Source of the DNA: a virus | Taxonomy: Duplodnaviria; Heunggongvirae; Uroviricota; Caudoviricetes | Reading direction: 5' to 3' (one strand) | DNA length: 7,254 bases | IMG/VR virus record: IMGVR_UViG_2778261509_000007 | Shown here: piece after piece, positions 1 to 7,254 of the stretch | Layout of the letters: each line of letters begins with the position of its first letter | Position numbering within the stretch: the first letter of the stretch is position 1 | Notes under the pieces: generated by a model | What the model was told of the DNA's origin: nothing | The model's database searches: none | Seen by the model: only the letters and a program-made list of their open reading frames with translations | Made by a program: the position numbers and the translations under genes

Positions 1-115
1 AGAAAAAATAACGTTCACCACCGACCTCTGTCAGATCGATTTCCCAGAGCACCACCTGGGCTGACTGAGTGAGGCGTGTCGTCTCATGATGTGTTTCCTG
101 TGGAATATCCTGCAT
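1..115 (-). CDS. L: Minor tail protein L (lambda gpL-like), N-terminal 38 codons only; gene continues past the window start
   Basis: Minus-strand translation from ATG at 115..113 gives [38 protein letters not shown], open to position 1. This closely matches the lambda gpL N-terminus as I recall it (MQDIRQETLNECTRAEQSASVVLWEIDLTEVGGERYFF). The ATG shares one base with the TGA stop of M (TGATG), and the position after M matches lambda gene order. Not in the ORF track because it is truncated. Confidence 0.85.
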   Translation of the reverse strand, partial: MQDIPQETHHETTRLTQSAQVVLWEIDLTEVGGERYFF

Positions 116-453
116 CAAATCACCACTTCGTCAAACTGACACGAAAAATCGGTATAGGTGATATGTTCTGTCGCTGACCACGTTCGACACACCACTCTGA
201 TTTTTCTGTTAATACCCGGCGGGCGCCAAAAAAAAGATTTATAGCCTCCATGCCGAACTAGAAACAGTTCAAATGAATTACGTTCATTCGCCTCAACCCT
301 GAAATCACAGGTAAAAACACGCAGAGCATGATTAAGTCCGTTTGGGCTTCGTTGTTCATAACCATCGCCAAATCTTACAGTTTTTATCGATGGCTTATTT
401 TCTGTTTTCATTCCATCCTCTGGTAACCAGTAAAATTCTTCCGTATTAGCCAC
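115..453 (-). CDS. M: Minor tail protein M (lambda gpM-like), 112 aa
   Basis: ORF-track protein contains [10 protein letters not shown]...[12 protein letters not shown]...[12 protein letters not shown]...FDEVV, colinear with recalled lambda gpM (FRWKVKPGMD...VRFGDGYSQRAP...HGGWKSFLWTPP...FEQVV). GTG start at 453 with GGAGG about 8 nt upstream; overlaps the tape measure stop by 8 nt. Confidence 0.85.
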
Positions 454-3400
454 TTAACATTCCTCCATCACGGCGCATATTTAACAGAGTGCCCTGCACC
501 CGCTGATCAACCATCCCCATAAGTGCTTTTATTGCCTGAGGACCAATCTCTCCATTCTGGCCGTCATTTTGAATAGTGATTTGGTATACAGGTGCATAGG
601 TAATATCTCTGCCTCCATTACCACTTTTACTATTAATAGCTCTGACACCAAGAGAACCATCGGAAGTTCGCGTTAATGGCATAATAGCTTCCGGTCCAGC
701 CTCGCCAAAAACACCAGCTCCTTTTGCAAAAGCAAAAAATTGTGGGGAGTCATAAATACCGTTCGAATATGTACTCAATGACGGAGACTCATACACACCG
801 CCCTTTGCATTCGGAATAAATTTACTAATAGCACTCCCGATAGTTCCTAAAATCCCACCAGAAGAACTGTTATCAATGCTGTCGAAAATCCCAGTAATTG
901 AAGCCTTTAATGCAATTCGACTAAGATCCGAAATCACGGAAGTAGCGAAAGAACGAAAATTTGCCTTGCCTGTCGTGACAAAATCACCTAGCGCATCGGT
1001 CATCCCATCAAACATCTGAGTCGTGGTTGATTTTATCTGCGCACCGATATCCTTAGTGTCATCCAGCCAGTTATTGAATCCCTGGGAGGCACCACTAATC
1101 CAGTCTCCTGCCTGAATATCGAGCTGCTCGTTTTTCTGGCTGACAATTTCTTTTTCTCGTTCCAGAGCATCATTCAGAGCCTGCATTTTCTCCTGAAAAA
1201 CATGATTTGACATTCCACGGGATTTATCTGCATAGTCACGTTCAAGTTGCAGACGCTGATTGTTATATTCACGTTCAATCCGCAGTAATTCCTGCTGGCG
1301 TTGCTGATTTTTATCGCCAAACCCATAACCAGCAATCTGAATGTCATACCCCTGTTGACGATTATCAATCGAAGCCTGCAATGAATCACGCCATGCAGCT
1401 ATTTCGGCGGATTCATTGATTAGCCTGTTATTTTTTTCAATCGCAACATTTTTCTCCATCAACGCAGTTATTTCTTCCCGGTGTAAGAGAAGCGATTTCT
1501 GATCCTGGGTTAATTTCGATGACGGTCGTGACTCCAGGTCGGCAATCTGCTGACGCCACTTAACCAGTTCCTGTTCAGAGGAACTTAATTTAACGGTCAA
1601 TTCAGCTTGTGAACTTAGTAACGCATTCTGTTGATTCAGATGATCAATCATTCGTTGGGCAGCATCATCCGAATAACCTTTCGCCTTTGGTTGCTTTGGT
1701 TCTTTATAACGCTCATTTATTTGAGCGATAAGATTATTATATTCTTCCTTTGAATACTGATTCTTTAGCTTTTCCAGTTTTGCAAGTTCACTAGCTCTCT
1801 GCTGCTCCCGGGTTTGATATTGTTTTGAAAAAGCATCTGCTCTCTGTCTGAGTTCAATTCCTTCCTGTTGTCGCTTGTTGTAATCGTTTATTGATGAATT
1901 TAGTACGTCCTGAGCAATTTTTTCTGCTTGAAGTACGCCCAATTGCTGCTTTAATCGTGCCAGCTTTTTATTTTGAGCTCCGCCATCTCCAACGCCACCT
2001 AACCCGAAAACTCCGGGTCGGGTATTTTTTTCTATTTCATCAATTTGACGGAGAACATCTGAGATTTTTTGATCAAGGGAGGCCTCACGGCCAATATCCA
2101 GCATGGAATCCCATGCCCATTTTGCGGAGTCTGCGACAGCTTTCCATGCAGTCTCAAGATAACCAAGATTTTCTTTAATCTGGCTGGAACGTTGAATCAT
2201 TGAGGATGAATATGCTTCCGTCGCAATACGAGCAGCCTCCTGCTGGTTCCCTTCATCCTGTAGCGCCTTAATCTGGTTATAAGTCGCAAGTGTCAGAAAA
2301 TGGTACTGATCATTAAGTTTTGATATAGCACTGACAGGATCCTTTGCAATTTCATTGAAGTCATTAACCAGTTGTTCGGTTGATATTCCTGTTACTTCGC
2401 TCGTTTTTACTATCGCTGTCGTCACTTGCTCCAGCGAACTGCTCGCTACCTTTCCCGAACGCACAAGCTGTTTTAATACTACCGCCGCAGCGCCAGTTGT
2501 CGAATCAGCCGCATTCCCGGCACGTTGAGCTATATCGGCCAATTGCCCGCTGGTTGTCCCCAACTGATTTCCGGTAAGAATAAGAGATTTATTAAATTCG
2601 TCCTGCTCCTGAGAGCCTTTATAGTAAGCCAGCCCTAAGACGCCAACGGCTGCTGCGGCCAGGGTAAAAGGATTAATTAATCCCAGCACATAAGAACCTA
2701 CACCTTTGATCGCCGGGCCAATCCCACCGAACATATCTTTTAGCTGGCCGCCCTGCTGCATTAACACCATAAATGGCGACTGACCAGTGGACAACCCAAC
2801 AACAATATCCGTCATTTGTGCAGGCAACATGCGCATAGCAAAAGCCGTTTGTTTTGCCGACATTCCGGTTTTGCTTAATTGCGATTGAGTAACCTCAAGC
2901 TCACTCCGCATAGCACGAAGTTTTCCAGAAAGCTCCTCATACATTTCAGGAGAAAGCATCCCCTTAGCTTTTGCTTCATTGAGCTGTTTCTGTTGTTCTA
3001 CCAGACGATTAAAAGCAGTTCCGACAGGATCAAGTTGAGCAATCAGACGTTGCAAAGCAGCAACCTGTTCATCATGCGCTTTTGCTGCTTCTCGCTCTGC
3101 CTGAGCCTCTCCGGTAAGCTCTCGCCGTGTTTCCTGTATTTTTCGGCTATAATTCTCAAACTGAGAACCATTTATTTTCCCGGATGCAAACGCAGCATTA
3201 AGTTCATCCTGCTGTTGTTCAAGATGTCTTAGCGCCGCAGCCAGAGGGTCGATCTTGTCCAGCATTCTTTGAAAGGCCTGAGCCTGCGCTTCCTGCTGGG
3301 CGGCAGCAAGTTTTCCGGCCTTCTCGGCTTCTCTCTGCGCTTGCGCAACCCCGCTCAATTCCGCTGTAGTTTCATTAAGTTTACGGGAAAGAAATTCATA

Positions 3401-3679
3401 TTCTTCTTTATGAATAAGCCCTTTGTCGAAGTATTTCTTTAATTCAGAATAGCGCCGACCGACAGTATCAATTGCGGCACCAACAGGATCAATAGCTGCT
3501 TTTAATTTTGCGAGCGCGTTCTTCTCATCTTCTGTTGCCCTAGTCACTTTCCCTGCGCTATTTGCAGCAGTTGCCCCAGCCTGCGTCATTTTGACCAGGG
3601 AGGAGGTCAAATTATCAGCATTATTTTTCGCTCCAGTGCTATCAATAATTATTGCAAGACGTGAAGTTTGCTCTGTCAT
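446..3679 (-). CDS. H: Tail length tape measure protein (lambda gpH-like), 1077 aa
   Basis: Long ORF with a coiled-coil-rich N-terminus. Central segment [39 protein letters not shown] and C-terminus [16 protein letters not shown]...[10 protein letters not shown] match recalled lambda gpH ([39 protein letters not shown]; NNDGTNGQIGPAALKAV...MRDGGLFSG). ATG at 3679 with GGAG 7 nt upstream. Position between chaperone genes and M is as in lambda. Confidence 0.9.
2885..3523 (-). repeat. Three diverged tandem repeats of about 73-80 codons inside the N-terminal coiled-coil region of the tape measure gene
   Basis: Protein-level repeats anchored on recurring motifs: [24 protein letters not shown] (res 57-80), [24 protein letters not shown] (res 137-160), [25 protein letters not shown] (res 209-233). 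Each is followed by a G-x-(I/L)-xxxx-(F/Y)-xxx-S-(R/G)-K-(L/I)-xxx-(R/T)-x-EL segment and an AQAxREA stretch. The DNA is diverged, so this is not a recent duplication. Boundaries are approximate. Confidence 0.6.
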
Positions 3680-3694
3680 TTAGTTGCTCCGGAC

Positions 3695-3722
3695 AAAAAA
3701 AGCCCCGCTTAGAAAGCGGGGC
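3695..3722 (-). terminator. Rho-independent terminator downstream of the Ail/Lom-like gene, just upstream of the tape measure RBS
   Basis: Perfect 8-bp GC-rich stem (3702..3709 gccccgct pairs with 3715..3722 agcggggc), 5-nt loop, then on the minus strand a run of 7 T (3701..3695). It lies 23 nt after the TGA of the OMP gene. There is no T-run on the plus-strand side, so it is unidirectional. Confidence 0.6.
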
Positions 3723-3745
3723 CAGACAACAGAAGAAAGGAATTA

Positions 3746-4282
3746 TCAGAAACGATAACCAATACCGGTCATCCAGGTACCAACTTTCACATCGCCCAAT
3801 TTGGTGTACTCATAGGATGCGTCAACTACCCAATTTGGTACAGGATTAAACTGAATACCAGCACCATATACAACCGAAGTCTTGCTTAAAGAGTCAGAGT
3901 ATCCCAAAATCGTCGCTTCAGCACGTCCATGCGCTAAACCTATTAAGCCATATGCACTGAAGTAATCATTGAAACGATAGGCTGGACCGGCAGCTAGTGA
4001 ATAGTAATCCAGTTTTTCATTTCCAATTTTAGAGCCTGCAAAATGATAATCGTATTCTTGATGTGTGTACGTAAATGAAGATGCAACGCCCCATTTATCA
4101 TCCAGCTCATATCGATACTTAATATTTACCCCGGAAGGATTCTCATCAAGGCTTTCTCCAGCGACTTTAACATGACTTTGTGCATAACCTAGAGAAATAG
4201 TATTCTGCATCAATTCAGCATTTGCAATGCCAGTTGCAAACAAGGCTGAAGCGATAATGGTAGTCAACACTGCTTTTTTCAT
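3746..4282 (-). CDS. Ail/Lom/PagC/OmpX-family outer membrane beta-barrel protein, 178 aa (moron, candidate virulence / lysogenic-conversion factor)
   Basis: N-terminal Sec signal peptide MKKAVLTTIIASALFATGIANA with an AxA cleavage motif. Motifs SLGYAQSHVK, NIKYRYELDDKWGV, KTSVVYGAGIQFNPVPNWVVDASYEYTKL...VGTWMTGIGYRF are colinear with the Yersinia Ail / Salmonella PagC / lambda Lom family as I recall it. C-terminal aromatic residue is typical of OM beta-barrels. ATG at 4282 with a GGTGA-like SD; TGA stop at 3746. Confidence 0.85.
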   Translation of the reverse strand: MKKAVLTTIIASALFATGIANAELMQNTISLGYAQSHVKVAGESLDENPSGVNIKYRYELDDKWGVASSFTYTHQEYDYHFAGSKIGNEKLDYYSLAAGPAYRFNDYFSAYGLIGLAHGRAEATILGYSDSLSKTSVVYGAGIQFNPVPNWVVDASYEYTKLGDVKVGTWMTGIGYRF

Positions 4283-4342
4283 AAAATCACCGCTATTTCA
4301 CAAATCATTGTTATAACAGCCAGAATTAATCTGGCTGGCAGC

Positions 4343-4372
4343 ATTAAAATATCGACCACATTTTATAGTCAA
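4343..4372 (-). promoter_or_regulatory. Putative sigma70-type promoter for the Ail/Lom-like gene
   Basis: On the minus strand: TTGACT (4372..4367), 18-bp spacer, TTTAAT (4348..4343), about 60 nt upstream of the ATG, within a strongly AT-rich 143-bp intergenic region. Found by eye only, not statistically tested. Confidence 0.25.
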
Positions 4373-4425
4373 CTATCAATTTCACATAAAACTATGTACA
4401 TACAATTAATTGCCAAAGCATAAAA

Positions 4426-5216
4426 TTAATTAATCAATATCCCATCAAAAGTTTTGGATTGAGAAACATACTGGTCATCCAGCGCAAAGATCACTGCTTC
4501 AAATTCATCACTATCTATCAATATTGGGTGTGCTTTTAAATAGTCGTGTATGTCAGATATTGACAAAGGCAGCGGAACCCCGGACATGCCTGCATAACGC
4601 CTAGAACGAGACATTACTGAATACGCATACAATAACTCACGGACAACGGGGTCTATTTCTGGCTCCAGGAGCGGCGGCAACCTGAGTTTTTCTCGCTTCC
4701 ATCTTGCCTTTTCACCCTTTTCTCCCCCGAACTCAGATAACCACCGCTGGGCAGCTATGGCTTTTTTATCGTATCCTGCTTCTGCTGCTCTTTTCCCTGG
4801 GCGATGCTAGCTGCTTCTGCAAGGAGCTGCCAGTACAACTCTGGATTCTGCTTAAGCAGCGCGATCCCTCGTTCTGGCGTATATTCCAGTACAACCTCAA
4901 CACCATCAACCAGTTCACCAACCCCTTTCCAGTCTTTCAGCAGATAACGAGCCGCATTATCAATGAGTAAATCATCAACAGAATCCACCTCGGAAACCTT
5001 TGAAATATCAAACTCCTTCGTTCCGACGTGCAAACTGGCATCCATTTTCTCAATGTGGCGACGGATTAATGCATTACGGGAGCGATACTGATCGTTATCG
5101 CTGCTTGCCACCAACAGTTTTAACCCGTCTACAGGTTTTAAGTCCTTCATTGGCGTAAACCAGCGTTCTCCACTGATGATAATTTTCTGATTAAGAATAA
5201 ACATCCATAACCTCAT
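4426..5216 (-). CDS. Tail assembly chaperone G-T fusion made by a programmed -1 ribosomal frameshift at 4767..4761 (about 262 aa); the 84-aa ORF 4426..4680 is its C-terminal part
   Basis: The frame of ORF 4426..4680 is -1 relative to G (codon first positions are 0 vs 2 mod 3 on the minus strand). I translated the -1 frame from the slippery site (KKAIAAQRWLSEFGGEKGEKARWKREKLRLPPLLEPE...) and found it open with no stop down to the TAA at 4428..4426. The TTG start at 4680 given by the ORF track is an artefact of ORF calling. Confidence 0.55.
4755..5216 (-). CDS. Tail assembly chaperone (gpG-like by position and frameshift architecture), 153 aa; real start may be the ATG at 5204
   Basis: ORF sits immediately after the major tail gene and before the tape-measure region, as G does in lambda. 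It ends with ...DTIKKP* with the slippery heptamer two codons before the stop. No sequence similarity to lambda gpG that I can recognise, so the call is by synteny plus frameshift signal. The ATG at 5204 (M5) has a GAGG SD 6 nt upstream. Confidence 0.6.
   Translation of the reverse strand: MRLWMFILNQKIIISGERWFTPMKDLKPVDGLKLLVASSDNDQYRSRNALIRRHIEKMDASLHVGTKEFDISKVSEVDSVDDLLIDNAARYLLKDWKGVGELVDGVEVVLEYTPERGIALLKQNPELYWQLLAEAASIAQGKEQQKQDTIKKP
4761..4767 (-). other. Slippery heptanucleotide A_AAA_AAG (X_XXY_YYZ) for -1 programmed frameshifting
   Basis: Minus-strand sequence ATA AAA AAG CCA TAG in the G frame; the heptamer A AAA AAG is the same as the well-characterised dnaX slippery site and is positioned like the lambda G-T site, two codons before the G stop. 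Confidence 0.55.
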
Positions 5217-5224
5217 TCAATGCG

Positions 5225-5253
5225 TCCCCCTGTAGTTCAGTACCACAGGGGGA
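5225..5253 (-). other. Intergenic stem-loop (9-bp perfect stem, 11-nt loop) between the major tail gene and the chaperone gene
   Basis: 5225..5233 tccccctgt is the exact reverse complement of 5245..5253 acaggggga. In the mRNA the 3' arm (ACAGGGGGA) contains the purine-rich SD-like element 8 nt upstream of the ATG at 5216. No T-run follows, so it is not a canonical intrinsic terminator. Confidence 0.35.
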
Positions 5254-5264
5254 ATAACGGAAAA

Positions 5265-6227
5265 TCAACTAATCGCCTCAGCACTGGCTTTTGCGATCAC
5301 GGCAGCCGGGGAGTTTTTTTTTCTGGTTATCGTAGGTGCTTCATCTGCTGCGGTAATGCTCAATTGAACCTGGATAATGTCGGTATTCCCCCCATCAGGC
5401 CATTCACCTGACACCTGAACCTTCGGGAAACTGAAAGTGTATGCCCCCTCTCCATTCGAAAGCGTGAAGCTGAACGGAACTGTTTCTCCAGTCAGTGTTT
5501 TACTCCAGATTTCCCACGCGGATTTAGACCACGAAAGCGTCACCGTACCGGACGGTGTAAAAGTAGTCGGAATATTTGCTCCTGCATAAGGCGAGCCAGT
5601 CCCGATACAACGCTGTGTCTGGAGTTTGTTATCGAACTGAATATCAAAACTGTCGATACAAAAACCGTTACCTCCGGCAACACCATTCAGGCTTACCGCT
5701 GAAACCTCCTTAAACGAATAGCGTAGCTTTCCTGCACTATCCACAGGTTCGCCTTTGATAAAATTCGTATCATCGGCCTTTGATTCCCAGTCCAGCCCGG
5801 CAAAGGTTACGGTCGCTGTAATATCGCCGTCGTTAGGGATCTGCATTTTCCATGAGCCAACCTGCGCTCCTCTGACGACAGAGGCAATTCCGACATCGGA
5901 CGCATAGGTCGCCAGAGAAAATGTTATTCGCTCATTCCCCATTGTCAGAGAATCGCCTGACCATTCCGCGCCGAAACAGGATGCAAGAAAATCATCATGT
6001 TGACCCCAGCGAAATTTGGTACCGACATCACCGCCGACATCCACAGTGCCAGACGTCGCCCCCTGAGCCATCCGGGAGCCGCCGATCTCATTATTTTCGC
6101 CTTTATTCTGGGTGGGTTTTACTCCCCAGCTTGTGCGTTTTAATAAACTCCAGTCACCACTTGCTGGCGTGGTGCCTGCAACTGTCTCCCGGATAAATGC
6201 CGAGATAACCTTTGCACCTGAACTCAC
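5265..6227 (-). CDS. Major tail (tube) protein, 320 aa (assigned by position)
   Basis: ORF lies between the tail-terminator-like gene and the G/G-T chaperone pair, the canonical major tail protein slot. GTG start at 6227 with GGAGG 5 nt upstream; TGA stop at 5265. It does not resemble lambda gpV as I recall it, so the call rests on synteny and size. Confidence 0.55.
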   Translation of the reverse strand: MSSGAKVISAFIRETVAGTTPASGDWSLLKRTSWGVKPTQNKGENNEIGGSRMAQGATSGTVDVGGDVGTKFRWGQHDDFLASCFGAEWSGDSLTMGNERITFSLATYASDVGIASVVRGAQVGSWKMQIPNDGDITATVTFAGLDWESKADDTNFIKGEPVDSAGKLRYSFKEVSAVSLNGVAGGNGFCIDSFDIQFDNKLQTQRCIGTGSPYAGANIPTTFTPSGTVTLSWSKSAWEIWSKTLTGETVPFSFTLSNGEGAYTFSFPKVQVSGEWPDGGNTDIIQVQLSITAADEAPTITRKKNSPAAVIAKASAEAIS

Positions 6228-6253
6228 AGGAGCCTCCTATGTCATTAATTGCG

Positions 6254-6646
6254 CTAGAGCGCGCGATATGGAATTTGAAGATTAAGCTGGAACCAGCCAT
6301 TCTTTTCGCCAACGGCTATTGAGGAAACAGCCTGGTAACTGAGACGATCGTCATCCTGAAACTCAAACAGTTCCCGCAATTTATCGGCTGTCTCAGTAAT
6401 GAGTTTTGAACCAGAACCTGCGGGGACAAATAACTGAATAATGATTATCCCCGTGCGATAAACAACCGGCCCCGCGCCAATTTCATTAACTCCAGCCTGC
6501 CCGGGAATATTACTTAACCGCGCCCAGATTAACTTACCGGAAGGATCGAACGTTGGCCCGTTCGGATACAATACGTCTTTTCCATCAATAATCGTCTGTG
6601 CCGTCATTCTGGAAATAACCGTATTTCTGATTTCAGTAAACGTCAT
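6254..6646 (-). CDS. Tail terminator-like protein (functional analogue of lambda gpU by position and size), 130 aa
   Basis: 130-aa ORF immediately upstream of the major tail gene (lambda gpU is about 131 aa and occupies the same slot). ATG at 6646 overlaps the stop of the preceding gene (ATGA). Only weak recognisable sequence similarity to lambda U, so the call is by synteny. Confidence 0.45.
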   Translation of the reverse strand: MTFTEIRNTVISRMTAQTIIDGKDVLYPNGPTFDPSGKLIWARLSNIPGQAGVNEIGAGPVVYRTGIIIIQLFVPAGSGSKLITETADKLRELFEFQDDDRLSYQAVSSIAVGEKNGWFQLNLQIPYRAL

Positions 6647-7023
6647 TTGTAAGCCTGTAAAACACCATGAAAAGCGTTGGCATACACGCCAGTTGGCGCT
6701 TGTTGTGAATGACCGTTTTCAAGAGCCTCTGCATAAGGAAGGTTATTCTGGATATAAATAACCCCGTAATTTGCAGCTTTCGAAATAACCCCGATCCCAC
6801 GCTGAACAGCAATCGTACCGTTCGGATCCACGTTATCAGATATACCAAAATCGGGATGCTGTAACGACACCAGGTTGTTATTTCTGAAACGTCCGGTATC
6901 AACCGGAGCAGCAATATCAATAGCAGTAAGAATCTGAATAGCGATGTAGCGAATCTTCAGCCCTACATCTTCCTCAATCATCCCGGCAAATATTGACGGT
7001 TCTATATCCCATGCCTTTGCCAT
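6643..7023 (-). CDS. HK97 gp10-family tail completion / head-tail joining protein, 126 aa
   Basis: Contains the motif PVDTGRFRNNN that I associate with the HK97 gp10 family (D-T-G-R-L/F-R signature). ATG at 7023 preceded by AAGGAG; stop overlaps the next gene start (ATGA at 6646..6643). Sits in the lambda gpZ-equivalent slot. Confidence 0.55.
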   Translation of the reverse strand: MAKAWDIEPSIFAGMIEEDVGLKIRYIAIQILTAIDIAAPVDTGRFRNNNLVSLQHPDFGISDNVDPNGTIAVQRGIGVISKAANYGVIYIQNNLPYAEALENGHSQQAPTGVYANAFHGVLQAYK

Positions 7024-7254
7024 TTACGCTCTCCTTAACTGGATAGAGTAAACTGATGCGGAAGGATCTACACTTGCTGTAATTACCTCGTATCGTTGTA
7101 ACTGCCTTGATACAGGATCATAAATCTCAATAATATGGTCGACAGCTGGTTTATCCGTAACCTCGCATACCAGAGCGGTTAATTTAAGGTCACCATGCAG
7201 GTAATGCTGCCAACTTACTGATTTAGTGTATGATGGTGATTTTAAGGTGCTTGC
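7024..7254 (-). CDS. C-terminal 76 codons of an upstream head-tail joining / head closure protein (partial; start lies beyond the window end)
   Basis: Minus-strand frame is open from 7254 down to the TAA at 7026..7024 (...LHGDLKLTALVCEVTDKPAVDHIIEIYDPVSRQLQRYEVITASVDPSASVYSIQLRRA*). The stop abuts the ATG of the gp10-family gene (TAAATG). Function inferred only from position; not in the ORF track because there is no start in the window. Confidence 0.35.
   Translation of the reverse strand, partial: ASTLKSPSYTKSVSWQHYLHGDLKLTALVCEVTDKPAVDHIIEIYDPVSRQLQRYEVITASVDPSASVYSIQLRRA

Follow-up and report, generated by a model that had tools for sequence, protein, structure and literature searches.

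A lambda-type tape measure protein with three tandem copies of a helical module ahead of its conserved core

The DNA analysed here, referred to as the window, is a 7,254-nucleotide stretch of the Caudoviricetes record IMGVR_UViG_2778261509_000007. It contains an intact open reading frame of 1077 amino acids on the minus strand at 446-3679. According to its Pfam domains, the TIGR01541 model and an alignment to lambda gpH, the product is a lambda-type tail length tape measure protein (TMP), as an earlier note made from the sequence had proposed. The TMP_2 domain (PF06791, residues 267-471, window 2267-2881, minus strand) is found with E = 2.3e-81 and 272.9 bits against a gathering cut-off of 30.2. 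It is followed by TMP_4 (PF24622, residues 671-748, 1436-1669, minus strand, E = 1.9e-24) and Tape_meas_lam_C (PF09718, residues 858-932, 884-1108, minus strand, E = 1.9e-25, 89.2 bits, cut-off 23), and TIGR01541 matches residues 705-1040 with 220.2 bits, above its cut-off of 104.75. Residues 1-266 match no family model in Pfam or NCBIfam and give weak, sub-threshold hits to SMC/Rad50 coiled coils.

The neighbouring genes, all on the minus strand, also belong to a tail module. A tail assembly chaperone of 153 amino acids, a gpG analogue of the YdaY family, lies at 4755-5216 (phrog_313, E = 2.9e-46), and a -1 frame extension of it that would correspond to gpT is found at 4426-4806, with a weak Phage_TAC_18 match and a match to phrog_1189. 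The gpT-like frame is open from 4806, and two candidate slippery heptamers are present, G_GGA_AAA at 4791-4797 and A_AAA_AAG at 4761-4767. Directly downstream of the TMP gene is a gpM-like minor tail protein (115-453, Phage_min_tail, E = 2.3e-30). The TMP gene thus lies between the chaperone frameshift pair and a gpM-type gene, the same order as in lambda, where a G/GT-type chaperone pair, the TMP and gpM follow each other. The tail tube protein (5265-6227, 320 amino acids) differs from lambda, as it belongs to the Phage_tube_2 family (PF18906, E = 4.4e-31) and has no match to any lambda gpV family; the length to which it polymerises is what the TMP would set. The chaperone pair is separated from the TMP gene by an Ail/Lom gene.

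Between a conserved leader (residues 1-51, window 3527-3679, minus strand), which forms the upstream anchor of the array, and the TMP_2 core, the protein carries in tandem three copies, now diverged, of a helical module 73-80 residues long. Unit A covers residues 52-130 (79 residues, 3290-3526, minus strand), unit B residues 131-203 (73 residues, 3071-3289, minus strand) and unit C residues 204-277 (74 residues, 2849-3070, minus strand); unit C adjoins the core and overlaps its start. The earlier note had placed three diverged copies at window 2885-3523 on the minus strand, i.e. residues 53-265, and both shuffle tests and a hidden Markov model (HMM) of the unit agree with this. Local BLOSUM62 scores between the units are 125, 91 and 104 (z = 19, 13 and 15), and the observed score was reached in none of 2000 shuffles, which have a mean of about 27 and a standard deviation of about 5. 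In the TMP, the HMM made from the units has significant matches at the three unit positions only: residues 52-123 (E = 1.5e-30), 131-203 (E = 1.8e-33) and 204-277 (E = 3.6e-32). The motif positions given earlier, 63, 143 and 216, are right, with spacings of 80 and 73 residues, but the motif is IDP in units A (63-65) and B (143-145) and LDP in unit C (216-218). Similarly, the segment G-x-[IL]-xxx(x)-[FY] recurs in all three units, while AQAxREA, which had been listed as recurrent, is found in the first two only. A match to the unit HMM in the middle of the TMP (window match 637-656, E = 0.32) was considered as a fourth degenerate unit and rejected as not significant.

A rival reading takes the repeat for a convergent resemblance within low-complexity coiled-coil sequence in which A, E, Q, K and L abound, and the array does show weak matches to SMC, Rad50 and other coiled-coil proteins to which it is unrelated. 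That the repeat is of this kind is nevertheless hardly credible and already contradicted by the data, since shuffles that preserve the composition stay far below the observed scores. Furthermore, landmarks that do not belong to a coiled coil are in register in the units, the Asp-Pro at profile columns 14-15, the glycine at column 37 and the aromatic positions. A search with the unit profile among 1.84 billion proteins found 211 at E <= 1e-10 and 641 at E <= 1e-3, and most of the 143 matches listed are proteins with a TMP_2 core or fragments of TMPs, the list also including about 15 longer proteins (804-3481 amino acids) without the core.

The units share 33-39% protein identity and 42-47% identity in codon-aligned DNA, with a longest shared word of 10 nucleotides. 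Tandem Repeats Finder reports no DNA-level tandem repeat in the gene, and a word search yields only words of up to 13 nucleotides. The suggestion that the repeats favour further expansion or contraction is therefore not supported: as no stretch of identity between units exceeds 10 nucleotides, there is no usable DNA repeat and unit-by-unit homologous recombination within the TMP gene is unlikely. In-frame variation was observed only as small deletions at microhomologies of 8-9 nucleotides.

Conserved in the unit are the Asp-Pro, the glycine and a hydrophobic stripe in fixed position, and profile columns 44 and 47 hold a tyrosine or phenylalanine. In a profile of 477 distinct units the power of the hydrophobicity signal is 45.6 at a period of 3.5 residues versus 0.9 at 3.6, and the heptad phase is unbroken through the kink at the Asp-Pro over the whole 73-residue unit. 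The AlphaFold2 monomer model is all-helical at residues 50-271 with breaks at the conserved Asp-Pro and glycine, at modest confidence (pLDDT 66-86 across most of the array, 57-66 at the B/C junction, mean of the model 62). The predicted helices and the strong heptad periodicity are in line with the coiled-coil character proposed for the units. A Foldseek search of the model against the PDB gave nothing below E = 0.3, only generic helical bundles. In lambda, gpH has been described as a trimer at the tail tip (PMC10721106) and as six copies in the tube (PMC12617516).

Lambda gpH (PDB 8IYK/8K35) belongs to the same family, has the same gene position and shares the TMP_2, TMP_4 and Tape_meas_lam_C domains, but it contains no unit. 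With BLASTP, gpH residues 57-850 align to TMP residues 270-1077 at 29% identity, leaving 56 residues ahead of the core in gpH and 269 here. The excess of about 220 residues over gpH given in the earlier note is in fact 224 (1077 versus 853), and because the alignment begins only at residue 270, 213 of the 224 are N-terminal to the shared core, i.e. nearly all come from the array. The start of the lambda-like core after the array was also placed properly, with AMRMLPAQ beginning at residue 281. A possible unit at gpH 412-440 obtained E = 0.002 with hmmsearch as a single-sequence test, but hhalign gives E = 0.11 and a probability of 0.5%, and it was rejected. The TMP of phage T1, gp38 (957 amino acids, PDB 9L9P), combines a TMP_2-type core with a single copy of the module (residues 62-139, E = 1.7e-7) instead of three. 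Its structure does not contain the module, since only residues 921-956 are resolved (PMC11945409).

Before the same TMP_2 core, the number of units in the family ranges from none in lambda and one in T1 up to five. Among representatives at 50% identity with at least 800 residues and a TMP_2 core, 64, 19, 10, 4 and 1 proteins have one, two, three, four and five units, respectively. The leader is common to relatives with one, two, three and four units, and in same-leader relatives the length is 924-960 amino acids with one unit, 1069-1171 with three and 1192-1240 with four, the post-core part being near 810-830 residues. These class ranges are more informative than a regression of length on the number of units in the whole set of representatives, which is confounded by very long outliers and by a crude filter for completeness of the C-terminus.

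In a tree of the units, A groups with the first units of relatives, B with the middle ones and C with the last; the additional copy in four-unit proteins belongs to the B type, and a Pseudomonas TMP has a single unit that groups with C. Each unit has positional orthologues in TMPs of Escherichia, Citrobacter, Klebsiella and Salmonella, and thus the triplication is old and did not happen recently in this phage. The proposal that the protein diverged from lambda by module duplication holds in that the triplication is real; a recent event private to this phage it is not, as it is common to a large enterobacterial clade.

The closest comparison is offered by a Citrobacter braakii prophage (L002) whose TMP has 924 amino acids and one unit. 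Identity to the window is 92% for its tube protein, 93% for its terminator, about 90% for the core of its TMP and 78% for its chaperone, which is matched by Pfam Phage_YdaY. With blastn, the two sequences align at window positions 1-2881 (85.7%) and 3562-3823 (77.7%), with nothing between, so that a block of the minus strand at 2882-3561, residues about 40-266, has no DNA homology while both flanks do. Because the homology breaks at the borders of the array, the array behaves as a swappable cassette, and the differences between close relatives look like whole-array mosaic replacement between conserved anchors and not like slippage of units. Joint replacement of chaperone and array in the Citrobacter prophage was considered and rejected, as Ail/Lom and the array are two separate blocks with the leader conserved between them. 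Further expansion or contraction also finds no support in E. coli genomes: among 1073 that carry the segment, 1059 cover at least 80% of a query spanning the array, a measure of coverage and not of unit count.

The array is also present in the Rac prophage of E. coli K-12. When window 2600-3800 was used as the query, ynaA aligned at query positions 96-1056, i.e. window 2745-3705, with 96.5% nucleotide identity, including the whole three-unit array. In K-12, ynaA is truncated after about 311 codons and is annotated without its C-terminus, whereas the gene here is intact with its 1077 residues. Judged from the sequences, the TMP gene of the window is the full-length counterpart of the pseudogene ynaA. 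The order in Rac of ydaY (chaperone family), ynaA and Ail/Lom remnants (lomR) resembles the window, and stfR is also found in the Rac context; both the near-identity to ynaA and the matching neighbours mark the window as a Rac-type tail module. Window 1-7199 is 100% identical to positions 1622593-1629791 of NZ_CP043821 from E. coli RM10740. At window position 7200 an IS1 end interrupts the prophage of the source strain, and for this reason the prophage may make no tails. GenBank entries named vB_EcoS-... are 97% identical and listed as phages; these are predicted prophages from genomes of clinical isolates. The one paper found on them gives no tail measurements.

Internal repeats that lengthen a helical ruler are also found in the TMPs of TP901-1 and mycobacteriophages, where duplication or loss alters the length of the TMP, and gain or loss of repeats has been shown experimentally to alter the length of the tail (PMC5099701, PMC3271669). 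Those repeats are of 11 or 18 residues, carry Trp or Phe and have an 11/3 periodicity. The units here are different, with 73-80 residues, a period of 3.5 and not 3.67, and no Trp, and the array is N-terminal before the core, ancient, position-specific and without repetition at the DNA level. A prior description of the 73-residue module did not turn up in literature searches, which were not aimed specifically at the module.

We consider it probable, at roughly 0.7, that the array of three paralogous helical heptad modules of about 73 residues acts as an extra piece of ruler between the leader and the TMP_2 core. During tail growth the TMP would span the lumen of the tube in extended form, its C-terminus placed in the tip, and the tube would stop polymerising on reaching the N-terminal end. 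In lambda, the C-terminus of gpH is in the tip and the remainder fills the lumen of the tube (PMC10721106), and the tail varies in length with gpH (Katsura and Hendrix 1984, as cited in PMC13585406). In TP901-1, when the N-terminal portion of the TMP was duplicated or deleted, a 29% change in residues altered the length of the tail by about 30% (PMC5099701). We infer that the array likewise lies stretched out in the tube and makes the tail proportionally longer. Each added module would therefore correspond to about 11 nm if fully extended, or about 2.5-3 tube rings. For the 1077-residue TMP, a tail about 6-8 rings, or 25-35 nm, longer than that of lambda is plausible, and compared with the one-unit Citrobacter sibling, whose tube, terminator and TMP core are almost the same, it would be about 5 rings (about 23 nm) longer.

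The comparison of lambda with T1, however, suggests less than full extension. Lambda has 32 rings with a gpH of 853 residues (PMC10721106) and T1 about 34 rings with a rise of 42 Angstrom (PMC11945409), i.e. about two more rings for 104 more residues (PMC11945409, PMC10721106), where 0.15 nm per residue and a rise of 4.2 nm would give about 3.7. These ring counts suggest that N-terminal additions may contribute fewer nm per residue than 0.15. Since the conserved Asp-Pro and glycine break the helices, a module could double back into a hairpin or bundle, spanning less than 0.15 nm per residue.

Taken further, the same helix breaks and the roughly 0.08 nm per added residue between lambda and T1 (PMC10721106, PMC11945409) fit an array without any effect on tail length, which folds back, sits in the terminator or neck, or acts after ejection, for instance as a longer conduit across the envelope; in that case the tail would not exceed those of one-unit relatives in length. 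A report that gpH* moves down the tube after head joining, and the involvement of TMPs in envelope crossing (PMC12617516), point in this direction as well. We find this very unlikely, because the heptad phase is kept through the Asp-Pro kink, as expected of a continuous coiled coil, total TMP length tracks the number of units with no compensating loss elsewhere, and the N-terminal duplication in TP901-1 lengthened the tails proportionally (PMC5099701). The units might instead, or besides setting length, be mainly repeated docking sites for the YdaY/gpG-like chaperone and its frameshift product, which coat the TMP while the tail assembles, with copy number tuning the loading of chaperone. The aromatic columns 44 and 47 and the hydrophobic stripe kept in each unit, and the chaperone gene just upstream of the TMP, are in line with such sites, and periodic aromatics of the TMP were discussed as possible chaperone contacts in the TP901-1 study; in the same study, however, replacing a repeat with alanines left infectivity unaffected (PMC5099701). 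One chaperone type (78% identical) serves both the one-unit and the three-unit TMP, and the array block and the chaperone genes are separate mosaic segments, so we regard mainly docking units as unlikely. Because chaperone binding and ruler function are compatible, docking is more an addition to the extra ruler than a rival of it.

As to the evolution of the proposed ruler, the three units most likely derive from ancient duplications and are now position-specific, with A first, B in the middle and C last. Copy number, from 0 to 5, would shift mainly by duplication of B-type units together with replacement of the whole array as a cassette at the anchors formed by leader and core. A more speculative and rather doubtful extension would make of the 73-residue heptad module an exchangeable, discrete unit of length for lambda/T1/Rac-type tails, with swaps of anchored arrays of 0-5 units giving tail classes roughly 11 nm apart per unit that are matched by selection to the thickness of the host surface, such as the depth of capsule or O-antigen. 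In this proposal the leader and the TMP_2 core, as conserved recombination anchors, would allow whole arrays to be swapped between near-identical sets of tail genes.

Long-tailed phages set the length of their tails with a protein ruler, which internal repeats are already known to lengthen or shorten. The present contribution is descriptive: it defines a 73-residue helical module for which Pfam and NCBIfam have no model, and shows that tape measures of the lambda/T1/Rac family carry between 0 (lambda) and 5 copies of it. It also clarifies the original nature of the K-12 pseudogene ynaA. The three-unit E. coli prophage and the one-unit Citrobacter prophage form a natural matched pair, in which the nanometres contributed per N-terminal ruler residue would be directly measurable. 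The current understanding of how tail length is controlled is unchanged, and the array illustrates clearly, though in no unusual way, how phages alter the length of their ruler.

Nucleotides 2885-3523 encode residues 53-265 of the tape measure protein (TMP, 1077 aa, 446-3679, minus strand), where an earlier note had proposed three diverged copies of a 73-80-residue coiled-coil module. The three copies are confirmed. With the unit borders fixed at residues 52-130 (A), 131-203 (B) and 204-277 (C), the units score 125, 91 and 104 in pairwise local alignment, compared with shuffle means of ~27 (SD ~5, z = 13-19), and these scores are reached by 0 out of 2000 composition-preserving shuffles. The alignment of the units has 81 columns, of which 13 are invariant, D-P and a glycine among them. 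Unit HMMs match exactly these three sites, and nothing else in the whole TMP is significant. The [I/L]DP motifs are found at residues 63, 143 and 216 (spacings of 80 and 73 residues), as had been noted, except that the third is LDP and not IDP. The AQAxREA segment, described as recurring, is present in units A and B only and is missing from unit C.

No Pfam or NCBIfam model exists for the module or covers residues 1-266, where SMC/Rad50 coiled-coil regions are matched only below threshold; the PHROG TMP profile phrog_24 meets the array in three stretches. An AlphaFold2 model of residues 1-340, using 26 aligned homologues, is helical throughout residues 50-271, with interruptions in each unit at the conserved D-P and at the Gly loop. 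The pLDDT is 66-86 across most of the array and 57-66 at the B/C junction, with an overall mean of 62. In 477 distinct units, the mean hydrophobicity by profile column has a power of 45.6 at period 3.5, compared with 0.9 at period 3.6. This period is kept across the whole 73-residue unit, i.e. the heptad phase continues through the D-P kink, which makes "coiled-coil module" a reasonable name for these segmented helices. A Foldseek search of the array model against the PDB gave nothing meaningful. TMP repeats that vary length are already known as 11- or 18-residue aromatic repeats (PMC5099701, PMC3271669, PMC13585406), whereas the unit here is an N-terminal heptad module of 73-80 residues; our literature search, not aimed at the module itself, met no description of it.

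The units share 33-39% identity in protein and 42-47% in codon-aligned DNA, their longest common word in DNA is 10 nt, and neither TRF nor a general repeat search detects a DNA repeat within the array. A tree built with the units of 23 proteins sorts those of three-unit proteins by position across genera, first with first (type A), middle with middle (B) and last with last (C), so the duplications are older than the divergence of these enterobacterial TMPs. A 1.2-kb query spanning the leader (residues 1-51), the array and the core start matched 1073 genomes, with a query coverage of 80% or more in 1059 and an identity of 95-99% in 1045; read from coverage and identity, not from per-genome unit counts, no copy-number polymorphism is evident among them. 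Only two in-frame array variants are seen, both in rare E. coli proteins, with 25 residues missing from P0108 in the region of window residues 254-285 and 37 from P0172 in the region of 195-242. In the DNA of the window, not the variants' own, the deletion ends fall on direct repeats of 9 nt (TGCTATGCG) and 8 nt (GCAAAAGC), respectively, which suggests slippage at microhomology and not unit-level recombination. The view that triplication separates this TMP from lambda is right in outline, but both the recency of the duplications and the proneness of the array to expansion and contraction were overstated.

A profile of 18 diverse units, run against 1.84 billion representative proteins, matches 641 proteins at E <= 1e-3, of which 211 reach E <= 1e-10. 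Among the matches listed with at least 800 aa and a TMP_2 core, one, two, three, four and five units precede the core in 64, 19, 10, 4 and 1 proteins, and the core starts where the last unit ends. In proteins with the same leader and the same core, the core begins at 117 with one unit (924-960 aa, own unit type), at ~211-217 with two (A+C, e.g. P0049 and P0233, the latter 1078 aa), at 270 with three (A+B+C, 1069-1171 aa) and at 343 or 350 with four (1192-1240 aa, the added unit being a B-type paralogue), while the post-core length is ~810-830 aa in every class. In the four-unit Enterobacter relative, an opposite-strand HNH/NUMOD4 homing-endonuclease-like gene lies between terminator and tube (L003 3211-3825, L004 2003-2617), and the tube protein has 390 aa with an extra Big_2 domain.

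Lambda gpH has 853 aa, as had been noted, and aligns from its residue 57 and TMP residue 270 to both C-termini with 29% identity, and TMP_2 starts at 267. Thus 213 of the 224 extra residues precede the shared core. Before the core, gpH has zero units and the window TMP three; in T1 gp38 (957 aa), a single unit spans residues 62-139. As gp38 is resolved only at 921-956 in PDB 9L9P, the unit is without an experimental structure. At the sequence level, the window TMP has every characteristic of the lambda-type TMP family.

The genes of interest are all on the minus strand and together form a siphovirus tail module: tail completion protein (6643-7023), tail terminator (6254-6646), tail tube protein (5265-6227, 320 aa, of the Phage_tube_2 family, different from that of gpV), tail assembly chaperone (4755-5216) with a -1 frame extension (4426-4680), Ail/Lom outer membrane protein (3746-4282), TMP and a gpM-like minor tail protein (115-453). 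The chaperone ORF shares 4755-4806 with the -1 frame, which is open from 4806 and runs on into an 84-aa ORF. Two in-phase slippery heptamers in the overlap, G_GGA_AAA (4791-4797) and A_AAA_AAG (4761-4767), could give a G-T type frameshift fusion; the RNA 3' of them shows no notable structure (z = +1.0). The Ail/Lom gene encodes a 178-aa beta-barrel with a signal peptide and lies in a stretch of low GC (0.35-0.41), with the chaperone pair on one side and the TMP gene on the other. In lambda, lom is located after J.

A Citrobacter prophage locus (L002) has the same gene order, Ail/Lom included, and a one-unit TMP of 924 aa (P0136). Protein identity to the window is 91% for tail completion, 93% for the terminator, 92% for the tube, 78% for the chaperone and 84% for the gpM-like protein. 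Over TMP residues 281-1077, blocks of 40 residues are ~85-100% identical in P0136, and residues 41-280 give no sensible alignment. DNA homology covers 1-2881 and 3562-3823 and is absent over 2882-3561 (residues ~40-266), nearly the interval first marked. The array thus behaves as a discrete mosaic cassette with conserved anchors on either side. A second, separate gap is the Ail/Lom gene, at the same site in L002 and only 57% identical, a mosaic block of its own.

Of 5426 complete E. coli genomes, 682 cover 80% or more of the window, which is an E. coli prophage. Among the matches to the 1.2-kb query is K-12 ynaA, the truncated TMP pseudogene of Rac, which adjoins ydaY, Ail/Lom fragments and stfR. 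It corresponds to the 5' third of the TMP gene with 96.5% nucleotide identity and stops just past the three-unit array (L005, the MG1655 Rac locus, 3197-6560); ydaY belongs to the family of the window's chaperone. Judged from these sequences, the TMP is the full-length relative of ynaA, and in the window the Rac-type tail ruler is preserved intact. In K-12 Rac, ynaA is followed by the Ail/Lom fragments, with an IS5-like element dividing them. At 7200-7254 lies an IS1-like terminal sequence (GGTAATGCTGCCAACTTACTGATTTAGTG...), which we take to be an IS1 end; many E. coli matches carry IS1 annotation. It truncates the gene upstream of tail completion, leaving 58 C-terminal codons homologous to residues 70-127 of a 127-aa L002 protein, so the prophage appears disrupted and is probably defective in the source strain. 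Several porcine ETEC genomes (H41/H106, E. coli ETEC1717, NZ_CP122876) have the same TMP gene split by IS1, annotated as two TMP fragments and an IS1 transposase.

[quoted passage not shown] In lambda, tail length is cited as tracking TMP length (Katsura and Hendrix 1984, in PMC13585406), and in TP901-1 an N-terminal deletion or duplication changing 29% of the residues changes tail length by ~30% (PMC5099701). The three-unit array would likewise add helical ruler length in the tube: at 0.15 nm per residue, 224 extra residues would give ~34 nm beyond lambda, and at the ratios of lambda (853 aa, 32 rings) and T1 (957 aa, ~34 rings; PMC10721106, PMC11945409) 1077 aa would correspond to 38-40 rings, 6-8 above lambda. 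Against these estimates, the tube protein is not of the gpV family, the step from lambda to T1 brings only ~2 rings for 104 added residues, the helices are segmented and could fold back, and the source prophage appears disrupted. Compared with its one-unit Citrobacter sibling, the window phage would have ~5 more rings; the same types of tube, terminator and chaperone serve rulers 153 residues apart, and extra helical ruler is the most fitting reading of the array.

Follow-up and report, generated by a model that had tools for sequence, protein, structure and literature searches.

Gene Content of the Window and Prophage Setting

The window, by which is meant the whole analysed stretch of 7,254 nucleotides, carries a segment of a lambda-like tail operon in which, according to ORF calls and profile searches, all genes lie on the minus strand (Table 1). 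In the sense direction, the genes for the tail completion, tail terminator and tail tube proteins are followed by the gene for the tail assembly chaperone, the last gene of the backbone together with its frameshift extension T, then by a gene encoding an outer-membrane beta-barrel of the Ail/Lom family (here called ail), and finally by the genes for the tape-measure protein and an M-like minor tail protein. The tape-measure ORF is matched in Pfam by TMP_2 (2.3e-81) as well as by Tape_meas_lam_C and TMP_4. The chaperone gene contains a canonical -1 slippery heptamer, A_AAA_AAG, at positions 4761–4767 of the minus strand, two codons before its stop; the -1 frame is open from the heptamer to position 4426, and a G-T fusion protein (...DTIKK/AIAAQRW...) is therefore predicted. 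In the RefSeq annotation of Escherichia coli RM10740, G is named only "hypothetical protein" and the T frame is without annotation.

Besides E. coli RM10740, six further complete genomes carry a prophage 100% identical to the window; in RM10740 it adjoins trkG, ompN and ydbJ/hslJ, which is the Rac site. A complete prophage 100% identical to the window (locus L003) was used for the genes that lie outside it.

Table 1. Features of the window and of related loci discussed in the text. Positions are those of the window unless a locus is named.
Feature	Position	Strand	Evidence or sequence
Tail completion protein	6643–7023	(-)	phrog_169
Tail terminator protein	6254–6646	(-)	PF13554
Tail tube protein	5265–6227	(-)	PF18906
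Tail assembly chaperone, lambda G-like	4755–5216	(-)	phrog_313 (2.9e-46)
T-frame extension; 3' end is the left edge of the cassette	4426–4767	(-)	phrog_1189 (1.4e-30); translations
Cassette, about 770 bp	3701–4467	(-)	similarity breakpoints against cassette-free relatives and GC content
Putative promoter-like block	4343–4372	(-)	TTGACT (4367–4372), variable spacer, TATTTTAAT (4343–4351)
Ail/Lom (OmpX-like) outer-membrane beta-barrel, 178 aa	3746–4282	(-)	PF13505, PF06316, phrog_108
Predicted terminator hairpin, 10 bp, 3-nt loop	3701–3723	(-)	GGCCCCGCTT-TCT-AAGCGGGGCT; about -18 kcal/mol
T7 tract (U-tract), uninterrupted, sharing one T with the stem	3695–3701	(-)
GTCC between T7 tract and GGAG	3691–3694	(-)
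GGAG, Shine-Dalgarno sequence of the tape-measure gene, 7 nt 5' of the ATG	3687–3690	(-)
CAACTAA	3680–3686	(-)
ATG opening the tape-measure ORF	3677–3679	(-)
Tape-measure protein, 1077 aa, lambda H-like	446–3679	(-)	PF06791, PF09718, PF24622
M-like minor tail protein	115–453	(-)	PF05939
Q-like gene	L003: 2964–3506		profile matches
Predicted terminator past the Q-like gene	L003: 3587–3620		hairpin + T-run
trkG	L003: 5986–7443
Predicted terminator after trkG	L003: 7518–7565		-25 kcal/mol
Head-tail ORF	L003: 17094–17477
Second Ail/Lom gene (lom)	L003: 29895–30494		PF06316 (6.9e-118)
Predicted terminator after the second lom	L003: 30520–30560		hairpin + T-run
165-nt mini-cassette	L001: 2365–2529		own terminator
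Terminator-capped joint cargo, other hosts	L074: 1268–2428
Terminator-capped joint cargo, other hosts	L079: 1512–2396
Terminator-capped joint cargo, other hosts	L091: 1476–1841
Terminator-capped joint cargo, other hosts	L092: 1867–2436
Terminator-capped joint cargo, other hosts	L093: 2034–2435
Terminator-capped joint cargo, other hosts	L095: 1652–2428

A Predicted Intrinsic Terminator in Front of the Tape-Measure Gene

The stop codon of ail and the ATG of the tape-measure gene are separated by a spacer of 66 nt (3680–3745, minus strand; ...TCTGGCCCCGCTTTCTAAGCGGGGCTTTTTTTGTCCGGAGCAACTAAATG), which contains a hairpin, a T-run and the ribosome-binding site. The stem starts 22 nt past the ail stop codon on the sense strand and is made of seven G-C, two A-T and one G-T pairs, with a folding energy of about -18.0 kcal/mol in ViennaRNA. 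A pattern scan ranked this site first among the terminator-like sites of the window, the next-best hairpin with a direct T-run on either strand reached -12.7 kcal/mol, and a combination as strong as that of the spacer arose anywhere in only one of 200 dinucleotide shuffles of the window. At the sequence level the site has everything expected of a strong intrinsic terminator, namely a GC-rich stem-loop, a short loop, a contiguous U-tract and a position after a stop codon; moreover, in the reverse complement no T-run follows the stem, so that the signal points in one direction, that of the sense strand. Anatomy, energy and the conservation described below support the prediction of a Rho-independent terminator, and the hairpin with T-run that the preliminary description had recognized in front of the tape-measure gene is thus confirmed. 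Its limits needed small corrections: the end of the T-run at 3695 is right, the stem begins at 3723 and not at 3722, and the GGAG motif lies 4 nt and not 3 nt past the T-run, while the distance of about 15 nt between T-run and ATG proved to be exactly 15 nt.

Rfam models of a leader, an attenuator or an sRNA were rejected as a description of the site, given that at a permissive threshold the matches were generic and below the gathering scores (Trp_leader, 26.5 against 41 bits; anti-hemB, 21.1 against 49.5). A terminator-like hairpin with T-run is also found at 2002–2032 of the plus strand, antisense within the tape-measure gene; its energy of -12.7 kcal/mol is within the range of the shuffles and it is probably due to chance.

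The 15 nt between the T-run and the ATG leave no room for a promoter, so that the tape-measure gene and the genes that follow depend on transcripts that read through the terminator, as the preliminary description had proposed.

The Ail/Lom Gene as an Inserted Cassette

The ail gene belongs to a segment that interrupts the similarity to related phages. In comparison with the cassette-free Salmonella phage SPF_0923 (L001), similarity ends after ...GATGACCAGTAT, the last codons of T (about 4467), and to cassette-free relatives it restarts at the T-run of the terminator, with the megablast alignment starting at position 3705 of the window. The GC content of the cassette is 31–40% (across 4000–4500) versus 45–52% in the flanks. 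The gene is missing in most relatives that have the T and tape-measure flanks in common: among the 1069 complete E. coli genomes sharing the 5' end of the tape-measure gene, 19 carry the Ail/Lom cassette, the gene being absent from about 1050 genomes that match this 5' end at 90–95% identity, and none of the 10 matching phage records contains the cassette.

The assignment of the 178-aa product is based on matches to OMP_b-brl (1.2e-27) and Ail_Lom (3.8e-27) in Pfam and to the Lom family phrog_108 (1.7e-46), in agreement with the RefSeq product name; among the proteins of 50,697 phage records, none is more than 46% identical to it. Upstream of the gene, 60–90 nt 5' of its ATG, lies a promoter-like block in which both hexamer regions are invariant and the spacer is variable across five cassettes of the Ail class, including the divergent one of locus L071. 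A consensus scan called no minus-strand promoter upstream of ail, and no canonical -10 element occurs at a spacing of 16–18 nt; the block escapes the scan because at this spacing there is no hexamer with A at position 2. The conservation of TTGACT...TATTTTAAT nevertheless suggests that it may be a promoter of the cassette.

Of the properties that define a moron after Hendrix and Juhala, extra DNA between backbone genes that close relatives lack, a terminator of its own and a deviant base composition are found here, and the conserved block is a candidate for a promoter of its own. The Ail/Lom cassette is very probably a horizontally acquired, self-contained moron that was inserted in sense orientation between the G/GT and tape-measure genes of a lambdoid prophage at the Rac site, and the predicted terminator would be its cap.

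Variation of the T/Tape-Measure Joint in Related Prophages

The same joint was compared in 91 loci encoding a related tape-measure N-terminus (80 from IMG/VR, 9 usable GTDB genome loci and 2 phage records), which reduce to 20 distinct junction sequences from six genera, Escherichia, Shigella, Citrobacter, Entomohabitans, Rosenbergiella and Raoultella. An empty joint was found in none of the 91 loci. All 20 junctions contain a hairpin of 6–10 bp with a run of five to eight T residues that ends 15–20 nt before the tape-measure ATG. The stems were compared through the fold of each junction, a MAFFT alignment of 15 junctions (A1) being out of register, and nine unrelated stems could be distinguished, for instance CCCAC/GTGGG, CTCGC/GCGGG, CCCAG/CTGGG, GCCGC/GCGGC and GCCGCG/CGCGGC. 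The type of stem tracks the class of cargo. In particular, throughout the Ail class the 20 bases of the stem are identical and the 3-nt loop occurs in four variants (TCT, ACC, ATC and CCC), and the same stem is present in L071, despite a divergent Ail/Lom protein and an identity of 91% rather than 95–100% to the query at the tape-measure N-terminus. A terminator in every junction and a stem that follows the cargo class indicate that the presence of the terminator is maintained and that the terminator travels with the cassette.

The edges of the joint are conserved and consist of the ...ALDD end of T on one side and of the T-run with (A)TG(C/T)CCGGAG on the other, the latter being more conserved than the stems; the (C/A)GGAG motif is likewise conserved among relatives. 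Between these edges lie variants of the Ail/Lom gene, a predicted lipoprotein together with a zinc-ribbon membrane protein, a 294-aa secreted protein, an ORF6N-domain protein, found in Raoultella, and proteins of unknown function; zinc-ribbon membrane proteins (PF13248) occupy the joint in three loci.

The commonest occupant is a mini-cassette of 165 nt, present in L001, in L002 and in about 65 other loci, which takes the place of positions 3701–4467 of the window and ends in a terminator of its own, AAACCCAC-TTCG-GTGGGTTTTTT, although in some variants the stem is weakened to about -5 kcal/mol. Its only ORF, of 29 aa, was discarded as a gene, having no PHROG match and an ATG changed to ATA or ATT in several variants; a search of the mini-cassette against Rfam gave no match. 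The mini-cassette could be the remnant of a moron or an sRNA gene. Because it is capped by a terminator and lacks a convincing gene, the terminator is not always tied to an evident cargo, and a function in the backbone is conceivable. What is mildly new in this survey is that across six genera the joint acts as a slot for cargo that is never empty and never without a terminator, and that most relatives hold an unexplained 165-nt mini-cassette in it.

The preliminary description had regarded the arrangement as selectively maintained. This view holds for the presence of the terminator, which is found in 20 of 20 junction types despite nine unrelated stems, and not for the tight packing of terminator and ribosome-binding site as something special to this locus. 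Such close packing recurs between gene 15 and H of HK97, between lom and L of Fels-1 and between lom and stf of the same prophage. With the cassette lodged in a very short intergenic joint, the terminator comes to abut the ribosome-binding site of the tape-measure gene, and the packing is most simply the outcome of cassette insertion into a compact operon.

The Late Operon and Its Q-Like Gene

In the complete prophage, the late genes lie on one strand from Q to the tail fibre, in the order DUF1367, YbcO, the Q-like gene, two tRNAs (Thr and Gly), the lysis genes (essD/rrrD/rzpD), trkG, terminase, head, tail, lom and tail fibre. The Q-like gene thus occupies the canonical position upstream of the lysis cassette. 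Its product is matched by phrog_753, "anti-termination protein Q-like" (9.5e-77), by PF06576 (5.5e-104) and by PF06530 (Phage_antitermQ), the last with 28 bits versus a cutoff of 26; among PDB chains, which include the solved Q structures, no sequence match was obtained. On the basis of the profile matches, the protein is predicted to be a Q-like antiterminator, with a putative link to the structures of Q21 and Q-lambda.

About 100 nt past the stop codon of this gene lies a predicted terminator with its T-run at 3613. In lambdoid phages, tR' follows pR'. Inspection by eye of positions 3500–3620 reveals TTGATT-N17-TTCAAT preceded by TG and then the terminator, which looks like a late promoter unit of the pR'/tR' type; neither a QBE nor a pause element was identified near this candidate late promoter.

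A scan for hairpins with T-runs located intergenic terminators on the sense strand with T-runs at 3613, 7558, 14408, 20800, 29865 and 30542. Besides the one in front of the tape-measure gene, at least five thus lie within the late operon, that is, after Q, trkG, a head gene, J and the second lom; the one after trkG is the strongest of the prophage. The trkG gene, which encodes a potassium transporter and is known cargo of Rac, belongs to the late operon as well, with the lysis genes on one side and a ParB-like gene on the other. The second Ail/Lom gene is a full-length lom of the lambda type located after J, as in lambda, and is flanked by terminators, the T-run at 29865 preceding it and that at 30542 ending 11 nt before the ATG of the tail-fibre gene (stf). 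For a head-tail ORF of the same prophage that has an internal stop, RefSeq gives the label "glutamate 5-kinase", pseudogene. This seems to be an annotation error; alternatively, a structural gene is truly damaged, which would render this copy of the prophage defective.

In having a Q-type gene ahead of a late operon dotted with predicted terminators, the prophage follows the lambdoid design. Polymerase loaded with Q stays resistant to terminators for tens of thousands of nucleotides (bioRxiv 10.1101/651190). The proposal of the preliminary description that late transcription is terminator-resistant in the manner of Q agrees with the predicted Q-like gene and with the number of sense-strand intergenic terminators that late transcripts would have to pass.

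Comparison with Known Morons and Antitermination Systems

The closest known system is gene 15 of HK97, the founding moron (Juhala and Hendrix), which sits between the tail chaperone and tape-measure genes (PMC3594210). Both cassettes occupy the joint between G/GT and the tape-measure gene, in sense orientation and as a self-contained unit capped by a Rho-independent terminator. In the GenBank record of HK97, a putative terminator is placed at 8398–8422 and H starts with its ATG at 8435; the T-run ends 12 nt before the tape-measure ATG, versus 15 nt in the window. Both phages are lambdoid, and in both the late operon must read through the terminator. However, the cargo of HK97 is gp15, a 62-aa inner-membrane protein of superinfection exclusion, whereas that of the window is a 178-aa outer-membrane barrel; the tape-measure and tail backbone of HK97 belongs to a lineage different from that of the Rac-site prophage, and the two stems have in common only a short CCCGCT...AGCGGG core.

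With respect to the cargo, the gene resembles lom of lambda, which, like bor, is expressed from the prophage and lies inside the Q-dependent late region. Both lom and ail belong to the Ail/Lom family and are in sense orientation in the tail region, but lom follows J whereas ail lies between GT and H, and the protein of 178 aa, versus 199 aa for Lom, is about 31–35% identical to phage Lom proteins. The closest Ail/Lom homologues of phage records that are found in a tail-operon context are STM1043 of Gifsy-2 (42%) and STM0920 of Fels-1 (39%). As in the window, these Lom-like genes are in sense orientation inside the tail operon and are followed by a hairpin with T-run, and in Fels-1 the distance from the end of the second T-run to the ATG of L is 12 nt; their site, however, is the M/L joint instead of the GT/H joint, and Gifsy-2 carries in addition sodCI on the opposite strand.

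Concerning antitermination, the prophage shares with lambdoid phages a Q-like gene directly upstream of the lysis genes, a terminator about 100 nt downstream of it and a long unidirectional operon with several intrinsic terminators. Its Q-like protein, whose activity is a predicted one, differs in belonging to DUF1133/phrog_753 and in being only marginally matched by PF06530.

Proposed Function of the Terminator and Alternative Explanations

The best explanation of the locus, and in our judgement a highly probable one on these in silico grounds, is that the hairpin is the terminator of the moron in the lysogen and is read through in a Q-dependent manner during late transcription. In a lysogen, ordinary RNA polymerase coming from the cassette promoter, which would be active in this state, or from further upstream would stop at about 3695–3700, and the Ail/Lom protein would be made without leak into the tape-measure, M and L genes. 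Upon induction, Q-modified polymerase starting at the late promoter would ignore this terminator and the others of the operon, and the tail genes would be transcribed. The interpretation of the preliminary description, which is of this kind, is the published moron model (PMC3594210) combined with established Q antitermination. In the literature, no transcript evidence, such as Term-seq data, specific to this prophage family was found.

A different role would be that of an attenuator belonging to the backbone, a fixed element of the tail module that stops a fraction of late transcripts even when polymerase is Q-modified and thereby keeps the tape-measure, M, L and later genes at a lower level of expression than the upstream genes for tube and chaperone, on the premise that the products of the former are needed in few copies per virion. 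The universal presence of a terminator in the junction types, including the mini-cassette without a convincing gene, the lack of any empty joint, the greater conservation of the T-run with (A)TG(C/T)CCGGAG compared with the stems and the further putative terminators that the HK97 record places ahead of the major tail gene and between this gene and those of the chaperone are all consistent with this role. However, a fixed element is difficult to reconcile with a stem that follows the cargo class and is identical across the Ail class up to L071; the same layout of terminator and ribosome-binding site is seen after other obvious morons, such as trkG and lom in L003 and lom in Fels-1, where no stoichiometric reason applies, and the decay of some mini-cassette stems to -5 kcal/mol would be unexpected for an essential attenuator. 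This role is quite unlikely as the explanation of the site, although attenuation and termination of the moron transcript are not mutually exclusive. A broader version, in which the terminator would be a conserved backbone feature of a tail-module family of Enterobacterales siphophages, the joint a dedicated slot for cargo exchange with short anchors at which cassettes could be swapped (through recombinases of the Rad52 type or RecET, for instance), and the terminator in addition an insulator or attenuator keeping tape-measure expression low, is also unlikely.

Terminator hairpins generally stabilise 3' ends, and a hairpin as stable as this one could guard the 3' end of the upstream mRNA, either that of ail or that of processed tube/chaperone segments, from 3'-5' exonucleases with no significant termination; this is very unlikely, since the U7 tract directly after the stem marks termination, is not needed for stabilisation and has a counterpart in every junction type, and stabilisation would in any case be a side benefit of termination rather than an alternative to it. 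Translational control, in which the sequence 5' of the hairpin pairs with the Shine-Dalgarno sequence or the start codon of the read-through mRNA and throttles tape-measure translation, can be drawn from the minimum free energy fold, where UUCUGUUGU (3729–3737) pairs with AUGACAGAG (3671–3679, including the tape-measure start codon) through 9 bp, three of which are G-U, and from the mini-cassette, where CCUGA on the 5' side of the stem is complementary to UCAGG in the Shine-Dalgarno region. These clamp helices are nevertheless short, rich in G-U and weak, their partners differ between classes, the helix at the start codon is not conserved in L071, where the start is ATGACT, and the z-score of -2.4 of the region is largely due to the terminator itself, which makes such control highly improbable. 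A chance inverted repeat without function, finally, might be suspected from a scan with a loose consensus, which returned nine terminator-like sites in the window against 7.6 in shuffled sequences; yet the site is far stronger than the rest and was equalled in a single shuffle, it lies on the sense strand in a short spacer right after a stop codon, and an equivalent structure with unrelated stems occupies the same position in every relative, so that chance is effectively refuted and moron termination with late read-through is the explanation retained here.

Significance for Lysogeny and Annotation

The locus illustrates the moron model cleanly, and does so at the joint from which the definition of morons started; its importance beyond this is small. 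A minority of Rac-site prophages in E. coli from pigs, cattle and humans, including ETEC, carry the Ail/Lom protein, which may act in serum resistance or adhesion. Its gene would be insulated from the tail genes by a strong predicted terminator, which is expected to be passed only by late transcription under antitermination. In annotating this prophage family, lysogenic-conversion cargo can be sought reliably at the joint between GT and the tape-measure gene, where the last codons of T and the T-run of the terminator mark the limits of each cargo.

What the first reader, a model, noticed from the sequence alone, without database searches (positions are those of the whole stretch)
3695..4425. 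Ail/Lom/PagC-family outer-membrane protein moron inserted between the G-T chaperone genes and the tape measure gene
In lambda-type tail operons G-T is normally followed directly by H. Here a 178-aa signal-peptide-bearing beta-barrel OMP of the Ail/Lom/PagC/OmpX family (4282..3746) sits in that junction. The neighbouring phage genes are tightly packed or overlapping (TAAATG, ATGA, 8-nt overlap, TGATG), whereas this gene has a 143-bp AT-rich upstream gap and a 66-bp downstream gap carrying an intrinsic terminator. That is the classic moron architecture (own promoter plus terminator). Members of this family mediate serum resistance, adhesion/invasion and intramacrophage survival, so it is a candidate lysogenic-conversion factor expressed from the repressed prophage. 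Ail-like genes in prophage tail regions have been reported before (from memory), so the class is not novel, but this copy and its exact insertion point deserve checking.
Basis: partly seen in the sequence, partly recalled or inferred. Interest (0 to 1): 0.65.

Follow-up and report, generated by a model that had tools for sequence, protein, structure and literature searches.

The report
Ail-type outer-membrane protein moron in prophage tail
An E. coli Rac-type prophage carries a self-contained extra gene for a Yersinia-Ail-like outer-membrane protein between its tail chaperone and tape measure genes; this is a well-supported but fairly ordinary example of a phage "moron" that may change the host cell surface.

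Summary
ORF 4282..3746 (minus strand, 178 aa) has a Sec signal peptide, a confident eight-stranded beta-barrel model and a C-terminal Phe. It passes Pfam Ail_Lom. Its closest solved relative is Yersinia pestis Ail (56% identity, E 5e-54), well ahead of OmpX and lambda Lom. A 143-nt, 30%-GC gap lies upstream. A strong intrinsic terminator (3723..3694) lies in the 66-nt downstream gap.

Comparative data support the moron reading. The window is a Rac-type E. coli prophage. Ten sequenced phages share flanks at about 96% identity, yet carry an unrelated 183-bp cassette in place of window 3683..4467. Only about 20 of 1,069 E. coli genomes with this junction carry the gene. A second allele (59% identity, dS 1.45) sits in the same slot of an almost identical tail module (flank dS 0.03-0.14), so the cargo is exchanged independently of the backbone.

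The first moron ever defined, HK97 gene 15, occupies the same chaperone|tape-measure slot. The promoter (conserved TTGACT-N18-TTTAAT) is inferred and expression in lysogens is untested. The phenotype (serum resistance or adhesion) is unproven, and the surface loops differ from Y. pestis Ail. Verdict: a new member of a known kind, of modest interest.

The parts
4755..5216 (-). Tail assembly chaperone G (YdaY-like); upstream neighbour of the slot
   Evidence: phrog_313 'tail assembly chaperone' E 2.9e-46; annotated ydaY in K-12 Rac relatives
4761..4767 (-). Slippery heptamer A_AAA_AAG for the -1 frameshift that makes G-T
   Evidence: Sequence ...ATA AAA AAG CCA TAG; the 263-aa fusion matches phrog_313 positions 13-248 of 258, E 8.6e-51
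4426..4680 (-). T ORF (-1 frame extension of G). Its last 13 codons plus stop (4467..4426) belong to the exchanged cassette
   Evidence: phrog_1189 E 4.9e-31; weak Pfam Phage_TAC_18 hit; homology to OMP-less phages ends at 4468
3683..4467 (.). Cassette specific to OMP-bearing prophages (785 bp), replaced by an unrelated 183-bp cassette in SPF_0923, vB_EcoS phages and K-12 Rac
   Evidence: Breakpoints from local alignments; only about 20 nt (3705..3687) are shared between the long and short cassettes, not above shuffles; 38.5% GC against 45.7% for the rest of the window
4343..4372 (-). Inferred sigma-70 promoter: -35 TTGACT (4372..4367), 18-nt spacer, -10 TTTAAT (4348..4343)
   Evidence: ATTGATAGTTGACT is invariant and the TATT(A)TTAAT box is conserved in three alleles whose coding regions differ by up to 41% at protein level. 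Not called by the strict scanner, which requires A at -10 position 2. Function not tested.
4317..4337 (-). 8-bp hairpin CAGCCAGA-UUAAU-UCUGGCUG at the predicted 5' end of the mRNA
   Evidence: Centroid structure in the RNA fold; conserved in SA31-1 but not in the S1-INA allele; role is speculative (mRNA 5'-end stabiliser)
4287..4291 (-). Shine-Dalgarno-like GGTGA, 4 nt before the ATG
   Evidence: Read from the sequence; GGT(G/A)ATTTTATG conserved in all alleles
3746..4282 (-). Ail-type outer-membrane beta-barrel protein, 178-aa precursor (signal peptide residues 1-22 = 4282..4217; mature protein 156 aa)
   Evidence: Pfam Ail_Lom 95.8 bits (cut-off 23) and OMP_b-brl 97.7 bits; Y. pestis Ail 3QRA E 4.8e-54; AF2 pLDDT 87 with 8 strands; Foldseek 3QRC TM 0.95, rmsd 1.2 A; MKK + hydrophobic core + ANA|E and C-terminal GYRF; dN/dS 0.05 in the barrel, 0.46 in the loop tips
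3694..3723 (-). Intrinsic terminator: GGCCCCGCUU-UCU-AAGCGGGGCU followed by U7
   Evidence: nearly identical in all three OMP alleles
446..3679 (-). Tape measure protein gene (H analogue); downstream neighbour of the slot
   Evidence: Pfam TMP_2 2.3e-81 and Tape_meas_lam_C 1.9e-25; TIGR01541

Best explanation
The feature is a moron cassette in the tail operon of a Rac-type lambdoid prophage of E. coli. It carries an Ail-clade member of the Ail/Lom/OmpX family of eight-stranded outer-membrane beta-barrels. Proposed mechanism, with the status of each step:
(1) In the lysogen the gene is transcribed from its own sigma-70 promoter, TTGACT-N18-TTTAAT at 4372..4343. This is inferred from conservation only.
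(2) Transcription stops at the strong intrinsic terminator 3723..3694, so the tape measure and distal tail genes stay silent. The terminator is shown; its use is inferred.
(3) The 178-aa precursor is exported by Sec and cleaved after Ala22 (ANA|E). It is inserted by BAM through its C-terminal ...GYRF signal as a 156-aa barrel with four extracellular loops. The sequence features and fold are shown; the pathway is inferred from the family.
(4) On the surface it modifies host interaction, most likely by reducing complement killing and/or mediating adhesion, as Ail-group proteins do when expressed in E. coli. This is inferred; the phenotype is untested and may differ because the loops differ.
(5) During lytic growth the prophage's Q-like antiterminator lets late transcription read through the terminator, so tail assembly is not disturbed. 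The Q homolog is shown; read-through is inferred from lambdoid biology.
The cassette is exchanged by recombination independently of the phage backbone.
For: Family and fold.
Presence/absence polymorphism: ten phage records with about 96% identical flanks lack the gene, and the best phage homolog is only 46% identical. About 20 of 1,069 E. coli genomes that hold the junction carry it.
Breakpoints and unrelated alternative cargo.
Independent history of the cargo: OMP dS is 1.45 against 0.03-0.14 for the tube, tail terminator, Z and TMP genes between two OMP-bearing prophages. The divergent block is about 4600..3726.
Purifying selection on the barrel, relaxed in the loops.
Terminator.
Conserved -35/-10/SD across alleles.
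Lower GC (40.8% CDS, 30% upstream, 45.7% rest).
Relatives are mostly chromosomal genes or morons at other junctions, so the gene is mobile cargo.
Precedent for the slot: HK97 gene 15 lies between the tail chaperone and tape measure genes and is expressed from the prophage.
The Q-like antiterminator in the same prophage matches phrog_753 at E 9.5e-77.
Ail-group proteins confer serum resistance when expressed in E. coli, to varying degrees.
Against: No expression data exist. The strict promoter scan finds nothing on the gene strand. The GC contrast is small, and gene M is as AT-rich as the OMP. The terminator lies in the part that is conserved between OMP alleles, and the OMP-less cassette also ends in a terminator, so a terminator may be a property of the slot rather than of this cargo. 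The functional inference is weak for three reasons: the loop 2 tip is only 13% identical to Y. pestis Ail; the four loops are net -3 where Y. pestis Ail is +3; and within the Ail group some members give little serum resistance, while Lom and OmpX give none. The prophage already has a canonical lom gene.
Confidence: 0.75

Rival explanations
1. The outer-membrane protein serves the phage rather than host virulence. It would act in superinfection exclusion, in masking or altering a receptor, or in stopping released virions from adsorbing to lysed-cell debris. This would parallel the exclusion function of HK97 gp15, which is encoded at the same slot.
For: The same slot in HK97 carries a superinfection-exclusion moron. 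Ail/Lom-type genes sit next to tail or lysis genes in prophages of many genera, including insect symbionts and nematode symbionts where mammalian serum is irrelevant. The surface loops evolve fast (dN/dS 0.46 against 0.05) and whole alleles are swapped, as expected for a protein in an arms race, which could be with phages.
Against: No Ail/Lom/OmpX family member met in the papers read here has a phage-exclusion function. gp15 is an unrelated small inner-membrane protein. Fast loop evolution is equally expected under immune selection.
Confidence: 0.12
2. The gene has no promoter of its own. It is simply co-transcribed with the late tail operon and is made only during lytic growth, so it is a passenger gene and not a lysogen-expressed moron.
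For: The consensus scan finds no sigma-70 promoter on the gene strand. The gene has the same orientation as the late operon. The prophage has a Q-like antiterminator that would carry late transcription through it.
Against: A 143-nt, 30%-GC spacer holds TTGACT and a -10-like box that stay conserved across alleles whose coding sequences are 41% different. A strong terminator directly after the gene makes little sense for a purely late gene. The archetypal moron in this slot is prophage-expressed.
Confidence: 0.1
3. The protein acts mainly as a structural or homeostatic outer-membrane component, in an OmpX-like or Ail-like role in membrane integrity and lipid asymmetry. It would have no specific adhesion or complement-evasion activity.
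For: The NCBIfam best match is the OmpX model, although below its cut-off. [quoted passage not shown] The basic loop character of Y. pestis Ail is not conserved.
Against: E. coli already has ompX, and this prophage already has lom. The rarity and allelic turnover of the gene fit a niche-specific surface function better than housekeeping.
Confidence: 0.12

Closest known systems
Yersinia pestis Ail (attachment invasion locus protein; PDB 3QRA/3QRC)
   Same: 56% identity over the whole mature domain (153 aligned residues). Same eight-stranded barrel: the model superposes at TM 0.95 and rmsd 1.2 A. Same length class and the same C-terminal ...GTWM.G.GYRF strand.
   Different: Phage-borne in E. coli rather than chromosomal in Yersinia. 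The extracellular loop 2 tip is only 13% identical. The loops are net acidic (-3) where Ail's are basic (+3). Ligand binding and serum resistance were not tested.
Bacteriophage lambda Lom and the canonical lom genes of lambdoid prophages
   Same: Same protein family (Pfam Ail_Lom; phrog_108 E 1.7e-46). Same concept: an outer-membrane protein encoded inside the late/tail region of a temperate siphophage.
   Different: Only 31% identical to the Lom of the same prophage, and 64 bits to lambda Lom against 186 bits to Ail. Lom lies between J and stf; this gene lies between T and the tape measure gene. It is 178 aa against about 199-206 aa.
HK97 gene 15 moron
   Same: Same slot, between the tail assembly chaperone genes and the tape measure gene. 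Same logic: present in some phages and absent from close relatives, with its own transcription signals.
   Different: The cargo is unrelated. gp15 is a small inner-membrane YebO-like superinfection-exclusion protein; here the cargo is an outer-membrane beta-barrel.
E. coli OmpX, and Salmonella Rck/PagC
   Same: Same superfamily and fold: OmpX 1QJ9 gives TM 0.92 at 42% identity; the NCBIfam OmpX model gives 136.9 bits and the Rck model 92.7 bits.
   Different: Both NCBIfam equivalog cut-offs are missed (176 and 258 bits), so it is not an ortholog of either.
Ail-type genes at other junctions of prophage tail and lysis modules (Proteus, Xenorhabdus, Lelliottia, Arsenophonus)
   Same: Homologs at 44-60% identity, carried as extra genes in siphophage-like tail modules.
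   Different: They sit after the tape measure gene (TMP|M, TMP+2 genes), between L and K, or near the lysozyme gene. None of the 80 sampled loci has the T|TMP position.

Membership tests
Ail/Lom/OmpX family (Pfam PF06316, eight-stranded OM beta-barrel) | Profile match above the curated cut-off | tested here: met
   PF06316 95.8 bits against cut-off 23; PF13505 97.7 bits against 28.7; phrog_108 E 1.7e-46
Ail/Lom/OmpX family (Pfam PF06316, eight-stranded OM beta-barrel) | N-terminal Sec signal peptide with a signal peptidase I site | tested here: met
   MKK, then a 16-residue core with mean hydropathy 2.0, then ANA|ELMQ. The alignment to mature Ail starts at residue 26, and the AF2 model shows a low-confidence N-terminal helix at residues 3-15. 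Checked by inspection; no dedicated predictor was available.
Ail/Lom/OmpX family (Pfam PF06316, eight-stranded OM beta-barrel) | Eight antiparallel beta-strands forming a small barrel | tested here: met
   The AF2 model (pLDDT 87.4) has strands 27-40, 50-59, 64-81, 84-103, 108-125, 128-145, 151-162 and 165-177. Top Foldseek hits are Ail and OmpX.
Ail/Lom/OmpX family (Pfam PF06316, eight-stranded OM beta-barrel) | C-terminal aromatic residue (beta-signal for BAM) | tested here: met
   Ends in ...GIGYRF; F178 is invariant in the 30-sequence alignment
Ail subgroup (Yersinia Ail type) | Closer to Ail than to OmpX, Lom, Rck or PagC | tested here: met
   phmmer against the PDB: Ail 186 bits, OmpX 107, Lom 64. 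Nearest named homologs are the Ail proteins of Xenorhabdus, Photorhabdus, Proteus and Yersinia at 52-61%. No full phylogeny was made.
Ail subgroup (Yersinia Ail type) | Conservation of the extracellular-loop character implicated in ligand binding | tested here: inconclusive
   Loop 2 tip is 13% identical; loops are net -3 against +3 in Y. pestis Ail. Which residues are essential is known to me only from memory, so this is not a formal test.
Ail subgroup (Yersinia Ail type) | Confers complement resistance and/or adhesion and invasion | not testable with these tools
   Needs serum-killing and cell-association assays. The phenotype varies within the group.
OmpX ortholog (NCBIfam NF006917) | Score at or above the equivalog cut-off | tested here: not met
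   136.9 bits against cut-off 176
Rck / resistance to complement killing (NCBIfam NF011777) | Score at or above the equivalog cut-off | tested here: not met
   92.7 bits against cut-off 258
Moron (as defined for HK97/HK022; PMC3594210) | Extra DNA present in one phage and absent from close relatives | tested here: met
   Absent from 10 phages with about 96% identical flanks, and from about 98% of E. coli genomes with this junction. Strictly it replaces a 183-bp cassette.
Moron (as defined for HK97/HK022; PMC3594210) | Base composition different from the surrounding genes | tested here: met
   Cassette 38.5% GC, CDS 40.8% (GC3 0.32), rest of window 45.7%. The contrast is modest, since gene M is 41.6%.
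Moron (as defined for HK97/HK022; PMC3594210) | Own transcription terminator | tested here: met
   10-bp stem plus U7, -18.3 kcal/mol, z -4.5. Caveat: the alternative short cassette also ends in a terminator.
Moron (as defined for HK97/HK022; PMC3594210) | Own promoter | tested here: inconclusive
   The strict consensus scan is negative on the gene strand. TTGACT-N18-TTTAAT is conserved across three alleles.
Moron (as defined for HK97/HK022; PMC3594210) | Expressed from the repressed prophage | not testable with these tools
   Needs a lysogen transcriptome or a reporter fusion

The most novel reading that the evidence does not exclude
The T|tape-measure junction of Rac-type tails would be a dedicated cassette-exchange site. 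Unrelated cargos (a 183-bp unit of unknown function, or ail genes) and very different ail alleles (59% identity) are swapped into an otherwise almost identical phage backbone, within a shared frame of promoter/signal-peptide region and terminator. The turnover would be driven by selection on the exposed loops, either from host immunity in livestock-associated E. coli or from phages that use the protein as a receptor. The phage would then be acting as a vehicle for antigenic or allelic variation of a surface protein.
Probability: 0.3. Interest if true: 0.5.

Novelty: new member of a known kind. Interest (0 to 1): 0.3.

Why it matters
If the gene is expressed in lysogens and active, it would be a phage-borne Ail-type surface factor in E. 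coli. The complete genomes that carry it come mostly from livestock (pig ETEC strains, a feral pig, cattle, buffalo, yak), with several from humans. It could add complement resistance or adhesion to those strains and spread by lysogeny. It also gives a clean natural experiment, because near-identical prophages differ only in the cargo at one slot. That makes isogenic comparison easy, and it shows that the archetypal HK97 gene-15 moron slot is reused for very different cargo. The class of element, the protein family and the slot are all already known, so the conceptual gain is small.

Tried and rejected
- Rfam search of 3500..4900 at E <= 1 gave only sub-threshold hits, all caused by the terminator hairpin. 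No known RNA family is in the upstream gap.
- PhoP-box search (KGTTTA-N5-KGTTTA, up to 3 mismatches) gave 21 hits against 20.5 expected, with none in 4283..4425. There is no evidence for PhoP control as in pagC or Photorhabdus ail1.
- Could the 183-bp short cassette be a deletion remnant of the OMP cassette? Rejected. The best local alignment is 20 nt (T-run plus TMP ribosome-binding site), score 23 against a shuffle mean of 19.4 and a maximum of 29.
- Is the short cassette's 28-aa ORF a known phage protein? No PHROG hit, and nothing is annotated there in NC_000913.3.
- The first global MAFFT alignment of the long and short junctions was misleading and was replaced by local alignments.
- Two script runs failed because locus files were not yet written.
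- Literature searches for this gene or for an Ail gene at this slot found nothing specific.
- OmpX and Rck orthology is rejected on NCBIfam cut-offs.

Full report
**What is in the window.** All long ORFs lie on the minus strand and form a lambdoid siphophage tail module. In order they are:
- a tail-completion/Z-like gene (6643..7023)
- a tail terminator (6254..6646)
- the tail tube (5265..6227)
- chaperone G (4755..5216)
- the T ORF (4426..4680)
- the 178-aa ORF of the finding (3746..4282)
- the tape measure gene (446..3679)
- gene M (115..453)

The assignments come from Pfam, NCBIfam and PHROGs. G ends in ATA AAA AAG CCA TAG. The A_AAA_AAG heptamer (4767..4761) leads by a -1 shift into the T frame. 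The resulting 263-aa fusion matches the full-length chaperone profile phrog_313 over positions 13-248 of 258.

**Checking the observation.** The coordinates, the 143-nt upstream gap (30% GC) and the 66-nt downstream gap are as stated. The downstream gap holds a 10-bp, G+C-rich hairpin followed by seven T at 3723..3694. It folds at -18.3 kcal/mol (z = -4.5). The strict sigma-70 scan finds no promoter on the gene strand.

**What the protein is.**
- It passes Pfam Ail_Lom (95.8 bits, cut-off 23) and OMP_b-brl.
- Against solved structures, the best match by far is Yersinia pestis Ail (3QRA, E 4.8e-54, 186 bits). E. coli OmpX scores 107 bits and lambda Lom 64 bits.
- Identity to mature Y. pestis Ail is 56% over 153 residues.
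- The NCBIfam equivalog models for OmpX and Rck both score below their cut-offs.
- An AlphaFold model built on 30 homologs is confident (pLDDT 87). It shows a signal-peptide helix and eight long strands. It superposes on Ail 3QRC at TM 0.95 and rmsd 1.2 A.
- The N-terminus (MKK, hydrophobic core, ANA|E) and the C-terminal ...GYRF are typical of Sec-exported, BAM-inserted barrels.

Membership of the Ail/Lom/OmpX family is therefore met on every feature I could test, and within the family it groups with Ail. The extracellular loops differ. The loop 2 tip is 13% identical, and the four loops are net -3 where Y. pestis Ail is +3.

**Where the window comes from.** The stretch 3600..4800, which includes the gene and both junctions, is 100% identical to the chromosomes of seven complete E. 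coli genomes: five pig isolates (four named ETEC, plus PEC422), feral-pig strain RM10740 and one human isolate. In RM10740 it belongs to a complete-looking prophage at the Rac site next to ompN/uspF. That prophage also carries trkG and a canonical 199-aa lom between J and stf. The canonical Lom is only 31% identical to the protein studied here. A Q-like antiterminator lies upstream of the lysis and late genes.

**Is it a moron?** Ten sequenced phages (Salmonella phage SPF_0923 and nine Escherichia vB_EcoS phages) match the window at about 96% identity but cover only 89% of it. No phage record encodes a protein more than 46% identical to this one.

Local alignment puts the breakpoints at 4467/4468 and 3682/3683. 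The 785 bp between them are replaced in those phages by 183 bp. That shorter block is identical in K-12 Rac. The two cassettes share only about 20 nt, the T-run and the tape-measure ribosome-binding site, so neither derives from the other. The short cassette also ends in a hairpin plus T-run.

The left junction lies inside T, so the cassette brings its own last 13 codons of T.

Of 5,426 complete E. coli genomes, 1,069 match the junction. Only 19 cover at least 80% of the query, and one more covers 75% with an Ail/Lom gene. A sample spread over the whole ranking shows otherwise only the 183-bp state, or matches on the G/T side alone.

**The cargo has its own history.** Strain S1-INA-02-A carries a 185-aa Ail/Lom gene in the same slot, 59% identical to the window protein. 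Between these two prophages the tube, tail terminator, Z and tape measure genes differ by dS 0.03-0.14 (95-99% amino-acid identity), but the OMP genes differ by dS 1.45. The divergent block runs from about 4600, inside T, to about 3726, just before the terminator. These are two distinct alleles placed in one slot of nearly the same backbone.

Within the block, three parts remain more alike than the middle of the gene: the -35/-10 region, the 5' UTR with the signal peptide, and the last strands. The barrel is under strong purifying selection (dN/dS 0.05). The loop tips are much less constrained (0.46). The gene is therefore functional and surface-exposed.

**Promoter.** Across three alleles the 14-mer ATTGATAGTTGACT is invariant. 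A TATT(A)TTAAT box follows 17-18 nt after TTGACT, and the GGT(G/A)ATTTTATG start region is conserved. In the window this reads TTGACT (4372..4367), an 18-nt spacer, then TTTAAT (4348..4343). The scanner rejects it only because it demands A at the second -10 position. An 8-bp hairpin (4337..4317) would sit at the 5' end of such a transcript, but it is not conserved in the third allele. No Rfam family and no PhoP box are present. The promoter remains an inference.

**Origin and relatives.** The exact protein is on 392 public contigs. Its 90% cluster has 39 sequences; every named member is from Escherichia and carries only a generic name. The next relatives in identity and context are:

| Relative | Identity to the window protein | Context |
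|---|---|---|
| P0002 (unnamed, metagenome) | 71% | short non-phage contig |
| P0004 (Salmonella enterica), P0005 | 66-67% | chromosomal island beside fimbrial and EAL genes |
| P0009 (unnamed) | about 61% | core chromosomal site next to thrS-infC |
| Ail proteins of Xenorhabdus, Photorhabdus, Proteus, Yersinia | 52-61% | see the 80 loci below |

Among 80 loci from species-representative genomes, 19 are phage-linked. The gene then sits after the tape measure gene (Lelliottia, Arsenophonus, Phlomobacter), two genes further on (Proteus), between L and K (Xenorhabdus), or near the lysozyme gene (Xenorhabdus). None is at T|tape-measure.

**Comparison with what is known.** The slot is the one where the term moron was first applied. 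[quoted passage not shown] Lambda Lom is the classic phage-borne member of the protein family, at a different junction.

Function cannot be read off from family membership. When expressed in E. coli, Y. pestis Ail gave high serum resistance, P. luminescens Ail2 gave intermediate resistance, and Ail1 and P. asymbiotica Ail gave weak resistance. That paper also cites earlier work that Lom and OmpX do not confer it (PMC4198210).

**Verdict.** This is an Ail-clade outer-membrane barrel carried as an exchangeable cassette, with its own terminator and a plausible promoter, in the archetypal moron slot of a Rac-type E. coli prophage. Shown here: family, fold, export signals, terminator, presence/absence polymorphism, breakpoints, selection pattern and allelic replacement. 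Inferred: promoter use, expression in lysogens, read-through during lytic growth, and the phenotype. It is a new member of a known kind. Interest is modest (0.3). The most interesting open point is the cassette exchange at this slot.

Noticed in passing
L001 5183..5365 (identical in K-12 Rac, L005 about 3083..3265); takes the place of window 3683..4467: The common state of this slot, in K-12 Rac, ten sequenced phages and roughly 1,000 E. coli genomes, is an unannotated 183-bp cassette. It has its own hairpin plus T-run terminator and a possible 28-aa ORF (MVSLIKSMMLLEKSIAWPRNRYIYYYVA). It has no PHROG hit and no annotation in NC_000913.3. It may be a small moron or an sRNA unit.
   Followed up: partly
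L004 3148..3705 (E. coli S1-INA-02-A) against window 3746..4282: A second ail allele of 185 aa, 59% identical (dS 1.45), occupies the same slot. The flanking tail genes differ by only dS 0.03-0.14, and the divergent block is window about 4600..3726. Its closest relatives are P0037 (98%), P0034 (85%) and a Salmonella protein, P0036 (67%).
   Followed up: yes
window 4761..4767 and 4426..5216: The G-T programmed -1 frameshift (A_AAA_AAG) gives a 263-aa fusion that matches phrog_313 end to end. RefSeq annotation of RM10740 calls only a shortened G ('hypothetical protein') and no T or G-T product.
   Followed up: yes
window 4426..4467: The cassette junction lies inside T, so each cassette type gives T a different C-terminus: ...DDQY-VSQSKTFDGILIN here, ...DDQY-FQEQCV in OMP-less phages, and ...DDNYFSQFAKNN in S1-INA. 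The extreme C-terminus of T seems to tolerate replacement.
   Followed up: partly
L003 10408..11007 and 33459..34916 (RM10740 prophage): The same prophage also carries a canonical Lom (199 aa, between J and stf, 31% identical to the window protein) and the trkG potassium transporter. It therefore carries at least three accessory genes and encodes two Ail/Lom-family proteins.
   Followed up: partly
L013, L017 (Proteus); L014, L015, L019, L022 (Xenorhabdus); L030, L045, L056; L047, L051, L057-L062: Ail-clade genes recur as extra genes at several different junctions of prophage tail and lysis modules in other Enterobacterales: TMP|M, TMP+2 genes, L|K, and near the lysozyme gene. The cargo type is widespread but the insertion point is not fixed.
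   Followed up: partly
window 4317..4337: An 8-bp hairpin (CAGCCAGA/UCUGGCUG) sits exactly where the inferred transcript would start. It may stabilise the mRNA 5' end. It is conserved in the 94% allele but not in the 59% allele.
   Followed up: partly
L003 23425..23808 (adjoins window 7024 onward): RefSeq annotates the head-tail gene just upstream of the Z-like gene in RM10740 as a 'glutamate 5-kinase' pseudogene with an internal stop. The name looks like a misannotation of a phage structural gene, and the stop may mean this prophage is defective.
   Followed up: no

What the first reader, a model, noticed from the sequence alone, without database searches (positions are those of the whole stretch)
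4426..5216. Programmed -1 ribosomal frameshift (A_AAA_AAG) producing a G-T tail assembly chaperone fusion
Two codons before the stop of the chaperone ORF the mRNA reads ATA AAA AAG CCA TAG. The heptamer A_AAA_AAG (4767..4761) is a highly efficient -1 slippery sequence. The -1 frame is open from this point for about 111 codons to the TAA at 4426, and corresponds to the separately called 84-aa ORF, whose TTG start is therefore probably not used. This reproduces the conserved G/G-T frameshift of dsDNA phage tail assembly chaperones and implies a fusion of about 262 aa made at low frequency. It also confirms the chaperone assignment for two ORFs that have no obvious lambda sequence similarity.
Basis: partly seen in the sequence, partly recalled or inferred. 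Interest (0 to 1): 0.5.

Follow-up and report, generated by a model that had tools for sequence, protein, structure and literature searches.

The report
Phage tail chaperone G-T frameshift site
This is the usual "slip back one base" signal that long-tailed phages use to make a little of a longer tail-assembly chaperone, found here in a Rac-type E. coli prophage family where gene callers miss it; it is real but ordinary.

Summary
On the minus strand a 149/153-aa ORF (5204 or 5216..4755) ends ATA AAA AAG CCA TAG. The heptamer A_AAA_AAG (4767..4761) is in the phase needed for a -1 slip. The -1 frame then runs 111 codons to TAA 4428..4426.

In 115 related loci (Escherichia, Klebsiella, Citrobacter, Pantoea, Mixta, Providencia, Erwinia, Pseudomonas) the homologous site is always an X_XXA_AAG-type motif: A_AAA_AAG 96, G_GAA_AAG 11, G_GGA_AAG 7 (lambda's own), C_GCA_AAG 1. 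An Acinetobacter phage has G_GGA_AAG at its junction.
- The preceding wobble base covaries with the motif.
- The variable codon position moves by -1 exactly at the heptamer.
- -1-frame protein homology starts at the junction, 27 codons before the TTG.
- No start codon is conserved.
- The fusion matches PHROG 313 (tail assembly chaperone) end to end.

The genes lie between tail tube and tape measure. No stimulatory RNA structure is conserved, so output is probably low. There is no sequence similarity to lambda G/T or to the known A_AAA_AAG chaperone ECs1801. E. coli K-12 ydaY is a truncated copy.

Verdict: a new, largely unannotated member of a well-known kind. Low interest.

The parts
4755..5204 (-). 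G: tail assembly chaperone ORF, zero frame, 149 aa plus TAG. An alternative upstream ATG at 5216 gives 153 aa.
   Evidence: PHROG 313 'Tail assembly chaperone', E 2.9e-46. Met1, Ile3, Arg14, Trp15 and Pro18 of the 5204 start are invariant in 19 homologues. GAGG lies 6 nt upstream of ATG 5204. Precomputed Pfam PF27119 on all homologues.
4761..4767 (-). Slippery heptamer A_AAA_AAG in X_XXY_YYZ phase, followed by CC. The zero-frame stop is one codon further on.
   Evidence: The homologous site is A_AAA_AAG in 96, G_GAA_AAG in 11, G_GGA_AAG in 7 and C_GCA_AAG in 1 of 115 loci. Codon covariation is shown.
4426..4761 (-). T segment: -1 frame, 111 codons plus TAA. It is reached only by the slip. G 4761 is read twice.
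   Evidence: Translation. PHROG 1189, E 1.3e-30. Pfam Phage_TAC_18 only below threshold (19 bits against 27). tblastn homology starts at residue 1 of this segment in Klebsiella, Erwinia and Pseudomonas phages. Alignment A1 has W7, E10, G13 and K18 invariant.
4678..4680 (-). TTG, the first start-type codon in the -1 frame (Leu28 of the T segment). Judged not to be a start.
   Evidence: It lies 27 conserved codons into the T frame. In relatives the first start-type codon that lies downstream of the junction falls 7 to 60 codons after it. AGG lies directly against the TTG with no spacer. PGAP calls no gene here.
4791..4797 (-). Second in-phase heptamer G_GGA_AAA, 30 nt upstream. Lineage-specific and probably minor.
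   Evidence: Relatives have GGT AAA there, which puts a TAA stop in the -1 frame. G_GGA_AAA is less shift-prone than A_AAA_AAG in E. coli (0.12% against 0.29% unstimulated).
5265..6227 (-). Tail tube (major tail) protein gene, immediately upstream of G.
   Evidence: Pfam Phage_tube_2, E 4.4e-31. PHROG 290, E 4.7e-111.
446..3679 (-). Tape measure protein gene, downstream partner of the chaperone.
   Evidence: Pfam TMP_2, E 2.3e-81, and Tape_meas_lam_C. PHROG 24.
3706..4464 (-). Inserted cassette between T and the tape measure gene. It holds a new 3' end of T (last 13 codons), an AT-rich spacer, an Ail/Lom outer-membrane gene (4282..3746) and a hairpin-plus-T-run terminator (3723..3701).
   Evidence: The window is collinear at about 96% identity with Salmonella phage SPF_0923 on both sides. 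This 759-bp stretch replaces 154 bp there. Ail_Lom E 3.8e-27. Terminator-like site.

Best explanation
This is a programmed -1 ribosomal frameshift of the lambda G/G-T type, in a tail assembly chaperone gene of a Rac-type siphovirus prophage of E. coli.

Inferred mechanism:
- Most ribosomes translate G (5204..4755) and stop at TAG.
- A small fraction slip back one base. This happens when tRNA-Lys occupies AAA in the P site and AAG in the A site of A_AAA_AAG (4767..4761).
- Both tRNAs re-pair with AAA. Reading resumes at G 4761 (GCC ATA GCT...).
- The slip adds the 111-residue T domain, giving a fusion of about 259 aa that ends at TAA 4426.

By analogy with lambda, the G part would coat the tape measure protein. 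The rare T domain would recruit the tube protein so that the tail polymerises to the right length. Neither protein would end up in the virion.

Shown here: the sequence anatomy, the conservation of the site, and the switch of coding frame at the heptamer.
Inferred: that the slip occurs, its frequency (likely between a few tenths of a percent and a few percent, since no stimulator is conserved), and the binding roles of G and T.
For: 1. Anatomy is exact.

2. Gene order is tail terminator, tube, G, T, (moron), tape measure, minor tail. In relatives that lack the moron, such as SPF_0923 and Gungnir39, T is followed directly by the tape measure gene.

3. G matches PHROG 313 'tail assembly chaperone', E 3e-46. 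The fusion aligns in one stretch over profile positions 13-248 of 258, E 9e-51. It also matches PHROG 8233 across the junction.

4. Across 115 loci from several genera, the homologous site is always a motif ending A_AAG in the correct phase.
   - The zero-frame stop lies anywhere from 0 to 35 codons downstream.
   - The -1 frame stays open for 100-124 codons.
   - An Acinetobacter phage has in-phase G_GGA_AAG at its G/T junction.

5. Covariation in 58 unique segments:
   - Lys-Lys is always AAA-AAG (39 of 39). Elsewhere in the same segments Lys is AAG 187 and AAA 114.
   - The preceding Val is GTA in 23 of 23 cases before AAA-AAG, and GTG in 9 of 9 before GGA/GAA-AAG. Elsewhere Val is mostly GTC.

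6. Entropy by zero-frame codon position:
   - Upstream of the heptamer it is 0.53/0.45/1.22. Downstream it is 0.40/1.07/0.51, so the wobble position moves by -1.
   - Downstream, the -1 frame has 0 of 42 sequences with a stop and 81% amino-acid identity. The zero frame has 40 of 42 with a stop.

7. The junction ...ET[VI][KGE]K | [AV][ILV]xAQxW is conserved.

8. A Providencia protein (P0032) is a direct in-frame fusion reading ...ETIKKVIEAQKW..., the predicted junction.

9. A_AAA_AAG and G_GGA_AAG have nearly equal measured shiftiness in E. coli: 0.29/4.3/39% against 0.28/3.8/43%. This fits their interchange in this family (PMC4066793).

10. The G/G-T mechanism and its wide conservation are established (review PMC5009743).
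Against: - There is no experimental evidence for this family: no peptide, reporter or ribosome profiling data.
- No downstream hairpin or pseudoknot is conserved. The alignment fold gives -1.7 kcal/mol. The single-sequence fold has z = -0.69. The local hairpin in the window starts only 2 nt after the heptamer and is absent in relatives.
- There is no Rfam match.
- Unstimulated A_AAA_AAG gave only about 0.3% in a reporter, so the yield could be very low.
- Some relatives have weaker motifs (G_GAA_AAG, C_GCA_AAG).
- Pfam membership of a chaperone family is only sub-threshold, for T. NCBIfam has no match.
- The AlphaFold model of G is too poor (pLDDT 56) to test the fold.
- The prophage in this host may be defective, so the site may not be in use here.
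Confidence: 0.9

Rival explanations
1. T is a separate gene translated from its own start (TTG 4680 or another internal codon). The heptamer in G would then be incidental.
For: the ORF listing gives an 84-aa TTG ORF. Several phage records annotate a free-standing short T ORF.
Against: The 27 codons upstream of the TTG are conserved as protein, with W7, E10, G13 and K18 invariant as far as Pseudomonas phages. They carry a -1-frame wobble pattern. In relatives the first start-type codon that lies downstream of the junction falls anywhere from 7 to 60 codons after it. There is no spaced Shine-Dalgarno before TTG 4680. PGAP calls no gene here. The annotated starts in relatives disagree with one another.
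Confidence: 0.04
2. The fusion is made by transcriptional slippage. RNA polymerase would drop one A in the A6 run, rather than the ribosome slipping.
For: The site holds six consecutive A's, and homopolymer runs can cause polymerase slippage. One database protein is a direct fusion at this point, which could reflect a one-base change in the run.
Against: Eighteen related loci keep the frame break at the same position with only three or four A's (G_GGA_AAG, G_GAA_AAG), which is too short for polymerase slippage. What is conserved is the codon phase and the P-site/A-site re-pairing pattern, including the wobble base of the preceding codon. That matters only to the ribosome. From my own knowledge, efficient slippage in E. 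coli generally needs runs of about 8-9 A or T.
Confidence: 0.04
3. The frame break is a mutation, a sequencing error or a chance arrangement. That is, a once-continuous chaperone gene is now a pseudogene, or two unrelated ORFs are involved.
For: The bare 7-mer is not over-represented in the window. The E. coli K-12 copy (ydaY) is a truncated remnant in a cryptic prophage.
Against: The same -1 break at the same codon is found in 115 loci from at least nine genera, including isolated phages. Both frames are under purifying selection on their own side of the site. The open -1 frame is seen in only 14 of 20,000 shuffles.
Confidence: 0.01

Closest known systems
Phage lambda G / G-T tail assembly chaperone frameshift (Levin, Hendrix & Casjens 1993; Xu, Hendrix & Duda 2004, 2013, 2014; as summarised in PMC5009743)
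   Same: Two overlapping ORFs lie after the major tail gene and before the tape measure gene. The second ORF is in the -1 frame and has no start of its own. The slip site is near the 3' end of G. There is no detectable stimulatory structure in this family; from my own knowledge, lambda's site also needs none. Seven relatives of this locus use lambda's exact heptamer G_GGA_AAG.
   Different: There is no detectable sequence similarity to lambda G or T (hhalign probability 0.1%). The heptamer here is A_AAA_AAG. The zero-frame stop comes one codon after the site. In this window a Lom moron separates T from the tape measure gene.
ECs1801 tail assembly chaperone of E. coli O157:H7 Sakai prophage Sp9 (cluster A_AAA_AAG_25, marked 'true' in Sharma et al. 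2014, PMC4066793)
   Same: Same heptamer A_AAA_AAG just before the stop (AGA AAA AAG TAG). Same position between the major tail and tape measure genes. Same host species.
   Different: An unrelated sequence family: BLASTP finds no alignment and hhalign probability is 0.2%.
ydaY (b1366) of the cryptic prophage Rac, E. coli K-12 MG1655
   Same: Direct homologue. It has the same C-terminus ...QDTIKKP and the same ATA AAA AAG CCA TAG. An intact 104-codon T frame follows in -1. Some phage records name the gene 'putative protein YdaY'.
   Different: The K-12 copy has lost its 5' part in a deletion and sits in a defective prophage. It is annotated as an uncharacterised protein. The T frame is not annotated at all.
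E. coli dnaX frameshift (A_AAA_AAG with an upstream Shine-Dalgarno-like element and a downstream hairpin)
   Same: Same heptamer and the same tRNA-Lys re-pairing logic (PMC5009743).
   Different: dnaX has strong flanking stimulators, reaches a high efficiency, and yields a shorter product. Here no stimulator is conserved and the product is longer.

Membership tests
G/G-T-type tail assembly chaperone with programmed -1 frameshift (long-tailed dsDNA phages) | A pair of ORFs located between the major tail (tube) gene and the tape measure gene | tested here: met
   Tube 6227..5265, G 5204..4755, T ..4426, tape measure 3679..446. A 759-bp Lom cassette intervenes here but not in SPF_0923 or Gungnir39.
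G/G-T-type tail assembly chaperone with programmed -1 frameshift (long-tailed dsDNA phages) | The second ORF overlaps the end of the first in the -1 frame and lacks a start of its own | tested here: met
   The -1 frame is open from 4806 through the G stop to 4426. The first start-type codon is 27 conserved codons into the frame, and its position is not conserved in relatives.
G/G-T-type tail assembly chaperone with programmed -1 frameshift (long-tailed dsDNA phages) | A slippery heptamer in X_XXY_YYZ phase within the overlap | tested here: met
   A_AAA_AAG at 4767..4761 in phase.
G/G-T-type tail assembly chaperone with programmed -1 frameshift (long-tailed dsDNA phages) | The slip site and two-frame arrangement are conserved among diverged homologues | tested here: met
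   All 115 loci examined have a motif ending A_AAG at the homologous site. There is wobble-base covariation, and the coding-frame periodicity switches at the site.
G/G-T-type tail assembly chaperone with programmed -1 frameshift (long-tailed dsDNA phages) | A fusion protein is actually produced at a low, fixed ratio to G and is needed for tail assembly | not testable with these tools
   This needs mass spectrometry, a reporter assay or genetics. The only indirect support is that a database protein from Providencia is a direct fusion with the predicted junction.
G/G-T-type tail assembly chaperone with programmed -1 frameshift (long-tailed dsDNA phages) | G binds the tape measure protein, T binds the tube protein, and both are absent from virions | not testable with these tools
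   Inferred from lambda (PMC5009743).
PHROG 313 (tail assembly chaperone) | Significant profile match | tested here: met
   G alone: E 2.9e-46, profile positions 13-149 of 258. Fusion: E 8.6e-51, positions 13-248 of 258 in one stretch.
Pfam Phage_TAC_18 (PF23812) | Score at or above the gathering threshold (27 bits) | tested here: not met
   The T segment scores 19 bits, E 0.0015. The best relative scores 20.7 bits. This is a hint only.
Lambda gpG / gpT sequence families | Detectable sequence or profile similarity to lambda G or T | tested here: not met
   hhalign probability 0.1% for both. No Pfam hit to lambda-type G or T families.
Tail assembly chaperone fold | Predicted structure resembles solved tail chaperones | tested here: inconclusive
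   AlphaFold2 model of G has mean pLDDT 55.9, too poor for a fold search. No PDB sequence relative was found.
Stimulated frameshift cassettes (dnaX / IS3 type) | A conserved downstream hairpin or pseudoknot 5-9 nt after the heptamer, or a spaced upstream Shine-Dalgarno-like element | tested here: not met
   Consensus fold of 15 relatives is -1.7 kcal/mol with 5 weak pairs. Per-sequence folds differ from one another. Rfam gives nothing. An AGGA lies 6 nt upstream in enterobacterial members but is absent in the Pseudomonas members.

The most novel reading that the evidence does not exclude
The window's lineage may have two working slip sites. A synonymous GGT-to-GGA change at 4797..4791 created a second in-phase heptamer (G_GGA_AAA). 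The same change removed the -1-frame TAA that closes that frame in relatives. Two G-T isoforms would then be made, differing in 10 residues at the junction (EQQKQDTIKK against RAAEAGYDKK), and the G-T:G ratio would be raised. Separately, the Lom cassette has replaced the last 13 residues of T, which would mean that the C-terminal tail of T is dispensable.
Probability: 0.12. Interest if true: 0.25.

Novelty: new member of a known kind. Interest (0 to 1): 0.2.

Why it matters
The value is mainly for annotation. This chaperone family is common: about 1,070 of 5,426 complete E. coli genomes carry a copy, and it occurs in Klebsiella, Citrobacter, Providencia and Pseudomonas prophages. In the records examined it is labelled 'hypothetical protein' or 'YdaY' almost everywhere, and 'putative tail assembly chaperone' in a few phage records. 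In the RefSeq records inspected, G is given a truncated start in strain RM10740, and T and the frameshift are not annotated at all. The same holds for E. coli K-12 MG1655, where an intact T frame sits unannotated after ydaY.

Recognising the pair fixes the function of two ORFs. It also gives a clean natural series of interchangeable heptamers (A_AAA_AAG, G_GGA_AAG, G_GAA_AAG) at one homologous site, which could be used to calibrate frameshift predictors.

It does not change what is known about frameshifting or tail assembly.

Tried and rejected
- **Downstream stimulatory RNA.**
  - A long-range 17-bp pairing in the window (fold -33.4 kcal/mol) is not better than shuffles (z = -0.69).
  - Neither it nor the local hairpin is kept in relatives.
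  - Rejected as a conserved element.
- **Rfam scan of the whole window.** Nothing found.
- **Structure route.** AlphaFold2 on a 19-sequence alignment of G gave pLDDT 56, so no fold search was run. A PDB sequence search gave only a chance hit (E 1.7).
- **Pfam and NCBIfam.**
  - The local Pfam copy gives nothing for G and only a sub-threshold Phage_TAC_18 hit for T.
  - NCBIfam gives nothing.
  - The precomputed tag PF27119 on all G homologues is not in the local Pfam copy, so I could not read its name.
- **Similarity to lambda G/T and to ECs1801** (the published A_AAA_AAG chaperone). None found.
- **Literature search** for ydaY or Rac together with a chaperone frameshift. No paper found in the held library. 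I could not read Xu et al. 2004, so I cannot say whether this family is in their list.
- **Plus-strand ORFs across 4426..5216** (88, 47, 42 and 52 aa). These are antisense to a conserved coding region. No search was run on them and nothing seen here supports them.
- **The ATG at 4703..4701.** It lies in the zero frame after the G stop and opens only 21 codons, so it was rejected as a start for T.
Full report
**What is in the sequence**

- On the minus strand an ORF runs from ATG 5216, or more probably ATG 5204, to TAG 4757..4755. It ends ...GAT ACG ATA AAA AAG CCA TAG.
- The heptamer A_AAA_AAG occupies 4767..4761. It is phased so that AAA and AAG are zero-frame codons, which is the X_XXY_YYZ arrangement needed for a tandem -1 slip.
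- Re-reading G 4761 gives GCC ATA GCT GCC CAG CGG TGG..., that is AIAAQRW.... The frame stays open for 111 codons to TAA 4428..4426.
- The 84-aa TTG ORF in the ORF list is the distal three quarters of that frame.
- The fusion is 263 aa from ATG 5216, or 259 aa from ATG 5204. I prefer 5204: a GAGG lies six bases upstream, and Met1, Ile3, Arg14, Trp15 and Pro18 counted from it are invariant in 19 homologues.

**Is it more than chance?**

The 7-mer alone is not. It occurs four times in the window against 3.1 expected. The arrangement is.
- Only 14 of 20,000 shuffles of the 333 nt leave the frame open.
- Among the seven real genes on this strand, a long open frame after the stop occurs only where the next gene starts at an overlapping start codon, and here. 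Here no start codon is present.

**Context**

Gene order on the minus strand:
- tail completion protein, 7023..6643
- tail terminator, 6646..6254
- tail tube protein, 6227..5265 (Phage_tube_2, E 4e-31)
- the G-T pair
- an Ail/Lom outer-membrane gene, 4282..3746
- tape measure protein, 3679..446 (TMP_2, E 2e-81)
- a minor tail protein, 453..115

G matches PHROG 313 'tail assembly chaperone' (E 3e-46). The T segment matches PHROG 1189, which has no assigned function (E 1e-30). The conceptual fusion aligns in a single stretch to positions 13-248 of the 258-position PHROG 313 profile (E 9e-51). That profile therefore already spans fused products.

Other libraries add little.
- Pfam gives only a sub-threshold Phage_TAC_18 hit on T.
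- NCBIfam gives nothing.
- PDB sequences give nothing.

**Where it comes from**

- The 1-kb G-T region is 100% identical to prophages in seven complete E. coli genomes, for example RM10740.
- It is about 91% identical to prophages in about 1,050 more. In all, 1,071 of 5,426 genomes have a match.
- In RM10740, PGAP calls G as a 119-aa hypothetical protein from an internal start. It calls nothing for T and marks no slippage.
- Some phage records name the gene 'putative protein YdaY'.
- ydaY (b1366) of the cryptic Rac prophage of E. coli K-12 is a 5'-truncated copy. It ends with the same ATA AAA AAG CCA TAG and is followed by an intact, unannotated 104-codon T frame in -1.

**Comparative test of the frameshift**

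*The loci.* I gathered 115 related loci. They come from annotated phages, one genome per species and viral contigs. They cover Escherichia, Shigella, Salmonella, Klebsiella, Citrobacter, Scandinavium, Dryocola, Pantoea, Mixta, Siccibacter, Providencia, Erwinia and Pseudomonas.

*The site and the two frames*.
- At the position homologous to 4767..4761 the sequence is A_AAA_AAG in 96 loci, G_GAA_AAG in 11, G_GGA_AAG in 7 and C_GCA_AAG in 1.
- The zero-frame stop lies 0, 1, 7, 19, 20, 25 or 35 codons downstream.
- The -1 frame is always open for 100-124 codons.
- Where the first start-type codon lies downstream of the junction, it falls anywhere from 7 to 60 codons after it.
- An Acinetobacter phage whose T is only about 42% identical has an in-phase G_GGA_AAG at its junction.

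*Codon usage in 58 unique segments*.
- The Lys-Lys pair is always AAA-AAG (39 of 39). Elsewhere in the same segments AAG is the commoner Lys codon (187 against 114).
- The wobble base of the preceding codon tracks the motif. Val is GTA in 23 of 23 cases before AAA-AAG and GTG in 9 of 9 before GGA/GAA-AAG. Elsewhere Val is mostly GTC.
- This is selection on the nucleotide pattern a slipping ribosome needs, not on the protein.

*Codon-position periodicity in 42 unique enterobacterial segments*.
- Entropy by zero-frame codon position is 0.53/0.45/1.22 in the 54 nt upstream of the heptamer.
- It is 0.40/1.07/0.51 in the 80 nt downstream, so the wobble position moves back by one base exactly at the heptamer.
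- Downstream, no sequence has a stop in the -1 frame, while 40 of 42 have one in the zero frame.

*The junction as protein.*
- Homology in the -1 frame starts at the first residue after the slip, in Klebsiella, Erwinia and Pseudomonas phages.
- That is 27 codons before the TTG of the window.
- One Providencia database protein is a direct in-frame fusion reading ...ETIKKVIEAQKW..., the predicted junction.

**Stimulators and expected level**

I found no conserved stimulator.
- The best fold of the 100 nt after the site is no better than shuffles (z = -0.69).
- The local hairpin begins two bases after the heptamer and is not kept in relatives.
- The consensus fold of 15 relatives is -1.7 kcal/mol.
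- Rfam finds nothing.
- The heptamer is followed by CC in most members. The review of Atkins et al. cites CC as the most shift-prone 3' context for A_AAA_AAG in E. coli (PMC5009743).

Sharma et al. measured the following frameshift levels without a stimulator, with the IS911 stimulator and with the IS3 stimulator (PMC4066793, Table S3).

| Heptamer | No stimulator | IS911 | IS3 |
|---|---|---|---|
| A_AAA_AAG | 0.29% | 4.3% | 39% |
| G_GGA_AAG | 0.28% | 3.8% | 43% |

The two motifs are functionally equivalent, which fits their interchange in this family. The level here should be low, as the G/G-T system requires. 'Highly efficient' in the finding should be read as 'among the most shift-prone heptamers', not as a high yield.

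**Mechanism**

- Shown: the anatomy, the conserved motif, and the frame switch of purifying selection.
- Inferred from established knowledge of lambda (Levin et al. 1993; Xu et al. 2004, 2013, 2014, as summarised in PMC5009743):
  - tRNA-Lys in the P and A sites re-pairs one base back.
  - A small fraction of ribosomes makes G-T.
  - G coats the tape measure protein, and the T domain recruits the tube protein.
- None of this has been tested for this family.

**Rivals**

- Independent initiation of T. This is contradicted by the conserved 27 codons upstream of the TTG, the lack of a conserved start, and the missing ribosome-binding site.
- Transcriptional slippage on A6. This is contradicted by relatives that keep the break with only three or four A's, and by conservation of codon phase.
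- Pseudogene, sequencing error or chance. These are excluded by the breadth of conservation.

**Comparison with what is known**

- It works like lambda G/G-T but is not a sequence relative of it (hhalign probability 0.1%).
- E. coli already has a published tail-chaperone cluster with A_AAA_AAG: ECs1801 of Sakai prophage Sp9, cluster A_AAA_AAG_25 in Sharma et al..
- I checked that protein and it is unrelated to this G (no BLASTP alignment; hhalign 0.2%). It has the same design (AGA AAA AAG TAG).
- In the held library I found no paper that links ydaY or Rac to a chaperone frameshift.
- I could not read Xu et al. 2004 to see whether this family is listed there.

**Verdict**

The finding is a correct call of an ordinary, well-understood device in a sequence family where it is not annotated. 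It is a new member of a known kind and of low interest. Its value is in annotation, including for E. coli K-12.

Noticed in passing
window 3706..4464 (minus strand): A 759-bp cassette sits between T and the tape measure gene, where Salmonella phage SPF_0923 has 154 bp. It carries an Ail/Lom outer-membrane gene (4282..3746), an AT-rich upstream spacer and a strong hairpin-plus-T-run terminator (3723..3701). Flanks on both sides are about 96% identical. The cassette also replaces the last 13 codons of T (...DDQYVSQSKTFDGILIN against ...DDQYFQEQCV). It looks like a moron, in an unusual place inside the tail operon.
   Followed up: partly
[quoted passage not shown]: A run of nine A's (ACC AGA AAA AAA AAC) forms in-phase A_AAA_AAA and A_AAA_AAC heptamers. 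A -1 shift here would give a short alternative C-terminus that stops before the normal stop. The run is kept in the close relative SPF_0923 but was not found in the Klebsiella, Erwinia or Flyfo phage loci scanned. It may be only a slippage-prone or error-prone homopolymer.
   Followed up: partly
L120 (E. coli K-12 MG1655, NC_000913.3 1425621..1426289): ydaY (b1366) of the cryptic Rac prophage is a 5'-truncated copy of this chaperone gene with the same A_AAA_AAG CCA TAG ending. The 104-codon T frame after it is intact, but it lies in an unannotated gap between ydaY and ynaA.
   Followed up: yes
L001 (E. coli RM10740, NZ_CP043821.1), locus 4187..4546 and 1894..2277: In a genome whose G-T region is 100% identical, PGAP starts G at an internal codon (119 aa) and so loses the conserved N-terminus. 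It does not call T. The head-tail gene just beyond the window's right end is labelled 'glutamate 5-kinase' and flagged with an internal stop (TAT to TAA relative to SPF_0923). The prophage may therefore be defective.
   Followed up: partly
window 4791..4797 (minus strand): A second in-phase heptamer, G_GGA_AAA, lies 30 nt upstream of the main site. It is seen only in the window and its near-identical copies; the other relatives inspected do not have it. Relatives such as SPF_0923 and the Klebsiella phage have GGT AAA or GGT AAG, which puts a TAA stop in the -1 frame.
   Followed up: partly
proteins P0001, P0002, P0017, P0019, P0044: Database homologues include natural deletion or fusion variants. 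One (P0001) has a deletion that joins G to T in frame upstream of the heptamer. Others have the 3' part of G fused to ParB-like or terminase-like N-termini. This is the kind of decay seen in Rac-type cryptic prophages.
   Followed up: no
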